Shown here: piece by piece, positions 1-64,000 of the stretch | How the letters are laid out: every line of letters begins with the position of its first letter | How positions within the stretch are numbered: the first letter of the stretch is position 1 | Assembly: GCA_965215015.1 (NCBI GenBank) | Contig: OZ244042.1 | Coordinates: 4,800,001-4,864,000, forward strand | Reading direction: 5' to 3' | DNA: 64,000 bases | From: Candidatus Poribacteria bacterium | GTDB taxonomy: Bacteria > Poribacteria > WGA-4E > PCPOR2b | Position numbers and translations under genes: made by a program | Notes under the pieces: generated by a model | Told to the model about the DNA's origin: nothing | The model's database searches: none | The model's input: the letters and a program-made list of their open reading frames with translations, nothing else

Positions 1-1068
1 TGTCAGTAGAGCTTATCCCCTACTGACTGACTCCCATGCTTGAGACAATGGCATTTGCAGTTTAACTGGAGTTGCTAACCTGGTGGGGCCGCTAGTCCAA
101 TCAGAGCTCTACCACCACTGCCAAACACATGAGGCTAGCCCTAAAGCTATTTCGGGGAGAACCAGCTATCACTGGGTTTGATTAGCCTTTCACTCCGATC
201 CACAGGTCATCCCCCAAGTTTTCAGCCTTGGTGGGTTCAGGCCTCCACATACTTTTACGTATGCTTCACCTTGCCCATGGATAGATCACCCAGTTTCGGG
301 TCTACTCCATGCAACTGTTTCGCCCTATTCAGACTCGCTTTCGCTACGGCTACGCTTCATAAAAGCTTAACCTTGCTACACAGAGTAAGTCACCGGCTCA
401 TTATGCAAAAGGCACGCAGTCATGCATGTCTCGACGAATCGAGACTTAGCACTTCCACAGCTTGTAGGCTGGACGGTTTCAGGGACTATTTCACTTCCCT
501 AGCGGGGGAACTTTTCACCTTTCCTTCACAGTACTTCTTCACTATCGGTTGCCAAGTCATATTTAGCCTTAGGAGGTGGTCCTCCTGGATTCCTACAGGT
601 TTAGGCTATCCCATAGTACTTGGGAATAACGTTTAGGAAGCCAAGTCCTTTTCGCTCACGGGACTGTTACCCGCTTTGGTTGTCCTATTCCAGAAACATT
701 AAGCTAAGCACTTGGTTAGTAACTTCCCGGCCTGACCATATTCAAACCTACACATTACCCCACAACCCCAGGTATACAACGTATATGGACTTTAACATAT
801 ACCCAGTTTAGGCTCTTCCCTTTTCGCTCGCCACTACTGGGGGAATCGAGTTTTCTTTCTTTTCCTCAGGTTACTGAGATGTTTCACTTCTCCTGGTTAG
901 CCTCCCGGTAAACACCGGGATGACAGGTAAAACCTGCCCGGTTGCCCGATTCGGGAATCTCCGGATCAATGTTTACTAAACAACTACCCGAAGCTTATCG
1001 CAGTTTGTCGCGCCCTTCATCGCTACCTGGCACCAAGGCATCCACCGTCAGCCCTTAGTAGCTTGATA
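1..1068 (-). rRNA. rrl: 23S rRNA, 5' part (runs off the window start)
   Basis: Reverse complement near 1068 reads ATCAAGCTACTAAGGGCTGACGGTGGATGCCTTGG, a typical 23S 5' end; conserved 23S segments continue to position 1. End coordinate approximate. Confidence 0.97.
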
Positions 1069-1100
1069 AATTCTTTAGAAGCCGAATTCAAATCTATACA

Positions 1101-1113
1101 ATTGTCAAAGATC
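1101..1113 (-). promoter_or_regulatory. boxA antitermination motif in the 16S-23S spacer
   Basis: Minus strand GATCTTTGACAAT just upstream of the 23S gene, resembling the boxA consensus. Confidence 0.65.
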
Positions 1114-1131
1114 AGAAGCTGTTACGCTTAG

Positions 1132-1205
1132 TGGAGATGAGCGGAGTCGAACCGCTGGCCTTCTGCGTGCAAAGCAGATGCTCTCCCAAACTGAGCTACA
1201 CCCCC
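1132..1205 (-). tRNA. tRNA-Ala(TGC), CCA not encoded
   Basis: GGGGGTGTAGCTCAGTTTGGGAGAGCATCTGCTTTGCACGCAGAAGGCCAGCGGTTCGACTCCGCTCATCTCCA; cloverleaf with TGC anticodon; followed by CTA. Confidence 0.97.
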
Positions 1206-1214
1206 ACAATGAAA

Positions 1215-1291
1215 TGGTGGGCTTATCTGGAATCGAACCAGAGACCTCGCGCTTATCAGGCGCGCGCTCTAACCGCCTGAGCTATAAGCCC
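1215..1291 (-). tRNA. tRNA-Ile(GAT)
   Basis: GGGCTTATAGCTCAGGCGGTTAGAGCGCGCGCCTGATAAGCGCGAGGTCTCTGGTTCGATTCCAGATAAGCCCACCA; GAT anticodon, encoded CCA. Confidence 0.97.
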
Positions 1292-1412
1292 CTAGAACAT
1301 GTGAAAAGTTTATTTCGGTCATATTCTGTTAAACTGAAAAAACACCCTAGAAAGCCAAATAGTTGTCTGATATACGCAATTCAACGAGCTCGGGCATTGG
1401 AGATGCCCTTGA

Positions 1413-2975
<1,563 letters not shown>

Positions 2976-3103
2976 TAAGTCTTAAAGAGAAACTAGCCTA
3001 ATAAAATTAGGGTAGGAATCTCTAAGTCGACAGGAGGGCTTTATACAAATACAAGCCCTAAAATACTATACAAAACAGTAGCGCATATCAGAAACTATTT
3101 AGC

Positions 3104-3115
3104 TTTCAAAGAGCA
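3104..3115 (-). promoter_or_regulatory. rrn leader boxA
   Basis: Minus strand TGCTCTTTGAAA between the promoter and the 16S gene. Confidence 0.7.
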
Positions 3116-3147
3116 TCTTTTAACCCTCCTCAGTGGAGGTGATCGGA

Positions 3148-3176
3148 ATTATAACATACCCGATCCGTCGTGTCAA
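3148..3176 (-). promoter_or_regulatory. sigma70 promoter of the rRNA operon
   Basis: Minus strand TTGACA-17 nt-TATAAT, perfect consensus with extended -10 TG. Confidence 0.9.
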
Positions 3177-3208
3177 GGAAAAACACAAGATTTTTCCCTT
3201 AATTAATA

Positions 3209-3493
3209 TTAATCTTTTTTACGGTTGGATAAACCACCACTCACCGCTGGCACGAAATGGATGTTCGCCGCCTCGGCGACAGGTTGATGCATCCCTTCAC
3301 GAGTCATAACGCCATCAATGTATACTGAAATACTGGGCCGAATCCGATCCCCATCGCAGAGGCGATCTTTGAAACCGGGGTAGGCTGCTTCGAGATTATT
3401 GACAACCTCTCGCAGTGTTTTCCCTTCCACAACCACTTGGTCTACACCGTCGGTTAGTTTCTGCATGAGTGAGGGAATTGCAATCGTTGGCAT
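3209..3493 (-). CDS. MoaD/ThiS-family ubiquitin-like sulfur carrier
   Basis: Beta-grasp pattern (GKTLREVV..LEAAYPG...ISVYIDG) and FVPAVSGG motif, followed by an extra LSNRKKD; ATG at 3493 after a GGAAGG RBS. Confidence 0.85.
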   Translation of the reverse strand: MPTIAIPSLMQKLTDGVDQVVVEGKTLREVVNNLEAAYPGFKDRLCDGDRIRPSISVYIDGVMTREGMHQPVAEAANIHFVPAVSGGLSNRKKD

Positions 3494-3633
3494 GGTATAA
3501 AACACCTTCCGTGAATTAAAGCAAATCGGGGATACAAGGCAAAAGAAAACCCTATATCCCCGATTGTAGTTTTAGACCCGCCCAATTTGCTCAACCGAGC
3601 GGATCCAAAAATCTAAAATTTGCGACCACGTCC

Positions 3634-5889
3634 TTAAATCTTACCCATTGCCTTGAGGACACGCCCCGGCGACATCGGCAATTCTTTCATCCGAACGCCG
3701 ACAGCGCGATAGACCGCATTTGCAATGGCAGCAGGGGGCGCAATGATTGGCGTTTCGCCGACGCCCCTAACACCATAGGGATGTCCAGGGTTAGGAACTT
3801 CAACAATCACAGCATCAATCATCGGCAGGTCAAGACAGGTCGGTATACGGTAATCGAGGAAACTGGCGTTGGTCATCTCGCCCTTTTCATTGTAGATGTA
3901 TTCCTCGTTTAACGCCCAACCGATGCCTTGGACAGCTCCCCCCTGTATCTGTCCCTCGACATAGCTGGGGTGAATAGCTTTGCCCGCATCTTGGGTCGCC
4001 GTATAACGCAAGATTTGAATCTTGCCTGTATCCGGATCCACCTCGACATCAACAACGTGTAAGCCGATTGAAGGGCCCGGTTGGTTTGGATCCGCAGTGC
4101 CCCGTCCAACGACGGGACCGCCGGTCTCATCCAATCTCGCTGCTAAACCTTTGAAGTCAATCTCCTGCTCTTTGCCATTGACGGTGCTAAATACGCCCTC
4201 GGCAAATTGTACTTCTCCTGCATCGATTTCCCACAGCTTCGCAACGCGTTCAATCATCTGTTGCTTGACATCCTGCGCGGCTTCGTAAGCAGCGTATCCA
4301 GTTGCAAACGCGGTACGGCTTCCACCTGTTACATCGGTGTAACCAACCGAGTCGGTATCAGCCACGGTAGGCGTCACTGACTCTGCAGGAATGCCCAGAA
4401 CTTCCGCTGCTTGCATCGCAATCGCTGCGCGTGTGCCACCGATATCGGTTGACCCTTCGACAAGACTAATCGTCCCATCGGAAGTTACGTTAATCGCAAC
4501 ACTCGACTTCATACCGAAGTTGGGCCAATAGCCGGAAGCAACACCACGTCCTCTATTTTCACCTTCAAGCGGTGCCGAATAGTGTGGATGATCCTTTGCA
4601 GCTTCAACCGTTTCGACGAAACCGACACGCGGAGTCGGGGGGCCATCAACGCGGATATCCCCCTCTTTCGCGCTATTGAGGACACGGAATTCGAGTGGAT
4701 CCATCCCAATCTTCTCACAAATTTCGTCAATGACAGTTTCCGCCGCGAATGCGGCATTTGTCGCCCCAGGCGCACGATATGCAGCAGTCTTCGGCTTGTT
4801 AACGACCACATCATATCCATCAACCTGTGCATTTTCAACCTTGTAAGGCGAGAAAACGCAGAACGCCGCAGCCCCAACAGGTGAACCGGGGTATGCCCCA
4901 GCTTCAAACGCGAGATAGGCTTCCGCAGCGGTGATGCGTCCATCCTTCGTTGCCCCCATCTTCACACGCACATAGGAACCCGGTGTCGGCCCCGTGCCTT
5001 CAAACACCTCCGCCCGGCTCATCAGGACCTTGACAGGTTTGCCCGCTTTCATGGACAGCATAGCGGCAATCGGCTTGATGTAAACCTGAATCTTTCCACC
5101 AAACCCCCCACCAATCTCCAGCGGCACAACCTTAATCTTTGAGACGGGTATATCGAGAATCTCAGATACCTGCCCTCGGACAGCGAATGCACCCTGCGTA
5201 CTGCACCAAATCGTTAGTTGACCATCGGGGTTATACAATGCGGTCGCATTGTGAGGCTCGATATAGCCCTGATGCACAGTCTCTGTCGTATAGTCATGCT
5301 CAACGACAACATCGGCTTCGTCAAAACCTTTATCGAGATCTCCCTGTTTGTGCTGGAAGTGACTCGCAATGTTGCTCGGCTTATCGGACTTTTCCCCCAT
5401 CTCATCGGTTCTCATCTCCTCATGCAGAAGGGGTGCATCTTCCTTCATCGCATCGAGTACTTTGATCACCGGCGGCAGCACCTCATACTCAACATCAATG
5501 AGTTCAAGTGCCTCTTCAGCGGTATGGGGATCAATCGCCGCAACCGCTGCGACCTGATGCCCTTTGTAGAGCACCTTCGCGCCAGCCAGAACATTATCTT
5601 GGAGATCTTTTACGTTGGCCGCTCCCTCTCCAAGATCGGCAATCTTATCTTCGACAGCCGGAAAATCTTTCGCTGTTACAACCGCCCTCACGCCGGGATG
5701 CGCTTCCGCTCGACTGGTATCAATCGACTTAATTCGTGCGTGCGCGTGTGGGCTCCGCAGGACTCTGCCGTGTAACAGTCCGACAGTTTGGAAATCTGCG
5801 CCGTAAAGGGCGCGACCAGTAACCTTATCAAGGCCATCGTGACGAATGGGACGAGTCCCGACGACTTTGTATTCTTTCTTTTCTGCCAT
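3634..5889 (-). CDS. xanthine dehydrogenase family molybdopterin-binding (large) subunit
   Basis: RxDGxDKVTGRA, LRSPHAHARI, GGGFGGK, AYRAPG, VEGQIQGG, GVRGVGE motifs; 751 aa. Confidence 0.95.
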   Translation of the reverse strand: MAEKKEYKVVGTRPIRHDGLDKVTGRALYGADFQTVGLLHGRVLRSPHAHARIKSIDTSRAEAHPGVRAVVTAKDFPAVEDKIADLGEGAANVKDLQDNVLAGAKVLYKGHQVAAVAAIDPHTAEEALELIDVEYEVLPPVIKVLDAMKEDAPLLHEEMRTDEMGEKSDKPSNIASHFQHKQGDLDKGFDEADVVVEHDYTTETVHQGYIEPHNATALYNPDGQLTIWCSTQGAFAVRGQVSEILDIPVSKIKVVPLEIGGGFGGKIQVYIKPIAAMLSMKAGKPVKVLMSRAEVFEGTGPTPGSYVRVKMGATKDGRITAAEAYLAFEAGAYPGSPVGAAAFCVFSPYKVENAQVDGYDVVVNKPKTAAYRAPGATNAAFAAETVIDEICEKIGMDPLEFRVLNSAKEGDIRVDGPPTPRVGFVETVEAAKDHPHYSAPLEGENRGRGVASGYWPNFGMKSSVAINVTSDGTISLVEGSTDIGGTRAAIAMQAAEVLGIPAESVTPTVADTDSVGYTDVTGGSRTAFATGYAAYEAAQDVKQQMIERVAKLWEIDAGEVQFAEGVFSTVNGKEQEIDFKGLAARLDETGGPVVGRGTADPNQPGPSIGLHVVDVEVDPDTGKIQILRYTATQDAGKAIHPSYVEGQIQGGAVQGIGWALNEEYIYNEKGEMTNASFLDYRIPTCLDLPMIDAVIVEVPNPGHPYGVRGVGETPIIAPPAAIANAVYRAVGVRMKELPMSPGRVLKAMGKI

Positions 5890-6377
5890 TATGCACTTAC
5901 CTCCGAAGACGTAGTTTGCGCTGCATCTTGGACAGCACGTACAATTTTATCGTATCCAGTACAACGACACAGATTGCCCGCTAACCAATAGCGGATCTCG
6001 TGCTCTGTTGGGTTCGGGTTCTGATCCAATAACGCCTTTGCCGCCATGATAAAGCCGGGCGTGCAAATGCCACACTGGAGGGCAGCATTTTCTAAAAACG
6101 CATCTTGAATGGGATGAAGCTGATCCGGCTCGGCGAGCCCCTCAATCGTTTCAAGCGATTTCCCTTCAAGTTCAGCACCAAGCACCAAACACGAATTGAC
6201 CAAACTCCCATCAAGAATCACGCTGCAGGCACCGCAGTTTCCATTATTACAACCTTCTTTGGCACCCGTCAAATGAAGTACATCTCGCAAGACCTCAAGC
6301 AAGCTCTGGCGAGGTTCGCATAAATATTCAACGGCTTCACCGTTAATTGTTGTTTGAACGTGGACTTTTCTAGGCAT
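5889..6377 (-). CDS. (2Fe-2S)-binding small subunit (CoxS/CutS/XdhC-like)
   Basis: GCxxGxCGACSV, QCGICTPG and NLCRCTGY cysteine motifs. Confidence 0.95.
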   Translation of the reverse strand: MPRKVHVQTTINGEAVEYLCEPRQSLLEVLRDVLHLTGAKEGCNNGNCGACSVILDGSLVNSCLVLGAELEGKSLETIEGLAEPDQLHPIQDAFLENAALQCGICTPGFIMAAKALLDQNPNPTEHEIRYWLAGNLCRCTGYDKIVRAVQDAAQTTSSEVSA

Positions 6378-6383
6378 CTATTT

Positions 6384-7262
6384 TTATGCCTCCTTCACTC
6401 GTTGAATTGCACCGTTTAAGGCACGACGTGTTAACACACCGACGAGGTGTGTTCTTTGTTCAGCCGTTCCACGCATATCGCTGATTGGACGTGCAATCGC
6501 CTGCGCTGCTTCAGCAGCAGCGTTGATCGCTTCATCAGAAATTTCCTTGCCAGCGAGGGACGCGCCCGCTTCCTCAGCCAGCAGCGGTGTCGGTGCAACG
6601 GCAGCAAGTCCGATTCGCGCGGAGACAATAGATGTCTGTGTATCGTCGAGAATCACCGACGCACCGGCACCCACAACAGCAATATCCATTTCATTGCGTG
6701 GGATAAAACGGAGGTAAAACGAACTCGAATTTTTTGGGGGCGAGGGAAGCTTAAATGATACAAGCAGCTCTCCCCTTTCCAAGACAGTACGTCCCGGTGC
6801 TGTGCAGAACTGCTCTACAGGCACTTCGCGTATTGATCCATTGGTACCTGCAATTACACAAATAGCTCCCAACACTATCAACGGTGGTATCATATCCGCT
6901 GCGGGCGAGGCATTGCACAGATTGCCACCAACACTTGCCCTGCCTTGAATCGCGGTTCCACCAATAATCTTAGCAGCATCAATCAGGCCAGGATATGCGG
7001 CAGAGATTGCATCGTCCGCGTAAATTTTATGACAGGGAACAGCCGCACCGAGGTCTAAACCGGTGTCAGGGGAGTATGAAAGCACGTTAGTTTCGGAGAG
7101 GTCTTTGATGTCCACCATCCGTTCTAACTGCTGCCGGTTCTCCCGAACCGTAACGATGAGATCTGTTCCGCCGGCCAAGGGTTTTGCTTGATCACCTTTT
7201 TCGGCGAGCAAGGAGGTAGCTTCAGCTACGGTTTTTGCGGGAACATATTCAAATGCTCGCAA
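6384..7262 (-). CDS. FAD-binding medium subunit (CoxM/CutM-like)
   Basis: LAGGTDL, RASVGGNLCNASPAAD motifs; TTG start after AGGAG. Confidence 0.95.
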   Translation of the reverse strand: MRAFEYVPAKTVAEATSLLAEKGDQAKPLAGGTDLIVTVRENRQQLERMVDIKDLSETNVLSYSPDTGLDLGAAVPCHKIYADDAISAAYPGLIDAAKIIGGTAIQGRASVGGNLCNASPAADMIPPLIVLGAICVIAGTNGSIREVPVEQFCTAPGRTVLERGELLVSFKLPSPPKNSSSFYLRFIPRNEMDIAVVGAGASVILDDTQTSIVSARIGLAAVAPTPLLAEEAGASLAGKEISDEAINAAAEAAQAIARPISDMRGTAEQRTHLVGVLTRRALNGAIQRVKEA

Positions 7263-7462
7263 AGCATTAATCTCCTTTCAAAGTGAGAAGTTACTACACT
7301 AAATACCCGACACGGGCATCGAAAAATTTGGTAAATAATTATTATATCTCTTATCTTAATCAAAAGTCTCTGAAATGTCAACAGAAAAAATCCATCAATT
7401 TCCGGATAAGAATTTTTCAAAATAGAAACAGGCAACCTGTTATGTTGTATCGTTCCGAGTCG

Positions 7463-7482
7463 GGAACAACGATCGTTGTTCC
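7463..7482. repeat. perfect 20-bp palindrome, REP-like
   Basis: GGAACAACGATCGTTGTTCC is its own reverse complement. Confidence 0.6.
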
Positions 7483-7553
7483 GTACGAACGCATGGATTC
7501 ACGGTTTGGTTCGGGGAAGATCGCAATGTATGTAGCAATGCTGAATCAATGAA

Positions 7554-8120
7554 CTAATGAACCAACATAGCGGTCCCCACAATTGCCGCAATCACGCAAG
7601 CGATTGCAGTTAATGTGCGCCTCTCGGCCTTGAATGCACGAAAGAGGGAAAAACTGTGTGCAGAGGGGTTGGCATAGCCGCGAAGTCGGGGGATAAATCT
7701 GGGAACAGCTACATAGTAGGTCCGATACGTCGTCCCGCAAAATTCTCGTAGGTACGCCTCTTCAGAAGCGATAATCGGCAGGTACTGTGCAAAATATCCG
7801 ACCAGCAGCACAATAATCATCCAGTAAACGTTGGCAATCACGCAGACTCCGAGACTGAGTAGCAGATTCCCCAAATAGAGCGGATTGCGGACATGGGCGT
7901 AGGGACCCGTCGTCACAAGATCGCTGGCGGCTCCCAAGGTCCGGGAGCGGGTCGCTCCACCAGCATAACCGACCGCCCACAAACGTAAGCACTCACCGAG
8001 AATCATGGGAACCGCACCAATCAACGCGGAAGTAAAGGTGGGCTGGGCAAAATAGATTAAGATGAGTATAAACGGGATGGCTGTGAGGCTGCGCAGCCGA
8101 AAAAGCAGACGACCAATCAT
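7554..8120 (-). CDS. isoprenylcysteine carboxyl methyltransferase (ICMT/PEMT) family membrane protein
   Basis: LVTTGPYAHVRNPLYLG and EEAYL...YxxxVPRFIP motifs; hydrophobic segments. Confidence 0.88.
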   Translation of the reverse strand: MIGRLLFRLRSLTAIPFILILIYFAQPTFTSALIGAVPMILGECLRLWAVGYAGGATRSRTLGAASDLVTTGPYAHVRNPLYLGNLLLSLGVCVIANVYWMIIVLLVGYFAQYLPIIASEEAYLREFCGTTYRTYYVAVPRFIPRLRGYANPSAHSFSLFRAFKAERRTLTAIACVIAAIVGTAMLVH

Positions 8121-8189
8121 GGGTGTGCTATGTGAAACGCAATAAATCTGGCTCTCCTGAGCGACGCCTGAACGTCTTATGCCTTGGGC

Positions 8190-9251
8190 TCACTTGGGCA
8201 TCTTCCAAATGAGAACACTTCCAACAATGGCGTAAAGCACATTCGCGCCCCAACAAGCGACAATCGGTGGTAGTTTCCCATTTTCACCGAGACCTTCGAG
8301 GGTTGCCAGTGAAATCCCCCAATACATAAAGACGAGGAAGAAGGCAACGAGCAATCCGGCAAAAAATCCAGCTCTACCAAAGCGAATCGAGATTGGCGCC
8401 CCAATCAGAATGACTACGAACGCCGCAAAGGGGTACGCCATTTTATGTTGGATCTTGACCTCTTCACGCCGTGTCGCTTGTCCCGCAGTGCGTTTATATT
8501 TGATCTGCTGTTGCAACTCTCCAATCGTCATCGCATGGAGATTCTTATTGCCCCCTGCAAACCGCTCCGGCTCCTCCGCTCGCTCGATCTGCTTGGTTAT
8601 AAACGGTTCAAAAGCAATTTCGGACGCGCCATTAAAACGGCGGACATATCCCTGTGACAGATGCCACCGCTTCGGCGACCACGTGGCTGAATTTGCAAAA
8701 ATCTTCTGAGTGAGCTCGTCATCCTGATTCAGCTCATAAATCGTCATCCGATCGATAGTTCCATTTTCCAAATCAAGATTTTGGATGTAGAACAATCGAT
8801 TGTCTTGCCCCTTGAAAACGACATTTCGACTTCGACGCAACCGAACTTTCTTCTCCAACTGATTGGCGCGATGGTAGGCTGGTGAAGCAACCAGATTATA
8901 GAAAACCGCAAAGCCTATGCAAACCAAGAATATGGAGGCAAGAATCGGGATGAGAAGGCGATAAATGCTAACACCGGCAGTCTGCATAGCAGAAAGTTCG
9001 TTGTTTTGGACGGCTCGCCCAAAAACAAAGAATACGGCAAGAAAACTCGCCAACGGAACAACCTCTATAATCCGTCGGGGGGCTCGGAAGAGTACAATCT
9101 GAACGGCTGTGAGATAAGAAACATCCTCATCAAAACGCTTAATATCCTTATCGAGTAACCGAACAATAACTACTAATGCGATAAAAAAGGCAAGTGCTAG
9201 CGCAAATGTTCTAAGGTATTCAATTAAGACATATCGCTCAAGGATTCTCAT
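8190..9251 (-). CDS. lptG: LPS export ABC transporter permease LptG
   Basis: YjgP/Q architecture: ILERY start, NELSAMQTAGVS, periplasmic beta-jellyroll, PxxACWGAN near the C-terminus. Confidence 0.8.
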   Translation of the reverse strand: MRILERYVLIEYLRTFALALAFFIALVVIVRLLDKDIKRFDEDVSYLTAVQIVLFRAPRRIIEVVPLASFLAVFFVFGRAVQNNELSAMQTAGVSIYRLLIPILASIFLVCIGFAVFYNLVASPAYHRANQLEKKVRLRRSRNVVFKGQDNRLFYIQNLDLENGTIDRMTIYELNQDDELTQKIFANSATWSPKRWHLSQGYVRRFNGASEIAFEPFITKQIERAEEPERFAGGNKNLHAMTIGELQQQIKYKRTAGQATRREEVKIQHKMAYPFAAFVVILIGAPISIRFGRAGFFAGLLVAFFLVFMYWGISLATLEGLGENGKLPPIVACWGANVLYAIVGSVLIWKMPK

Positions 9252-9324
9252 ACTAAATCCGACTTAAAATGTTGACTCGTAATTAAAAGAAAGTTCAAAA
9301 TACGAAGATAAGTGCCCCTTCTTA

Positions 9325-9356
9325 CCCCCCTTAATCCCCCCGCAAGCAGGGGGAGA
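9325..9356. repeat. CCCCCGCAAGCAGGGGG-type palindromic repeat
   Basis: CCCCCCTTAATCCCCCCGCAAGCAGGGGGA; related copies near 18345, 25340, 31560, 32785-32930, 53281 and 56390. Confidence 0.75.
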
Positions 9357-9374
9357 GGCAAGACTCTATGGCTC

Positions 9375-9845
9375 CTGTTACACTCATTCTTTACATGAGC
9401 GAATCTGAATCGGGATTCACCAGATTTTAGGATTAACAGGATTGACTCTACCCATTGCCATTCACTATCCCGAAAATCATTCCATCTTGAGAATCCTGAT
9501 TCTGACAATTAACTCCGTGCTACTTGCTGTTTACAGCACGAAGAATGGCTGCTGTTACACTCATTCTTTACATGAGCAAATCTGAATCGGGATTCACCGG
9601 ATTTTAGGATTAACAGGATTGACCTTATCCGCTGCCATTCACTATCCTGAAAATCCTTCCATCTTGAAAATCCTGATTCTGACTTGCTGTTTACAGCACG
9701 AAGAATGGCTGCTGTTGCACTCATTCTTTACATGAGAAAATCTGAATCGGGATTCACCAGATTTCAGGATTAACAGGATTGACTTTACCCGCTGCCATTC
9801 ACCATCCTGAAAATCCTTCCATCTTGAGAATCCTGATTCTGACAA
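9375..9845. repeat. three tandem 160-177 bp units, each an imperfect inverted repeat built from GGATT/AATCC motifs
   Basis: Units start at 9375, 9552 and 9712 (CTGTTACACTCATTCTTTACATGAG...GAGAATCCTGATTCTGAC); near-identical with scattered substitutions. Confidence 0.9.
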
Positions 9846-9923
9846 GTTACGCCTCAGCGTTCAGGGCCTCCAACTCCTCGTTAAGTTCCCCAACATCAAT
9901 CCGATTCCCCAATCTCTTGGGTT

Positions 9924-11099
9924 TTAAGGCGGCGGTTTCTGTTCTTGACTTTGTTGCGCTTCCAGTTTGCCTTCCAAGATAACTCGCATCGCAAACCCCA
10001 AACCCAATAATCCGATAACGAGGTTAGGCAACCAAATTGCGAAGCCGGGTGGAAGAACACCACTTCGTCCCGTATCCTGTCCAACTTGTAGCAGCAGGTA
10101 GTATGCAAGTACGAGCCCAAGTCCGATACCAAAGCCCACCATCTTACCGCTCCGTTTCACAATCAGCCCAAGTGGCACCCCAATTAGACCGAAGACAAAA
10201 CAGGCGAAGGGAATCGAGAACTTCTTATAGTATTCAACCTGTGCATATCGTAACCTATCCATCTGGGGTTTCGATGGATTTTGGAACCAACGGTCTTGAA
10301 GATTGCTGATATGAGTTTTCAGTTTGGCAAGTGGCATGTTTCGGGTACTCTTAGATTCAAACTGTGTCCGTTCCAACGTCTCCGTAAAGTCAAGGGCGAT
10401 CTGATCCTCGGCAAAACCGGTCACTCTAAACCCGTCGGTACTGCCGGATACAGGTTCATAAGTAAATCCATCATAAAGCGTCAACCAGGCCTGCCCCTCC
10501 CTAAATTCGATTGTAGCCTCCTTCGCATTCACAAAGCGTGGCTGTCCCGGCCATATTGAATCCCACACCTTCACATCTTGTAACCGCCCCGTATCCGGGT
10601 CGGTTGATTCGTATAGCCACAGTTTTCCCTCGCGCTCTAACTCTTTCATGACTATCCCCTCTTCAAGAACAAAAGCGGAGTGTCTCCTGCTAATGTCATG
10701 CTTCAACGAAACATAAGCCAAGTTACCGCGGGGGAGCGCGTAATCCATAAAAAAGAAGTCGAAAACGCTGAGTAAGGTAGAGATAGCCAGTAACGGCAAC
10801 AGGATCTGATGGAAGCCAATGCCGTGGGCTTTCATAGCAGTTACTTCATTATCCGTCGAGAACCTCCCAAGTGAAAGCAGAATCCCCACAAGTGTTGCCA
10901 TCGGAATCGTTACAACAAGGGTCGCCGGCAGTACATAAATCAGCAACTGAACCAAATAGTGGGGACTTACCCCCTTGCTCACGAAGAGCTTGGTCAACCT
11001 GAAGATCTCATCAAGCAATAGGATAGAAGTAAAGCAGATAAGTGCTAAAAGGAAAGGAGGGAAAAATTCTTTGAGGGTGTATCTCGTTAATATTTTCAA
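9924..11099 (-). CDS. lptF: LPS export ABC transporter permease LptF
   Basis: KILTRY start, LGRFSTDNEVTAMKAHGI, KKFSIPFAC, WLPN motifs of the YjgP/Q family. Confidence 0.82.
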   Translation of the reverse strand: MKILTRYTLKEFFPPFLLALICFTSILLLDEIFRLTKLFVSKGVSPHYLVQLLIYVLPATLVVTIPMATLVGILLSLGRFSTDNEVTAMKAHGIGFHQILLPLLAISTLLSVFDFFFMDYALPRGNLAYVSLKHDISRRHSAFVLEEGIVMKELEREGKLWLYESTDPDTGRLQDVKVWDSIWPGQPRFVNAKEATIEFREGQAWLTLYDGFTYEPVSGSTDGFRVTGFAEDQIALDFTETLERTQFESKSTRNMPLAKLKTHISNLQDRWFQNPSKPQMDRLRYAQVEYYKKFSIPFACFVFGLIGVPLGLIVKRSGKMVGFGIGLGLVLAYYLLLQVGQDTGRSGVLPPGFAIWLPNLVIGLLGLGFAMRVILEGKLEAQQSQEQKPPP

Positions 11100-11282
11100 G
11101 CCCGTTTAACTCCGGTCATAGATTTAGTCTGTTTATTCAAGCAGAGAAAATTCATCCTTAATTTTACCCTATGTTACAGGATCTTAGCAAGATATTAGTT
11201 GTTGTTTGGTAAGATGAATCTTCAAATCGACAAAAAAAGTGACAAACTCCGCCTCAAATCAGACGCACTTTGTAAATTTTTA

Positions 11283-11311
11283 TTGACAAGCTTGTTGAAA
11301 TGCCTTATAGT
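11283..11311 (+). promoter_or_regulatory. putative sigma70 promoter
   Basis: TTGACA-17 nt-TATAGT upstream of the 11430 ORF. Confidence 0.65.
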
Positions 11312-11429
11312 ATCGTACAATATATCCTATAGAAGAGGCAATTTTCATACAATATCTTGTACAGGTCAAAATTGAAAAATATACTACTATTATATCTATT
11401 ATACCATCCTTCCCATTCGAGGCATTTTA

Positions 11430-12452
11430 ATGACAAAAGTCGTCTATTTAATTATAGCCTTATATCTCAGTCTTGGAACACCCCCATTCCACTCCGTTAC
11501 CGCCCAACTTGAACACAGTGAGACAGATCCCTCCACGCAGGCTGAAAAATCCACCCCAACGCAACCCGAAATATCTTCCCCACCCCGGAGAGCAACTCTG
11601 TCAACCGATCCAGAAGATATCTCCCGAATTGTGCAAATTGGTGGTAGAGTCAATCTGGCAACCACAGAAATCGTTAATGACATTATTCTAGTCGCCGGAG
11701 ATGCAAAGATTCAAGGGCGTGTAAAGGGTTATATCTTTGTATTTGGAGGAAATGTTGAAATTAGCCCAGACGCACAAGTAACGGGCAAAGTTACAGTGGT
11801 TCTGGGCGAAATTATCGATAAAGAAGATTTACGGAACAAGACAAAGCATGGGACCGATGCCTACGAAGAAATTAACGGTTTGAAATTGGCAACCGCAGCC
11901 ACGTCATTAATGATGGAAGGAATGCCAAAGGAGATATGGGGAGATCGGCAATACGCATGGTTTGGTTGGGAGCTGATGACCTTCATCACACTAACGCTCG
12001 TCCATTTGCTACTCGTACTGATATTTCCACAACAGATCAACAATATGGCATCTACTATCGCCCATCGCCCAATTGGAAGCACGTTCCTCGGATTGATTGT
12101 TCTGGTAATCGTGCCTTATTTGTCAATCCTGCTCATCCTCTCGATTGCGGGTATCCCGTTCGCACTGCTATTGTGTGCTCTCTTGTTGCCAATAGCAATT
12201 TATGGGAAAACTGCAATCTTTCTCTCAATTGGAAACACAATCTTTCCACACCAATCAAACATCGTTGCGGTCATTGTTGGATACTGGATTTATCGAATGG
12301 CAACGGTAATTCCCTACCTCAGTATTCCAACCTTTATTATTGCAAGTACCATCGGAATTGGCATTAGTCTCCGAACCGTGTTTGGTCAGAAACCGACTCA
12401 ACTTGCCAAGAGCCAGCACCGGGAATATTCTCCCCCAAGGATTCATCGATAA
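11430..12452 (+). CDS. membrane protein with N-terminal bactofilin-like beta-helix repeats and four C-terminal TM helices
   Basis: Signal-like N-terminus; GG.V/GDA.I.G.V.G repeats (IGGRVNL, VAGDAKIQGRVKG, VFGGNVEI, VTGKV); hydrophobic C-terminal half. Confidence 0.65.
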   Translation: MTKVVYLIIALYLSLGTPPFHSVTAQLEHSETDPSTQAEKSTPTQPEISSPPRRATLSTDPEDISRIVQIGGRVNLATTEIVNDIILVAGDAKIQGRVKGYIFVFGGNVEISPDAQVTGKVTVVLGEIIDKEDLRNKTKHGTDAYEEINGLKLATAATSLMMEGMPKEIWGDRQYAWFGWELMTFITLTLVHLLLVLIFPQQINNMASTIAHRPIGSTFLGLIVLVIVPYLSILLILSIAGIPFALLLCALLLPIAIYGKTAIFLSIGNTIFPHQSNIVAVIVGYWIYRMATVIPYLSIPTFIIASTIGIGISLRTVFGQKPTQLAKSQHREYSPPRIHR

Positions 12453-12771
12453 TACTACTTTGAATCCTGACCTCATCGAGATCCTATATGCCGTAACCCC
12501 TGTGCACACTGCGGCACAGTGCAGCGTAATCGCTGCAATGGTACTAACGAACCAATGAACTACCTCCGTAGATTGGGCATCTTGCCTGATTCATAGCCCC
12601 TATTGCTCTGATCCCATCGGGAAGGGCAATACTTCAAATTTCACGTCCCGGTATCGTTGCCTTTCCTTCCGAAAGACTTACGAGACCGTGGATCCACGAT
12701 TCCGTAAGCGTCGGTACGACGCAACGGCATCGGGCCATCACGTTTCAATGTTCTGTTCAACAGTTTGAGGT

Positions 12772-13758
12772 GTGCTCTTGCGATTGGAACATCCTGGATT
12801 TCTCCTGTTACTCCTGCTTTTGCCATTCCTCCTCTGGTATTTGCGTCAGAAAAACAGCGGTCATATCCGCTTTTCAGACCTCAGTATCAGCCGTCAGATT
12901 ACGCCCAGCTTTTGGGTTCGGTCCCTTCCGGCCCTGAATTTTGCGCGATTTCTTGTCGTCGTTCTCATGATTTTTGCCCTCGCCCGGCCACAGTCATCCC
13001 AAAGCCGCGAGCAGATTGCCTCTGAAGGTATTGATATTCTGCTAATCCTTGACATTTCAGGAAGCATGCGAGCGGAAGATTTCAAGCCCCATAACCGTTT
13101 GCACGCAGCAAAAGCGGTTATCCACGACTTTTTAGGAGAGCGGAAGAACGACCGCATCGGATTAGTTGTTTTCGCCGGTGAAAGTTACACACAATGTCCC
13201 CTCACGCTCGATTACCGGGTCTTGGGGAATCTGCTCCTTAATGTCGAGATTGGTATGCTTGAAGATGGCACCGCCATCGGGGATGCCCTTGCCAATGCTA
13301 CCAATAGACTCCGCCATTCAACAACCAAGAGTAAAATTGCAATCTTGCTCACCGACGGGGAGAACAACGCCGGAACTATTGATCCGTTGACCGCTGCCCA
13401 AGCCGCCAAAGCCCTCAACATCAAGGTGTATACCATCGGCATGGGGCAAGAAGGCGGTGCACTTATTCCCTATCGTGATCCCGTTTTTGGATTGCAGTAT
13501 AGCCAGACTCGGACCTATGTTGATGAAGAAATGCTCAAACAGATCGCAGAAATTACAGACGGACGTTACTTCCGGGCGACCGATAATCAAAAACTCGCTG
13601 AGATTTATAAAGAAATTAACCAGCTTGAAACAACAAAGATTGAGACCCTGGAATACATCCGTTATAAGGAGCTCGCCGCGTACCCTTTAATCCCTGCTAC
13701 GCTCCTGCTAATCTTGGAAATTATCCTGTCAAACACACGCCTGCGAAAAATCCCCTGA
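12772..13758 (+). CDS. batA: VWA domain protein, BatA-like
   Basis: N-terminal EHP..LLLL double TM, ALARPQ, MIDAS DISGSM, GTAIGDAL, LLTDGENN, TDGRYFRATD. Confidence 0.88.
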   Translation: MLLRLEHPGFLLLLLLLPFLLWYLRQKNSGHIRFSDLSISRQITPSFWVRSLPALNFARFLVVVLMIFALARPQSSQSREQIASEGIDILLILDISGSMRAEDFKPHNRLHAAKAVIHDFLGERKNDRIGLVVFAGESYTQCPLTLDYRVLGNLLLNVEIGMLEDGTAIGDALANATNRLRHSTTKSKIAILLTDGENNAGTIDPLTAAQAAKALNIKVYTIGMGQEGGALIPYRDPVFGLQYSQTRTYVDEEMLKQIAEITDGRYFRATDNQKLAEIYKEINQLETTKIETLEYIRYKELAAYPLIPATLLLILEIILSNTRLRKIP

Positions 13759-13776
13759 ACGCGAAAGGACGATTCA

Positions 13777-14769
13777 ATGGAAATTTATCGATGGGAAGGG
13801 AAAGGCTTTCGACAACTAGCCCCGTTGCGCTTTGAAGAAGAGCGCGACCTCGAAGACCTACTCGAGCAGGATCCCAATCTTCTCCTAGGAAACGAGCGCA
13901 TTTGTATAATCAGCCGACAAGTTCCCATCGGAAAATCCCAAAAAATCGATCTCCTCGCACTCGACCGTCAAGGAAATTGTATCGTCATCGAACTCAAGCG
14001 GGGAAAAGCCTCCCGTGCGGCGGTTGCACAAATTCTCGAATACGCCGCAGCCGTTGCCAAATTCTCCTTTGCCGATCTGGAGCGTTTTGCAGGACGCTGG
14101 TTTCAGGGACAAGGACGCGAGTTTACCTCTCTGCTCGCACTGCACAGCGCGTTCTTCAGCTACGAATTGGGTGCCATGAGGATGTCTGCCTTCAATCGTA
14201 AGCAGCGGATGGTTCTTGTTTCTGAAGGGGTTGATGTGCGTGTCCTCGATATCGCCGAATACCTCCGGCGCGGTGGCATCGACCTGACCTACATTTCCTA
14301 CTTCTCCTACCAAGCACCTGACGAAATCCTGATTGCTACAAAGACAATACTCGGCACCGCTGCCATTGAGGAATCCCGCGCCACCTATCAATACACCCCC
14401 CGGCAGCTCTTAACCCGCGAGCGTTTTCTCGCCACACTTACCAAGAATCAAGAACTCCATCAGGTTGCCCAACAATTCTTTAATTACGTGGAATCGTGCG
14501 GTGCAATTCTTCGGCCGAGAATCGCCCAGATTCGCATGACAATTGGCGGAAGGTGGTGGATGGGGTCATATCCATCGAAACGAGCAACCCATTTTCGGAT
14601 CGATGCCCACGGGGATTTCACGCCGAGGCACATCGCCGAGTGTCGATCGAACCTCCCTGACGTAACACCCAAAAAATACGGAGTTTCGTTCAACATCAAA
14701 TCCCAGGCCCATCTGGAATACGCCATCGAAATTTTTGAACGCACACGAAACACAATCTTAGAGGAGTAA
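13777..14769 (+). CDS. NucS/DUF91-like PD-(D/E)xK endonuclease domain protein with C-terminal accessory domain
   Basis: E.DLEDLL, RQV, IDLLALD..GN..VIELKR, AVAQILEY motifs. Confidence 0.75.
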   Translation: MEIYRWEGKGFRQLAPLRFEEERDLEDLLEQDPNLLLGNERICIISRQVPIGKSQKIDLLALDRQGNCIVIELKRGKASRAAVAQILEYAAAVAKFSFADLERFAGRWFQGQGREFTSLLALHSAFFSYELGAMRMSAFNRKQRMVLVSEGVDVRVLDIAEYLRRGGIDLTYISYFSYQAPDEILIATKTILGTAAIEESRATYQYTPRQLLTRERFLATLTKNQELHQVAQQFFNYVESCGAILRPRIAQIRMTIGGRWWMGSYPSKRATHFRIDAHGDFTPRHIAECRSNLPDVTPKKYGVSFNIKSQAHLEYAIEIFERTRNTILEE

Positions 14770-14854
14770 ATGCAGGATGGCAGGATAGCCCTTACATCTC
14801 ACGCATTATGTTACGTTTCATTCTTCACACCTTATCCACTCTCAGGAGAAAACC

Positions 14855-15928
14855 ATGTCAGATAAGCTCAAAGTTGGTGTTATCGGCACCGGAATCATCG
14901 GCAAAAGCCATCTGCGCGGCTATCAGTCCATGCTTAATGATGTCGATATTGTTGCAGTGGCAGACATAGATGAATCCGAAGCCCAACGGGTCGCGCAGGA
15001 GCATGATATTCCGCACGTTTTTTCCGATTATCGCGACCTGCTGAAAATTGACGAAATTGATAGTGTCGATGTCTGTCTACCCAATTTCCTGCACGCCCCG
15101 ATTACAATCGCAGCACTCGAAGCAGGGAAGCATGTTTACTGCGAGAAGCCGATGGCAAAAACAGGTCCAGAAGCAATCGCAATGTATGAGACCGCACAGA
15201 GAACAGGGAAAAAGTTGTCGGTGCAAATGGCAACGGTCTTCACCAGAGAGACACGGGCCGCCAAACGCCTCATCAAAGCAGATGCGCTCGGCAACGTCTA
15301 CTATGTCAAGACAAGCCACTATCGCCGTCGCGGACGCCCCTATGTTGATGGCTACGCGACACCCCACTTCGTTCAACGGGAGAAAGCGGGGGGTGGTACA
15401 TTGTTGGACACAGGCATCTATAACATGGCACGAATGGTTTACCTACTCGCTAATCCCGAAATCGAAACTGTAAGCGCGTCCACCTTTCAAGAGCTTGACA
15501 TGGACGAAGGGCGCCGACAAGCAAGTGGCTACGATGTCGAGGAACTCGGCACCGGCTTTGTCCGTTTCAAAGGCGGGGTCACAATGTTTGTGGAAGAAGC
15601 ATGGGCAGCCAACATGGGCGGCGGCGAAGGCGACCGCATCATGGGCTCAAAAGGCGGAATCAAACTAAACCCGTTTACCTTCTACACTGACCTCTACGGC
15701 ATGGATGCAGACGTAATCTTCGATATCGATGCCTATGAAAGACGCCTGCGCTCCCTCGGATACATGGGGGAGGGCTATGAGAGTTCACAGCAGCATGTTG
15801 TCTGGGGCTTGTTGGGGCGCGTTAAAATGATTGATACCGGTGCAATTGGCTTGACCGTCGCTCGCATCACAGAGGCGATGTATCAGTCCGCTGAACGGCG
15901 GAAAGAGATTGATTTGCTGCAGCAATAA
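14855..15928 (+). CDS. Gfo/Idh/MocA family oxidoreductase
   Basis: VGVIGTGIIG, GKHVYCEKPMA, GGGTLLDTGIY. Confidence 0.92.
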   Translation: MSDKLKVGVIGTGIIGKSHLRGYQSMLNDVDIVAVADIDESEAQRVAQEHDIPHVFSDYRDLLKIDEIDSVDVCLPNFLHAPITIAALEAGKHVYCEKPMAKTGPEAIAMYETAQRTGKKLSVQMATVFTRETRAAKRLIKADALGNVYYVKTSHYRRRGRPYVDGYATPHFVQREKAGGGTLLDTGIYNMARMVYLLANPEIETVSASTFQELDMDEGRRQASGYDVEELGTGFVRFKGGVTMFVEEAWAANMGGGEGDRIMGSKGGIKLNPFTFYTDLYGMDADVIFDIDAYERRLRSLGYMGEGYESSQQHVVWGLLGRVKMIDTGAIGLTVARITEAMYQSAERRKEIDLLQQ

Positions 15929-15956
15929 TTTTTTAATCTTATAGAAAGGTCACACA

Positions 15957-16796
15957 TTGACAAAATTTGAATATACCTATCAGCGAAACTATCGTGGTCC
16001 GTTAAAGGCAATAATCCTAGACTGGGCAGGAACAACCATGGACTATGGCTGCTATGCGCCCGCCGTTGTGTTCGTTGAAGTTTACCAGCGCAAAAACGTT
16101 CCAATCACCATCGAAGAAGCGCGTGTTCCGATGGGAGCACATAAAAAAGTACATATTCGGGAGATCTCGCAGCTCGAATCCGTGGCACAGCGATGGCTGG
16201 AGACTCATGGGCGCAACCCCAACGAAACCGACGTCGAAGCCATGTTCCAAGAGTTTATTCCCCTTCAACTCGCTTGCCTCGCAGACTACGCAGATCTCAT
16301 CCCCGGCACCCTAGAAGCTATCACAGCATTCCGCAGCCGAGGACTCAAAATCGGCTCCACCACCGGATACCTCCGAGAAATGATGGAGCTCCTCCTCAAA
16401 GAGGCAGGAAATCGTGGCTACACACCGGACGCAACGGTCTGCGCCAGCGATGTACCGGCAGGGCGTCCAGAACCGTGGATGTGCCTGCAAAACGCTATGA
16501 ATCTGGGTATCTATCCGATGGAAGCGATTGTCAAAGTGGGCGATACCCTCCCAGACATCGAAGAAGGACTCAACGCCGGCATGTGGACCATCGGCCTCGC
16601 CAAAACCGGCAATGAAATTGGACTCAATGCACAGGAGATCGCGGACCTACCCCAAGATATACTAGAGGCCAAGCTGGCACAGGCGTATACGCGGATGTAT
16701 CAGACCGGCGCACACTATGTGGTAGATGGAATCTGGGATGTGCCACCAATTCTAGATCTGATTGAAGAGCGGTTACAGCACGGCGAACGTCCATAG
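15957..16796 (+). CDS. phnX: phosphonoacetaldehyde hydrolase (phosphonatase)
   Basis: HAD motif DWAGTTMDYG, Schiff-base Lys segment MGAHKKVHIR, GRPEPWM, KVGDT, EGLNAGMW. Confidence 0.93.
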   Translation: MTKFEYTYQRNYRGPLKAIILDWAGTTMDYGCYAPAVVFVEVYQRKNVPITIEEARVPMGAHKKVHIREISQLESVAQRWLETHGRNPNETDVEAMFQEFIPLQLACLADYADLIPGTLEAITAFRSRGLKIGSTTGYLREMMELLLKEAGNRGYTPDATVCASDVPAGRPEPWMCLQNAMNLGIYPMEAIVKVGDTLPDIEEGLNAGMWTIGLAKTGNEIGLNAQEIADLPQDILEAKLAQAYTRMYQTGAHYVVDGIWDVPPILDLIEERLQHGERP

Positions 16797-17066
16797 TGAA
16801 TATCAATTGCAATTCCTACGGAATTTTGAAAGCGATCAATTTCTATGTTGCAATTTTATTTTCGTGATATTATTATTCTTGAATCAAAGGGTCAAGACGG
16901 ATTTTGTACAGGAAAATAAGATGCAATCTTTTGGTCAAAAGATTCAAGCTTTGAGAAAAACCAGAGAAAAATTGCTTTGACAGGCCGCGGCAGATATAGA
17001 GATGGATCAAGCTATCCTAAGCAAACTCGAAAATGGAATGTCCCTTTAAACAAGGAGAGTAAATCC

Positions 17067-18110
17067 ATGACCAACGCAACCTACCGGGCAGGCATTATTG
17101 GGCTCGGTTTTATCGGCGGGGCAGACCAAGTCTCAGGAGACGCCCTCGGTCAGCATGTCAGTGGCCTCGACGGTACACACTTCGCCTCCCTGTCCAATCA
17201 CCCCCGCGTCAATCTAATCGCCGGCAGCAGTCGCGATACGGGACGGAGAGAACGCTTTGTGCAGCGCGCAGGGGCAACAACCTACGCCGACTGGGAGGAG
17301 ATGCTAGCGCAAGAGGCACTCGACATTGTAAGCGTAGCAACCTATGCGCCGGTGCACGCGGAAATCTCTGTGGCGTGTGCTAAGCAGGGGATCCGCGCTA
17401 TCTATTGCGAAAAGCCGATAGCAACACGACTTCGAGATGCGGAACAAATGGTTGAGGCATGTGCCGAAACGGGTGCACTTTTGGTCATCAACCACCAACG
17501 ACGGTTCAATCTCAACCACCGACGGCTGCGAGAGCATATCGCTGCGGATGGTTTAGGAGAATTAACTTCCGCGTCGTTGCAGTGGGGATCTGGCAGACTG
17601 GGAAATGTTGGCACCCACATGATTGACGCGCTCCTTATGCTCACTGGTCGAAAGATTGAGGCGGTCTCCGCCACGCTCGACCTCGCCGGCAAACCCGATT
17701 GTCGTGGTCCGAAATTTCGTGACCCCGGTGGGTGGGGTGTCATAAGATTAGAGGGCGGAACCATGGTCACGGTAGACGCAGGGGACTACGCTCAAGTTCC
17801 GGGACAAATCATCCTGAACGGCACGGAGGGTCGCGCCATCTCCGATGGCAGTAGCATAACCCTCGAATACTGGGGCGGGCGTCAGGAACATTGGCACAGT
17901 GCCAACGATGGAGTGACAGGGATGGACCAAGCCGTTTCCGAAATCATAACGTGGCTTGATGATGGAACCGAATTTCCGTACCCCGCCTCCGAGGCAGTCG
18001 ATACACTGGAAACCATCGTCGGTTTTCACGCTTCACATGCTCGGAATGCGGCGTGGATAGAGCTCCCGCTATCGGGTTCAGACCGGGAGCGCGAAGTCCT
18101 CAGTGGATAA
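17067..18110 (+). CDS. Gfo/Idh/MocA family oxidoreductase
   Basis: GIIGLGFIG, YCEKPIA, VINHQRRF, NVGTHMID; ATG at 17067 after AGGAG. Confidence 0.9.
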   Translation: MTNATYRAGIIGLGFIGGADQVSGDALGQHVSGLDGTHFASLSNHPRVNLIAGSSRDTGRRERFVQRAGATTYADWEEMLAQEALDIVSVATYAPVHAEISVACAKQGIRAIYCEKPIATRLRDAEQMVEACAETGALLVINHQRRFNLNHRRLREHIAADGLGELTSASLQWGSGRLGNVGTHMIDALLMLTGRKIEAVSATLDLAGKPDCRGPKFRDPGGWGVIRLEGGTMVTVDAGDYAQVPGQIILNGTEGRAISDGSSITLEYWGGRQEHWHSANDGVTGMDQAVSEIITWLDDGTEFPYPASEAVDTLETIVGFHASHARNAAWIELPLSGSDREREVLSG

Positions 18111-18344
18111 CGACGTGAGGGAGAGGCCCAAGTCTGTAACAAAGTGAAGAGAAGAATATGAAGTGCAAAGCAGCAAAACTCCTAAAGATCTTATGTTTCT
18201 TCAAATGCAGGCTTCTTAGCACCGATACTTGATCAAGAGCTTGTGCCTGGCCAAAAATATAGACAGTGCCCAGATCACAGGCTACCTTCCCTCCGCTAAA
18301 TACTCGGTAGGCTGTCCGTCAATTCCTGGCTCACTGAGTCTATT

Positions 18345-19005
18345 CCCCCTGCTTGCGGGGGGCTTTAATTAGGTTAGTAGTAGCGCGATTCATTGCGCGT
18401 CTTGTGTCCTCCCCCTGCTTGCGGGGGAATTTAATTAGGTTGGTAGTAGCGCGATTCATTGCGCGTCTTGTGTCCTCCCCTGCTTGCGGGGGCTTAATTA
18501 GTTTGGTAGTAGCGCGATTCATTGCGCGTCTTATGTCCTCCCCTGCTTGTGCGGAGGCTTAATTAGGTTAGTAGTAGCGCGATTCATTACGCGTCTTGTG
18601 TCCTCCCCTTGCTTGCGAGGGACTTAATTAGTTTGGTAGTAGCGCGATTCATTACGCGTCTTGTGTCCTCCCCTGCTTGCGGGTTGCATCCCTGCTTACG
18701 TTCTTTCCCCGCCGCTTGTGCCCTCCCCCTGCTTGCGGGGGAATTTAATTAGTTTGGTAGTAGCGCGATTCATTGCGCGTCTTGTGTCCTCCCCTGCTTG
18801 TGCGGAGGGACTTAATTAGTTTGGTAGTAGCGCGATTCATTGCGCGTCTTGTGTCCTCCCCTGCTTGTGCGGAGGCTTAATTAGGTTAGTAGTAGCGCGA
18901 TTCATTACGCGTCTTGTGTCCTCCCCTGCTTGCGGGTTGCATCCCTGCTTACGTTCTTTCCCCGCCGCTTGTGCCCTCCCCCTGCTTGCGGGGGACCGAG
19001 GGGGG
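18345..19005. repeat. tandem array of about 63-66 bp composite REP units (8 copies of GTAGTAGCGCGATTCATT(G/A)CGCG alternating with CCCCTGCTTGCGGGG)
   Basis: GTAG core at about 18377, 18443, 18506, 18571, 18637, 18757, 18824, 18889; an inserted variant (GGGTTGCATCCCTGCTTACGTTCTTTCCCCGCCGC) occurs twice; no unique spacers. Confidence 0.92.
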
Positions 19006-19100
19006 TCTTGGGTTCTTAGGGGGAAGAAACCGTGTGGGTATCGGGATTCGAGGGGGGCACCCGCCCATAAAAGAGTCTCGGAGCGTAGACGGTCCAATTT

Positions 19101-19754
19101 TCAGAATGTGTCAATCCCCTCAAACTCAGGAGGATCGGGCGGCTCCACCTTCGCATTACGACCAAATCTAAAGGTCACCACGACCGAGGTACCGTTCAGA
19201 TCTGAGTTATCGATTCCTGCGATGCCAACGCCACGGATATAGCGGTAACTCCCTCCAAAATAGATCTGGAGATAAGTTTTCATATTCCATACTATATTGA
19301 GTTGCGGCTGAATAATAAAAAAAGTATCGTCGGGACCACCCAATCTACCATATTCATCATAGGATCCATCAAACCGCTGATATCGATCTGTCAACCCACC
19401 AAACCCGATCAAAGTCTGGGCAGAGAGATGGACATCTCGACTGGGAGCGATAATATATTCCAGCTCCAGTCCACTGTAGGCAAACTCAAATTCACGTTCA
19501 GGATCAGACGATTTTATGTCTCTGAGCAAGCCGTAAAATCCGCCCCCAATTGCATACCTATGTTTATAAATCCAGCCCCCTCGACCACCAACTATCAAGC
19601 CGAATACATTGTTAATCCTTGTAACCTTTAATACCGGTCCCCCAAAACCACCGCTTTTGCTAGGCTTCTCAGCCTTCGTTTCTTCCAAATCCTCTTCTGC
19701 CCAAAGAGAGGCTGCCAACATAAGTAAAAACAACAAAAGCGTCAATTTTTTCAC
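19101..19754 (-). CDS. exported protein, probable small outer-membrane beta-barrel
   Basis: Signal peptide MKKLTLLLFLLMLAASLWA after AGGGAG; SGGFGGP...GGRGGW, alternating amphipathic strands, GGSYRY, terminal FRFG strand. Confidence 0.7.
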   Translation of the reverse strand: MKKLTLLLFLLMLAASLWAEEDLEETKAEKPSKSGGFGGPVLKVTRINNVFGLIVGGRGGWIYKHRYAIGGGFYGLLRDIKSSDPEREFEFAYSGLELEYIIAPSRDVHLSAQTLIGFGGLTDRYQRFDGSYDEYGRLGGPDDTFFIIQPQLNIVWNMKTYLQIYFGGSYRYIRGVGIAGIDNSDLNGTSVVVTFRFGRNAKVEPPDPPEFEGIDTF

Positions 19755-19782
19755 CAAATTCTCCCTTAAATTTGAAAGGTTA

Positions 19783-20228
19783 TTATACACTTTCCGCGTT
19801 CACCGAATCTTCAAGCTGTGTCATCAATTTCTGTGACAGCCGGGCTAGGATAGCGAGGCGAAAGTTCGCATCCCCATCCACGCCAAACTGCTCGAAAACC
19901 TGTTCGATTCCGCGCTCGATGTTGTTGACTTGCCCCTCATTGGATCAAGGTGTCCTGCTGCCTCGCGGAGCCGTGCTTCAATGTCGATATCGCTTCCCTC
20001 CCATAGGGCATAGGCATCGTTGTAACGACGGTAAATAACAATAGAGCGTCCCTCTAACATCATCAATGCAGACTCAAACGATTGGACAGACTCATCAGCT
20101 TCATTCCGGAATGTCTCCGCGGCAGCATCAAGTGCGTAACGGAGTAAAGCCTTTGAGTTTTTCAGATTCACGCTTGCTTCCCCGACAATACCGAGCAGAC
20201 CGACGGTTTTGATCAGTTTCACTGTCAT
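19783..20228 (-). pseudogene. internally deleted remnant of a large SspC-like ATP-binding protein
   Basis: Frame 1 LIKTVGLLGI...RSIVIYRRYNDAYALWEGSDIDIEARL resembles the middle of the large ATPases found with DUF4007/PAPS-reductase genes; it joins out of frame near 19940 to NEGQVNNIERGIEQVF...FRLAILARLSQKLM...SV*, which reads like a C-terminus. No Walker A region remains. Confidence 0.65.
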
Positions 20229-20343
20229 GGTTATTCGGGACTGAGGTGGGGCTTAGGGTTCTTAGCAGGGGAAGGGGGTACAGCATACGCCGTATGCTTA
20301 ATACCTTAAAGACTCTCACGGAATACCTTTGCGATTCTGCCGA

Positions 20344-21231
20344 TTACAATTCACGGTAATCCCCTTGAAATACCTCTCTGATGTGCCAGTTTATAAAATT
20401 TTCGTGCGGATAATAGGACTGCCTTTGAGGGAAGTTGATCCTTTCACCGTGAAAATTCATAAGCCACTCTTCAAAACCCACTGAACCATTGGCCTCATCT
20501 GATACCATTATTTCTAGTTGCTCGGACAGCGTAAACGCCCCACGGTCAAATAGCTTATGGTGTAACGAACATAGAGCCAATCCATTTACTTCTGTATCGG
20601 GACCATCTGCCTGACGCCATTTGATATGAGATGCTTCTAGCGCAATAGGCAAGGTGCCCAATCTCACATCAAAGCCACAGACAGCGCATTTATATTCGTA
20701 GGCTTTCAGGATATTCGCCCGGAAGTTGGAGTTGGGCCTTCGCCACCTGGAGATCTGAGGAGGAAACCCAATCCCAACAGCCTGTAAAATGTCCTCATGA
20801 AGCGAAGGAGGAAAATGACCATCTAGTAAGCTATGGATTATTTCAAAAGACAATTTGGAATCGTTTTGAAGTTGATAAGCAATATCTTCGAGAAAACCTC
20901 CAGAAGTGTTGTAACGGACCAGATCGCTTCTTAGAGCGTCTCCACTGGCTGTTTGTCGAATTCTGTCGGCATCAGATATCTCCCAAATTCCGTCATTTTG
21001 GAGCCGCCAAAACGGATAATGTGTTCTATCATTGGCTTGTCTGGGACCAAACTCCCTCAGTAAATTTCCAAGGTTGTCATCTATTTCAGAATATGGCAGG
21101 AAGCGGTTCCCATCTCGTAGTAACTTTCCAATGGCATACAGAACCAGCAGAGGCTTGTGAGGTGCTCTCCTGTCAGCATTTTTCCACACTTTTAATTGTT
21201 CAAATTTATGAGCAATTGCTTCTCTGTTCAT
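20344..21231 (-). CDS. phosphorothioated-DNA-binding restriction endonuclease (SBD + HNH)
   Basis: Sulfur-binding-domain motifs RAPHKPLL and HYPFWRLQNDGIWE (ScoMcrA SBD type); HNH with CAVCG, ASHIKW, NGLALCSLHHKLFD. Confidence 0.88.
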   Translation of the reverse strand: MNREAIAHKFEQLKVWKNADRRAPHKPLLVLYAIGKLLRDGNRFLPYSEIDDNLGNLLREFGPRQANDRTHYPFWRLQNDGIWEISDADRIRQTASGDALRSDLVRYNTSGGFLEDIAYQLQNDSKLSFEIIHSLLDGHFPPSLHEDILQAVGIGFPPQISRWRRPNSNFRANILKAYEYKCAVCGFDVRLGTLPIALEASHIKWRQADGPDTEVNGLALCSLHHKLFDRGAFTLSEQLEIMVSDEANGSVGFEEWLMNFHGERINFPQRQSYYPHENFINWHIREVFQGDYREL

Positions 21232-21258
21232 TTTTCATGGCCTGCTATTTGAGAGAAT

Positions 21259-21369
21259 CTATGATAGGCAAGGCAGGATTTTCGGCACTTTGTCCCGCAT
21301 GTAAATCGCGAGTGCTGAGCTATCTTTGCCACCGGAAAGGCCGAGGATATGACGCATTTTTTGTTCCAT
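21259..21369 (-). pseudogene. truncated sspD-like 5' stub (36 codons)
   Basis: MEQKMRHILGLSGGKDSSALAIYMRDKVPK-ILPCLS*; the first 29-30 codons and about 75 bp of upstream leader align with the gene starting at 24966. Confidence 0.9.
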
Positions 21370-21444
21370 GGTATCCCCTAACTCTCTGTTTAAGATATGC
21401 CCCCCTGCTGTTGGCGGATTCAATTAATTGTATGAGGGGGGTGC

Positions 21445-21815
21445 TTGACGTACTCCCACACCTAAAGGGTTGGGATTCTTCACTGTCCCTTTAGGATTAG
21501 TTTAGATATATGATTGATGAATCTAAACTTGCGGATAGACTTGTCGTAGATAACATAGTAGCAACGCTGGAGCGCAATGCAATGATTCCATACCTCCGCG
21601 TGTCCCTCTATCGTCTTGTGTAACTCACGGTTGCCGTGATGGCTATACATTTTGAAATTGTAGGACTTCATAGGATTTCGCTCTCTGGAACGGACTGTTA
21701 GGGCGATCCCTAACAACGGCTAACAATCAGACAGTTTCAACCATTGTTTGACTGAATACCGTTTGCCAATCTGTATCCCTGTCTTAAAAGACGGGGGTTA
21801 GATCGGAAGATTCTG
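21445..21815 (-). mobile_element. tnpB: internally deleted IS200/IS605-family element with a tnpB N-terminal fragment
   Basis: Minus strand: TTTAT target, left end with hairpin (CCCCCGTCTTTTAAGACAGGG), MKSYNFKMY...VWNHCIALQRCYY fragment, right end AGAATCCCAACCCTTTAGGTGTGGGAGTACGTCAA. Confidence 0.8.
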
Positions 21816-21843
21816 ATAAAATTTCCGTTTTCTTTTTTCCCAT

Positions 21844-22332
21844 CTACCGATGAAATTCCAAAATCCAAGATTCCAATAGGCCAGAAATCCTATCTGCTTC
21901 TTCTTGAACATCCTGAAGTTTACTGTATGAATTAGGGCGTGTTTGTGAAACAATGCGAATCTTTAGATTATGTTCATATAACCAATTACTTAATCGTAAT
22001 TGTACTAAATTTTCTACTGCCTTGCGGTATTCTTGGCTATCAATCTGAAATATCTCTTTCGGTGTGAATTTTATTGCTGCAAAATCAACCTTTTCTAGTG
22101 GTACTTCCTCATAGTAATCAATATTGGAAAGACGTTGAAGATAAGTATTATTATTTCCATCAGATAAATGTTGGGCGAGTCTACCGAGTGCCCCTGTACG
22201 TCCTCTTGTCTGTCCAACGTAGAGAGTTGCCAGATTGTCAACTACCCCATAAATCGTATACAAAAAACCGTTTTTTTTCGCTATTGTTACATCAAAAACT
22301 GTTGCCTGTCCAATTTCTACAGAATGTTTCAT
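21844..22332 (-). CDS. putative GIY-YIG family endonuclease
   Basis: GFLY...LYVGQT...GRLAQH...AVE...PN matches the GIY / YIG / Arg / Glu / Asn layout; overlaps the ATPase 3' end by 41 bp. Confidence 0.6.
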   Translation of the reverse strand: MKHSVEIGQATVFDVTIAKKNGFLYTIYGVVDNLATLYVGQTRGRTGALGRLAQHLSDGNNNTYLQRLSNIDYYEEVPLEKVDFAAIKFTPKEIFQIDSQEYRKAVENLVQLRLSNWLYEHNLKIRIVSQTRPNSYSKLQDVQEEADRISGLLESWILEFHR

Positions 22333-24034
22333 ACCTCCGCAAAAAATCAGTTAGATTAAGTCTTCGGATTACATCTGAAAGAGTTCCGCCAACTCTCTCC
22401 CGGTATTCCGTCATAATCTCTTCAATTTCATCATCATCTTGTTCTGATTTATAAACGAGATCATATTCACCTCTAGTGATCGAATAGAAGAGGAGGTCCA
22501 TTACCTTCAGCAGATTACTATTGTCGTGGGCAGTGTCTAAAATATCCCGACAAAATCTGTGGGATTTATTGACTCTTACAATCAGTCCTTCCCTAGGATC
22601 ATGGGCTCTTTCCCATAGTTGATTATTGTCTAGTGTATCCACATATAGAACACGCTGCCCTGTTTTTTTGATATGTTGTTCATCTTCAGGCTTTATCGGT
22701 TTCGTGCTAACAGCTTTATTCCGGCGTTTCTCTAACTCCTTTCTTTCCTCTGCAGGAGCAACACTCTCATCAAACCTATCTTCATCGGCTTGGAGCTGCG
22801 AGATCCGATTTAACTGCTGATTAGCGGTATCATGAGGGCCTTGCGTGAGTGACTCGACCGTAAGGCGGTGCGCGGTGCGCCAAGCAATCCGACTCTTTTT
22901 TATCGCCTCCTGAACCTCTGGTTTAAGCTGGTCTTGAGCAATTTCCGAAAGATTTACACGATTCTTCGTAACATTTATATTTAAAATATCATCAGCGTCA
23001 CTATCGATTAACAGCCGGCCACGAAAAGCACATAAATCCTGATCTTGTGGCACGAAAGCTAACCCATCTGCCCACGAAATCAATCTCCAGTTACGATAAA
23101 TGTAGAAACCATAATTTCCTGATCCAATCAGATAACGGTCCCGGCAATCCTTCCGGCTCATTAAGCCTTTACGTTCTACGCTCGGCGGATGCGGAAGTTG
23201 CGTTATTTCAACTCGTGCCCATATACTTGCGGTAGAATCAAGTTGAATTGCCTGTAATTTTGTAATCCATTTTGGGTGAAGCCCATCCCAATTGTGCTCG
23301 TTCAAATCACCATTATCAACGTCAATTTCATCTATAAACAAAGGATCTATCGGTGGGACATCATAATCATCAATTTTCAGCGAGAGGCGTTTGGCTCCTT
23401 CAACTATGCCTTTCAAATAGTAGTAGTAAATTACACCGGCTTTAGCCTTTAATCCGTGTATAATTTCAGAGGTAGGCGGTAGGGATTCATGAAATAGCTT
23501 GGTGATACGAATTAAAGTACCAGATTTCCCTTGAGTACAAGCGTCCAATTCATTGAGATCTTCGTCTGTGGGCTTGGTTAAATCGTAAACATATTTTCCC
23601 TTCTCAACAATTAAATCTTGATCTAACACGACTTTGCGAACATCATTTGAACCATTGTCAGAACGTGATACTATTTCTAACTGCTTTCCTAGTGATGAGG
23701 CAGCTGATTTCAAGCCTATACCGAACTTTGAAAGCGTTTTCGCATGATATCGTTGTGCTGAAGAACCTAAGGTAAGGGCATTATCTAACCCCTGCTCATC
23801 CATACCGCAGCCGTTATCTACAATAACCAGTGACTTTAAAATCGCTCGCGGCCTTCCACGTTGTCGTTTTGTTCGTTCTTCACTCTCTGTCTTCGCTTTG
23901 ATTACAACGGAGGTAGCGCTTGCTGACACTGAATTATCCACGAGATCTAAAATAGCAGATATCGGATCGTATCCTATGCGCCCCAACGCTTGAAATACAC
24001 GTCCTGCATCCCATGCCCCTTCTTTTATACGCAT
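22292..24034 (-). CDS. GHKL (MORC/HATPase_c_3-type) ATPase with S5-like domain and C-terminal charged helical region
   Basis: GY...AILDLVDNS, DNGCGM, SKFGIGLKSA, SGTLI motifs; YGFYIYRNWRLI; likely ATG at 24034 after GGGGAG. Confidence 0.88.
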   Translation of the reverse strand: MRIKEGAWDAGRVFQALGRIGYDPISAILDLVDNSVSASATSVVIKAKTESEERTKRQRGRPRAILKSLVIVDNGCGMDEQGLDNALTLGSSAQRYHAKTLSKFGIGLKSAASSLGKQLEIVSRSDNGSNDVRKVVLDQDLIVEKGKYVYDLTKPTDEDLNELDACTQGKSGTLIRITKLFHESLPPTSEIIHGLKAKAGVIYYYYLKGIVEGAKRLSLKIDDYDVPPIDPLFIDEIDVDNGDLNEHNWDGLHPKWITKLQAIQLDSTASIWARVEITQLPHPPSVERKGLMSRKDCRDRYLIGSGNYGFYIYRNWRLISWADGLAFVPQDQDLCAFRGRLLIDSDADDILNINVTKNRVNLSEIAQDQLKPEVQEAIKKSRIAWRTAHRLTVESLTQGPHDTANQQLNRISQLQADEDRFDESVAPAEERKELEKRRNKAVSTKPIKPEDEQHIKKTGQRVLYVDTLDNNQLWERAHDPREGLIVRVNKSHRFCRDILDTAHDNSNLLKVMDLLFYSITRGEYDLVYKSEQDDDEIEEIMTEYRERVGGTLSDVIRRLNLTDFLRRYETFCRNWTGNSF

Positions 24035-24147
24035 CTTCTCCCCCGGTTTTTGTAAGGTGGTAGCTATCGCCTCTATTTTCCAAGGCACCTATTGCTACAT
24101 TACATAGAGATTTCCTAGTTTCCTTATGAATAAGATTTTTCCTAGTC

Positions 24148-24966
24148 TCACAAATCACAAATCAAGCATGGCTTCTCATCGTCCTCATCATCAAGGACAT
24201 CGCCGAAGATTTCAATTAACGGGCGATTCGGTTGGGACTTTTTTTCCTGTACCATTGCCTTCGCATGGTTTTCCTTAATCTGCCGTTCCCGCTCAGGGGC
24301 CGCCAGCTCTTCTAAACTCTCACCTTGGCTCCAAGTATACCTCTCGCCTGTTTTCGAGTTAAATTTCTCATAACCCTTGGCGAGTTCAAATAGCTCAGGG
24401 TGATTCTTCTTTAATCCAATCCACTCCGCCTTGCGTTGGTAGAAACAGAAGTAGCACCCGGAGCGCGTTCGCCATTTATAATACTCGGGTAAACCGAGGC
24501 CACTCTCCTCCAAAATCCGATAGACATCCCTCTCAGTGATCCCGGCCTCTTTGAACGGATATTTGGGTTCGATATTTCGTGCCTCAACGTTCTTCAGGGG
24601 CTTATAGCCAACGCGGTCCTCGTCGGCACGGATCGCGATGTAATTATAAGCCTTATCCTCACCGACAAATTCCTCGAAGGGTCTAATCTTCAACTGTGGT
24701 GTACACCAACGCACCTGCGATGAGGGCAGTAATCCACCATTTATAGCAAGCCAATGGTCAAAATCACGCTCGGTGTTTAACCGTTCAATTTTTTTGCCCA
24801 AAAAGGCTTCTAATCGATCGAGAAATTCATACGTCTCCGGCAATTCCTTTCCCGTATCGCAGAAGGCGTATTCCATCTCCGGCACGGTGTCCCGCATGTA
24901 GATAGCGAGTGCCGAACTATCTTTGCCCCCGGAAAGGCCGAGGATATGGCGCATTTTTTGTCCCAT
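24148..24966 (-). CDS. sspD: PAPS-reductase-family protein, SspD-like (DNA phosphorothioation family)
   Basis: PP-loop LSGGKDS, FCDTGKELPETY, RWCT, RSGCYFCFYQRK, C-terminal CLIC; assigned to SspD rather than CysH/DndC from size and motif recall. Confidence 0.75.
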   Translation of the reverse strand: MGQKMRHILGLSGGKDSSALAIYMRDTVPEMEYAFCDTGKELPETYEFLDRLEAFLGKKIERLNTERDFDHWLAINGGLLPSSQVRWCTPQLKIRPFEEFVGEDKAYNYIAIRADEDRVGYKPLKNVEARNIEPKYPFKEAGITERDVYRILEESGLGLPEYYKWRTRSGCYFCFYQRKAEWIGLKKNHPELFELAKGYEKFNSKTGERYTWSQGESLEELAAPERERQIKENHAKAMVQEKKSQPNRPLIEIFGDVLDDEDDEKPCLICDL

Positions 24967-25122
24967 GGTATCCCTCTATTTTCTATTTAAGATATGTTCC
25001 CCCCCTGTTGGCGGAGTCGATTAATTGTATGAGGGAGGTGCATAAATATAGTTGACGTCATCGCTAAAAATTCTATACACTTACCGCCCCTCTGGGGCGG
25101 GGGCAGCTATCAACTCTTTTCT

Positions 25123-25235
25123 TTGACGGCCTCCCAGTCCTAAAGGCTTAGGATTCTTCGCTGCCCCTTTAGGAGTGGAATCGCTCTATCCACTAAAGTG
25201 GGCCATCGAAAGATGGGCTGACAACTTCTCCTGAG
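25123..25235 (-). mobile_element. orphan IS200/IS605 right end with hairpin-rich scaffold (candidate reRNA/omegaRNA remnant)
   Basis: Minus strand ends AGAATCCTAAGCCTTTAGGACTGGGAGGCCGTCAA, homologous to 21445-21494; preceded by hairpins CCCATCTTTCGATGG and CCACTTTAGTGG. Confidence 0.6.
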
Positions 25236-25574
25236 GTAGTAGGGTGATTGATCACCCGTTATGACGCGCAATTCATTGCGCGTCGCCTACGGGGGTGCTT
25301 TCCCCACCGCTTGCGATTCCTCCCCCACCCGCAACAAATTCCCCTCCGCTTGCGGGGAGTTAGGGGGTAGGGGTTCTTATAAGCAATCCGATTAATGGGA
25401 GGAAATCCAAGGTCATGATCGTTATAGATTTTACCACAAAATTGTAGATTTTACCACACAATTGTTTCATTGGGTAGATAATATTCGCACACAATCAACA
25501 AAGCATCGTCAAGCCAACCTCTACTGCTGCTGTTAGGTGACCATCCCCTCCATCGCTAGCGCAGATTAACGTGG

Positions 25575-25708
25575 ATTACCCAATCCTGTAAATCCTGATT
25601 CAGACAATAAGGAGACACCTACCTCACACACAGCCCGTCATTGAGATGTAAACATGAATTACCCAATCCTGTGAATCCTTAAATCCTGTAAATCCTGATT
25701 CAGACAGT
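25575..25708. repeat. two AATCCTGTAAATCCTGATTCAGAC repeat halves
   Basis: Same 9-nt periodic motif family as the 9375-9845 array. Confidence 0.7.
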
Positions 25709-25816
25709 TGTGACATTGATCAAATTTCTTGCCTTGACTAAGGCGACCATGTTACTATCAGACGACGCCAATTGACTAGATGCTGCAAAATGAAATACTA
25801 TATCAGGAGGTAAACA

Positions 25817-26614
25817 GTGCCAAGGTACGAACTCGACGGACAGGTGGCAATTGTAACAGGTGCCGGACGCGGGATTGGCAGAGCGACCGCCCTACGGTTA
25901 GCTCGTGAAGGAGCCAGCGTCACCGTTGCAGATATCAATGAAGCAAATGCGAAAGGGGTTGCCGAAGAAATCGGGTCAACCGCCGCGACCGCCCACCCCC
26001 TCACAATGGACGTAACAAACAAAGCCGATACCGAGCGAATGGTGTCCGAGACAGTCGCACGGTTTGGCAAGTTGGATATTCTGGTCAACAACGCGGGAAT
26101 CGCAATCATCGCATCGCTTATGGACACCGACGAGGCTGCGTGGGACGCCCTGATGAACGTGAACGCAAAAGGCGTGTTACTCTGTTCACAGGCGGCGGCA
26201 CACCAAATGATCGATCAGGGTAACGGTGGCAGAATCATCAATAATGCCTCCGGCGCAGGCAAAATCGCCCCCGGCAAAAGTACACCGCTGGGTGCCTACG
26301 CTGCCAGCAAGCACGCCGTTGTCGCGCTCACCAAACAATTCGGCCTGGAGTTGTCCCCGCACGGGATTCTGGTCAATTGTGTGTGCCCCGGCATTGTGGA
26401 TACATCGATGTGGGATCTAATTGATCGTGAGGTCGCACAGTTGGAAGGTGAACCGGTCGGTTCGGTGAAAGCGCGAGCAGCAGCCGGCATCCCAGTTGGT
26501 CGCATCCAGCAGCCGGAAGATGTCGCTAACCTGATCGCCTATCTAGTGTCATCAGACGCAAGCTACATCACCGCACAAGCCCTCAACGTGTCCGGAGGCA
26601 TGTTGCCGTATTAA
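25817..26614 (+). CDS. SDR family oxidoreductase (polyol/acetoin dehydrogenase-like)
   Basis: TGAGRGIG, NNAG, YAASK; GTG start after AGGAGG. Confidence 0.93.
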   Translation: MPRYELDGQVAIVTGAGRGIGRATALRLAREGASVTVADINEANAKGVAEEIGSTAATAHPLTMDVTNKADTERMVSETVARFGKLDILVNNAGIAIIASLMDTDEAAWDALMNVNAKGVLLCSQAAAHQMIDQGNGGRIINNASGAGKIAPGKSTPLGAYAASKHAVVALTKQFGLELSPHGILVNCVCPGIVDTSMWDLIDREVAQLEGEPVGSVKARAAAGIPVGRIQQPEDVANLIAYLVSSDASYITAQALNVSGGMLPY

Positions 26615-26941
26615 TTTTCCCAAAACCCTGTATCAGGACGATAGAAAATTCCTTGCCCTTAACCCGAAAATCGGTTATCCTTTTGGAGGGTTCCACTATT
26701 CGCCAATCCGCCCATTTTCAGAGGAGAGAACATGACGGAACATACATTGAATCTCACTGCGACACAATCGCGGGTTGTAGGTCAAAGCCCCTCGGAACGA
26801 AGTTAGGTTGAACGGCAACCATGAGACCCAATACCAACGAACCAATGAACTGATGCACCAACATAGTTTAATAACAAAACATTCCACTGTCAGGGAGATT
26901 TCCTAAATCTCCTGACATAATCATCTGGAGAATATCAAACA

Positions 26942-28318
26942 ATGATGGCAAATGCCCCAAAAGAGCTATCTACCCAGGATTATCGCAAAATGGATCAGGC
27001 ACACGCGTGGCATCCGCTCTTTCAACATCAGCTTCTAGATCAGTCGGATCTCCTCGTCTTTGAAAAAGCCAGCGGAACAACAATTATCGACGCAGATGGA
27101 AACGAATATTTAGACGCCTACTCTGCACTGTGGAATGTCAACGTCGGCTATGGGCGACAGGAGATTGCCGATGCCGTTTATGAGCAAATCCAGAAGTTAC
27201 CATACTACCCACACGCACAGATTAACATTCCCGCAACGCTTCTAGCTGAAAAATTAACAACACTCCTGCCGGGTAGCCTGAATCACGTCTACTTCTGCAA
27301 CAGCGGATCGGAAGCCAATGAGACCGCGATAAAAATGGCGAGGCAATACGGGCGGCAGAAATATCCAGGCGAGAATCGCTACAAGATTATCAGCCGCTAT
27401 CGCGGGTATCACGGGTTCACTTACGGCGCGATGTCCGCAACGGGGCAAACCCGTCGTCGGAAAGCGTTTGAACCACTTGTCCCCGGTTTTCACCATGTCC
27501 ATCCCCCTTACACCTATCGATACGCGCACGGCTGCAGCGAATCCGATTTCGGCATTGCCTGTGCCAACGAAATCGAGAAGGTGGTTCAGTGGGAAGGGGC
27601 AGAGACAGTTATAGCGGTGATTGCCGAGCCGATCATTGGCGGCGGCGGAGTGCTTGTGCCGCCGGACACCTATCTTCCAAGAGTCAGAGAGATTTGTGAT
27701 CAGTACGGGCTTCTACTCATCATCGACGAAGTGATCACCGGCTTCGGCAGAACGGGTAGGCTATTCGGCTGCGAGCATTGGGATGTGGCACCAGATATCA
27801 TCACCCTCGCCAAAGGGCTCACAAGCGGCTACATTCCGCTAGGCGCATGTGTGGCAAGCGATACCGTCTTTGAAGAATTTCTCGGTGAGCCGGAGGAAAG
27901 CCGAGAGTTCGCACAGGTCTGTACCTACGGTGGGCACCCCGTTGCATGTGCAGCAGGACTGGCAAACCTGGAGATCCTTACGGCGGAACGACTAGCAGAA
28001 AATGCCGAGCGTGTCGGGGGCTACCTCCTCAAAAATTTGAAGACGCTAGAGAGCCTCCCCATCGTCGGAGATGTCAGAGGGAAGGGGCTGATGATCGGTG
28101 TTGAATTGGTCAAGGATAGCGATGGCACACAACTCGATACCGCCACAACAAAGGCAATCTGTGCAGAAATTCTGAAGAGAGGCATCATCGTCGGACGGAT
28201 TGGGCAGACGGTGGACGAGCCTGAAAATATCATCTTCCTCGCCCCACCCCTTATCCTGACGATTGCTGAAGCGGACCGGATTTTCGAGACGCTCCAAGAT
28301 GTGCTTACGAACCTTTAG
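26942..28318 (+). CDS. class III PLP aminotransferase
   Basis: SGSEANETA, YHG, IAEPIIGGGG, DEVITGFGRTG, DIITLAKGLTSGY, TYGGHPVAC. Confidence 0.93.
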   Translation: MMANAPKELSTQDYRKMDQAHAWHPLFQHQLLDQSDLLVFEKASGTTIIDADGNEYLDAYSALWNVNVGYGRQEIADAVYEQIQKLPYYPHAQINIPATLLAEKLTTLLPGSLNHVYFCNSGSEANETAIKMARQYGRQKYPGENRYKIISRYRGYHGFTYGAMSATGQTRRRKAFEPLVPGFHHVHPPYTYRYAHGCSESDFGIACANEIEKVVQWEGAETVIAVIAEPIIGGGGVLVPPDTYLPRVREICDQYGLLLIIDEVITGFGRTGRLFGCEHWDVAPDIITLAKGLTSGYIPLGACVASDTVFEEFLGEPEESREFAQVCTYGGHPVACAAGLANLEILTAERLAENAERVGGYLLKNLKTLESLPIVGDVRGKGLMIGVELVKDSDGTQLDTATTKAICAEILKRGIIVGRIGQTVDEPENIIFLAPPLILTIAEADRIFETLQDVLTNL

Positions 28319-28547
28319 ATTGGGGGTTCCATAGGCGACGAGGCTTGCTTGTAATAGTGCAATTCATTGCACGTCCAGGACCATAGACACCGAAAGCAAG
28401 TAAGACCCCTTCGTGCGAGCCGGTGAGGATATTGAGTTCAAGAGTACATTAGTATATTAGTTCATTAATGAACCAAGCTACGGTCCTTGACCGGAGAGCG
28501 TATCGACAGTTGCGAACCAGCACCATTGGTTAATAGTGAGATATAAA

Positions 28548-29246
28548 ATGGCACACATTACCAAGCGAGAGCTCGACAACCTCTGTGAAACCTTACGTGC
28601 CGCAGATGCTGATATTCGGGACATCGTTATGTTCGGATCCTTCGTCTATGCTCCCTCTCTGGCACGCGATATTGATCTGGTTGTTACAACAACCAAGCGG
28701 AAGGATTATGGCATTTATCTTGATGCGGTGGCAGACTTCCCTATAAATGTGGATGTGATAGCACGACAGCCGGGGGAAGCACTCGGCGACAGTATTGCTT
28801 GGGGCATAAAAGCTGTCGGACAAGTGCTCGCAGGTGATGGACAAACGATAGAGGAGGTGATGGAGGTGCCTGCACCTACTTTTGAACGGGCACGGAAGAT
28901 TTTCTACTTCGCCGATCAAAATTTTTCAAATGCTCAAAATGCACAAGATCCGGATATCAAAGATGAAGCCTATAAGGACGCTTTTAACAAGCTATTTGAT
29001 GTTGCTCGCAATGCTGCTATGGCGTATCTCAACAGCGAACAAAGGAGATGGGGGCAGTTGCGCCGTGCACTGCCTGAACCCTTCTCGGAGCGATTTCGGG
29101 AAATTATTGACACCCTGCACATCAGCTTTTCCTATCGTGGCGAGTACCCCATTGATGATGTTGATGAAGAATTTCAGCGTTACCGAGATCTGGTAGAGCG
29201 GTTTGTGGACGATCTGGAGCAAGCTGCTTCAGGAAATCCCCGTTGA
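28548..29246 (+). CDS. fused nucleotidyltransferase (MNT) and HEPN-like helical domain protein
   Basis: N-terminal FGS...DIDL and VDVI (pol-beta-like minimal nucleotidyltransferase); helical C-terminal half (YKDAFNKLFDVARNAAMAYL) resembling HEPN. Confidence 0.62.
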   Translation: MAHITKRELDNLCETLRAADADIRDIVMFGSFVYAPSLARDIDLVVTTTKRKDYGIYLDAVADFPINVDVIARQPGEALGDSIAWGIKAVGQVLAGDGQTIEEVMEVPAPTFERARKIFYFADQNFSNAQNAQDPDIKDEAYKDAFNKLFDVARNAAMAYLNSEQRRWGQLRRALPEPFSERFREIIDTLHISFSYRGEYPIDDVDEEFQRYRDLVERFVDDLEQAASGNPR

Positions 29247-29262
29247 TAAAAGAAAGAAAACC

Positions 29263-30381
29263 ATGAAAGACCTACTCCAAATCAACAATCGAAAACCTAC
29301 GCGGCAAGTCAATGTCGGAAACATATCGATCGGCAACGGCAACCCAATCTCGATCCAAACGATGACCACCACGCTGACCCACGATATTGACGCCACACTG
29401 CGCCAAACCGAAAGGTGCGTGGAAGCCGGTGCACAGATTGTGCGCGTTGCCGTCCCGGAAGAGAGAGATGCCAAAGCACTACCCGAACTGGTCAAACGCG
29501 CGCCTGTGCCAATTGTCGCAGACATCCATTTTAATTATCGGTATGCACTGGCAGCGGTTGACGCCGGCATTGCGAAAGTGCGAATCAACCCCGGCAACAT
29601 CGGGGTTGAGGAACGGATTGCACAAGTCCTCTCCGCTGCCAAAGCTGCACACATTCCAATCCGTATCGGTGTCAACGAAGGATCGCTCGAAAAAGATTTA
29701 TTGGATAAATACCCTTCACCCACAGCCGCAGCCCTTGTTGAAAGTGCGATGCGGCACGTCAACATCTGTGAAAATCACGACTTTACCGACATCATCATCT
29801 CCGTCAAATCCAGCGAACCGCTGCGGATGATTGAGGCGAATCGGCTCCTCTCCGCCAAAGTCCGCTACCCGCTCCATCTCGGCGTAACGGAAGCAGGAAC
29901 GCCCCGCCGGGCGCACGTCAAATCCACGATTGGCATTGGCACCCTGTTAATGGAAGGCATCGGGGATACCATCCGCATCTCAATCACTGGTGATCCAGCA
30001 GAGGAGGTCTTGACAGCGAAGGAGTTGCTCCGCACACTCGGCTTGGCGGATAACCTCCTTGATGTTGTCTCCTGTCCGTTCTGTGGACGCGGCGATGCAG
30101 AGGCAGATTACGAAGGTATCGTCGCCATCGCCGAAGAACTGCTAGAAAAACACAATATCAAAATTCCTGTCGCTGTCATGGGGTGTGAGGTGAACGGTCC
30201 GGGCGAAACCCGAAACGCAGAGGTCGGAATTCACTTGGGTGGCAAGGAGCTCGCCGTGTTAAAGATTCATGGCGAGAAGGTCAGGACGTTCCGCGGGAAA
30301 GCTGAAGTCAACCCACAGTTTTTAGCGAGCGCACTGTTAGAGGCAGCACAACAGGTGCAAAATGAAGCGGGGAAAGAATAA
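29263..30381 (+). CDS. ispG: (E)-4-hydroxy-3-methylbut-2-enyl-diphosphate synthase
   Basis: IQTMTTT, PIVADIHF, RINPGNIG, IRIGVN, YPLHLGVTEAG, GDTIRIS, CPFCGR, MGCEVNGPGE. Confidence 0.97.
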   Translation: MKDLLQINNRKPTRQVNVGNISIGNGNPISIQTMTTTLTHDIDATLRQTERCVEAGAQIVRVAVPEERDAKALPELVKRAPVPIVADIHFNYRYALAAVDAGIAKVRINPGNIGVEERIAQVLSAAKAAHIPIRIGVNEGSLEKDLLDKYPSPTAAALVESAMRHVNICENHDFTDIIISVKSSEPLRMIEANRLLSAKVRYPLHLGVTEAGTPRRAHVKSTIGIGTLLMEGIGDTIRISITGDPAEEVLTAKELLRTLGLADNLLDVVSCPFCGRGDAEADYEGIVAIAEELLEKHNIKIPVAVMGCEVNGPGETRNAEVGIHLGGKELAVLKIHGEKVRTFRGKAEVNPQFLASALLEAAQQVQNEAGKE

Positions 30382-31158
30382 ATGGCTGAGACAGGTGGCA
30401 AAATCGTCGTCCGTCAAACGGAGGCGATAGCCACAATCCAACTGAACCGCCCCGAAAAACTTAATGCCGTTGACCGTGAAATGCTGGATATGCTTGACGC
30501 AGAGGCAAACCGTTTACATCAAGATGAATCAGTCCGTGTCGTTGTGCTTGAGGGAAGTGGAGAACGGGCCTTCTGCGTCGGAGCGGACCTCAACCATATC
30601 GCAACCTTTGATCCCCCTGACATCCGCAAATGGGTCAACGATGGGAATCGTGTCCTCAGTCGGCTTGCCAGTCTGTCCGTCCCAGTAATTGCAGCAATTA
30701 ACGGCTACGCGGTCGGCGGCGGGCTCGAATTTGCGCTGGCATGTGACCTGCGGATTGCGTCAGAGGATTCAAGTTTCGGCTTGCCGGAGATTACACACGG
30801 TTGGTTCCCGGGATGGGGCGGCACCCATCGCCTGCTGCACGTCATCGGCGAAGCAAAAGCAAAAGAGATGGTATTTCTCGGTGAACGGATTGACGCCCAG
30901 ACCGCACACGACTTGGGATTGGTGAATCGCGTTATTCTTAGGGAAAACTTAATGGATGAAGTCCAGCGGATCGCCGAGTCGCTCGCTCAGAAAAGCCCGG
31001 TTGCGGTAAGAGCCGCTAAAGCTGCGTTGACGCGAAATCCGATGCCGGAGAATGGGTTTGAAATCTCCTACGAAGCATTGGCGTTATCGACCTGTTTCAC
31101 AACGCCGGAGGTTCAACAAGGATTAGAGGCGTTTTTGAGTCGCAAGCGCGAGGTGTGA
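30382..31158 (+). CDS. enoyl-CoA hydratase/isomerase family protein
   Basis: LNRPEKLNA, FCVGADL, AAINGYAVGGGLE, FGLPEI. Confidence 0.93.
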   Translation: MAETGGKIVVRQTEAIATIQLNRPEKLNAVDREMLDMLDAEANRLHQDESVRVVVLEGSGERAFCVGADLNHIATFDPPDIRKWVNDGNRVLSRLASLSVPVIAAINGYAVGGGLEFALACDLRIASEDSSFGLPEITHGWFPGWGGTHRLLHVIGEAKAKEMVFLGERIDAQTAHDLGLVNRVILRENLMDEVQRIAESLAQKSPVAVRAAKAALTRNPMPENGFEISYEALALSTCFTTPEVQQGLEAFLSRKREV

Positions 31159-31598
31159 AGAAATCGTGCAACAGAAACTAATTACCGGATTCACTCCTCC
31201 TTATCCACGAATCCACGTAAATCTACACAAAATTATTTAGGACTTATACCGTTGAACCCTTGACGCCTTGTCGGTCCAGATTCATATCTCGACCCCGAAA
31301 CGTCTCTCGTGTCAATTTTGGAAAATCAACCGACAGAAGGCCTTATGTGGGTGCATTTCGCAGTTGAGGCACCCCCGATTTCAGCGAGGACAGCTTCTGC
31401 GCCCCCATCACAAATTCGGTGAACATGCCTCGCAACGCCCGATTCATCGGGCGGCGACAATGAAACCGATAGTAGTAGGCACGCTCCGCGTGCCATCATT
31501 TCTTCTCCCCGCTAAACCCTGTCCGGTAATGCGTCAGCTCCATGCTCATTAAGCCTATTCCCCCCCGCTTGCGGGGGGGCTAGGGGGGGTAATTTAGA

Positions 31599-31817
31599 AT
31601 GCTGGAAATGATGTTCAGGCACGAGGACGATTTGCGATTCGCCATTCAGCCAACGGGCGGCGGCTTGAACAACCCGGCATGGGATTTCGCGCTAATCATT
31701 AGGAACTGTGAGGTGTTAAAGCCGTACCATTTTAATGGGCGCGTCGTCTTCAAACCCTTCATCAACCCTGAAGATGCGTGGAGCGAGTATCAGGGATGGG
31801 TCAAGACGAACCCATAG
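31599..31817 (+). pseudogene. probable C-terminal fragment of a hypothetical protein
   Basis: Short protein-like ORF (GGGLNNPAWDF...FKPF) that starts immediately after a palindromic repeat, with no RBS. Confidence 0.4.
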
Positions 31818-31864
31818 CCTGTGTCCGAGAATCGTCCCATCCCACTTGAAAGGAATTTTGATAG

Positions 31865-32539
31865 ATGTCCGGCAACCGTTCAAATGTTCTTCATACCCAA
31901 TGGAGGGAACTCATCGAAAGCGTCAATGCCATCGCCGACGACAAAGGAAATCCCTTCTTCCGAAAAGCTGTATTGCAGCTGGAATTGTTCTGGGATGAGC
32001 GCGTAGCGAGCCAGAAGAACGAAGCATCGGCAGCATTACTATCTACCCTGGCACAAGCGTTAAAGGCCTACTCCACCACCGAATCACTCACAAAGGCATT
32101 CGTCCATCTACTGCCGGAAGTTCTCCGTGTCTCCCACAGTCCATTCGGTTTCCTTGCCGAAGTCCGTTATAGCGCGATGAACAAGCCGTATTTATATTCA
32201 CATGCGGTGACAGACATCTACAAGCCCGGTTTCGGCTTGTACGACATCGTCACCGACCTCCAGTTTCATAATCTGGACACATTGAATGGAGCAATCATGA
32301 CCGGTCAACGCCCAGTGCTGACCAACGACCCACCAAATGACCCACGGAGCGGTGGACTCCCCTTCGGTCATGCAGGCCTCAAGGCGTTCCTAGGGCTGCC
32401 CTTTCTCGTGGACGACGATTTGGTCGGTGCCACCTCGCTGGGTAATCGTCCGGGGGGTTACTCAGAGCAGGAGGTCGAATTGCTTGCGCCGCTATGCGAG
32501 ATTGGTGGGCTGCTAATCACCACCGATCGCAACAAGTAA
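31865..32539 (+). CDS. stand-alone GAF domain protein
   Basis: FHNLDTL.G...VLTNDP..DPRSGGLP.GH..L.AFLGLP...VG..LGNRPGGYS is a typical GAF_2 pattern. Confidence 0.82.
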   Translation: MSGNRSNVLHTQWRELIESVNAIADDKGNPFFRKAVLQLELFWDERVASQKNEASAALLSTLAQALKAYSTTESLTKAFVHLLPEVLRVSHSPFGFLAEVRYSAMNKPYLYSHAVTDIYKPGFGLYDIVTDLQFHNLDTLNGAIMTGQRPVLTNDPPNDPRSGGLPFGHAGLKAFLGLPFLVDDDLVGATSLGNRPGGYSEQEVELLAPLCEIGGLLITTDRNK

Positions 32540-32779
32540 GTTTTGTCGACAGGTGTATAGCACTGTAGAGTACGTCGCAACTTGGGTAAGACTTACAGGG
32601 TTGAACGTTCAAACCCTCTTAGGTCGGTGACTCATCAAATACTGGGTGTGTCCCTCGACAGGGTTTGGTGAACGGAGCCGGATGCTATTGCACGACAGTG
32701 TTGGTATCTATACGCCTCACGACGCCCGATGAATCAGGCAACTCCAGTTCAGCCGACAGGAGTGTTAGCACGTTCCGCG

Positions 32780-32978
32780 TCCCCTCCCCCTGCTTGCGTT
32801 CTTTCCCCTCCGCTTACGGGGGGGTAGGGGTTTGGGGTAGGCTCAAAGAGCCACGAATTGACAGACACCCCACCGGGTTGCGCCTCCACTTGCACCCTTC
32901 CCCCTGCTTGCGGGGGGTTAGGGGGGTAAGGGTTCGGGGTAGACTCAAAGTGCCACGAATTGACGGACACCCCACTAG
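32780..32978. repeat. two tandem composite repeats (C-rich/G-rich palindrome + GTAG(A/G)CTCAAAG.GCCACGAATTGAC.GACACCCC)
   Basis: Second module is repeated about 100 bp apart; an inverted relative lies at about 18305-18343. Confidence 0.7.
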
Positions 32979-33043
32979 GTATTATTATGCCTCCCAGGGC
33001 TCGAGGCCATTGGGAGTTTGTCTATTGATCTGCTATCGAGAAT

Positions 33044-33072
33044 TTGACTCTCCGACGGTTTTATGATACCAT
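33044..33072 (+). promoter_or_regulatory. putative sigma70 promoter
   Basis: TTGACT-17 nt-TACCAT with extended -10 TG. Confidence 0.6.
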
Positions 33073-33123
33073 CTGCAAAGATCTAAAATTATGGCAACTC
33101 CAAACGGAAAGGAATCATTCTCG

Positions 33124-33930
33124 ATGAAATACATCATGTTCACGAAACATTTGGAAGGCTTAAATGTCGCAGGTATTATGGAGGCCCTGAAATCGGTCGG
33201 CGTGGAAGGCGCAGATCTGTGCGTACGTCCCGGTTATCCGGTCAATCCCGAAAATGCCGCTAAACAGCTGCCAGCAGCTGCCAAGCGGTTCGCCGATGAA
33301 GGATTGTCAATTCCGCTTGTGACGACGCCCACCAGTTTTCTGGACCCGGAAGACTCCGATGTGCAGCGAGTATACGCAGCATGTGGAGAGGCAGAGGTCG
33401 CCAATCTCAAGGTCGGTTACTGGCACTGGTCGAAGGAAGATGGGGGGTATTGGGCGCAGGTCGATCGCATCCGCGAAGCCCTCGACGGATTCCAAGCCCT
33501 CTCCGCCAAACACGGCGTCCGCACCTGCCTTCACAACCATTCGGGGACTTCAATGGGGCTGAACTCATCCGCCGTGATGAACCTCGTCAAAGGATTCGAT
33601 CCGCAGCACGTGGGCGTATTCGCAGATACCGGGCACCTCTCGATTGTCGGAGAACCGATCGATATGGCACTCGACATCGTGAAGGACTACCTCGCAGTAG
33701 TCGCGTTTAAGGATATGATGCGACCCCCGGGCGGCGGCACACGGGTGGTCCGAATGGGATACGGTTTCGTCGATTGGGAAACCGCACTCAAAACCTTAAT
33801 GGAGAGAAACTTTGATGGGCCCGTCAGCTTCCACAGCGAATACAGCGGGGAACCAGTCGATACCGTCATTGATCTCGCACGCATTGATGTCCGATTTATC
33901 AACAACCTACCCGGAAAGAGCAAAGAATAA
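33124..33930 (+). CDS. sugar phosphate isomerase/epimerase family (xylose-isomerase-like TIM barrel)
   Basis: HNHSG, DTGH, FKD, FDGPVSFHSEY. Confidence 0.85.
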   Translation: MKYIMFTKHLEGLNVAGIMEALKSVGVEGADLCVRPGYPVNPENAAKQLPAAAKRFADEGLSIPLVTTPTSFLDPEDSDVQRVYAACGEAEVANLKVGYWHWSKEDGGYWAQVDRIREALDGFQALSAKHGVRTCLHNHSGTSMGLNSSAVMNLVKGFDPQHVGVFADTGHLSIVGEPIDMALDIVKDYLAVVAFKDMMRPPGGGTRVVRMGYGFVDWETALKTLMERNFDGPVSFHSEYSGEPVDTVIDLARIDVRFINNLPGKSKE

Positions 33931-33944
33931 AAGGAGGGGAACAG

Positions 33945-34757
33945 ATGAGCCAATTTACACTCGCACTAAATACCAGCACGATTCGTCCGGCAAGCCTAAT
34001 GGACAAGATTCAAATCGCCGGTGAAACAGGTTACGAAGCCATTGAACTCTGGAACGATGATCTCACTGCCTATGAAGAGCAAAACGGTTCACTATCAGAT
34101 GTGAAGCGTGCCCTCGATGACTACGGGCTTCCTGTGACAACCGTCATCGCCCTGCACGGTTGGTTGGATACCACCGGCGAAGCACATCAGCAGGCACTTG
34201 AAGAGGCAAAACGGCGCATGGCGCAAGCCGCCGCCGTGGGGTCAACCTATAGCGTCGCAAGCCCACCCCGTGGGGTCGCAGATTTGCAATTAGGCGGACA
34301 AAATTATCGTGAACTCCTCGAATTGGGACGTGAGTTTGGCGTTAAACCCGCGATGGAGTTTCTAGGCTTCGTGGACGGCATCAATCAGGTTAAGCACGCT
34401 TGGGAAGTCATGGAGATTGCCAACCACCCCAACAGCACCATCGTCCTAGACCCATTCCACATCTTTCGCGGCGGTGGCGAAACTGATGACATGCGTGGAA
34501 TCCCTGCGGATAAGATAGCGGTATTCCACTTCAACGATGCACCAGCCTCGCCACCCCGTGCAGAACAGACCGACGCCGATCGCGTCTACCCCGGTGATGG
34601 CATCCTCGATCTGAAAGGGATGATTGCGGCTCTAAAGGAAGCGGGCTATCAGGGCGTAATCTCCTTAGAGTTGTTTAACCCCAGCTATTGGGAAGAAGAT
34701 CCGCGGGAAGTTGCGCGCATCGGGTTGGAGAAGATGAAGGAATCAATCGGCGACTAG
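33945..34757 (+). CDS. sugar phosphate isomerase/epimerase family (IolI-like)
   Basis: GYEAIELW, MEFLG, DPFH, HFND, RVYPGDG, SLELFNP. Confidence 0.88.
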   Translation: MSQFTLALNTSTIRPASLMDKIQIAGETGYEAIELWNDDLTAYEEQNGSLSDVKRALDDYGLPVTTVIALHGWLDTTGEAHQQALEEAKRRMAQAAAVGSTYSVASPPRGVADLQLGGQNYRELLELGREFGVKPAMEFLGFVDGINQVKHAWEVMEIANHPNSTIVLDPFHIFRGGGETDDMRGIPADKIAVFHFNDAPASPPRAEQTDADRVYPGDGILDLKGMIAALKEAGYQGVISLELFNPSYWEEDPREVARIGLEKMKESIGD

Positions 34758-35079
34758 GGCATGTTGACATTTGACAGGACCTAGGTCGAGGACTCTCGGA
34801 ACGGAGTTGGGTTGAAGGTTAAAAAGAATCCCTATCAACCACAATAGAACCGAAGAATCACCAACTCATAGCGCAGTTACCACCACCACGTCAAACGATA
34901 GCAGAGCGCATCACAAGGCTATTCACCAAGTTTAGCGCAAATCACGATGTTTCATGATACAAAGCCTCATCGAAACGATCCCGGTAAATCGGGAATAAAT
35001 CGGCACGAGGGTTAAGAAAAGGGGTATCCTCGGATTTCCAAAGACACCCCTTGTAGGTTTGTCATGAGTGGAATTGTCG

Positions 35080-35421
35080 TTACGGCTCAGAAGGCGCATC
35101 ATCATCATGCTTTGAACGACGGAATAGACCACCAATCCTGCTTATCAACTTCTTCCAATTAACACTAGTAATCACCGTTATAGCGGTAATACATGCTACG
35201 CCCGTCCAAGGTTTATCCTGTAACAATATTCCCAACCACACCCCTCCACAAATAAGCATCAAAGGAGATCCAGTTTCCTTATAAAAACGTTGAGTCCTCG
35301 GAAACAAAGAAAGAGCCATGCAAAAAAAGATGACTCCCGCTGTTATCACAAACAAATCGGGAACAAACATTTCCTTCAGTGCCTCACTTTTCTTGTCTAA
35401 TTGTTTTGGCAGTGACACCAA
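35080..35421 (-). CDS. hypothetical small membrane protein
   Basis: Three hydrophobic segments; start uncertain. Confidence 0.5.
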   Translation of the reverse strand: MVSLPKQLDKKSEALKEMFVPDLFVITAGVIFFCMALSLFPRTQRFYKETGSPLMLICGGVWLGILLQDKPWTGVACITAITVITSVNWKKLISRIGGLFRRSKHDDDAPSEP

Positions 35422-35476
35422 CCATTCCAGTTATTATACGAACAAGAACAAGAAGTTATATTCTGAGTATGAGCTC

Positions 35477-35590
35477 TTGAACACCCGCACTCGCGCTCAT
35501 CCCACGCTTCAGATGAATCTAAACTTGCAGATAGACTGGCCCTATAGCGCATACTACCGACGCTGGAGCGCAATGCAATGATTCCATAAT
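35477..35590 (-). mobile_element. second degenerate tnpB/IS200-IS605 remnant
   Basis: 35513-35587 aligns with about 21517-21591 (ATGAATCTAAACTTGC.GATAGACT...ACGCTGGAGCGCAATGCAATGATTCCATA) with in-frame stops; the minus strand ends GCGTGGGATG...GTGTTCAA. Confidence 0.68.
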
Positions 35591-35611
35591 TATGCACACC
35601 CCTTAGGTAAG

Positions 35612-38068
35612 TTACAACACGCTGATCGGGTCAATATCCACAATTAGGTCGATATTCGTAGGCGTTGTCGCGTCAAACGCACATCGAATCAGTTGGCGCA
35701 GTTCCTCCACATCCTCAGATCGTAACAGGAAATACCACCGAAATTTATTTCTGATTTTAGCAAGTGGCGCGGGCACGGGCCCCCGAATCTCAACGGAGGG
35801 AAAGCACTCCCCCTTGCAGATTTCGAGTTGGTCAAGTAGATGATTGGCGGTCTGGATCACCTCCGCCTCAACCTCGCCACGCAGCAGGATGGTTGCGGCG
35901 TGGCTCAACGGTGGATAGAGTAGTGCTTCTCGATGACTAATCTCCTCACGGTAAAAACGAAGATAGTCGTGCCCTTGTGCTGCCTGGATGCTATAGTGTT
36001 CCGGCATGTAGGTCTGGATAATGACGTTGCCCCCCGCCTCGCTACGTCCCGACCGCCCAGCGACCTGTGTTAGCAAATTAAACGCCCGCTCACCCGCCCG
36101 AAAGTCCGGCAGATTCAGGGCGGTATCTGCGGAAATCACGCCGACAAGGGTCACGTTGGGAAAGTCTAACCCTTTTGCAATCATCTGTGTCCCCACCAAA
36201 ATATCAATTTCCCCGCTCTTAAAGACATCCAAGATTTTCTGATGGGCGTTTTTGCGCGTCGTCGAATCAGCGTCCATCCGTCTAACCCTGGCTTCAGGGA
36301 ACGCCTTGATAACCTCCTGCTCAACCTGCTCGGTGCCGATCCCAAAATGGCGGATGTACATACTGCCACATTGCGGACAAACCTGGGGCGTTGGGCGTTC
36401 ATAGCCGCAGTGGTGACACCCCATCCGTTTGGTAGAAAAATGAAACGTCAGCGAGATTGAGCAATTATCGCACCGTTCAACATAGCCACAGGTTCTGCAA
36501 AAAACGTGGGTGGCGTACCCTCGCCGATTCAGGAACAAGATAACCTGCTGCCCTTTAGAAAGCCGTTCCTCGATTGCTGATCGGAGGGTTGTCGAAAAAA
36601 TCGTACGATTGCCCCTCTGTAACTCCAAACGCATATCCACAACCTCGACGGGTGGCATCTCAATATTAGATACGCGGGAAGGAAGCTGTAAGAGGGTATA
36701 CTCCCCCCGCTGGGCGTGATAAAAACTCTCCAACGATGGCGTGGCACTGCCGAGAATCAATGGACAGTCGACTAACGCAGATCGTTTCACTGCAACGTCT
36801 CGGGCATGATAGAATGGTAGCGCAGCGTCCTGTTTGTATGACGTTTCATGTTCTTCATCAATCACAATAAGTCCGAGATTTGGAAAGGGCGCGAAGATCG
36901 CAGATCTGGGACCCACAACGATGTCCGCCGCTCCGCCTTTAATCTGCTGCCACTGATCATATCGCTCACCATCCGAGAGATTGCTATGGAGAACAGCGAC
37001 TCGCCCCCCAAAACGCCCGACAAACCGAGAGACTGTTTGAGGGGTCAAGGAAATTTCGGGAACGAGCACAATCACCCGTTTGCTCCGATCCAAGACGGAA
37101 GCCATCGCTTGCATATAAACCTCCGTCTTGCCGCTGCCGGTGACGCCATGCAGCAGAAACCGTTCCCGCCTACCCGAATCGATCGCTCCTTGGATCGCCT
37201 GCAAAGCAGCCTGCTGATCGGGATTCAGGGTCAGCGGCTGCGTGGGAGCCACCGGATCCAAACTCAGCGGATTCCGCACAATTTGGACGGAATCAATGCG
37301 GATGAGCCCCTTTGCCTCAAGGGATTGTAGTGTTTTTAGTGATGTGTTGGCACGCTTGGTCAAATCCACCGTTGTCACCGTTTCACTGTCGCAGCCCTGG
37401 AGGATGCGAAGTACTTCTGCCTGTTTCAGAGCGCGGTTGGCTTCCAATTGGGGGATTTGTTCTTTAATCTCCACGACCGGCTTGGCGAGCGAAACAACCG
37501 AGATTGTTTGCGGCTTTGCTTTAGATTGGATGTTCGACCGCAGTTCAACGAGCCCCTTCTCTTGTAAAGCAGACAACGCCGGACGTAACTTTGAAACCCC
37601 AATCCCCAGACGTCGTGCAATCTGGTGAAGAGATAACCCATCATCTGCTGTAAGCACCGACAAGATCTGCGTTTGACGCGATTGGCGCATATTCGCAATC
37701 TGCTCATCGGTTGCTAGTGAATGCACGACCCTGTTTTGACGGGTTCTGATCGCTGCAGGGGCAGCACACCGCAACGCCTCCCCCCACGAAGACAGGTAAT
37801 ATTCCGACAGCCATTTTGTCAACCTAAGCAGTTCGTCGGAAAATGTGGGGGTATCATCCAAACAGTCGGTGAGATTTTTGATTCTTATTGAGTCATCAGG
37901 CAGGTCAGGCTCATCCATTAAATCAACGATGACCCCTTCGCGTGTCCCCTCTCCCAATGGGGCGAGGACACGGCTGCCACGCTGCACAACAGATTGAAGA
38001 CGGACCGGAATGGCGTAAGAGAAGGCGAGATCTTGGGGGAGTGGGAAAACGACGCGGGCGTATTCCAT
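35612..38068 (-). CDS. priA: primosomal protein N' (replication restart helicase)
   Basis: GVTGSGKTEVY, VPEISLTPQ, DEEHE, SATPS, four CxxC zinc motifs, GTQMIAKGLDF, QVAGRSGR. Confidence 0.98.
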   Translation of the reverse strand: MEYARVVFPLPQDLAFSYAIPVRLQSVVQRGSRVLAPLGEGTREGVIVDLMDEPDLPDDSIRIKNLTDCLDDTPTFSDELLRLTKWLSEYYLSSWGEALRCAAPAAIRTRQNRVVHSLATDEQIANMRQSRQTQILSVLTADDGLSLHQIARRLGIGVSKLRPALSALQEKGLVELRSNIQSKAKPQTISVVSLAKPVVEIKEQIPQLEANRALKQAEVLRILQGCDSETVTTVDLTKRANTSLKTLQSLEAKGLIRIDSVQIVRNPLSLDPVAPTQPLTLNPDQQAALQAIQGAIDSGRRERFLLHGVTGSGKTEVYMQAMASVLDRSKRVIVLVPEISLTPQTVSRFVGRFGGRVAVLHSNLSDGERYDQWQQIKGGAADIVVGPRSAIFAPFPNLGLIVIDEEHETSYKQDAALPFYHARDVAVKRSALVDCPLILGSATPSLESFYHAQRGEYTLLQLPSRVSNIEMPPVEVVDMRLELQRGNRTIFSTTLRSAIEERLSKGQQVILFLNRRGYATHVFCRTCGYVERCDNCSISLTFHFSTKRMGCHHCGYERPTPQVCPQCGSMYIRHFGIGTEQVEQEVIKAFPEARVRRMDADSTTRKNAHQKILDVFKSGEIDILVGTQMIAKGLDFPNVTLVGVISADTALNLPDFRAGERAFNLLTQVAGRSGRSEAGGNVIIQTYMPEHYSIQAAQGHDYLRFYREEISHREALLYPPLSHAATILLRGEVEAEVIQTANHLLDQLEICKGECFPSVEIRGPVPAPLAKIRNKFRWYFLLRSEDVEELRQLIRCAFDATTPTNIDLIVDIDPISVL

Positions 38069-38142
38069 GGCATGATAGATTAGTGATTCATTGGTTCACT
38101 AGAATATTGGTCCATCAATGAACGCATAAACGAATATTCTAA

Positions 38143-38820
38143 TTAAGTATTTAGTTCGGCCATTACCTTTTGCATATCTTCCCAGACATCTCGTTTGCCA
38201 TGCGGATTTCGGAGGAGGTAGGCGGGGTGGTAGGTTGCCATGAGTTTGCAGCCGTGATAATCATGGAAATGACCACGCAACGAAGAGATACTCTGCTTGG
38301 TGCGGAGCAGCGTCTGAGCGGCAAAGGTGCCAAGGGCACAAATAACCTTTGGCTTGATTAGATCAATCTGTCTGAGCAGGAAAGGTTCACAGGTTTCAAT
38401 CTCGATCGGCTTCGGGTTCCGATTGCCGGGCGGACGACACTTAATTACATTGGCGATATAGACCTCTTCGCGTCTCAACTCCATCGCTTCAATAATCCGC
38501 GTGAGCAGTTGACCTGCCCGTCCGACGAAGGGAATTCCTTGACGATCTTCATCCGCCCCGGGGGCTTCGCCAACAAACATGAGATCTGCATTTTCGTCCC
38601 CAGTTCCGAAGACCACTGTGTTGCGTCCCTGATGCAATTCGCACCGCTCACAGCCCATCGCTTCATCATGCAAACGCTCTATATCAAACTCGGCAAATTC
38701 GGGTTCCTCTTCTGGCTCAAGTAATTCTGTGAAGCCAAGTTGTATTTGTTCTTCCACGTATTCCCTCACTATTGCGACGACTTCTAAATACCCTTCGATA
38801 ACTTCATTCTGATCTGACAT
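38143..38820 (-). CDS. uracil-DNA glycosylase family 4
   Basis: CERCEL, GEAPG, PFVGRAG, NVIKCRPP.NR, TYHPAYLLR. Confidence 0.95.
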   Translation of the reverse strand: MSDQNEVIEGYLEVVAIVREYVEEQIQLGFTELLEPEEEPEFAEFDIERLHDEAMGCERCELHQGRNTVVFGTGDENADLMFVGEAPGADEDRQGIPFVGRAGQLLTRIIEAMELRREEVYIANVIKCRPPGNRNPKPIEIETCEPFLLRQIDLIKPKVICALGTFAAQTLLRTKQSISSLRGHFHDYHGCKLMATYHPAYLLRNPHGKRDVWEDMQKVMAELNT

Positions 38821-38847
38821 GAGGCATAACGCAAAACGCTTCGCGCT

Positions 38848-39909
38848 TCACGACTCCAATCGGCGTTTGAGCTCTTCAATTCGCCCGACAGGTGTTGGAT
38901 TTTGTTCGTATAAGACTGCCAGATAAAAGCTGGTCCAATCTCCAATCGCAACCAACGATAACAGGCGGGCGAGTAGTGATAGGCCCGCTGAATGCACCTG
39001 TGAAATGCCGGCGGTATGGGGTTGAATCAGTTCCGCTGTGATGTCCATCCGACGCCGCGTTTGAAACGGAGCAATCGGGTCACGGAGTTGGATGACGTAA
39101 CATCCCCGCGTCAACGCCGGTGGATGCTTCCAACCCTCAATCTCATTGTGATTCATCTCCGGATACACACTATAATAAGCGAGCGATTTGCTGTTTTCAT
39201 TCATCTGCCCCTTCCATCGCATCGCAATCGCCTCAAGTTCTTGAGGGACGTAGATGATAGGCAATTTCCCGTGCAACGCTTGTGCGAGCCGCTTGGGTTG
39301 ACTTTCTGGTACCTCCGGATGAAAATCTGCTGTCAGTGTCGCTAGCACGGCGATTGCCTCCTCCAGATTGTTCTGGAGATTGAGGTCTGAGCCAAATCCC
39401 AGTCGGGCAAGGATGGATAAAATCGGCATGAGCAGATAGCCGAGTGAGGCTCTAGGCGGTCGTCCGGCTGGAATTATCACACAGGGTAGACCATGTGCAT
39501 CTGCGAATGCCTTTAACTTCCCACCACTGGTAACCGCCAGAATTTTCGCCCCCTGTGCAAACGCCCTTTCGACAGATAAGAGGGTTTCTTCGGTATTACC
39601 GGAATAGCTGACAGCGATGAAGAGCGTTTGAGATGTAACAAACGCGGGAAGGGTATACCCCCGGTGGACAATAACCGGGGAGGGAAATTGCGCCCCGAGC
39701 ACCGTTTTCACAAGGTCTCCGCCAATTCCAGAACCGCCCATCCCTGCGATGACGATGTGGTTGGGTATACCCGCATCATCTCCGCCTAGTTTGAGTGCTT
39801 CGCCAATCTCCCAGCCACGCTCGCACTGCTCAGGGAAGGTGGACAACAGGTGAAGCATGTTCTCGGAATCATATTGTTTGATTTGAGCGGGATTCAACAT
39901 AGTCATCAT
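38848..39909 (-). CDS. bifunctional phosphoglucose/phosphomannose isomerase
   Basis: GMGGSGIGG, SYSGNTEET, RWKGQMNENSK, PEMNHNEIEGW, PTPV..IEELK. Confidence 0.95.
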   Translation of the reverse strand: MMTMLNPAQIKQYDSENMLHLLSTFPEQCERGWEIGEALKLGGDDAGIPNHIVIAGMGGSGIGGDLVKTVLGAQFPSPVIVHRGYTLPAFVTSQTLFIAVSYSGNTEETLLSVERAFAQGAKILAVTSGGKLKAFADAHGLPCVIIPAGRPPRASLGYLLMPILSILARLGFGSDLNLQNNLEEAIAVLATLTADFHPEVPESQPKRLAQALHGKLPIIYVPQELEAIAMRWKGQMNENSKSLAYYSVYPEMNHNEIEGWKHPPALTRGCYVIQLRDPIAPFQTRRRMDITAELIQPHTAGISQVHSAGLSLLARLLSLVAIGDWTSFYLAVLYEQNPTPVGRIEELKRRLES

Positions 39910-39916
39910 ATTGAAT

Positions 39917-40064
39917 TAGGACTTACACACTTCAATTGCGAAAATCGGCTCCTATTTCCTATCGTAGGCACAGGTTTCCTAACCTGGGCTTGCCCGCAGA
40001 TTAGGAAATCTACGCTACGAAGGGGTTAGCCCAAGGTTCTGATTGCTCAACTGTGTAAGTCCTG
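39917..40064. mobile_element. MITE-like element with AGGACTTACACA terminal inverted repeats
   Basis: TAGGACTTACACA ... TGTGTAAGTCCTG; near-duplicated flanks TGAAT/TTAAT; internal GTAG...CTAC hairpin. Confidence 0.75.
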
Positions 40065-40129
40065 TTAATATTTCGTTCACCGGCTCATTGGTTCATTAAT
40101 GAACCAATGAACCCATCTAACTTTTGGGC

Positions 40130-41764
40130 TCAGACAAGAAAGACGCGCAAGATGTCATAAAATGTAATATATAAAAACAGACCCGCCAGCAAAACAATAC
40201 TGACTTGTTGAATAATAATCTGCTTACGGATGCTCAGGGGTCTACCCCGTAATTTCTCAAGGGCGAAGAAAAGAATTTGACCGCCATCTGCAATCGGAAT
40301 AGGCAATAAATTCACAATGGCGAGATTAACACTGATGAAGCCTACGAAAAATAGCAAGCTCCGTAGACCAAACTCCACAACGCGGCGGGTTGTATCTACA
40401 ATCCCAATCGGTCCGGTGAGGTATTTCGTTTTAACTTCGCGAGTGACGAGTCGCTTGAGCACCTTTGCAACCATCTCCAAAATTAACCAGTTCGTTTGAA
40501 TCCCTTCGCCTACAGCCGTAATGACGTTATATTTCGGAATTGGAACGGAAGGCCCGGCAAGCGCGAGTCCGTCCAACAACAGCTGCCAACGTAACCCATG
40601 GAGGTTGAGTCGATCCTCCTCCGCATCAAGGGCGGGGGTTAGCGTTGCGGTCAATTGTTCACCATTGCGGAATAAGCCAATTTCAACGGGTTGACCGGGA
40701 TTTGTTGCGGCTAATTCGTATAGTTTCGGGTATAACTCGAAGTTCTTGATAGATTCTCCGTTAATTAAAATAATTTCATCCCCGCTTTGGATACCTACTT
40801 TTTCTGCTTCGCTCCCCTCTGCAACGACAGCATTAACCACCCAATTGGTAGGGAAACTGACAGTTAAAGATTCGGAACCACGCCGAATCTCCAATGAGAC
40901 CTCGCCGTTTCGACTCTCGTTAACCTCCTTGTAAAATCTTCGATGCGCCGATCCAAAGGGGTGGGAAGGTTCCCAGATAACCGAACCAAATTCAGGCACA
41001 TGATAAATTTTTCTTCCATTGATGCTTTCAATCAGGTCTTTTGCTTGAATACCGGCTTGCGCCGCTGTACTTCCTTCGGTGATGCTTTCAACCATCGCTA
41101 CCTGTCGAGCAGAAACCCGAATCTGACCAATTCCCTTTTTGTCGAGATTTCTCGGTGTTACATAGAGCGTCTTGAATTGACCATTGCGAGAAACGATAAT
41201 TTTCAGTTCTTCGTCGGGATGGGTAAGGATTGTTGTGTTAAAATCCTGCCAATTTTTAATCTGCCGGTCATTGATTGATACAATAGTATCGCCCGGCTCA
41301 ATGCCTCCCTGCTTCGCAGGGCTATCATCAGCGACTAACCCAATTTGCGCCATCTGATCTGACTGTCCAATCAACATCTCCATCAACTGCATCGTACCAC
41401 GATCTAATCCCGCCAGATACACAAACGAAAAAAGTATAATACCCATCAAAAAGTTCATTGCGGGTCCCGCAATCGCCACAAAGATACGACAGCCCACAGG
41501 GGCTGAAGCAAATTCACCTTCTTCCCCTTTCTGTTCCTCGGGGCTTTCGCCCGCCATTTTCACAAACCCACCAAACGGCAAGGCAGACAAACAGTAGTCG
41601 GTGTCTCCCCACCGAAAACCGATGAGTCTCGGGCCGAAACCGATTGAAAATTTCTCCACCCGAATCCCACACCGCTTTGCCGCAAGGAAATGTCCGAGCT
41701 CATGAATAAAAATTAGAAAGCCGAGGGCGAGGATAGCGAGAATAATGGTAGCAGAAAAAATCAT
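40130..41764 (-). CDS. rseP: RIP metalloprotease RseP (three PDZ-like domains)
   Basis: HELGH, FSIGFGP, PFGGFVKMAG, AGPAMN, NLLPIPIADGG. Confidence 0.95.
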   Translation of the reverse strand: MIFSATIILAILALGFLIFIHELGHFLAAKRCGIRVEKFSIGFGPRLIGFRWGDTDYCLSALPFGGFVKMAGESPEEQKGEEGEFASAPVGCRIFVAIAGPAMNFLMGIILFSFVYLAGLDRGTMQLMEMLIGQSDQMAQIGLVADDSPAKQGGIEPGDTIVSINDRQIKNWQDFNTTILTHPDEELKIIVSRNGQFKTLYVTPRNLDKKGIGQIRVSARQVAMVESITEGSTAAQAGIQAKDLIESINGRKIYHVPEFGSVIWEPSHPFGSAHRRFYKEVNESRNGEVSLEIRRGSESLTVSFPTNWVVNAVVAEGSEAEKVGIQSGDEIILINGESIKNFELYPKLYELAATNPGQPVEIGLFRNGEQLTATLTPALDAEEDRLNLHGLRWQLLLDGLALAGPSVPIPKYNVITAVGEGIQTNWLILEMVAKVLKRLVTREVKTKYLTGPIGIVDTTRRVVEFGLRSLLFFVGFISVNLAIVNLLPIPIADGGQILFFALEKLRGRPLSIRKQIIIQQVSIVLLAGLFLYITFYDILRVFLV

Positions 41765-41769
41765 GAATA

Positions 41770-42945
41770 TCACCTTTTTGTTTCGATTAATTGATGCGCG
41801 ACCGATCTTGCCCATCGATCAGCGGCGAGAATATCATCAAGGGTTGGCTGAAATGTTACATCATGTTGGGTCATTACTTCCTCAAGGCAGTTCGGGATGT
41901 CCATAAACCCGATTTGTCGATTTAGGAATGCCTCTACAACCACTTCATCAGCACTACTGAGAACCGTCGGTAAAGTCCCACCAACCTTCGCAGCACTATA
42001 GGCGAACTCGAGGCAGGGAAACTTTTCAGAATCAACAGGCTTCATGTGGAGTGCACCAATTTGGGACAGGTCAAGCCGCGGCACGGAGGTAGGGAAACGG
42101 CACGGATAGGTCAAGGCGTATTGGATTGGCAGACGCATATCCGAAACACCCAATTGAGCAATCAACGAACCATCGACAAATTCAACCATCGAATGAATAA
42201 TACTTTCCGGGTGAATAACAACCTCGATTTGCGATAATTCCACATCAAAAAACCATTTCGACTCGATGACCTCAAACCCTTTGTTCATCATTGTTGCCGA
42301 GTCAATTGTAACTTTTGCCCCCATCTTCCAATTTGGGTGCTTCAAAGCCTGCTGCGGTGTCACCGATCGCAACTGATCCGAAGGGGTTTCACGGAAGGGA
42401 CCGCCAGAACCTGTGAGGATGAGTCGATGAATTTCGGCACGCGGGCAACCATCCCCATTAACGTTGGAGAGGCATTGGAAGATTGCACTGATTTCGCTGT
42501 CCACAGGTAAAAGGCGGATACCATTTTCCTTAGCCTTTTTCATAATCAGCGGACCACACATGACCAATGCCTCTTTGTTGACAAATGCGAGGTCTTTTCC
42601 GGCTTGAATTGCCTCGAGTGTTGGTAAGAGCCCGGCACCGCCGCCGATTGCCTCAAGGACAAGGTCAACCTCCCCCATCGTCGCAATTGCCGAAACCCCG
42701 TCGGGCCCTGAAAGAACTTCAACGGTTTTTACATCCTTTAGACGCTTTCTCAGTTGGTTAGCAGCTGCCCCATCGCTTAACGCCACAAGCCGCGGACGGA
42801 ATTGACGCACCTGCTGTTCAATCCGGTCAACTGATGTGTTGGCAGCAAGCCCGGCGACAGCAAATTCATCGGAATGGGTACCCACAACTGATAGCGCGTT
42901 TCGACCAATAGACCCCGTGGAACCAAGAATGGAGAGATGTTTCAT
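41770..42945 (-). CDS. dxr: 1-deoxy-D-xylulose-5-phosphate reductoisomerase
   Basis: LGSTGSIG, NKE, LPVDSE, HPNWKMG.K.TIDSATMMNKG. Confidence 0.97.
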   Translation of the reverse strand: MKHLSILGSTGSIGRNALSVVGTHSDEFAVAGLAANTSVDRIEQQVRQFRPRLVALSDGAAANQLRKRLKDVKTVEVLSGPDGVSAIATMGEVDLVLEAIGGGAGLLPTLEAIQAGKDLAFVNKEALVMCGPLIMKKAKENGIRLLPVDSEISAIFQCLSNVNGDGCPRAEIHRLILTGSGGPFRETPSDQLRSVTPQQALKHPNWKMGAKVTIDSATMMNKGFEVIESKWFFDVELSQIEVVIHPESIIHSMVEFVDGSLIAQLGVSDMRLPIQYALTYPCRFPTSVPRLDLSQIGALHMKPVDSEKFPCLEFAYSAAKVGGTLPTVLSSADEVVVEAFLNRQIGFMDIPNCLEEVMTQHDVTFQPTLDDILAADRWARSVAHQLIETKR

Positions 42946-42995
42946 AGCGAGTTCATGCCGGCACCGCTGACTTCACAATCAGCGCAATGCCCCTA

Positions 42996-43850
42996 TCACA
43001 TTGGACTTATCAGATACTTAAAATAGTAATAAAGCACCGGTGCCGAAAAAATCAAACTATCGCATCGATCCAATAATCCACCGTGACCCGGAATTAAATG
43101 CCCCGAATCTTTAACATCAGCACTCCGTTTGATAACAGATTCGCTCAAGTCGCTCAGTTGGCCAAAGATTCCTAACAGTGCCGTAAGAATCAGCGCATGT
43201 GGGAAACTCAGTGTGTCTTTCAATAAAAAAGACCAAACACCAAATCCACCGAATGCCCCAAAAACTAACCCTGCAATTGTTCCTTCAATCGTTTTGCCGG
43301 GACTAATCTTCGGACTCAGTTTGTGCGTCCCAAACCACTTACCAAAGAGATACGCTGCCGTATCACCTAGCCAAATAGTCACAGCCAAAAAGAAGATTAA
43401 GCCCCGACCAGGCCCGCTGATGTCGCGCAGCTGAATCAGATGAAACCCAAAAGCCCAACCGATATAGATAACTCCCAGTAGCGTAGTTGCAACAGAAAGG
43501 AAAGCAAGGTTGACCTGATCACGAAGAATCTGGTAGGAAAACGGGAGAAAGAGCGTCAAGGCAAGGACAAGTTCAACAGGGATTTTGAAACCGATTAAAT
43601 CAACTGCCGATAAACAGAACAGAACGCCACATACGACGGTGAAAGTTCGACCGGCTTTTACCCCAATTGACCGGGAAAGCTCCCAAAACTCAATCAGCAT
43701 CAGACCGGTAACCAGAACAATCAATGCTGCATAGGGATACCCTCCCCACCAAACGAGGAAGATAATCACAGGTATTAGGATGATCGCACTAATAGCTCGC
43801 TTCCAAAACATTGGCGACAGGGACGGACGAATTTTTTGGGTGAATACCAC
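42996..43850 (-). CDS. cdsA: phosphatidate cytidylyltransferase
   Basis: DTAAY, ISPGKTIEG, DLSES.IKR...KDSG.LIPGHGGLLDR.DS. Confidence 0.96.
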   Translation of the reverse strand: MVFTQKIRPSLSPMFWKRAISAIILIPVIIFLVWWGGYPYAALIVLVTGLMLIEFWELSRSIGVKAGRTFTVVCGVLFCLSAVDLIGFKIPVELVLALTLFLPFSYQILRDQVNLAFLSVATTLLGVIYIGWAFGFHLIQLRDISGPGRGLIFFLAVTIWLGDTAAYLFGKWFGTHKLSPKISPGKTIEGTIAGLVFGAFGGFGVWSFLLKDTLSFPHALILTALLGIFGQLSDLSESVIKRSADVKDSGHLIPGHGGLLDRCDSLIFSAPVLYYYFKYLISPM

Positions 43851-43864
43851 ACCTCAGTTGCTGA

Positions 43865-44422
43865 TTACAATTCGAGTAACTCTGCTTCCTTGGATCTTAA
43901 CAACTCATTGGCCTGTTCAGTACACTGATCCGTAACATCTTGAACCTGCGCCGCATAAGTATGACGCTCATCCTGAGAAATCTTTTTGGACCGCTCTAAC
44001 TTCTGCAACGAATCATTTGCAGCCCGCCGGATGTTTCTGATAGCGACGCGTCCCTCTTCAGCTAACTTAGCGACGTATCTAGTCAGTTCCTGTCGGCGTT
44101 CCGTTGTTAGTTCAGGGATTTGAATGCGAATCAGGTTTCCATCATTGTTCGGATTCAACCCCAAATCAGATTGGGCAATCGCCTTCTCAACATCCTTCAT
44201 AATCGTCTTATCCCACGGTTGGATGACAATCAGGCGAGGTTCAGGAATCGTAATCGTTGCAACTTGATTAATTGGGCTTTTAGTGCCGTAATAATCGACA
44301 TGAATATTATCCAATAGAGAAGCCGAGGCCCTCCCGGTGCGCACATGTGCAAAATCTCTGGCTGTTGCTTCCAGAGCCTTCTGCATTCGCGTCTGTGCAT
44401 CACGAAGAATTGTTTTAGGCAT
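43865..44422 (-). CDS. frr: ribosome recycling factor
   Basis: RTGRAS, IQPWDK, LGLNP.NDG, PELTTERR, RVAIRNIRR. Confidence 0.97.
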   Translation of the reverse strand: MPKTILRDAQTRMQKALEATARDFAHVRTGRASASLLDNIHVDYYGTKSPINQVATITIPEPRLIVIQPWDKTIMKDVEKAIAQSDLGLNPNNDGNLIRIQIPELTTERRQELTRYVAKLAEEGRVAIRNIRRAANDSLQKLERSKKISQDERHTYAAQVQDVTDQCTEQANELLRSKEAELLEL

Positions 44423-44490
44423 TTTGAAAACTCCTTTAGATTGTCCAATCAATTATAGACAGCCATCTATCCAAATTCCTATCCTACAAT

Positions 44491-45087
44491 TTAGTCCTGT
44501 CCTAACACATAGAGCGAAAACCGTCTCACAACAATGTTTTCCCCAAGTTGAGCGATTGCATCTTGAATCAGTTGCTCAACCGTTTTATCCATCTCCCGAA
44601 TATAAGGTTGGTCAAGTAAACAAGCTTCGGTATAAAATTTAGAGAGTCTGCCATCAACGATTTTGTCAACGATATGCTCCGGTTTTCCTTCGTCAAGTGT
44701 TTGCCGCCTTAAAATCTCTCTTTCTGATTCTAAGACACTTGCGGGCACATCGCCTTGGCTAACGTATTTCGGTTTTGCGGCAGCGACCTGCATTGCAATT
44801 TCTTTAGTCAACTGTTCAAATTGTTCCGTCCGGGCGACGAAATCCGTTTCACAATTGACTTCAACCAACACGCCGATTCGGCTGCCGGGGTGAATATAGG
44901 AAGCAATCAACCCCTCAGAGGTGGTGCGTCCACCTTTGAGTTCCGAAGCCTTTAGCCCCTTTTCGCGCAAGAGTTGAATGGCTGCCTCTAAATCGCCATT
45001 CGATTCAGTAAGGGCTTTCTTACAGTCCATAATCCCGGCACTTGTGCGGGCGCGCAGCTCACTAACCATCTTCGCAGTAATTTGCAT
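44491..45087 (-). CDS. tsf: translation elongation factor Ts (short form, 198 aa)
   Basis: LRARTSAGIMDCKKAL, EVNCETDFVA, LGENIVVRRF. Confidence 0.97.
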   Translation of the reverse strand: MQITAKMVSELRARTSAGIMDCKKALTESNGDLEAAIQLLREKGLKASELKGGRTTSEGLIASYIHPGSRIGVLVEVNCETDFVARTEQFEQLTKEIAMQVAAAKPKYVSQGDVPASVLESEREILRRQTLDEGKPEHIVDKIVDGRLSKFYTEACLLDQPYIREMDKTVEQLIQDAIAQLGENIVVRRFSLYVLGQD

Positions 45088-45938
45088 TAACTGTTATCCT
45101 CCATCTCTACCACAGAATCCTTCTGATTTTCAGCTTGTGAATCCTCTGATTCCTGATTCTTGACATCATCTTCATCGGTTGTGGACTCTGGTTCCGACGC
45201 TTCCGATTCGCTAGCCGCCTCTAATGGGGGTTCCGAATCATCTGCCCCCTCTAGCGCACTCGCCCGCCCTTCGATAACGGCGGTTGCCAGGATGGAACAG
45301 ATAAGCTTAATCGCCCGGATTGCATCATCATTTGCAGGAATCGGATAATCAATCGGGTCCGGATCACAGTTAGTGTCAACGATTGCAACAACTGGAACAC
45401 CGAGCTTATTCGCCTCTTTTACGGCAATGTGCTCCTTGCGAGTATCTGTAATAATAACGGCTTCAGGAAGTGCCCCCATCGTCTTGATGCCCGCAAGATT
45501 ATTATTCAACTTCGTCTTCTCACGTCTGAGACTCATCACTTCCTTTTTCGGGAGCTGCTCAAAGACTCCGTTCGCTTCGTCTTCCTCTATTTTCATCAGG
45601 CGGTTGATGCTACGTTTAATCGTCTCGTAATTAGTCAACATGCCACCCAGCCAACGATGGTTCACATGAAACATTTGGCATCTGGCTGCTTCCTCTGCAA
45701 CCGTTTCTTGGGTCTGCTTTTTGGTTCCGACAAAGAGCACTGCCCCGCCTCGCGCCGCAACATCCTGCACAAATTCATACGCTGTCTGGAGTAGACGCAA
45801 CGTTTTCTGGAGATCTATGATGTAAATCCCATTTCGTTCCGCAAAGATATACGGTGCCATTTTCGGGTTCCAACGCCGCGACTGATGCCCGAAATGAACG
45901 CCTGTCTCCAGGAGCTCTTTCATTGTAACTGTTCTCAA
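45087..45938 (-). CDS. rpsB: 30S ribosomal protein S2
   Basis: [39 protein letters not shown]; acidic tail; TTG start after GGAGG. Confidence 0.98.
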
Positions 45939-46076
45939 AAGAACCTCCCTACCTAACCTTTAGGTTTTTGCTTCCACTTCCCTCACATTTACATCAGACT
46001 CTCAAAAGGTGAGAGAACCTTCTGTGTAAATCAAGAAGTGTGATTGATTCAACTAAGCTACCTTCAAAACGTGATA

Positions 46077-46106
46077 AATATAACATATCATCCGAAAGCA
46101 TGTCAA
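46077..46106 (-). promoter_or_regulatory. putative rpsB promoter
   Basis: Minus strand TTGACA-18 nt-TATATT with extended -10 TG. Confidence 0.65.
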
Positions 46107-46581
46107 GACTGTCTTGGTTTTCATTTCCCCAGAAATAATTCACGAGAAACTTTCGGAAAAACATCATCCCAATGAACAATTCCCCATTTTCCCCATATTA
46201 TCAATATAGAGAGGAGAGAATCGGTGTCAGATAGTGGGGAGCATGAACGCTTTGAGCAAGCAAGAGCGAGTAATTTCATAGCCTTCGATCGATTGCAGGA
46301 AACACTTATGAAATCTAAAGTATTACAGAGTTTGTTTTGCAGTGACACCCCCTTGTGTCATTTCCACCGTCAGACCCACGAGTTCCGAACAGGTTGGCCC
46401 GCAACGTTTCGTTGACCCGCATACCAACAACATCAAGCGCAGCCACGCCAGTCTCTAAATCGTTGGAAAATAGCGATTGCCAATGTGTCAGCAAAATGGG
46501 CAAACCACATGGAAACGATAAACGTGAATCAGTGGACAACACTCATCAACTATGAGGGAAATTGGTACTGGCATAGGCAAG

Positions 46582-47577
46582 TTACAGTGGTATTTCTATC
46601 TTCTGCGGACGCCCGGTGTGGATTGACTCCGTAATCTTTTCTATCAATAGAGTGGAAACGATGCCGGGACGTGCCGGAACGTAAGAATCCGTATCGTTAC
46701 GGATGGCTTCCACCAACAACGGCATCCGTTCGATAGGGGCCGGCTTCAGGGTTTCATCCCCACCAAACGTGACCTTGCTGAAATGCTCATATAAGACCGC
46801 GGACTGCTCGCCATCGAAGAATTCAAAAAACCACTTTGAAATGATAGTGTTGCTTCCAGCATCGCTCATCAGAAAGGTCGCCACCGAATCGTTGGCAAAA
46901 CGGATGGTCGCCGCAGCCGTGTCCACCATATCAGGGCTGCCCAACTCCCCATCGGGATGGGTAATCTGCCCCCCGGTTGCGTAAATCTCCACCGGATCTG
47001 CGCCGTGAATCCAACACAATAGATCTACAGCGTGGACACCGACATCATAGAGCGGACCACCCCCCTCTTCGGGGTGCCAACGCCATCGGTTCAGATCCGC
47101 CGGTCCCATCATGCACTGACCATGGCTCACCTTCGGCGAATGCAGCCGCTTCTTAATCTCTCGCGCCGCCCCAGAGAAACGGATAGAGAAGTTAACCATC
47201 AGTTTCCGATCAGCGGACTTCATCGCCTCATAGATGCGCAAGCAATCTGCTGTCGTCATTGCCATCGGTTTCTCTAGATAGAGGTGCTTTCCAGCATTGA
47301 AGGCAGCAACTGCCAAGTCGGCATGGGAACTGTGGGACGTGGCGATTGAGACAATATCCACCAATGGATCGGAGAAAACCCGCTCCGGATCAGTGGTGTA
47401 GTAATCACCGCCGTACTGTTCGTGAAAACCCTTTGCAGAGTCCGATCGGACATCACAGAAGCCGCGCACCTCAACGTCCGGCGTGCCCGAAGCACCCCGC
47501 GCGTGACCATTGCCTGCCCCTCCACACCCGATGAGTGCCCAACCGAGCGGGCGATTCGCGCTACTACTAGTTGCCAT
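46582..47577 (-). CDS. Gfo/Idh/MocA family oxidoreductase
   Basis: IGCGGAG, GKHLYLEKPMA, GGGPLYDVGVH. Confidence 0.9.
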   Translation of the reverse strand: MATSSSANRPLGWALIGCGGAGNGHARGASGTPDVEVRGFCDVRSDSAKGFHEQYGGDYYTTDPERVFSDPLVDIVSIATSHSSHADLAVAAFNAGKHLYLEKPMAMTTADCLRIYEAMKSADRKLMVNFSIRFSGAAREIKKRLHSPKVSHGQCMMGPADLNRWRWHPEEGGGPLYDVGVHAVDLLCWIHGADPVEIYATGGQITHPDGELGSPDMVDTAAATIRFANDSVATFLMSDAGSNTIISKWFFEFFDGEQSAVLYEHFSKVTFGGDETLKPAPIERMPLLVEAIRNDTDSYVPARPGIVSTLLIEKITESIHTGRPQKIEIPL

Positions 47578-47579
47578 TC

Positions 47580-48344
47580 TTATCCCTCCCTTGCGTCTCT
47601 CAACTGCCGACCCGCTTCGGCAGCCAAGAAACTCATATCATTGCTCAAGTCAAAGAACACAAACCCCTGTTCTTTCCGTTTTAGAAGCTCCGCGGCAGAA
47701 CCAACAGGAATGCCGCACGGTTTGCCAACCCGATTACAGGCTGTTAGAAAACGTTGGATTGCCTCCTCGTGTTCGACACTTCCAGCCGCGACACCCATTT
47801 CAATGGATAAATCCCCGGGGCCGAGGAAACCGATGTCAACGCCTTCGATCTCCATGATGGCATCCGCATTCCGAATCCCCTCCCGGTCCTCGATCTGCGG
47901 TATCACCACCATTTCACCATCAATCCACGTCCTGTAATCAGGTCCCCATGTCCCCGCTCGACCGGATCCCGAAGACCGTCTCCCTCGTGGTGGATAGCGG
48001 CAGGCTTGGGCGATTTCTGCCGCTTGCTCCGGGGTGCTGACATGCGGAGGAACAACCCCGAATGCGCCGGCATCTAACACACGCCCGATGGTCTCCGGCG
48101 CGTGGTCCCATACGCGCGCAATCGGCGTCGCTCCCCGCGATTCAATCGCTCGGAACATATTCGCAATTTCTGTGATTCCCACCGGCGAATGTTCCGCATC
48201 AACAGCAAGCCAATCAAACCCAGTGGACGCCATCACCTCTGCCGCCTGCGGCGAACCCAAATTCAGCCACGACCCAATTGATACCCTCCCACCTGACAAT
48301 TTCTCACGAATTCTATTTCGCATTGAGAACAATGGTACCCCCAT
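47580..48344 (-). CDS. HpcH/HpaI aldolase family protein
   Basis: GFDWLAVDAEHSP, LDAGA, RYPPRGRR, PQIED, FLGPGDLS. Confidence 0.92.
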   Translation of the reverse strand: MGVPLFSMRNRIREKLSGGRVSIGSWLNLGSPQAAEVMASTGFDWLAVDAEHSPVGITEIANMFRAIESRGATPIARVWDHAPETIGRVLDAGAFGVVPPHVSTPEQAAEIAQACRYPPRGRRSSGSGRAGTWGPDYRTWIDGEMVVIPQIEDREGIRNADAIMEIEGVDIGFLGPGDLSIEMGVAAGSVEHEEAIQRFLTACNRVGKPCGIPVGSAAELLKRKEQGFVFFDLSNDMSFLAAEAGRQLRDAREG

Positions 48345-48669
48345 CTGCTATTGAGGCACCACACCTCCTTATCGAAAGCTAAATCCAACGAAATCAACAA
48401 ATCACATCATATCAAAGTTTCATCGCTTCTACAATGAAAAAGTGTTCTGATTTACCTTGGCTTTTAATGAGAGAGTATTATTAGCAGGTTTTAAGAACAG
48501 GTGTGAAAAAGTGGTATCAGACGTGGTAAAATAGCTTCTGCTATGCTCCATTTTTCCATCTATCATTTTACGACTGAGATACTATTTCCGTTAAGACGTA
48601 TTGACATTTTGCTATCGCCAATTAGAAATCTGTAATATAAGATCTTAATGTATGTTCCGATCCTCAACG

Positions 48670-49809
48670 TTATTCTTCTATGTTTATATCTATAGCATCC
48701 TCAACGTTAACTAAACATTCTGGAGCGTGCTCAAAATCCAATTCCGGTTTATAAATGCTATCCTGCGGTTTCGCGGAATACATAACTTCATAGATATTCT
48801 CCTGGCATGTGCGAATTCCTGTTAAATCATTCAACAAAATAAACTGCTCTTGACCTGTCATAACGGGACAGCCATAATGTATGTTTGTATATTTCAAAGG
48901 TCGCGATTCTGCGATTCGATTTTGGATAAACTCAAAATGTCTTTGCAATCGGTCGTGCAAATAATCGTTTGAAAATTCGACAATATCGTCCGCAATCTGA
49001 CAAATTGTCTGTTGAAAACTCTCATCGATTTCAACACCGATACTATTGCGTCCCGAGGTCATTGCAGCTGCAATCGTGGTTCCCGTTCCCAAAAACGGAT
49101 CGAGCACCATATCCCCTTTTACGGAGTACATATTGATCAATCGATAAGCCAGATTGAAAGGAAATGCTGCACTCCGTAATCGTGAGGTCCCATTAGAAAG
49201 GCTCTGCTCTGTTCCTTTAACATCCGTCCAAATATCGGAATACCAAATATTTCTTTCCTCCCAAAACAGAGCACTTTCGCGTCTATTCCTTCTTTGGTCC
49301 TCTGTTTTAAATTCTCTCTTGGAGCCTTTCCTCACTATCAAAACGTACTCGTGTTCTAAAGTTACATAAGCACCGGCTGGCAGCATACCTGACCCCATAA
49401 ATTTATTGGGAGCATTAGTCTGTTTTCGCCAGAGAATATCAGGCAGCACTGAAAATCCGATATCTAAGAGAGCGTTCAGAATTCGCGCATGATTGGGATA
49501 CAAACAAAAATCATTTTTTATTTTCCTCGTCGCATCACCGATATTAATGCACGCAAATCGATCTTTTTTCAGAACCCTGAACAGTTCATCCCATACAGAA
49601 TCAAGAATCAGGTGCATCAACTCATAAGCCTGTCTACCATCACCACCGGCTAAGGCCCTCTCAATTTCTATGTTCTGGTTACTAAACATATCATCCCACA
49701 TATCAATCATAGGATAGGGCGGTGAGGTAACTACTAAATCAACACTCTCTGAAGGAACTTCCTTCAACTCTCTCGCGTCTTGAAAAAGAATCTTATGGTT
49801 AGTTTTCAT
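48670..49809 (-). CDS. beta-class N4-cytosine DNA methyltransferase, M.MthZI/M.MjaI-like
   Basis: TSPPY catalytic motif before DPFLGTG SAM motif; INIGDATRK, KFMGSGMLP, FWEERN segments recalled from CTAG-specific m4C enzymes. Confidence 0.85.
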   Translation of the reverse strand: MKTNHKILFQDARELKEVPSESVDLVVTSPPYPMIDMWDDMFSNQNIEIERALAGGDGRQAYELMHLILDSVWDELFRVLKKDRFACINIGDATRKIKNDFCLYPNHARILNALLDIGFSVLPDILWRKQTNAPNKFMGSGMLPAGAYVTLEHEYVLIVRKGSKREFKTEDQRRNRRESALFWEERNIWYSDIWTDVKGTEQSLSNGTSRLRSAAFPFNLAYRLINMYSVKGDMVLDPFLGTGTTIAAAMTSGRNSIGVEIDESFQQTICQIADDIVEFSNDYLHDRLQRHFEFIQNRIAESRPLKYTNIHYGCPVMTGQEQFILLNDLTGIRTCQENIYEVMYSAKPQDSIYKPELDFEHAPECLVNVEDAIDINIEE

Positions 49810-50214
49810 AGATAAACTCGTGTGAGATGCGTGAAAACCATTTGGACAAAGATGGCTAAATTGATAGGATTGTTACCCGGCTTGTCAGGGCGAAGCTTGT
49901 TAGTGTGCCGCTAACAAGCGTTCAGGTTATTACCTGATGAGGTAACAATCCTAGCAGAAGGTTTAAAAATCCTTGTCACACACTGTTGGCAAGGGCAAGC
50001 CGCTCCGCTTGTGCTGTGTCTCCAGTCTCCCAAAAACTAGCAAAGGCAGCGGCTTCGGGGGAGGGATAGGTTTTCTTTCCTCACTGGAGAGGTCCGCCCA
50101 GAGCAATGCCGAGCATCCATCCTCGGCATTCCTTCCCGGATGGAATGATTTGGAGGGTGTACTTGTTGGCTGGCTCTCGATACCACCACCCCCATCTTCG
50201 GCAAAAAGCCAACA

Positions 50215-50493
50215 TCAACTATCGTTGGCTCTTGGTGTTGATTGCTCATGGTGTGTTAAGGGGTTGATATGGTTCTGGTTGAGTTTGCTGAGTTCTAATC
50301 GGACATCCCGGATTTCAGCGTGCATATCCGATAGCCGTTGATTCGTTTCATTTTTCACTTCATCAATGCGTTTGTCGAGTTGTCCAATCAACGCTTTGAT
50401 TTGTCCAAAAAGAAAAATGCCTTGCCCGATTATAACGGCGAGGGTAATGCCCGCTATAATCAGATGCGAGGGGCTCCATTGTGAAAAATCCAT
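50215..50493 (-). CDS. small protein with N-terminal TM helix and coiled coil
   Basis: Hydrophobic helix then LDKRIDEVKNETNQRLSDMHAEIRDVR; AGGAGG RBS. Confidence 0.65.
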   Translation of the reverse strand: MDFSQWSPSHLIIAGITLAVIIGQGIFLFGQIKALIGQLDKRIDEVKNETNQRLSDMHAEIRDVRLELSKLNQNHINPLTHHEQSTPRANDS

Positions 50494-50576
50494 TGTCTGG
50501 CCCTCCTGTCCATGATTTTGTCCCTCTTGTGCTGTGCCTCGAAATCTACTCGTGGCGTGGTGTTAGGGCGAATTGA

Positions 50577-50771
50577 CTATGCAAGTGTCCTCCGTTGCGT
50601 CTTTTTCTTTTCTCGTTCGATTAACCGGGGCAAATCTCTTTCAACGCATTCGTTGATGACTTCGGCGATACTCCAATCGAGTTTCTCGGCAGTGACGTAA
50701 ATTTGCGCTGCAAGATTGGGGTGAAACCGTCCCGTCATCTGAATCTTTTTCCGTCGTCGTGTGCGTGGCAC
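50577..50771 (-). CDS. small ribbon-helix-helix-like DNA-binding protein
   Basis: Basic N-terminus, strand QMTGRF, helix-turn-SIAEVINECVE; AGGAGG RBS before GTG. Confidence 0.55.
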   Translation of the reverse strand: MPRTRRRKKIQMTGRFHPNLAAQIYVTAEKLDWSIAEVINECVERDLPRLIEREKKKTQRRTLA

Positions 50772-50857
50772 GGTGCTTGGCCTCCTTTCGTTTTTTGGGA
50801 GGATCTATAACCTTCAGGTTAAAGATTTTTGGTGGTATTATACATCAAAGCTAAGGT

Positions 50858-52192
50858 CTCACTTACCCCCATTTTTTTTGCTGTGTAATGGTGGTTGTTT
50901 TAGCGCGGTCTAGATGTGAGCAAGGGTTGTCATATATGGTAAAATACCTCCCTGTATAAATTATCAATTGTCTTAAACAAGGAGGTATTATGAAAGGCAC
51001 CCACCGCCATAAGCCGGTGAATCCCACCGCTATGATAACCACTCTGACCGAGATTTTCAACCCCGTATTGAAAAGACCGGCGTTAAAGAACCTGATACTC
51101 ACGACCTTAGCCATTGTGTTGGCCAAGACGTTTCGGATAAACGAAATCGCCTCACGCTTGCCAGTAGCAGTCAAACATCAAAAGACGAAACAGAAACGCC
51201 TGCTGCGATTCTTAGCTCGTCGCTTTCCTATTGACGCGGTGATGGGGTGCTGGCTGGCCTTTGTGCTCAGCCAGGTCTGTGAACCTCACGCAACCCGCCG
51301 GTTGATTTTAGTGGATGAAACCCAGGTGTTTGGCGATTTCAAAGCGATTGTTGCCGCGGTGCCGTTCCGGCGCCGGGCGGTTCCTATCTACTGGCACCTC
51401 TACACCGATACTGAGATTCAACAGTTGACCTATACCAGCCATAATGAGATTATCCAACGCTTTTGTCTCACACCGTATCAAAAGACGCAAGCGATTTTAC
51501 CGGACCGGTGTGAACCCACGTTGATATTCGATAGAGGCTTTGCGCGTGCTAAATATGTGATAAAGTTTCTCAAGGCACAACAGATTCCATTTATCCTCCG
51601 CGTGCGTGGTAATGTTTGCATGACCGTCTGGGGAACTGTTAAAAAGGCACAACAGTTGGCAACGGGGTGCTATCCACAGATTCTCTATCACTTAACCGAG
51701 CGGATTCGACTCAACCTGTATGTCGTCAGAGAGGCGCGGTTTGCTGAACCGATGTATCTGATTTCCAGTCATCTGACGGGACGCCAAATATATCACTATT
51801 ATAAGCGAAGAATGCAGATTGAACACGGATTTCGGGACATCAAGACCGGTTTTGGCTTTGGCAGTTTGAGACTCAAAAAACCGTCAAAATCCCGCATCAA
51901 CCTGTTATGGCTCTTAGCTTGTGTCAGTTATGGCTTGCTGTTTATCACCTATCAAAAGTCAGGAGACCGATGGGCAAAAGCATTCAACACACGGACTAAA
52001 ATCTACTCACTCATTACCGTGATAAAGCGGGTGGTAGCGGAGGCATGGAGCAGGTGGTGTCTCAATCCCTACTTCACACTGCCACGGTGCCGGGGAGATA
52101 CCCGCAAACACCCTTAATCACAATTATTCTCACTATCTTAACTCAGAAAAATAACGCAAATCTATACTAGAAAAAAAGTGGGGGTAAGTGAG
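50858..52192 (+). mobile_element. IS4-family insertion sequence
   Basis: Terminal inverted repeats CTCACTTACCCCCA(T/C)TTTTTTT at 50858 and ending at 52192 enclose one transposase ORF. Confidence 0.88.
50990..52117 (+). CDS. IS4-family DDE transposase
   Basis: ILVDET, IFDRGF and the YREK signature YKRRMQIEHGFRDIK. Confidence 0.92.
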   Translation: MKGTHRHKPVNPTAMITTLTEIFNPVLKRPALKNLILTTLAIVLAKTFRINEIASRLPVAVKHQKTKQKRLLRFLARRFPIDAVMGCWLAFVLSQVCEPHATRRLILVDETQVFGDFKAIVAAVPFRRRAVPIYWHLYTDTEIQQLTYTSHNEIIQRFCLTPYQKTQAILPDRCEPTLIFDRGFARAKYVIKFLKAQQIPFILRVRGNVCMTVWGTVKKAQQLATGCYPQILYHLTERIRLNLYVVREARFAEPMYLISSHLTGRQIYHYYKRRMQIEHGFRDIKTGFGFGSLRLKKPSKSRINLLWLLACVSYGLLFITYQKSGDRWAKAFNTRTKIYSLITVIKRVVAEAWSRWCLNPYFTLPRCRGDTRKHP

Positions 52193-52344
52193 ATAAAAAA
52201 AAGTGTTGACAGTTTTTTGCAGATGTGGCAATAATAGATAATTGCGGGAGCCCCAAGTGCTCATCTTCGTGATTGCTATCCCGATAGGTCGGAATAACAA
52301 TCCTACATAGTATAACCCTCTTAGCCATCAGAAGGGACGGTATT

Positions 52345-53355
52345 TTGATGCGAAAGCTTATTCTACTAATCTCAGTGATAGTCGTCCTAACAGCAGGCTG
52401 GATTTTCTACCTAAACCAGGAAAAAAAGAACTTTATAGAAAATCTACCTCAATCACCTGCGACTGTTAACCAACCGATTAACAATTCCTCCTACTTTGTT
52501 GAAGAGGATGGGGAGAAACAAGACATTCCTGATGCCCGCGTGCATGAGACACTTCCACAGGAACAGATCGGCCCCGCAGAAAAAACGTCTTCAGAACCGT
52601 CCACTCCAGACGAGAAAGCAGATTTTGTGAAGAGCCAATGGATTCAAATGTTTGGAGACGTTCCACAGGTTCATGGTGCCTCCGAATACATGCGAAAAAT
52701 ATACAAACAGGAACGTATGACAATTGATGAACAGATTGCTGGCTTAGAAGCGTTACATTACCTTTACCCAAACGGTGGACATGGAATACTCTTGGCAATG
52801 CGAAAGGCTCAGAAAGCACGGGGGATTGACGAGGGAGATTTTGAGATCATGTATGAGAAGGATTTTGAGAATGTAAGGTATGCGCCGGATCATAAGGTGA
52901 TTCATCTTGGGAATGTACCTGAGCATCTCCGGTCCGATGCCTCTGCGCCCGATAGCATTTCTTCAGGAAGTATTGATGAAGATATTGAAGATATAGATTT
53001 TCTGCCGGCTCGTTCTGAGAGGGCTCCTGTAATGCCGGAAGCTAAGCCCTCAGTCCCGTCTGACCATGTTCACCCCGAAGATGGGCATGGACATGAGGGC
53101 ATCACAGTCAAACCGCCTGCGCCGACAGCTGCAAAGGACGTTGAAGCGGCTGGTTGGGAGGGGTTATCGTCTGAACAACGTGCACAAGCAAAACAGTTAT
53201 TTGACGAATACGGTGCGGAGGAGGGGCTTCGTCGGTTGAGGGAGTTTGACCCTGAAGCGGCTCGACGCTTTGAGCGGCACCCCCCTCAATCCCCCCGCAA
53301 GCAGGGGGAGAATAGGGGACGTGATGTGCCTGAAGGCTCAGCCCCCTCTGATTAG
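52345..53355 (+). CDS. hypothetical exported/membrane-anchored acidic protein
   Basis: N-terminal TM helix, low-complexity P/E/D linkers, C-terminal YGAEEGLRRLREFDPEAARRFE helix. Confidence 0.7.
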   Translation: MMRKLILLISVIVVLTAGWIFYLNQEKKNFIENLPQSPATVNQPINNSSYFVEEDGEKQDIPDARVHETLPQEQIGPAEKTSSEPSTPDEKADFVKSQWIQMFGDVPQVHGASEYMRKIYKQERMTIDEQIAGLEALHYLYPNGGHGILLAMRKAQKARGIDEGDFEIMYEKDFENVRYAPDHKVIHLGNVPEHLRSDASAPDSISSGSIDEDIEDIDFLPARSERAPVMPEAKPSVPSDHVHPEDGHGHEGITVKPPAPTAAKDVEAAGWEGLSSEQRAQAKQLFDEYGAEEGLRRLREFDPEAARRFERHPPQSPRKQGENRGRDVPEGSAPSD

Positions 53356-53373
53356 AGGGGGGTACGTATGATT

Positions 53374-53417
53374 AAAAAAAGGGGAGGCGGCGTTATCGTG
53401 CTGTCTCCCCTTTTTTT
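53374..53417. terminator. bidirectional rho-independent terminator
   Basis: A7-GGGGAGGCGGC...GCTGTCTCCCC-T7 between convergent genes. Confidence 0.8.
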
Positions 53418-53493
53418 GCACGACGGGGTGCCCTTGCCTTGGCCCGCCCTATAATTTCCGATAGGCTGTCTTTTTTACCGTTTCGCTAAATCC

Positions 53494-53814
53494 CTATTCC
53501 GATTTGAACATGCCAAATGCGAACGCCTCCGGCAATGTATCAAAAATGATGTTACCCGAATCATCTGTTGCGAGGTAGTTTCCCATATACTCTGACCACC
53601 GCTCCAGCGCAGGATCTTCGCGGCTCTTAAGCCAATCCGCCTCAGATGGCGCAACCGCGTGCAAGAATAGACGGTCCCCTAGGCGATAGATTGACATACT
53701 CACATTGTTGTCTTCCATACTTTTTGCAATATCGGGCCAAAGGTTATCGTGGGCGTCTTTGTATCCCTCGTAACTTCCGGGTTTTAGCTGCATAGATAAA
53801 CCGATTGAGTACAT
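53494..53814 (-). CDS. L-rhamnose mutarotase family protein
   Basis: M.LKPG..E.YK..H..LWP, SIY, W..YM pattern; 106 aa. Confidence 0.8.
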   Translation of the reverse strand: MYSIGLSMQLKPGSYEGYKDAHDNLWPDIAKSMEDNNVSMSIYRLGDRLFLHAVAPSEADWLKSREDPALERWSEYMGNYLATDDSGNIIFDTLPEAFAFGMFKSE

Positions 53815-53847
53815 TTTGGTTCTCCTTTTTGTAAATTAAAGTGACTG

Positions 53848-54687
53848 TCAGTTAGCCAGCGACCGGACAAAGTCTCGAAACAGAATCGTCTCTGACAGAT
53901 TGTCACACGCGTTGCAGTTCTCCCATTCCGTCCAGACATACTCAATTCCGAACCAGCCGCCATATCCATTTGCCTGTGCGACTTCCAAAATCCGTTTGAA
54001 ATTGATTGTATTATTGGCAAAGGTCTCTTGAAGTCGCTCATTGCGAGCACCTCTGACGTGGAAGTGGCTTGCGTATTTGACCAATGGCTCCACAACCCAG
54101 TCCGGCAAGCCGATCCTTGTGAAGTGGGCGTAGTCTAAGGTCAGTGTCAAGTCGGGGACATACTGCACCAGCTTAGCCGCCGGTTCCGGTTGCGGGACAA
54201 TGGAACCGATGTGAGCTTCAACACCGTAGACGATGCCGTACGTCTTGGCTTGATCGACGCGCCAGCTCAGTTCGTCAACCGCACGGGCGAAGGAGTCATC
54301 GTATGACTCTACCTCGAAGTGGGCGCCCGGTAATCCAGTCACATGCTTACACTCACATTCAGCGGCGTAGTCAAGGGTTTTGATGAACCAGTCGCGAGCT
54401 TTCTCCCGATGCGATGTTTCAGGATGATTAACCGCGTAGGGCTTGAAATCTAGCCCGACTTGAAGAAATATATCGGCAGCCTCAAGCCCCCAAGCGTCCA
54501 ATTTCTGTTTTAATCGTCGCGCAGATTGGGGGACGTTCTCGAACTCGCGGGAGGGCCAAAGATGGGAACGATCCTCAAAGAGACCGATATCCACACCTTT
54601 GAAATCCAGCATGGCGATAAGTTGAAGTACATTCTCATGAGGTAACAGCGGAAAAGTAAAGTCGGCACAAGCAAGTTTAGGTGTCAT
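53848..54687 (-). CDS. sugar phosphate isomerase/epimerase family protein
   Basis: VEAHIGS, LDYAHF, HFHVRG, GWFGIEY; ATGA overlap with the upstream SDR. Confidence 0.85.
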   Translation of the reverse strand: MTPKLACADFTFPLLPHENVLQLIAMLDFKGVDIGLFEDRSHLWPSREFENVPQSARRLKQKLDAWGLEAADIFLQVGLDFKPYAVNHPETSHREKARDWFIKTLDYAAECECKHVTGLPGAHFEVESYDDSFARAVDELSWRVDQAKTYGIVYGVEAHIGSIVPQPEPAAKLVQYVPDLTLTLDYAHFTRIGLPDWVVEPLVKYASHFHVRGARNERLQETFANNTINFKRILEVAQANGYGGWFGIEYVWTEWENCNACDNLSETILFRDFVRSLAN

Positions 54688-55499
54688 GACGGCTCCATAA
54701 ATTTCGTTTGTCCTGTGGTTTCCCACTCAGCGGGCGTGATATATGCTCCATCTACCACCAACGATGTGCCGGTGACACCGGCGGAGTCCTCGCAGGAGAG
54801 GTAGCGTACCGCCCTGGCGATGTCCATCGGTGTGATGGCGACACCTGTGGGTACACGGCTGAGGCGATTCGCAAGCGTGGCTTCTGGATCGGGTGTAGTG
54901 CTGAGGTGGTAACGCAACATCGGGGTATCCGTAATTCCGGGGCAGATGCAGTTGCAACGCAGCCCATCGGCGGCATAGTCAACGGCAATCGATCGGCTCA
55001 ACCCGAGCACCGCGTGCTTAGAAGTGATGTAAGCCGGCGTTTGGGCTTGTCCGATGAAGCTGCCCACCGAACCGATGTTCACCATGTAGCTGCGTTGATT
55101 CTGAGTCAGGTGGGGATAGCCATGTTTGATGGAGAAGAAGATTGATTTGACATTAACACCCATCAGTTGGTCCCACGCTTGCTCCGAATATTCATGCAGT
55201 GAGACAACGTGGACAACCCCGGCGCAATTCACGATAATCTGCAAGCCACCGAAGTGTGCAACTGTTTTCTCGATCGATTGACGCACCTCATCCTCTCGGG
55301 CAACGTCGCATTCGTGGAAGATGGCTTCACCACCGTTAGCGGTGATACCTTCGACAACTTTCTGACCGCGCTCCGCTTGTATGTCCACGACAGCAATCTT
55401 CGCTCCCTCCGCTGCGAAGAGTTGGGCGGTGGCTTCACCCATGCCCGAAGCACCACCGCTGATCCAAGCAATTTGTCCTTCCAATCGTTTCGGGTTCAT
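54684..55499 (-). CDS. SDR family oxidoreductase
   Basis: SGGASGMG, NCAG, YITSK, ICPGITDTPM. Confidence 0.92.
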   Translation of the reverse strand: MNPKRLEGQIAWISGGASGMGEATAQLFAAEGAKIAVVDIQAERGQKVVEGITANGGEAIFHECDVAREDEVRQSIEKTVAHFGGLQIIVNCAGVVHVVSLHEYSEQAWDQLMGVNVKSIFFSIKHGYPHLTQNQRSYMVNIGSVGSFIGQAQTPAYITSKHAVLGLSRSIAVDYAADGLRCNCICPGITDTPMLRYHLSTTPDPEATLANRLSRVPTGVAITPMDIARAVRYLSCEDSAGVTGTSLVVDGAYITPAEWETTGQTKFMEPS

Positions 55500-55552
55500 A
55501 AGGTCTCCCCTGTTTGTGAATCTTCTACCGTTTTGAGGCGGTTCGCTTCAGA

Positions 55553-56311
55553 TTATCCGCGTCCAACGTAGGGCATCTTCGTCGCCATGATGGTCATGAA
55601 CAGCACATTTGCGTCCAACGGGAGGCTCGCCATCTGCACCACAGCATGTGCCACATCATCCACAGCCATTCTTGGTTCAACCGCGACGGCTCCATTTGGT
55701 TGTGGAACACCCACTTCCATTCTGTCCGTTCTCTCGGTTGCTGCATTACCGATGTCGATTTGGCCACACGCGATATCGTACTTACGTCCATCAAGCGATG
55801 TTGCCTTGGTGAGTCCCGTCAACCCATGCTTGGTGGCGGTATAGGGGGCGGAGTTGACGCGCGGCGCGTACGCTGATATAGAACCGTTATTGATGATACG
55901 TCCCCCTCTGGGTTCTTGGTCTTTCATAATCTTGAACGCTTCCTGTGTACAGAGGAATGCGCCTGTCAGGTTGGTATCTGCAACCATCGTCCACTGCTCG
56001 TAGGTCAAGTCCTCCAGCAGCACAGGCGGTGCGCCCGTACCCGCATTATTAAACAGTAGGTCAAGTCTGCCAAAGGTCCCCTTCGTTCGGGCAAACAGGT
56101 TTTGGATCGAGGCGTGATTTGTCACATCTGTCGGTACAACGAGCACTCGTGAACTATCTGTTCCCGTCTCCTTGGCAGTTGTCTCTAACGCCTCTACACG
56201 ACGCCCAGCCAAGACAACGGAATAGCCCTCCTGCGACAGAGCGATCGACGTTTGCCTACCAATGCCAGAACCTGCTCCTGTTACGATAGCAACCTTTGTA
56301 ATTGCACTCAT
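55553..56311 (-). CDS. SDR family oxidoreductase
   Basis: [30 protein letters not shown]. Confidence 0.93.
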
Positions 56312-56700
56312 CTATAATATCTCCTCACGATACATCTATAATAAAGGCTCATGTCAAAAGAAAGTGCAAAGCATGAAGTCAGGGGCCCCTTTCATCCCCC
56401 GCAAGCAGGGGAGGATTTACCCCCTGATAAATTGGGAGGCGCGCCCCTGCGGCTGCTGTTGCACTAATTCCTTACATGCCCGATAATAAAAAGAACGAAG
56501 CGGAGAATTTACCCCACCATTTTTTCACCTATAACGCTGTTGAATAGATCCCCAAAACCTGATACAATAAACACACTTTACCGAATCAGCCTTTATGTAT
56601 TAACGCTTTAGCTTTGGGAATATGTCAATATACCATTGCCAATGAAAAAACGTCAAGTGCAAAAATGGTAGATAAACTCGCACTATAGGAGCACTGTGCT

Positions 56701-57651
56701 ATGAAGTATTTTTCGGTGGAAAGTTCAGACATATCCCTTCCGAACGACTGGATGGATGATCCTGTTCGGCTTTTGAAGGTTAATTGGAAGGGCAAGCCTG
56801 TCACCGGCTTCAACCAATCTTCTCGCCGTTGTTACGTCTATCCAGTGATAACGCCATCGGGGGTTACTGTTACCAACGAAAGACCCACCAGCGACCACGC
56901 GTTTCACCAGTCGGTCACCGTCGGGAACGACTACTTCTTTACCTACCAAACATCCGCCTCCGGACGTTTTGAAGATTCCGGTATGTGCTTCTACACCAAC
57001 TCGCCCGATATGCGCGGGAGAGGAGAAGGGCGTATCGTGACGATGACGCACAACGAATGCACCGAGTTGAACGAGGAGCATCTGGAGTTCATCGTGAGGA
57101 TGCAATGGCAGGGCCCTGAACAGGGGTACGCGCCGAAGTATCGCCGCGTTGTTGCCGAGGAGATGCGTACCGTCAGCGTCTTTCCGGGCGAGATTGCCAA
57201 TGTCCTCGACGTGCGGTCACAGCTCCGGCCGACGGAGTGGGATATCCGTTTGGGACCGTCACGACACGGATATTTCACAATCCGGCTGGCTGATCACCTA
57301 AGAGTTGTAGACCCCAATGGGGTGAAACAGGGGGGCAGCATTGTAGATTCCGAAGGCAGACGGGACGACGAGGTCGGTTGGCAGTACGCGGATTGGATTG
57401 ACTACTACGGAACGGACGCCCAAGGGCGTACCGCTGGGGTTGCGGTTTTCCAGTTTCCCTCAATGGGGAACGTAGCATGGTATGCGGGGAGCTATGGAAC
57501 CATTCGGGTCAACCCGTTTCGCAAGGGAGCCACTTATGTGTCGCGCGGAGAAGAGATAGATTTAGCCATTCGGGTGGTCGCCCACGATGGGGCCCCCTAC
57601 GACGCGGGCGTTCCAGATCTGTACGAATCCTTCAAACAGGAAACCGGATAA
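56701..57651 (+). CDS. DUF6807/PF14100-like hypothetical protein
   Basis: YVYPVITPSG, DHAFH, ADWIDYYG, NPF pattern. Not a methane monooxygenase subunit despite the Pfam nickname PmoA. Confidence 0.65.
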   Translation: MKYFSVESSDISLPNDWMDDPVRLLKVNWKGKPVTGFNQSSRRCYVYPVITPSGVTVTNERPTSDHAFHQSVTVGNDYFFTYQTSASGRFEDSGMCFYTNSPDMRGRGEGRIVTMTHNECTELNEEHLEFIVRMQWQGPEQGYAPKYRRVVAEEMRTVSVFPGEIANVLDVRSQLRPTEWDIRLGPSRHGYFTIRLADHLRVVDPNGVKQGGSIVDSEGRRDDEVGWQYADWIDYYGTDAQGRTAGVAVFQFPSMGNVAWYAGSYGTIRVNPFRKGATYVSRGEEIDLAIRVVAHDGAPYDAGVPDLYESFKQETG

Positions 57652-57673
57652 TTTCAGAAAAGGAGATTGAGCC

Positions 57674-58534
57674 ATGTCGGATGTATCTGTTTCAGTCGGG
57701 GCCCCGCGTATAGACGACCGCGATTGGAGCCAACTCACGCTCGGCCAACGCATTCAGCAGCTTGAGGTCGAAGGCTACGTAGTTATCCCAGATTTACTTG
57801 ATGCTGACCATATTGCGCGTCTTAAAAAACAGACATCACAGTTTGAAACAACCCACGTAGACTACAGTGTCCATCAACGCGGACGGTCAAGTATCCAGTT
57901 CTCCGGTGGTACAATCTCCGAACTAATCGCGTATCCACCGATGATCGAATTTCTCAAGGAGTTGTGCGGTGACCACATTGTTTTGATGTCCTACGACTAC
58001 TCTCGATCTGAACCGGGACACCCCGGCATCAGTCTGCACTGTGACGGTCAACCGTGGGGGTCACGAATTTTCAGCGCGGAATATACCTGTCCGAAAATCA
58101 TCCGCGTCCTCTACTACCTAGACGCCCTGATCCCCGAAGTTTCGCCTTTCCGCGTGGTGCCGCGATCTCATCTAAGTTTCCACAACGAGGCAAACCCGTA
58201 CCTGCGCTATGCGGAACACCCCGAAGAGATGATGGTGACATGCAAGGCTGGTGCTGCAGTACTGTTCAACAACTATGTCTTTCACGGCAACTATCCAAAC
58301 ATCGGAACGTATTCAAGAGAGGCACTGCAGCTCTCGTACCGACCTACTTGGGCAGGACCCGCCGGAGAGGTGGAGCCTTGGGACCGGGGCGAAGTTGCCA
58401 AACTCCCCCCAACCGTGCGTGAGTTGATGGGCGATCGCAACGCTCGCATTTGGGTATACGAGGGCGGCAACAAACCGCCCAATATGCCCCACCAAGCCCC
58501 CGGCATGAACCCAAGTCGGTGGGAACGCGAGTAG
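57674..58534 (+). CDS. phytanoyl-CoA dioxygenase (PhyH) family Fe(II)/2OG enzyme
   Basis: EGYVVIPDLL, HCD, VVPRSH, FHG...R triad. Confidence 0.88.
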   Translation: MSDVSVSVGAPRIDDRDWSQLTLGQRIQQLEVEGYVVIPDLLDADHIARLKKQTSQFETTHVDYSVHQRGRSSIQFSGGTISELIAYPPMIEFLKELCGDHIVLMSYDYSRSEPGHPGISLHCDGQPWGSRIFSAEYTCPKIIRVLYYLDALIPEVSPFRVVPRSHLSFHNEANPYLRYAEHPEEMMVTCKAGAAVLFNNYVFHGNYPNIGTYSREALQLSYRPTWAGPAGEVEPWDRGEVAKLPPTVRELMGDRNARIWVYEGGNKPPNMPHQAPGMNPSRWERE

Positions 58535-58550
58535 TACAGTGCACAGGCAC

Positions 58551-59270
58551 TCAACCTGCCATAATCAGGGAGCTGACCCACTCCTGATGCGGATTCAAAA
58601 TTTTGTAAGGTGTGCCGGCAGGAATGTGAATCATATCGCCTTCGGTTATTTCCTGCTCTTCGCCATCGGTCTGAAGCACACCCCGATTCTCTAGCACATA
58701 GTAGACCTGCTCGATATCCGTGCGACACCGTTCAATTGATTCATTACCGGGTTGCACTGACTCGCGGGCGATGAACTGCATCCCTCTCAGACAACTACTC
58801 TCACTGCTGCCTTCGGGTTCCAGTTGATACCATCGTACCGCACCGGCACCGTCGCCCTGTGGTGCTACCTGGGTCCAATTGCGGACGATAAATTTACCGC
58901 CGTTGTCCGCCACAGCCATACTGATAACATGATGCTCCAGCCAATCCTCGTTCATGGTATTGAACATCTGATGATGGATGCCGGAGGGCAAGTAAATCGC
59001 ATCACCATCCTCTACAGGATAACGCTCATCCTCAAACAGCACTTCTCCCTTTCCACTGAGAATATAGTAAACCTGCTCCAAACTCTCATGTTTGTGATAA
59101 TCGGAGGTCTTACGTCCTTGGAGCGCGTGTCGTGCAAAGCCCCCCAACCGATTCAGACGATTGCGGTCATCGCCACTGCCCTCGTCTAGGGAGCGTAGAC
59201 CTCCCCAGTGGACCGCACTTAAATGGGCGATGTTAGGCTGGACATCGCGCCAGTTTTTTATGTAAGCCAT
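58551..59270 (-). CDS. bicupin domain protein
   Basis: H.H...EQVYYILSG.G...GDAIYLP.GIHH and a second EQVYYVL...GDMIHIP repeat. Confidence 0.85.
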   Translation of the reverse strand: MAYIKNWRDVQPNIAHLSAVHWGGLRSLDEGSGDDRNRLNRLGGFARHALQGRKTSDYHKHESLEQVYYILSGKGEVLFEDERYPVEDGDAIYLPSGIHHQMFNTMNEDWLEHHVISMAVADNGGKFIVRNWTQVAPQGDGAGAVRWYQLEPEGSSESSCLRGMQFIARESVQPGNESIERCRTDIEQVYYVLENRGVLQTDGEEQEITEGDMIHIPAGTPYKILNPHQEWVSSLIMAG

Positions 59271-59414
59271 TTTTCCTCCTAGTGAGTCATTCACAGCTTG
59301 TAGTAGGGCAGTTCGTTACCCACTTTTTACCGAAATGGAAAACTATACAACTTGGCGTGCTTAGGGAAAATCCTTAATTTCACAGCTTTCCTTTGCAGAT
59401 GGTTGAGACCGGTA

Positions 59415-60185
59415 TTATTCCTCCACAAACGCTTTAAATAGCCCTACATACAACGCAAGCACCTTTTCCGGATCTGGACCCCGATACGCACATTCGTTGG
59501 AAATATAACCATCAAATCCGATGCGTTGAAGCCACTGAAACATCTGACGATAGAGTTCAAAGGTCTCCGAATCTTCGGCAGAGTGGGTATGCACAGCCGT
59601 GATGTGCGGCGCAACCCGTGAAAAGAGTGGCTCGATACTTCCCGCTTCACATCCAACGAACTGTGAGTTGAATACGAAGCCGACGTTAGGCAAATTGACG
59701 CCTTCAATGACCGCCATCGCAGGAACAGGATCTATGAAAGATCCGTGCATCTCGATGGATACGGTAATCCCCTTCGGATGAGCATATTCCCCAAGTTCCT
59801 TCAGTGCATCGGTGACATACCCGATAACGGCATCGCGGGTATTGTCGTTGAATCGGTCGCCGAGGACACGGACGTGATCGCAACCCATGAAGTCCGTCAT
59901 CTCAATGACCCGCTTGACACGGCGCACACTTTCAGCGCGATCTTCGGCGTCCGGTGAATGGAAATTTTGGCAACTTGTCAACGATGAAATCACCACACCA
60001 CTGGCATCAACCCGATCTTTGAGTTGATCCCACTGTACTTCAGGTGTGTCCCACTCGAAGCCATGCTCCTGCTTATAATCCATCAATAACTCGACACCAT
60101 GATACCCTGTGTCTTCAGCGATCTGGAGAATTTTGCTCAGTTCCCAATCTTGACAGGTTTGATATGTGTTCAGCGACCATTTCAT
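59415..60185 (-). CDS. sugar phosphate isomerase/epimerase family protein
   Basis: GYHGVEL, IEMHG, AVHTH, FDGYISNE. Confidence 0.85.
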   Translation of the reverse strand: MKWSLNTYQTCQDWELSKILQIAEDTGYHGVELLMDYKQEHGFEWDTPEVQWDQLKDRVDASGVVISSLTSCQNFHSPDAEDRAESVRRVKRVIEMTDFMGCDHVRVLGDRFNDNTRDAVIGYVTDALKELGEYAHPKGITVSIEMHGSFIDPVPAMAVIEGVNLPNVGFVFNSQFVGCEAGSIEPLFSRVAPHITAVHTHSAEDSETFELYRQMFQWLQRIGFDGYISNECAYRGPDPEKVLALYVGLFKAFVEE

Positions 60186-60216
60186 AATAATTCCTCCGAA
60201 TTTGAATTTGCAGCAG

Positions 60217-60245
60217 AGTGTAACATATGCACCGCATCAGGTCAA
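60217..60245 (-). promoter_or_regulatory. putative sigma70 promoter
   Basis: Minus strand TTGACC-17 nt-TACACT with extended -10 TG. Confidence 0.6.
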
Positions 60246-60269
60246 CTCTAGAACGTGAAACTAAAGCCG

Positions 60270-61277
60270 CTATCCTTCTACACTCCTCAACTCTTCGACA
60301 AACCGTCCCATATCAGCCGGCATTGGGGCTAAAAAGGTCAGTCGCTCGTCCGTCTCCGGATGGGTGAATCCAAGTGTATGAGCGTGCAGAGCTTGGCGAT
60401 TGAGTGCCACCAGGGCTTCTTTGATAACAGGGGAAGGGGCATCGCGGGCAGCGCGAGCGTAGCCGCCCCCATAGACATGATCGCCGGCAACGGGATGTCC
60501 GATATGGCTGAGATGGACGCGGATCTGGTGGATACGTCCCGTTTCCAATGTCAGTTTAAGGAGGGAAAATCGGTCATACCGTTCGAGAAGGTAATATTGA
60601 GTAACTGCATGACGCCCACCTGTCCCTGTTACGGTCATTTTTCGCCCATCTCTTGAGCTTCGGATGATTCGGGCATTGACAGTTCCTGTTTCGTTAGGGA
60701 GGACGCCGCAAACAACAGCGTAGTAGTGGCGTGCGGTGGTATGTGCTTCAAACTGAGCCGAAAGGTGCCGATGGGCGTGATCCGTCTTAGCGGCGACAAT
60801 CACGCCGGAGGTATCTTTGTCGAGACGATGCACGATGCCGGGGCGTTGAACGCCGCCAATACCGGGGAGGGCCTCACAGTGGTGGAGCAGCGCATTGACA
60901 AGCGTACCGGATTGGGCTTCGCCGGCGGGGTGAACGGTCATACCAGCTGGCTTATTCACGACAATCAGAGCGGAATCTTCATACAAAATATCGAGCGGAA
61001 TGGGTTCAGGGACAATTGTCTGAAGGGGGCGCGGGGCGGGAAGTATGAGAGAAACCTGACTGCCGGTTCGGAGCTTGTAGCCGGGCTTGGACGGTTTGCC
61101 GTTTACGGTTATGGCACCCTCTCGAATCAGTTTTTGAATATATGTTCGGGACAGGGGAAAAGGGAACGACACATCTGCCTCTGTCTCCACCCGCTCTGAA
61201 AGTTGTGTCTCGATAAAGCGGTCAAGTCGAATACCTTGCCCATCCTGAGTAATGTGGAAGATTTGAGATTTTGACAT
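60270..61277 (-). CDS. rluD: RluA-family pseudouridine synthase with S4 domain (RluD-like)
   Basis: RLDRF, VNKPAGM.VHP, RPGIVHRLDKDTSG, LETGR.HQIRVH, RQALHA. Confidence 0.9.
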   Translation of the reverse strand: MSKSQIFHITQDGQGIRLDRFIETQLSERVETEADVSFPFPLSRTYIQKLIREGAITVNGKPSKPGYKLRTGSQVSLILPAPRPLQTIVPEPIPLDILYEDSALIVVNKPAGMTVHPAGEAQSGTLVNALLHHCEALPGIGGVQRPGIVHRLDKDTSGVIVAAKTDHAHRHLSAQFEAHTTARHYYAVVCGVLPNETGTVNARIIRSSRDGRKMTVTGTGGRHAVTQYYLLERYDRFSLLKLTLETGRIHQIRVHLSHIGHPVAGDHVYGGGYARAARDAPSPVIKEALVALNRQALHAHTLGFTHPETDERLTFLAPMPADMGRFVEELRSVEG

Positions 61278-61462
61278 GAGAGGGATATGTTTGTCCAAGA
61301 CTACCCGAAGGTTCCAGTTAAATCGAAAATCATCGGGAACGCGTGAAACGTGATAGACGAAATTCGTCACACTATTTTTTCAAAAAAAACTCGGGAACCG
61401 TTGCGCGATTTCTTAACAGGAGCGTTTCACGAATATAGTAATAGAACATGCTATCGGACTAT

Positions 61463-62845
61463 CTACATAATATGAATGGCACGGTCATAGGCTGCTTCGG
61501 CGGATTCCTTAACGGTTTCAGCAAGGGTTGGATGGGCGTGGATTGTGTGCGCCAGATCTGCAACCGACGCCTCCAGACGGATAGCAACTGCGGCTTCATG
61601 GATCAGGTCTGAAGCGTGTGCCCCAAGGATATGGACGCCGAGAATATCGCCAAATTCCTCATCTGAGATAACCTTGACGAACCCATCTGACTCACGCATC
61701 CCTAGAGCCTTACCGCTGGCTGCATAAGGGAATCGACCAACCTTGACTGTGTAACCCTCTTCCCGGGCTTGCTCCTCTGTCATGCCACATCTGGCGATTT
61801 CGGGAATCGTGAAAACACACCACGGTATTGTGCCGTAATCCATCTCCGATTCTCTGCCCATGCAGTTTTGTGCAGCGATAATCCCCTCCGCCGATGCGAC
61901 ATGGGCCAATAGATACCGGCTCGCTACATCGCCGACCGCGTAGATGCCCGGCACATTGGTTTCCATCCGTTCATCGACCACAATCTTGCCCCTATCTGTA
62001 CGGACGCCAACGGTTTCTAGTCCAATGCCTTCGGAGTTGAAACTTCTGCCAATGGAAATCAACATTTTTTCTGCGTTGAAACTTTCGCCGGATTCCAGCG
62101 TCGCAGCCACACCAGATTCTGCTTTGTCTACACTCGCCACGTTGGCGTTTGTCTTGATTTCGATTCCTTTCCTTCTCATTAAAAGGCGAAGTTGTCGGAC
62201 AATCTGCGTATCCTCCGTAGCGAGAATTGTCGGCAACAGTTCAAGGATGGTAACATCGCAGCCCAATCCGTTGAAAATCGAAGCAAATTCACAACCGGCG
62301 ACACCACCGCCAACAATGATGAGACTCTTGGGAAGTTCCGTTAATTCGAGAATTCCTGTCGTCGTCAGCACCTGTTGTTCATCAATATCAAATAGGGGAA
62401 TATTCGCAGGCTCAGAACCGGTAGCGATAATAATCTGGTTCGCGTCAATCTGCTCTTGTGTGCCATCCCCTTTCGTCGTTTCTATCCTATTCCTCCCGAT
62501 GAGGACACCGGTTCCGTTAATTGTGTCAACCCCATTCCTTTTGAGTAGCTGTGCAATCCCACTGGTGAGTTTCTGGACGGTGGTATCCTTATGTCCTAGC
62601 ACCTGCGAATAATCGATCTCCGCACCACTAATCTTGACCCCGAATCCCTCTGCTTCCCGAACCTGCGTGACGAAGTGGGCCACCGAAAACAGTGTTTTGG
62701 TCGGAATACACCCTCGATTTAGACATGTGCCCCCCCATGCCCCTTTTTCGATTAAGCAAATTTTGCCCCCCAGCTGGGCAGCCTTAATCGCCGCGACATA
62801 GCCGCCCGGGCCGCCCCCAATAATACCAACATCGTAAGTAGACAT
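61463..62845 (-). CDS. lpdA: dihydrolipoyl dehydrogenase
   Basis: GGGPGGYVAA, GGTCLNRGCIPTK, IHAHPTLAE. Confidence 0.96.
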   Translation of the reverse strand: MSTYDVGIIGGGPGGYVAAIKAAQLGGKICLIEKGAWGGTCLNRGCIPTKTLFSVAHFVTQVREAEGFGVKISGAEIDYSQVLGHKDTTVQKLTSGIAQLLKRNGVDTINGTGVLIGRNRIETTKGDGTQEQIDANQIIIATGSEPANIPLFDIDEQQVLTTTGILELTELPKSLIIVGGGVAGCEFASIFNGLGCDVTILELLPTILATEDTQIVRQLRLLMRRKGIEIKTNANVASVDKAESGVAATLESGESFNAEKMLISIGRSFNSEGIGLETVGVRTDRGKIVVDERMETNVPGIYAVGDVASRYLLAHVASAEGIIAAQNCMGRESEMDYGTIPWCVFTIPEIARCGMTEEQAREEGYTVKVGRFPYAASGKALGMRESDGFVKVISDEEFGDILGVHILGAHASDLIHEAAVAIRLEASVADLAHTIHAHPTLAETVKESAEAAYDRAIHIM

Positions 62846-62866
62846 TGACCCCTCCCATGTAAGTTT

Positions 62867-63760
62867 TCACATCACAGCCGCTAGTTGCTCCCAGATCTCC
62901 TCCGGCACCGGCGTGGTTGCCGCAGCAAAATTCTGTTCAACCTCCGTCGCGTCTTTAGAACCTGTCAGGCTCATATGGATCAGCGGTTGACGCAAGCAGA
63001 ATTGGACTGCCAAATTGAGGAGGTTCTGATTATTTTCCGCCGCCCACTGCCAAAGTCGATGCGCTTGTTCCCCCTCCGGCGGTCGCGCTGTCACGTCCGG
63101 TTCAACGCCGGAGAGCAAGCCCATCGCAATGGGACTGCCGTTGATTACGCCGATATCGTGCTGTGCCGCAAAGGGCAACAAGCTATCAGCAGCGGTTTGA
63201 CTAAGCAGCGTGTAGTCGAGGAAGGTCAGAATCACATCCACAACGCCGGTTTCAATCGCGATACGGTGAAACTCATGTTCACGAACACCCAACCCAATAA
63301 AGCGTAACATGCCTTCTTCGCGCATCCGTTGGAGCTCCTCAAACGCTCCACCCTTTGCAATCACAGGGGCCATGCTGTCTGGATCGTGAACGAGGCACAC
63401 ATCCAGATAGTCTGTACCCAGCAAACGGAGACTATTTTCGACACTTCTGCGTGTCGTTGACGCCGAAAAGTCACCACGCCATTCCGGATGTGTCCCTATT
63501 TTCGTCGCCAAGTAAATTTTTGCTCGCCAGCCGCCAGCCAACGCGAGTCCAATCCGTCTCTCGCTTTCACAAGCCCCATACAATGGTGCCGTGTCGAGGT
63601 AGTTCATCCCCAATTCTATTGCCCGATGCACCGCTTCAATCGCTTCGTCGTCTGATACATTGTTCCGCCCAACACCTGCACCGCCCATGCTGAGGGCGGT
63701 TACCTCTAAGCCTGTGCGCCCCAACCGACGGCGGGGCAGGATTGCACCTTGATTTGCCAT
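62867..63760 (-). CDS. aldo/keto reductase
   Basis: LGRTGL, DTAPLYG, ATK, SL.LLGTDYLD...HD. Confidence 0.92.
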   Translation of the reverse strand: MANQGAILPRRRLGRTGLEVTALSMGGAGVGRNNVSDDEAIEAVHRAIELGMNYLDTAPLYGACESERRIGLALAGGWRAKIYLATKIGTHPEWRGDFSASTTRRSVENSLRLLGTDYLDVCLVHDPDSMAPVIAKGGAFEELQRMREEGMLRFIGLGVREHEFHRIAIETGVVDVILTFLDYTLLSQTAADSLLPFAAQHDIGVINGSPIAMGLLSGVEPDVTARPPEGEQAHRLWQWAAENNQNLLNLAVQFCLRQPLIHMSLTGSKDATEVEQNFAAATTPVPEEIWEQLAAVM

Positions 63761-63776
63761 GGTCCCTCCTTATCGA

Positions 63777-64000
63777 TTATAACTCCCGGTGTAAATGCCC
63801 GCGACGCCCATCCGGCGCAATGACACTGACCCACTGAATTCCTTTTACAGCGTCGTCGGGAACATGTCCATGCTCCACTCCCTTAGGGGTTACAACCAAA
63901 TCGCCCGGCCCAATCTGATACGATTGACTCGTGCCATCAGGGGTGCGTAAGGTGACAGTCGTTGTGCCTTCGGTGAAGTACCAATACTCATCGAAGTCAT
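63777..64000 (-). CDS. cupin domain protein (3' part; runs off the window end)
   Basis: Manual translation DFDEYWYFTEG...GPGDLVVTPKGVEH...RRGHLHREL*. Confidence 0.78.
   Translation of the reverse strand, partial: DFDEYWYFTEGTTTVTLRTPDGTSQSYQIGPGDLVVTPKGVEHGHVPDDAVKGIQWVSVIAPDGRRGHLHREL

Follow-up and report, generated by a model that had tools for sequence, protein, structure and literature searches.

A predicted phosphorothioate-dependent SBD-HNH nuclease kept intact in a decayed Ssp defence island of a Poribacteria sponge symbiont

The 64,000-nucleotide stretch of DNA analysed here (the window) comes from a Candidatus Poribacteria sponge symbiont whose genome is a single 5.94 Mb contig, and it contains a decayed Ssp (phosphorothioate, PT) defence island. 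Read along the minus strand, the island begins with an intact sspD gene, a MORC-like ATPase gene, a small GIY-YIG-like gene and the remnant of a mobile element, and it continues with a truncated second sspD, an intact SBD-HNH nuclease gene, two SspC remnants and a flanking gene; sspB is absent from the locus. The genome holds two head units in tandem, sspD-ATPase-GIY and sspD'-SBD-HNH. An earlier interpretation made from the letters alone (the sequence-only reading) had described a PT-cutting nuclease inside the remains of a PT-writing locus, and each element that it listed was recovered at its position.

The head gene of the island, the intact sspD (24148..24966, minus strand, 272 aa), encodes a PAPS-reductase-type ATP pyrophosphatase. 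It matches the PADLOC SspD profile with 383.6 bits over model positions 1-276 of 277 as well as Pfam PAPS_reduct, and it keeps the SGGKDS and two CxxC motifs that are invariant across 59 aligned SspD sequences. Counterparts 86-94% identical are found in 16 of the 19 other genomes of the genus. The sequence-only reading had noted this gene 3 kb from the nuclease. It is not a leftover: purifying selection on orphan sspD genes (dN/dS 0.02-0.08) is as strong as on those that belong to a complete writer. The leader, ~75 nt upstream of the start codon (24967..25041, minus strand), is 86% identical to a copy at 21370-21444, and its last 30-75 nt are conserved upstream of sspD across the genus. That copy belongs to a direct repeat, 86% identical overall, in which 21278-21444 duplicates 24875-25041 (the leader and 5' end of intact sspD). 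The second sspD (21278..21444, minus strand) thus consists of leader and ~30 codons and matches PADLOC SspD positions 1-26, in agreement with what had been read from the letters.

Behind the intact sspD lie two cargo genes. The first encodes a MORC-like GHKL ATPase of 598 aa (22292..24088, minus strand; Pfam HATPase_c_3, 84 bits; weak MzaB matches), and the second a 162-aa protein (21844..22332, minus strand) that is GIY-YIG-like by eye only, is always 3' of the ATPase gene and has no family match in Pfam, NCBIfam or PADLOC. Other small cargo genes occupying the slot of the 162-aa gene do match Pfam GIY-YIG. The pair recurs behind sspD in relatives both with and without sspB and sspC, with dN/dS values of 0.17-0.19 for the ATPase gene and 0.15-0.24 for its companion. 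Between the GIY-like gene and the second sspD leader is the remnant of a multi-copy mobile element (21445..21819, no strand assigned), pieces of which match 40 other sites in the same genome; its read depth is 10-fold up, and contigs end loosely at 21445 and 21819. A 78-aa ORF within it (21480-21716) has no family match in Pfam, NCBIfam or PADLOC and by eye resembles TnpB. At the other end of the island, the 229-aa flanking gene (19101..19790, minus strand), 3' of sspC in the genus, is 75-83% identical to its genus counterparts, comes immediately 3' of either sspC or SBD-HNH at those loci of the genus in which it was located, and likewise has no family match in these three collections. An array of 65-nt units at 18346-18934 is not a CRISPR, since repetition extends over each entire unit (80% matches) and leaves no unique spacers.

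The nuclease gene itself (20344..21231, minus strand, 295 aa) is a full-length match to NCBIfam NF045808, "phosphorothioated DNA-binding restriction endonuclease", scoring 348.3 bits where the curated cut-off is 180 and covering positions 2-284 of the 284 in the model, and its product is a predicted PT-dependent type IV restriction enzyme. Residues 182-235 match HNH_2, the sole Pfam match, and the SspE-type architecture of DUF262 (GmrSD_N) plus DUF1524 (GmrSD_C) is not found in this protein by Pfam. The N-terminal half aligns to the ScoMcrA SBD structures 5zmm and 5zmo (E 1e-11 to 3e-10) and also to the SprMcrA structure 7cc9. The RAPHKP and YPFWRL motifs and the HNH Cys/His/Asn columns, which had been recognised from the letters, are indeed conserved in alignments of 14 and of 77 relatives; H25, P27 and P73 are invariant in the 77, as are C182, C185, H202, N216, C221 and H224. 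H25-K26 and Y72-P73 are in register with the ScoMcrA SBD pocket residues, for which roles of HR or HK, and of YP, have been described (PMC6224610, PMC7461809). The gene is under purifying selection, with dN/dS values of 0.19-0.28 for the window copy against relatives and 0.06-0.28 overall.

The gene belongs to a sponge-symbiont clade of EcoWI/SprMcrA-type nucleases. It shares architecture, size, HK/YP pocket and HNH/zinc residues with EcoWI, SprMcrA and other two-domain SBD-HNH enzymes of NF045808, yet its identity to the members recovered from Bacillota and Planctomycetota is ~45-50% at most and, unlike them, it falls in a clade confined to sponge-symbiont phyla. The SBD of ScoMcrA from Streptomyces coelicolor (SBD-SRA-HNH) aligns at E 1e-11 with sulfur-binding residues in register, and its HNH aligns weakly; the window nuclease differs from it in lacking an SRA domain and in being about half its length.

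Comparison with relatives indicates how the second sspD was lost. In these genomes SBD-HNH sits 11-50 nt behind a complete sspD, forming an sspD-SBD-HNH cassette, and the sspD 3' end (..EEPCLIC stop) and a conserved spacer precede the nuclease in the aligned genus relatives, even behind the GIY gene in G006 and G011. The spacer of the window (21232..21277, minus strand, aligned by eye) corresponds to this sspD stop-to-SBD-HNH start spacer in relatives such as G009 and G022. In the window and in G009 the sspD leader alone remains, fused to the spacer (in the window with the ~30 codons given above). Because the break joins codon ~30 to the pre-nuclease spacer of relatives, the window copy has undergone an internal sspD deletion of ~730 nt. 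The nuclease did not replace or insert into sspD; its usual site in relatives is directly behind sspD. Expression of the nuclease from the retained leader, also proposed earlier, is plausible, given that three independent deletion derivatives (window, G009 and G130) keep the sspD upstream region directly before the nuclease; a sigma-70 promoter and terminator scan of 19700-25300 returned 13 promoter-like sites against 10.5 expected, which is chance level, and a search for RNA runs listed none that contains the stretch.

What remains of sspC lies 3' of the nuclease. Remnant 1 (19941..20231, minus strand) covers aa 459-552 of 1230. Its ORF (19845-20228) matches PADLOC SspC at E 3e-18, and 10 of the 11 PADLOC families matched are SspC, at about 413-493 of 1054 model positions; by tblastn it is 75% identical to the 1230-aa SspC of G008. 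Remnant 2 (19789..19950, minus strand), in another frame, covers aa 1175-1228 of 1230 and is 70-78% identical to the SspC C-termini of relatives by tblastn, with no PADLOC match even at E 10. The stretch 20229-20343 has no PADLOC match. Both the middle and the out-of-frame C-terminal fragment seen by the sequence-only reading are therefore SspC, the second by tblastn; together they make up ~12% of the protein, and remnant 1 is the sole SspC profile match in the genome. The PADLOC SspB profile (DUF4007 nickase), which finds SspB in 22 of 41 relatives, has no match in the genome; PF13182 gave none either, in this genome or in control genomes. No other SspB, SspC, DndC, DndD or PbeA was found in the 5.94 Mb. 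Thus sspB and most of sspC have been deleted in the window, the whole-genome search for dnd and ssp genes yields no complete known PT writer, and every known PT writer is lost from a genome that keeps an intact reader nuclease.

Intact alleles reading sspD-cargo-sspB-sspC-flank are present in seven relatives of the genus, and this comparison of orthologous loci identifies the window locus as the remains of an Ssp writer, as had been supposed. With the SspABCD-SspE and SspFGH systems the window shares the intact sspD and the sspC remnants; in its relatives a full sspB-sspC-sspD set is accompanied, in the position behind sspD, by SspE-like, SspFGH or Pbe genes. It differs from SspABCD-SspE in that the writer is incomplete (no sspB, sspC in pieces) and in that the effector position is held by a predicted PT-dependent nuclease, where SspE is a DUF262/DUF1524 protein. 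Across the clade sspD heads a variable "effector slot", and in the genus of the window sspB-sspC close the island. At intact loci this slot holds SspE-like (DUF262+DUF1524; our cluster c23), DndB-like, GHKL-ATPase, GIY-YIG or Pbe genes. At most loci with the nuclease behind sspD, the next genes are the conserved flank or unrelated defence genes. Within the genus, full sspB occurs in none of nine nuclease-bearing genomes and full sspC in one of them, whereas all 10 genomes without the nuclease have both.

To extend this comparison to the phylum, we counted a gene as intact on single-ORF coverage plus an internal-stop check. The full-length nuclease is found in 70 of 159 Poribacteria genomes, at 71 loci. 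Where it lies right behind sspD or an sspD remnant, sspB, sspC and sspD are all intact at only 2 of 39 evaluable loci; where it lies 300-600 nt upstream of sspB, they are intact at 18 of 18, and at sspD loci without the nuclease at 60 of 63. The contrasts between gene order and intact writer give Fisher p values of 8e-22 and 6e-13, which are overstated because genomes of one genus are kin and not independent. No sspD 3' remnant was found before the nuclease in the 18 upstream loci. Lesions of at least eight kinds occur, and the 39 loci sort as follows: sspB and sspC both absent (15), an SspC remnant only (2), sspB absent or a remnant with sspC intact (6), sspC absent or a remnant with sspB intact (5), sspB with a frameshift or nonsense change (5), sspC with one (3), both broken (1) and intact (2). 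Since the loci with single lesions differ from each other, several independent inactivations are indicated. Many of these genomes are MAGs, and ~8 loci with frameshift-only lesions could reflect assembly errors; against this, the same assemblies yield the 60 of 63 intact control loci. sspD itself is broken at only two of the 39 loci (G017 and G053), and sspB or sspC is lost or broken at 37.

Linkage of the nuclease to ssp genes is close: it is seen at 60 of the 71 loci in Poribacteria and, in a wider collection, at 32 of the best 80, in contrast to the published figure of <3.6% near dnd clusters (PMC7461809). At 11 of the 71 loci no sspD lies near the nuclease, and G009 and G019 lack the gene genome-wide, which means that the nuclease can stand alone.

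We consider that the window holds a decayed Ssp island with an intact type IV reader nuclease, whose linked writer was lost as unneeded, and assign this reading a probability of about 65%. Transcription of the nuclease gene would proceed from the sspD leader that was kept, or would reach it by read-through of the sspD operon upstream. Acting as a type IV enzyme, the nuclease would bind Rp-phosphorothioate in incoming DNA through its SBD pocket, and its HNH domain would cut nearby; such DNA might come from phage or from PT-writing neighbours in the sponge. Host DNA, being unmarked, would offer no substrate. With a nuclease that requires no self mark in the slot behind sspD, the genes sspB and sspC would become dispensable and the linked writer would be lost, perhaps the faster for mild self-cutting of single-strand Ssp marks. 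SBD-HNH enzymes are known to cut GpsAAC/GpsTTC DNA and to restrict PT plasmids (PMC7461809, PMC6224610), and a single-strand CpsCA writer was restricted only 10-fold by an SBD nuclease, compared with 1000-fold for double-strand PT (PMC10602919). Some loci do not, however, conform to the loss of an unneeded writer. The writer has gone but the ATPase-GIY cargo stays in the window, G005, G006 and G011; sspC has gone but a DndB-like gene stays in G054 and G055; and in G070, which retains Pbe genes, sspC carries a stop codon. It also leaves the sspD dN/dS values of 0.02-0.08 in the absence of sspB and sspC unaccounted for; a further point against it is the reported frequency elsewhere of solitary sspBCD with no known effector (2,211 of 2,678; PMC8092258).

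A second explanation, possible although we think it improbable, is that the nuclease cuts the host's own Ssp-type marks, so that writer or nuclease must go and in the window the writer went. The perfect exclusion within the genus and the contrast of 2/39 with 60/63 intact writers favour such a conflict. So do cases of the reverse outcome, with nuclease pseudogenes in genomes that have an intact writer, namely G014 (split over two frames), G012 (a TAG stop) and G004 (a piece covering 2-62), a frameshifted nuclease 8 kb from an intact writer in G092, and the published toxicity of SBD nucleases towards PT writers (PMC6224610, PMC10602919). Yet the 18 upstream loci keep sspB, sspC and sspD throughout, with nucleases under purifying selection (dN/dS 0.06-0.17), and mcrA lies between brxP and brxC in a published PT-writing BREX type 4 operon (PMC12914056). 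Nor do the coexisting nucleases form one clade: in two quick-search trees they are interleaved with those of decayed loci, with at least six switches forced by well-supported branches. No consistent pocket or catalytic difference separates the two groups, although three of the first six coexisting nucleases seen have R22 changed to V or I and HIKW to HILP. Because at least 28 of the 70 genomes combine the nuclease with an intact writer, simple incompatibility does not explain the decay; and because the upstream loci are intact and at least eight genomes whose linked writer has decayed retain another Ssp locus that is intact, it is at least as likely that the nuclease ignores or tolerates Ssp-type marks, the alternative already raised from the letters. 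The switch from writing to restricting PT proposed there thus holds for the writer remains, the loss of the writer and the intact reader, whereas incompatibility as its driver is supported by the genus and not by the phylum.

We regard as doubtful a third explanation, in which sspD and SBD-HNH form a working two-gene module, a self-standing system descended from Ssp in which SspD works for the sulfur-reading nuclease, or for other genes that it heads, in a role apart from SspB and SspC and the old writer genes go unused. At 12 loci in three genera, sspD-SBD-HNH stands alone between conserved flanks or contig ends. There the pairwise dN/dS of sspD ranges from 0.022 to 0.084 over 29 pairs, with a median of 0.053, the SGGKDS motif and the two CxxC motifs of SspD are retained, and the nuclease has dN/dS values of 0.07-0.22. 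The short gap of 11-50 nt and the rarity of broken sspD (2/39, against 37 for sspB or sspC) point in the same direction, and in G082 and G072 sspD heads Pbe or ATPase-GIY genes in the absence of sspB and sspC. Conceivably SspD would write PT in a minimal or maintenance fashion, while the SBD locates marks already present and the HNH domain nicks, or it would exert ATP-dependent control of the nuclease. To our knowledge, however, no chemistry links an ATP pyrophosphatase to an HNH nuclease; the nuclease loci and genomes without sspD also argue against a module, and the nuclease-adjacent sspD copy of the window is itself deleted. If such a system were real, the near-universal decay of sspB and sspC would mark the birth of a new system and not the death of an old one.

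That the nuclease was an SspE-like, PT-sensing partner of the Ssp writer, telling self from foreign by host marks, and is here an inactive relic seems very unlikely. Its tight linkage to ssp in Poribacteria and the wider collection is compatible with partnership, as is the proposal that SBD/wHTH+SAD+HNH proteins in Dnd loci of 698 taxa are alternative restriction components (PMC10853773). A writer-dependent partner should decay along with its writer, however, and the nuclease is intact and under selection in writer-less genomes (nine in the genus, and among the 12 minimal loci); moreover, characterised members of the family cut PT-DNA, not unmarked DNA (PMC7461809).

That the arrangement arose in assembly, for instance because two strains or the copies of the 167-nt repeat were collapsed, can practically be dismissed: the sspD 5' ends are repeats with a multi-copy element between them and short-read contigs are interrupted at 21643-21750, but the genome is one contig, contigs from two runs of one study cover 18966-21643 and 21750-25300 with zero differences, 21627-21776 is spanned by a record of 150 bases, the SspC-fragment/nuclease junction (19799-20575) is crossed by a contig of 777 bases from a separate study, the two repeats are only 86% identical, and the gene order is common to G005, G006 and G011, of which G006 has a different SspC deletion end.

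Readers and writers of PT have usually been treated as enemies, in the sense of type IV restriction, and more recently as possible partners. Published loci resemble the window in part: wHTH(SBD)+SAD+HNH genes in Dnd loci place a PT-reader-type nuclease next to PT-writer genes (PMC10853773), and mcrA in a BREX type 4 operon lies directly behind a PAPS-reductase-type gene, as in sspD-SBD-HNH (PMC12914056). These loci are Dnd and BREX type 4, not Ssp, and describe coexistence; in the portions of the two sources available, no gene order is tied to systematic writer loss. Neither decayed Ssp loci with SBD-HNH genes nor SBD-HNH genes of Poribacteria came up in a literature search of main-text passages, although Ssp-linked cases may be among the entries of Table S4 (PMC7461809) and Dataset S1 (PMC10853773). 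The enzyme family is known; the evolutionary pattern in which it appears here is new and testable.

Overall, the absence of a complete writer at 37 of 39 evaluable loci with the nuclease behind sspD, and at a few other sspD loci in Poribacteria, makes sspD a poor proxy for PT writing, and its presence in metagenomes would mislead if taken as evidence for it. The Poribacteria clade constitutes a natural experiment with dozens of replicates, in which gene order goes with opposite outcomes for the writer (2/39 versus 18/18). This pattern makes the action of SBD-HNH on single-strand Ssp marks testable with cloned loci, along with the proposition that retention of a PT writer depends on having a mark-sensing effector in the position behind sspD, and the solo role of SspD.

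In minus-strand order, an intact sspD (24148–24966; PADLOC SspD, 383.6 bits, full length) is followed by genes for a 598-residue MORC-like protein with a HATPase_c_3 domain (22292–24088) and a 162-residue protein (21844–22332) that has no family match and resembles GIY-YIG nucleases by eye only. Beyond a composite mobile-element remnant of 375 nt (21445–21819), a second, truncated sspD copy (sspD′), 167 nt long and made up of the leader and the first ~30 codons (21278–21444; 86% identical to the 5′ part of sspD), precedes a gene for a 295-residue sulfur-binding-domain (SBD)-HNH nuclease (20344–21231), two sspC remnants (19845–20228 and 19789–19950), and a 229-residue flank gene (19101–19790), all on the minus strand. 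Matches to pieces of the mobile-element remnant lie at 40 further genomic sites, those to its ends (nucleotides 1–54 and 276–375) apart from those to its middle (55–243); a 78-residue ORF within it resembles a TnpB N terminus by eye only, with no family match. The genome is a single contig of 5.94 Mb, 98% complete. Short-read contigs are interrupted within the remnant, a break bridged by a 150-base record, and contigs from two runs of one study show zero differences over 18966–21643 and 21750–25300. Together with one contig from a separate study that spans the junction of SspC remnant and nuclease, they uphold the gene order against misassembly. Nearby, a tandem array at 18346–18934 (9.2 copies of a 65-nt unit, 80% matches) reaches very high depth in metagenome contigs; it was rejected as a CRISPR, as the whole unit repeats and unique spacers are absent. 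A 330-residue protein with a NucS/Shedu-type nuclease domain (13777–14769; PADLOC candidate PDC-S11, E 4e-32) is encoded 5 kb off the island.

The sequence-only reading, which placed a nuclease that cuts phosphorothioate (PT) DNA inside the remains of an Ssp-type PT writer, was right about the locus. The 127-residue ORF at 19845–20228 matches SspC models at positions of about 413–493 of 1054 (E 3e-18) and corresponds to residues 459–552 of the 1230-residue SspC of a relative, G008. The piece at 19789–19950, in another frame, has no HMM match; its identity to the C-terminal 54 residues of SspC from relatives is 70–78%. These positions imply that codons 1–458 of sspC are missing, along with about 620 internal ones. 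Genome-wide, the first remnant is the sole SspC match, and SspD matches are limited to the complete gene, the truncated copy, and one weak, unrelated PAPS reductase. Profile searches of the whole genome found no SspB, no DndC, no DndD above 30 bits, and nothing for PbeA beyond helicase-domain noise. By these searches, the organism appears to have no known PT writer.

The nuclease itself is unremarkable within an already known family. It covers the whole of NCBIfam NF045808 (348 bits; cut-off 180). Alignment of its N-terminal half to the sulfur-binding domains of known structure from ScoMcrA and SprMcrA brings the HK and YP pocket residues into register, and its HNH and zinc residues are invariant across 77 relatives. 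By every feature that can be checked in sequence, it belongs to the EcoWI/SprMcrA type, and PT-dependent cutting is predicted. A distant paralogue (26% identical) at 680903–681832 of the same contig (L006:1501–2430) scores 133 bits, below the cut-off, keeps APHKP, and has LPFF where YPFW is expected; it is conserved in many relatives, with or without an Ssp writer. Nucleases 63–68% identical to that of the window occur in Latescibacterota, Caldilineaceae, and Gemmatimonadota MAGs (L058, L061–L065, L068, L069, L073) and form one clade with the Poribacteria sequences (99% support), which suggests exchange among these sponge-associated phyla. Outside that clade, a Verrucomicrobiales MAG (L114) carries an SBD-HNH gene between sspH and sspA of an SspD-SspF-SspH-SspA cluster. 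Tandem pairs of SBD-HNH genes stand behind sspD in G015 (L074/L029) and G156 (L156); the two in G156 occupy separate regions of the nuclease tree.

An intact allele, sspD–variable cargo–sspB–sspC–229-residue gene (where the fetched stretch reaches), is present in seven genomes of the same genus, including G008 (SspB 338 bits, SspC 1100 bits). In aligned genus relatives, the sspD 3′ end (..EEPCLIC, stop) and a conserved spacer of ~36 nt precede the nuclease gene, even in G006 and G011, although a GIY-like gene stands in front. The mobile unit is therefore sspD–SBD-HNH. The window's ancestor would have carried sspD-ATPase-GIY followed by sspD′–SBD-HNH, and sspD′ would afterwards have lost about 730 nt, leaving codon ~30 fused to the conserved spacer. 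In G009 the sspD upstream region alone remains, joined to the same spacer, and G130, of another genus, keeps sspD codons 1–38 ahead of the nuclease. Retention of this upstream region in three independent derivatives is the best available support for the earlier suggestion that the nuclease is expressed from the old sspD promoter, whereas a promoter scan of the region stayed at chance level and a search for RNA runs containing the stretch listed none. In G002, sspD-ATPase-GIY (3.81 Mb) and sspB-sspC-flank (3.07 Mb) lie apart on one contig (L021, L050), an island split by rearrangement with all writer genes intact.

Among the 20 genomes of the genus, the window's own included, one (G016, 520 contigs) was not classifiable. 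A full-length nuclease is present in nine, with full-length sspB in none and full-length sspC in one (G015); the 10 without it all have full-length sspB, sspC, and sspD, and three of these (G004, G012, G014) contain nuclease pseudogene pieces. We extended the comparison to 159 Poribacteria genomes, each ≥85% complete. NF045808 matched at E 1e-60 or better in 73, at full length in 70, and 71 loci were examined (13 in hand, 58 newly fetched). A gene was scored as intact if ≥85% of the reference lay in one open frame with neither an out-of-frame continuation nor an internal stop. In 42 loci (type D), the nuclease lies behind sspD or an sspD remnant; three with <1 kb of contig upstream were set aside, leaving 39, with G010 judged by genome-wide searches. 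In 18 loci (type U), the nuclease gene is co-oriented with sspB-sspC-sspD and precedes this set by 300–600 nt; sspD remnants are absent ahead of the nuclease. The remaining 11 have no ssp genes within about 9.5 kb, and three of them (G009, G019, G150) retain sspD remnants. All 18 type U loci have a complete writer; among type D loci the figure is 2/39, namely G090 and, with SspB coverage of 87%, G097.

As a control we used 60 fetched sspD loci without an adjoining full-length nuclease, excluding G021:C1 (dispersed writer), G028:C72 (already seen intact), G037 (sspC divided between two contigs), and pieces at contig ends in G103, G106, G131, and G089:C731. One locus could not be evaluated, the nuclease was broken or cut in two others, both of type D, and a contig end truncated one type U locus. 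The writer was intact in 53/56, or 60/63 with the seven genus loci added. Fisher tests on intact-writer counts gave 8e-22 and 6e-13, values that are too strong because kin are not independent. Independence of the losses is better judged from the lesions: type D loci with a single lesion differ among themselves in that lesion. sspB is frameshifted in G034 and G087, differently so in G156 and G059, and has two TGA codons in G133; sspC has a stop at 587 together with a frameshift in G022, a frameshift near 1080 in G060, and a stop at 207 in G070. At least six changes of the type U label are needed on well-supported branches of the nuclease tree; writer state thus tracks gene order rather than nuclease lineage.

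One writer gene persists. Of the 39 evaluable type D loci, 37 retain an intact sspD, and in many of these no other ssp gene is left. Twelve loci, spread over three genera, consist of sspD–SBD-HNH alone between flanks or contig ends, and sspD there has a median pairwise dN/dS of 0.053 (0.022–0.084, 29 pairs); values in complete writers are 0.04–0.07. The SspD SGGKDS and both CxxC motifs are invariant. The nuclease is also found without any sspD (11 loci). Further cases of sspD kept apart from its writer are G082 (L208), where it heads PbeA-PbeC, and G072 (L249), where it heads ATPase-GIY-PbeA-PbeC, each with no sspB or sspC nearby. The literature searched held no report of the gene-order rule or of the selected orphan sspD, and both are apparently unpublished.

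What drove writer loss has three live explanations. A switch from writing to restricting PT, as the sequence-only reading put it, describes this genome fairly; the cause it proposed, incompatibility of the nuclease with a host PT writer, conflicts in its simple form with the phylum-wide data. Nuclease and intact writer occur together in at least 28 of 70 genomes, among them all 18 type U genomes, G090, G097, and eight type D genomes (G028, G056, G059, G075, G089, G098, G151, G156) in which another Ssp locus, elsewhere, is intact. Nucleases that coexist with a writer cannot be told from those beside decayed ones by any residue of the pocket or catalytic site. Published work points the same way: an SBD nuclease is reported to restrict the single-strand CpsCA writer only 10-fold versus 1000-fold for double-strand PT (PMC10602919), mcrA lies without harm between brxP and brxC of a PT-writing BREX type 4 operon (PMC12914056), and SBD+SAD+HNH genes are described within Dnd loci of 698 taxa (PMC10853773). 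An earlier survey put SBD-HNH genes near dnd clusters at <3.6% (PMC7461809).

We prefer takeover of the effector slot followed by writer loss. Behind sspD, intact loci carry SspE-like proteins (DUF262+DUF1524; 11 loci), DUF262+HNH, DndB-family and GIY-YIG proteins, GHKL ATPases, PbeA/PbeC, or SspFGH; in most type D loci, conserved flank genes or unrelated defence genes directly follow the nuclease. The fit is not clean: the ATPase-GIY pair survives without a writer in the window's genus, a DndB-like gene is still present in G054 and G055, and G070 has Pbe genes yet a stop codon in sspC. Under slot takeover, the position behind sspD would pass to a nuclease that needs no self mark, the linked writer would then lose its use, and mild self-cutting may have aided its loss.

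Follow-up and report, generated by a model that had tools for sequence, protein, structure and literature searches.

At a candidate defence locus of a Candidatus Poribacteria bacterium, the genes for a MORC-like GHKL ATPase and a small, divergent, putative GIY-YIG nuclease were found to form a conserved pair that is linked to phosphorothioate (PT) genes. The catalytic motifs of both proteins are intact, and both genes are under purifying selection. With a probability of roughly 55%, the pair is a PT-linked restriction effector in which the ATPase would control the nuclease.

The locus and its three intact genes

The window was a stretch of 64,000 nt (OZ244042.1:4800001-4864000), and all coordinates refer to it. 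The features of the locus were as follows.

24967..25189, minus strand: region upstream of sspD with a CCTAAAGG...CCTTTAGG hairpin element; presumed promoter region
24148..24966, minus strand: sspD, intact; PP-loop/PAPS-reductase-type sulfur-transfer enzyme of Ssp phosphorothioation
22292..24034, minus strand: MORC-like GHKL ATPase; GHKL domain, predicted S5-type middle domain and helical C-terminal part
21844..22332, minus strand: small divergent GIY-YIG nuclease (putative), 162 aa; obligate partner of the ATPase
21440..21840, minus strand: mobile-element debris; TnpB N-terminal remnant (ORF 21480-21716) and two short dispersed repeats
21259..21511, minus strand: truncated second copy of the sspD 5' end; first ~31 codons and upstream hairpin-bearing region
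20344..21231, minus strand: SBD-HNH nuclease; sulfur-binding domain fused to HNH, ScoMcrA/SprMcrA-like
19950..20228, minus strand: sspC fragment (pseudogene remnant), SspC model positions about 412-492 of 1054

Translation confirmed three intact, co-oriented ORFs on the minus strand at the coordinates given by an earlier, sequence-only reading of this DNA. The AT-rich block that it described was also evident, with GC contents of 0.487 for sspD, 0.425 for the ATPase gene and 0.362 for the nuclease gene, all below the flanks (0.515 to 0.529). Scans of 19700-25800 found 15 promoter-like sites where 11.5 ± 3.3 were expected, no excess over chance, and 3 terminator-like sites where 5.4 ± 2.7 were expected. 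A promoter 5' of sspD is therefore only presumed.

At the level of sequence, the earlier assignment of the three products to SspD, a MORC-type GHKL ATPase and a GIY-YIG nuclease held. SspD (272 aa) matched the PADLOC SspD model over its full length (positions 1-276 of 277, 1.6e-115, 383.6 bits) and Pfam PAPS_reduct at 2.7e-10, and both the PP-loop SGGKDS and the C-terminal cysteines were present (LSGGKDSS, VRWCT, GCYFC, PCLICDL). Across six same-genus genomes, the dN/dS of sspD was 0.02 to 0.08.

The ATPase ORF reaches a GTG at 24088 (22292-24088); judging from a GGAG ribosome site and from where its relatives begin, translation most likely begins at the ATG at 24034. Pfam HATPase_c_3 matched the protein at 1.1e-23, and all four GHKL motifs claimed previously were found (D/E-x-x-D33-N34, D73xG75xG77, G105xG107, and G172-T173), each invariant in a 15-sequence family alignment. 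Searched against the PDB, the family profile matched MORC4 (7k7t, 3.2e-8, profile positions 22-323), SMCHD1 (3.8e-8), and MutL (8.4e-5). The dN/dS among same-genus genomes was 0.13 to 0.20. The reported overlap of the nuclease ORF with the ATPase end is real and amounts to 41 nt, compared with 4 nt in relatives, owing to a 1-nt deletion three codons ahead of the usual ATPase stop that replaces the last 3 residues by 18. The deletion site is covered, with no differences, by contigs from runs X1, X2, and X6, which by their codes belong to two studies.

For the ATPase, the sole PADLOC match was a weak one to MzaB. Membership in MZA was rejected, as NCBIfam MzaB scored 62.2 bits with a cut-off of 850 and the neighbours contained no Z1, DUF4420, or AIPR domains. 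Distant relatives were located in dcm-vsr-ATPase-HNH-helicase cassettes (locus L011 and a Pseudomonas putida plasmid) and also in MZA loci with Z1/DUF4420/AIPR (L012, L013), and the plasmid collection gave one distant match, at 22.5%. In the ESM Atlas, the C-terminal part of the ATPase matched solely unnamed clusters.

The nuclease carries the motif string FLY..LYVGQT..GRLAQH..E107..N134. The window protein itself matched Pfam GIY-YIG at an E value of 0.04 (14.6 bits, under the cut-off of 22.6), while 82 of 109 family members matched PF01541 at E ≤ 0.1 (2.9e-7 at best) and a further profile, PF20815, was matched by 19 of the 109. Residues Y38, G40, G47, R51, H55, and E107 were invariant across the 109 sequences and Y25 nearly so; N134 was invariant in a 12-sequence alignment (A3) and conserved at ≥90% in another (A1). 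The GIY-YIG catalytic constellation (Tyr, Tyr-x-Gly, Arg, His/Tyr, Glu, Asn) is thus present in the family, and its residues presumably correspond to those of I-TevI. Among same-genus genomes, the dN/dS was 0.11 to 0.24.

An AF2 model of the nuclease (pLDDT 96.1) was compared with 48,161 PDB chains by VIA-align, and the top two matches were I-TevI (Z 5.1, 87 of 92 residues) and T4 EndoII (Z 4.9), followed by UvrC (Z 4.0), HIGLE (Z 4.0), and Slx1 (Z 3.7), all of them below Z 8. Foldseek searches of the PDB with both nuclease models gave no match at E ≤ 0.001, and UvrC GIY-YIG domains appeared only at ranks 15 to 32 (E about 0.8 to 1.2). For the GIY-YIG fold proposed earlier, the identity of the top two matches speaks in favour; the low Z scores (5.1 at most) and the empty Foldseek result speak against. 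Aligned by hhalign with the N terminus of the genome's own UvrC, the family gave a probability of 3.8%, with just the GIY..YIG hairpin aligned, and its profile gave chance-level rows only (E ≥ 0.17) against PDB sequences. No PADLOC model matched the nuclease, and zero relatives were detected in the plasmid collection and in viral contigs. Its matches in the ESM Atlas were unnamed clusters of ~160 aa, mostly from Pseudomonadota, one with GIY-YIG on 39% of members; for both proteins the Atlas matches serve as leads only.

Conservation of the pair and its link to PT genes

The pairing of ATPase and nuclease was found to be conserved across genomes. In a census of 176 genomes of the phylum, in which counts are not independent of one another, the nuclease was present in 15 and adjoined the ATPase gene every time. 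The ATPase was present in 17; in one of the two genomes with ATPase but no nuclease it lies at a contig end (G123), and the other retains a 23-residue nuclease remnant (G030). A metagenome scan with a 12-row nuclease alignment as query recovered distant relatives (33 to 41% identical). Of the 13 loci with ≥150 nt of upstream sequence, 12 had the ATPase immediately 5' of the nuclease. Locus L072 showed a partial nuclease match and no ATPase within 1.3 kb upstream. A 4-nt stop/start overlap of the two genes was seen in L006, L007, L008, L010, L068, and L070.

Co-folding, proposed earlier as a check, lent the pairing weak support. The score was 0.43 (runs of 0.43, 0.33, and 0.44; best control, 0.00), the runs shared ≥80% of contacts, and partner pLDDT was ≥84. 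Of 80 solved complexes, 58 reach the mark applied, as do 2 of the 110 mismatched pairs; in the range of ≤0.60, however, lie just 7 of the 80 and both of the mismatches.

The pair was also linked to PT genes. All 17 ATPase genes of the phylum lay within 15 kb of ssp genes, and in 13 of the 17 the end of sspD was ≤400 nt upstream. Gaps between sspD and the pair, at 18 to 113 nt, were operon-like. The pair is normally 3' of an sspB-sspC-sspD operon (L007, L009, L061; also L065 and L071). PT genes were also found in 4/4 distinct metagenome loci with ≥1 kb of upstream sequence, namely, sspBCD in L061, sspC-sspD in L065 and L071, and pbeA/pbeC with dndA-E-D-C in L064. Among loci with enough flank, none had the pair beside unrelated defence systems only.

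The conserved unit is the ATPase and GIY-YIG pair and not the trio. In L076 the ATPase follows sspC without an intervening sspD, and L064 lies beside a dnd cluster, so SspD is not the specific partner of the pair. The three-gene operon with SspD that had been put forward is thus not supported as the unit. The alternative offered with it, a two-gene cassette inserted behind sspD, comes nearest to the evidence; the cassette is borne out, but its usual site is behind a full sspBCD. The earlier statement that the combination is unrecognised among described systems also stands, as PADLOC revealed no named system containing the pair and no description of it was found in the literature searched.

The distribution of the ATPase within the phylum was patchy (17/176, compared with 115/176 for SspC and 128/176, or 73%, for SspD), as would be typical of swappable effectors. 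Other candidate restriction modules co-occurred with the pair: SspFGH in L061 (in the order sspB-sspC-sspD-ATPase-nuclease-sspF-sspG), PbeA/PbeC in L006, L064, and L073, and SBD-HNH in this genome. Given how frequent such co-occurrence is, the pair could be an accessory and not an effector.

A decayed Ssp locus

A point missed by the sequence-only reading is that the locus is a decayed, rearranged Ssp relic, with no sspB, a fragment of sspC, a duplicated sspD stub, TnpB/IS debris, and an added SBD-HNH gene. Two direct repeats mark the duplication, 21278-21444 versus 24875-25041 (86%) and 21445-21511 versus 25123-25189 (78%), and the protein of the sspD stub is 87% identical to SspD residues 1-31. 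Pieces of 21440-21840 had 48 other matches in the genome and high contig depth. A 161-aa paralogue of the TnpB remnant (L093) matched TnpB 8h1j at 1.1e-5.

The missing partners were sought in the whole 5.94-Mb single-contig genome. The SspB model, which gave 1e-100 in two relatives as a positive control, had zero matches. The single SspC match was the 19950-20228 fragment (80 positions, PADLOC 3e-18), and for SspE the whole genome gave just a weak match of 57 positions, elsewhere than the locus. A Pfam scan showed Z1 and AIPR to be absent among the neighbouring ORFs. The earlier claim that intact sspB, sspC, sspE, Z1, and AIPR genes are lacking thus extends genome-wide for the Ssp genes and to the neighbouring ORFs for Z1 and AIPR. 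The SspABCD modification set is incomplete here, and because sspB is missing and sspC is reduced to 80 residues, canonical Ssp marking should be dead in this genome. Any remaining activity of the cassette here would have to do without such marking.

Neither sspB nor an intact sspC is present in four genomes of the genus (this one, G048, G051, and G041), yet their sspD-ATPase-nuclease(-HNH) genes are intact. The dN/dS of sspD among the four was 0.039 to 0.072, versus 0.05 to 0.11 for a neighbouring housekeeping SDR gene. The retention of sspD under strong constraint in relatives without sspBC is a concrete, testable puzzle. As decisive proof that sspD works without sspBC, dN/dS was rejected, since dS values were mosaic gene by gene; the nuclease gene of G048, for example, is nearest that of G045, an sspBC carrier. 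Recent recombination with relatives that carry sspBC may thus have brought the cassettes in and would account for the constraint on sspD.

The SBD-HNH gene encodes 295 aa and matched Pfam HNH_2 (2.7e-11) and PADLOC HNH (7.4e-23). The N-terminal part matched the PDB entries of ScoMcrA (5zmm, 1.4e-11; 5zmo, 3.1e-10) and an SprMcrA-type protein (7cc9, 5.4e-10). The gene was present in exactly the four same-genus genomes without sspBC, and in the relatives L077 and L080 it lies directly 3' of the nuclease gene. This distribution hints that PT writers and PT-dependent nucleases conflict with or replace one another in the genomes of sponge symbionts. The likeness of the locus to the PT-dependent type IV enzymes ScoMcrA and SprMcrA (SBD-HNH) concerns this downstream gene, whose activity is predicted, and not the pair.

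Possible roles of the ATPase-nuclease pair

As a PT-linked restriction effector, the pair would be a two-gene cassette of PT DNA-marking islands, placed at the 3' end of sspBCD like SspE and SspFGH. Upon binding ATP, the ATPase would dimerise and clamp or scan DNA, by analogy with MORC and MutL; it would hold or license the nuclease, which would then nick or cut DNA marked as foreign by its PT state. Neither fold nor sequence indicated a PT-reading domain in the ATPase or the nuclease. The intact cassettes in genomes without sspBC count against this role: an enzyme of SspFGH type, with unmarked DNA as its target, would be self-toxic there, and an SspE-like PT-activated enzyme would be idle. 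The terminal frameshift of the ATPase in this genome likewise counts against it.

SspE is composed of DUF262 and DUF1524. The SspABCD-SspE and SspABCD-SspFGH systems resemble the present locus in their upstream modification genes (sspD here, sspB-sspC-sspD in relatives), in the 3' position of the effector genes, and in patchy distribution. They differ in that SspE and SspFGH have no homology to the pair, both proteins being missed by the PADLOC SspE/F/G models. Identity with SspFGH was rejected, as the SspF and SspG models match other genes in L061 and the described domains differ; the published account mentions a Walker A motif in SspF and an FtsK-like end in SspH (PMC8092258). The same account puts sspBCD loci without a known restriction partner at 83.9% and states that further partners were expected (PMC8092258). 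If the pair is an effector, it would add a partner type for such loci and would link prokaryotic MORC ATPases to backbone rather than base modification.

Prokaryotic MORC/paraMORC cassettes and MZA likewise have a GHKL and S5-type ATPase (the S5-type domain being predicted here) adjoining nuclease and DNA-modification genes, but here the partner is GIY-YIG, the modification is phosphorothioation, and Z1/AIPR are absent. The main text of Iyer, Abhiman & Aravind (2008) contains no mention of GIY, URI, PAPS, or Dnd. Coupling of a GHKL ATPase to a nuclease is shared with VcSduA, a Shedu-type protein with an N-terminal GHKL domain that differs in that one chain holds both domains, its nuclease is of the PD-(D/E)xK (DUF4263) type, and it is not linked to PT genes. 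VcSduA is a tested anti-phage fusion that needs both activities, with the ATPase proposed to control the nuclease (PMC12137116). If it is an effector, the pair would offer a small, clonable system for the control of a nuclease by a GHKL clamp.

A role on the writing side is possible but improbable. The pair could form an alternative PT-marking machine with SspD, with the GHKL ATPase in place of SspC as the ATPase and the GIY-YIG enzyme in place of SspB as the nickase, or could be an accessory that aids marking by SspBCD. By its predicted domains it offers an ATPase and a probable nickase; Xiong et al. reportedly attributed, in 2020, the ATPase activity to SspC and the nickase activity to SspB. 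The four sspBC-less genomes, in which sspD-ATPase-nuclease(-HNH) is kept intact, sspD is constrained like the housekeeping neighbour, and a PT reader, SBD-HNH, is next in the same operon, speak for such a role. It is opposed by most loci, where intact sspB and sspC accompany the pair (L007, L009, L061, L065, L074) and would make it redundant as a writer, and by the sspD-less L076 and dnd-associated L064; the constraint, moreover, may be accounted for by recent recombination. A further and comparably doubtful proposal is that sspD, the ATPase, and the GIY-YIG protein carry out self-sufficient phosphorothioation or other sulfur-dependent DNA marking independently of SspB and SspC, with SBD-HNH reading the mark, which would explain the intact, constrained sspD of the four genomes.

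It also appeared unlikely, to a similar degree, that the pair is a nuclease cassette, defensive or selfish, that is independent of PT and simply shares an ssp/dnd defence hotspot. Its survival here without sspBC is consistent with independence, as are its GC content (0.36 to 0.43 versus 0.49 for sspD), the lack of an sspD match in the 549 nt upstream of the ATPase in L070, the mobile-element-like Prim-Pol and DUF3987 genes downstream in L059, and the pairing of related ATPases with another modification (dcm) or none (MZA). The restriction-effector reading is favoured over independence by the nearby PT genes in 17/17 phylum genomes and 4/4 distant metagenome loci, by the retention of both dnd and ssp contexts at 33 to 41% nuclease identity, and by the operon-like gaps to sspD and the lack of loci with unrelated defence systems only.

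Least probable of all was a repair module, in which a MutL-like matchmaker and a UvrC/Slx1-like nickase would deal with PT-caused damage or stalled intermediates in host DNA: the ATPase profile matches MutL as well as MORCs, the repair nucleases UvrC and Slx1 are among the structures nearest to the nuclease in fold, and separate restriction modules co-occur with the pair, but the pair is found in just 17 of the 128 SspD-bearing phylum genomes, is retained where marking has been lost, and has its closest ATPase relatives of known context in restriction-type cassettes.

The three genes and their products

Three intact, co-oriented ORFs were found, as the sequence-only reading had described, in a block of lower GC content (0.36 to 0.49) than the housekeeping flanks (0.515 to 0.529).

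24148-24966, minus strand: sspD, 272 aa, intact
22292-24088 (longest ORF), minus strand: predicted MORC-like ATPase, 598 aa, intact
21844-22332, minus strand: putative GIY-YIG nuclease, 162 aa, intact

The sspD product carries the PP-loop and cysteine motifs previously noted and matched the PADLOC SspD model over its full length (1.6e-115). The ATPase contains a HATPase_c_3 domain (Pfam, 1.1e-23); its best match in the defence libraries, MzaB, was weak (PADLOC, 1.9e-12; 62 bits against an NCBIfam cut-off of 850). All four GHKL motifs recognized earlier were invariant in an alignment of 15 sequences that included relatives down to 40% identity. Among solved structures, the ATPase profile matched MORC4 (3.2e-8) across positions 22 to 323, thus reaching past the GHKL domain, and also found SMCHD1, MORC2/3, and MutL. 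On the basis of these profile matches, the protein was classified as MORC-like.

Relatives of the ATPase are ∼568 aa long, and their start corresponds to the window ATG at 24034, which is preceded by a GGAG site. Three codons ahead of the normal stop, the window ATPase has a 1-nt deletion, resulting in an 18-residue substitute tail and the previously noted overlap with the nuclease gene, of 41 nt rather than the usual 4 nt. Contigs of two sequencing runs (X1 and X2) covered 21750-25300 with zero differences, and a 227-nt contig of a third (X6, another study by its code) also covered the deletion site. Since these agree, the deletion is not an assembly slip of the window's record.

The 162-aa protein gave zero PADLOC or NCBIfam matches and, searched alone, a sub-threshold match to Pfam GIY-YIG (E 0.04); no Pfam domain was found on its close relatives (93 proteins, ≥60% identity). 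A profile search of 1.84 billion representatives returned 134 proteins at E ≤ 0.001, almost all between 150 and 170 aa long. The resulting alignment of 109 sequences comprised the protein, 8 close relatives, and 100 of 102 representatives of 140 to 180 aa; two sequences were excluded, among them P0217, which seems to be out of frame in its first half. Y38, G40, G47, R51, H55, and E107 were invariant, and Y25, T42, and R103 nearly so. Individually, 82/109 members matched Pfam GIY-YIG (best 2.9e-7) and 19/109 matched GIY_YIG_2. AlphaFold2 pLDDT was 96.1 with this alignment and 73.6 with close relatives only. Compared with 48,161 PDB representatives, the model ranked the I-TevI catalytic domain first, at a low Z of 5.1 (rmsd 3.5, 87/92 residues), and T4 EndoII second (low Z, 4.9), with UvrC, HIGLE, Slx1, and R.Eco29kI further down. 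Foldseek, the comparison proposed earlier, gave no significant match with the nuclease models, and hhalign of the family against the genome's own UvrC was weak. The protein is therefore taken as a divergent GIY-YIG nuclease, as first proposed, mainly from the family-level profile matches and invariant residues.

Conservation of the pair in phosphorothioation islands

In the phylum, the ATPase was matched in 17/176 genomes and the nuclease in 15/176. The pairing was kept in other genomes, with all 15 nuclease genes abutting an ATPase gene. Of the two unpaired ATPase genes, one is cut by a contig end (in G123) and the other precedes a 23-residue nuclease remnant (in G030). Genes of the Ssp phosphorothioation system lay within 15 kb of the ATPase gene in 17/17 genomes, and sspD was <400 nt upstream in 13/17. 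In G030, sspD is just downstream; in G067, two other GHKL genes separate it from the ATPase; in G070, the intervening ∼14 kb holds pbe, HNH, and OLD-like genes; and in G094, sspC is directly upstream, with no sspD between it and the ATPase. The phylum is unusually rich in Ssp genes (SspD in 128/176 genomes, SspC in 115/176).

Eight of 52 loci fetched with the ATPase were inspected. Five were records titled Candidatus Poribacteria (69 to 83% identity):

L006: sspD-ATPase-nuclease-pbeA-pbeC-x-sspB-sspC
L007: sspB-sspC-sspD-ATPase-nuclease
L008: sspD-ATPase-nuclease-pbeA fragment
L009: HNH, sspB-sspC-sspD-ATPase, then contig end
L010: 19-residue sspD remnant only, then the pair

Distant relatives of the nuclease, aligned in 12 rows, were used to scan metagenome contigs; the scan yielded 15 loci with 33 to 41% identity to the 162-aa protein and GC contents of 0.45 to 0.62. 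The ATPase was directly upstream of the nuclease in 12 of the 13 having at least 150 nt upstream, the sole exception being a partial nuclease match (L072); L060 and L069, with too short an upstream sequence, fell outside this count. Phosphorothioate (PT) genes were present in 4/4 distinct loci whose sequence extended ≥1 kb upstream of the ATPase (L063, a partial repeat of L064, was not counted), while L070 had no sspD match in the 549 nt upstream of its ATPase.

L061, 902-11921: sspB-sspC-sspD-ATPase-nuclease-sspF-sspG
L064: pbeA-pbeC-ATPase-nuclease, convergent with dndA-dndE-dndD-dndC
L065 and L071: sspC-sspD-ATPase-nuclease

In L061, the inserted pair separates the writer genes from a known restriction module (sspF-sspG). 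Taken together, the phylum and metagenome neighbourhoods establish the ATPase-nuclease pair as the conserved unit and PT islands as its habitat. The earlier interpretation was partly right: the pairing is real, but the unit does not extend to the trio with sspD.

Other large GHKL-domain proteins follow sspD in two loci from related genomes, L074 (7496-11865, minus strand) and L073 (9970-11886, plus strand). These proteins, of 638 aa plus one of 818 aa in L074, had no PADLOC match and may represent a second unnamed Ssp-linked GHKL module.

Decay of and selection on the window locus

The complete genome contained no SspB match anywhere (the same model reached 1e-100 in G045 and G056), no credible SspE or PbeA, and SspC only as a fragment, in agreement with the earlier statement that intact sspB, sspC, and sspE are missing here. 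Downstream of the nuclease, the order was as follows:

21440-21840: TnpB-type debris and dispersed repeats, in three short pieces with 48 other genome matches, the middle one a TnpB N-terminal remnant
21259-21511: sspD 5' end and upstream hairpin region, second copy
20344-21231, minus strand: SBD-HNH gene, 295 aa; N-terminus matching the sulfur-binding domains of ScoMcrA and SprMcrA, C-terminus HNH_2
19950-20228: sspC fragment

The second copy forms a direct repeat with 24875-25189 (sspD 5' end and upstream hairpin region, 86% and 78% identity) that brackets sspD, ATPase, nuclease, and IS debris and points to recombination between two forms of the locus. Cleaner versions were found at same-genus syntenic loci: sspD-ATPase-nuclease-HNH in G048, the same order with the C-terminal half of sspC behind it in G041, and sspD-ATPase-nuclease, pbeA and sspD fragments, then the HNH gene in G051. 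The window locus is a decayed Ssp relic.

The SBD-HNH product resembles the PT-dependent restriction enzymes ScoMcrA/SprMcrA. Its gene occurred in 4/6 cassette-bearing same-genus genomes (the window's genome, G048, G051, and G041; few, related genomes), all without sspB and intact sspC, and was not found by tblastn of the fetched loci in G045 and G056, both with sspBC.

dN/dS (Nei-Gojobori) for the six cassette-bearing genomes of the genus
sspD: 0.02-0.08
ATPase: 0.13-0.20
nuclease: 0.11-0.24
HNH: 0.10-0.22
neighbouring SDR gene (control): 0.05-0.11

Between genomes lacking sspBC, sspD was equally constrained (0.039 to 0.072). The closest genome pairs varied by gene; recombination is therefore likely, and the loss of sspBC cannot be dated. 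The pair is obligate and translationally coupled, with intact catalytic motifs, and is under purifying selection.

Proposed function, precedents, and neighbouring features

The pair sits within PT-writing operons, at their effector end. The ATPase would act as an ATP-driven dimeric DNA clamp governing a GIY-YIG nickase or nuclease, whose action on DNA would depend on the PT state of that DNA; the pair would then join SspE, SspFGH, and Pbe as an effector. Co-folding of ATPase and nuclease gave a score of 0.43 (best control, 0.00), with runs agreeing in ≥80% of contacts and partner pLDDT ≥84. The mark was reached by 58/80 solved complexes and 2/110 mismatched pairs, yet passes at ≤0.60 included only 7 of the 80 solved complexes and both mismatched pairs; the modelling thus lends weak support to a complex.

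Precedents are the dcm-linked MORC-HNH cassettes and VcSduA. Three of the inspected loci were distant (ATPase, 24 to 25% identity): L011 reads SNF2-ATPase-HNH-dcm-Mrr_N-vsr, and L012 and L013 place the ATPase relative in a Z1/DUF4420/AIPR (MZA) context. A Pseudomonas putida plasmid carries dcm-vsr-ATPase-HNH-helicase, also with a distant ATPase relative.

The domains that PMC8092258 gives for SspF, SspG, and SspH differ from those of the pair, and by its count 83.9% of sspBCD loci lack a known partner. PMC10853773 lists URI/GIY-YIG among nucleases near dnd genes, and "MORC", "GHKL", and "HATPase" are absent from its main text; "GIY", "URI", "PAPS", and "Dnd" are absent from the main text of PMC2292703. 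Among the Ssp/phosphorothioation papers listed, no title or abstract described the pair, although supplements could still list it. By titles and abstracts, the PT-linked cassette of MORC-like ATPase and putative GIY-YIG nuclease, which this genome carries in a decayed Ssp locus, is undescribed.

Further features were observed in the window:

19101-19790, minus strand: 229-aa ORF, hydrophobic N-terminus, no family match
18295-18992: tandem array, ∼10 copies; the ∼65-nt repeat unit contains a CCCCTGCTTGCGGGGG hairpin
13777-14769, plus strand: NucS/Shedu-C-like nuclease protein
12772-13758: VWA gene

In G048 and G051, the 229-aa ORF is conserved on the downstream side of the island and therefore probably marks the island's chromosomal border. 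The tandem array is flanked by a GFO/IDH/MocA oxidoreductase gene on one side and by the island on the other; since whole units are alike, it does not resemble a CRISPR array. The NucS/Shedu-C-like gene, adjoined by the VWA gene, matched the PADLOC candidate system PDC-S11 (4.2e-32).
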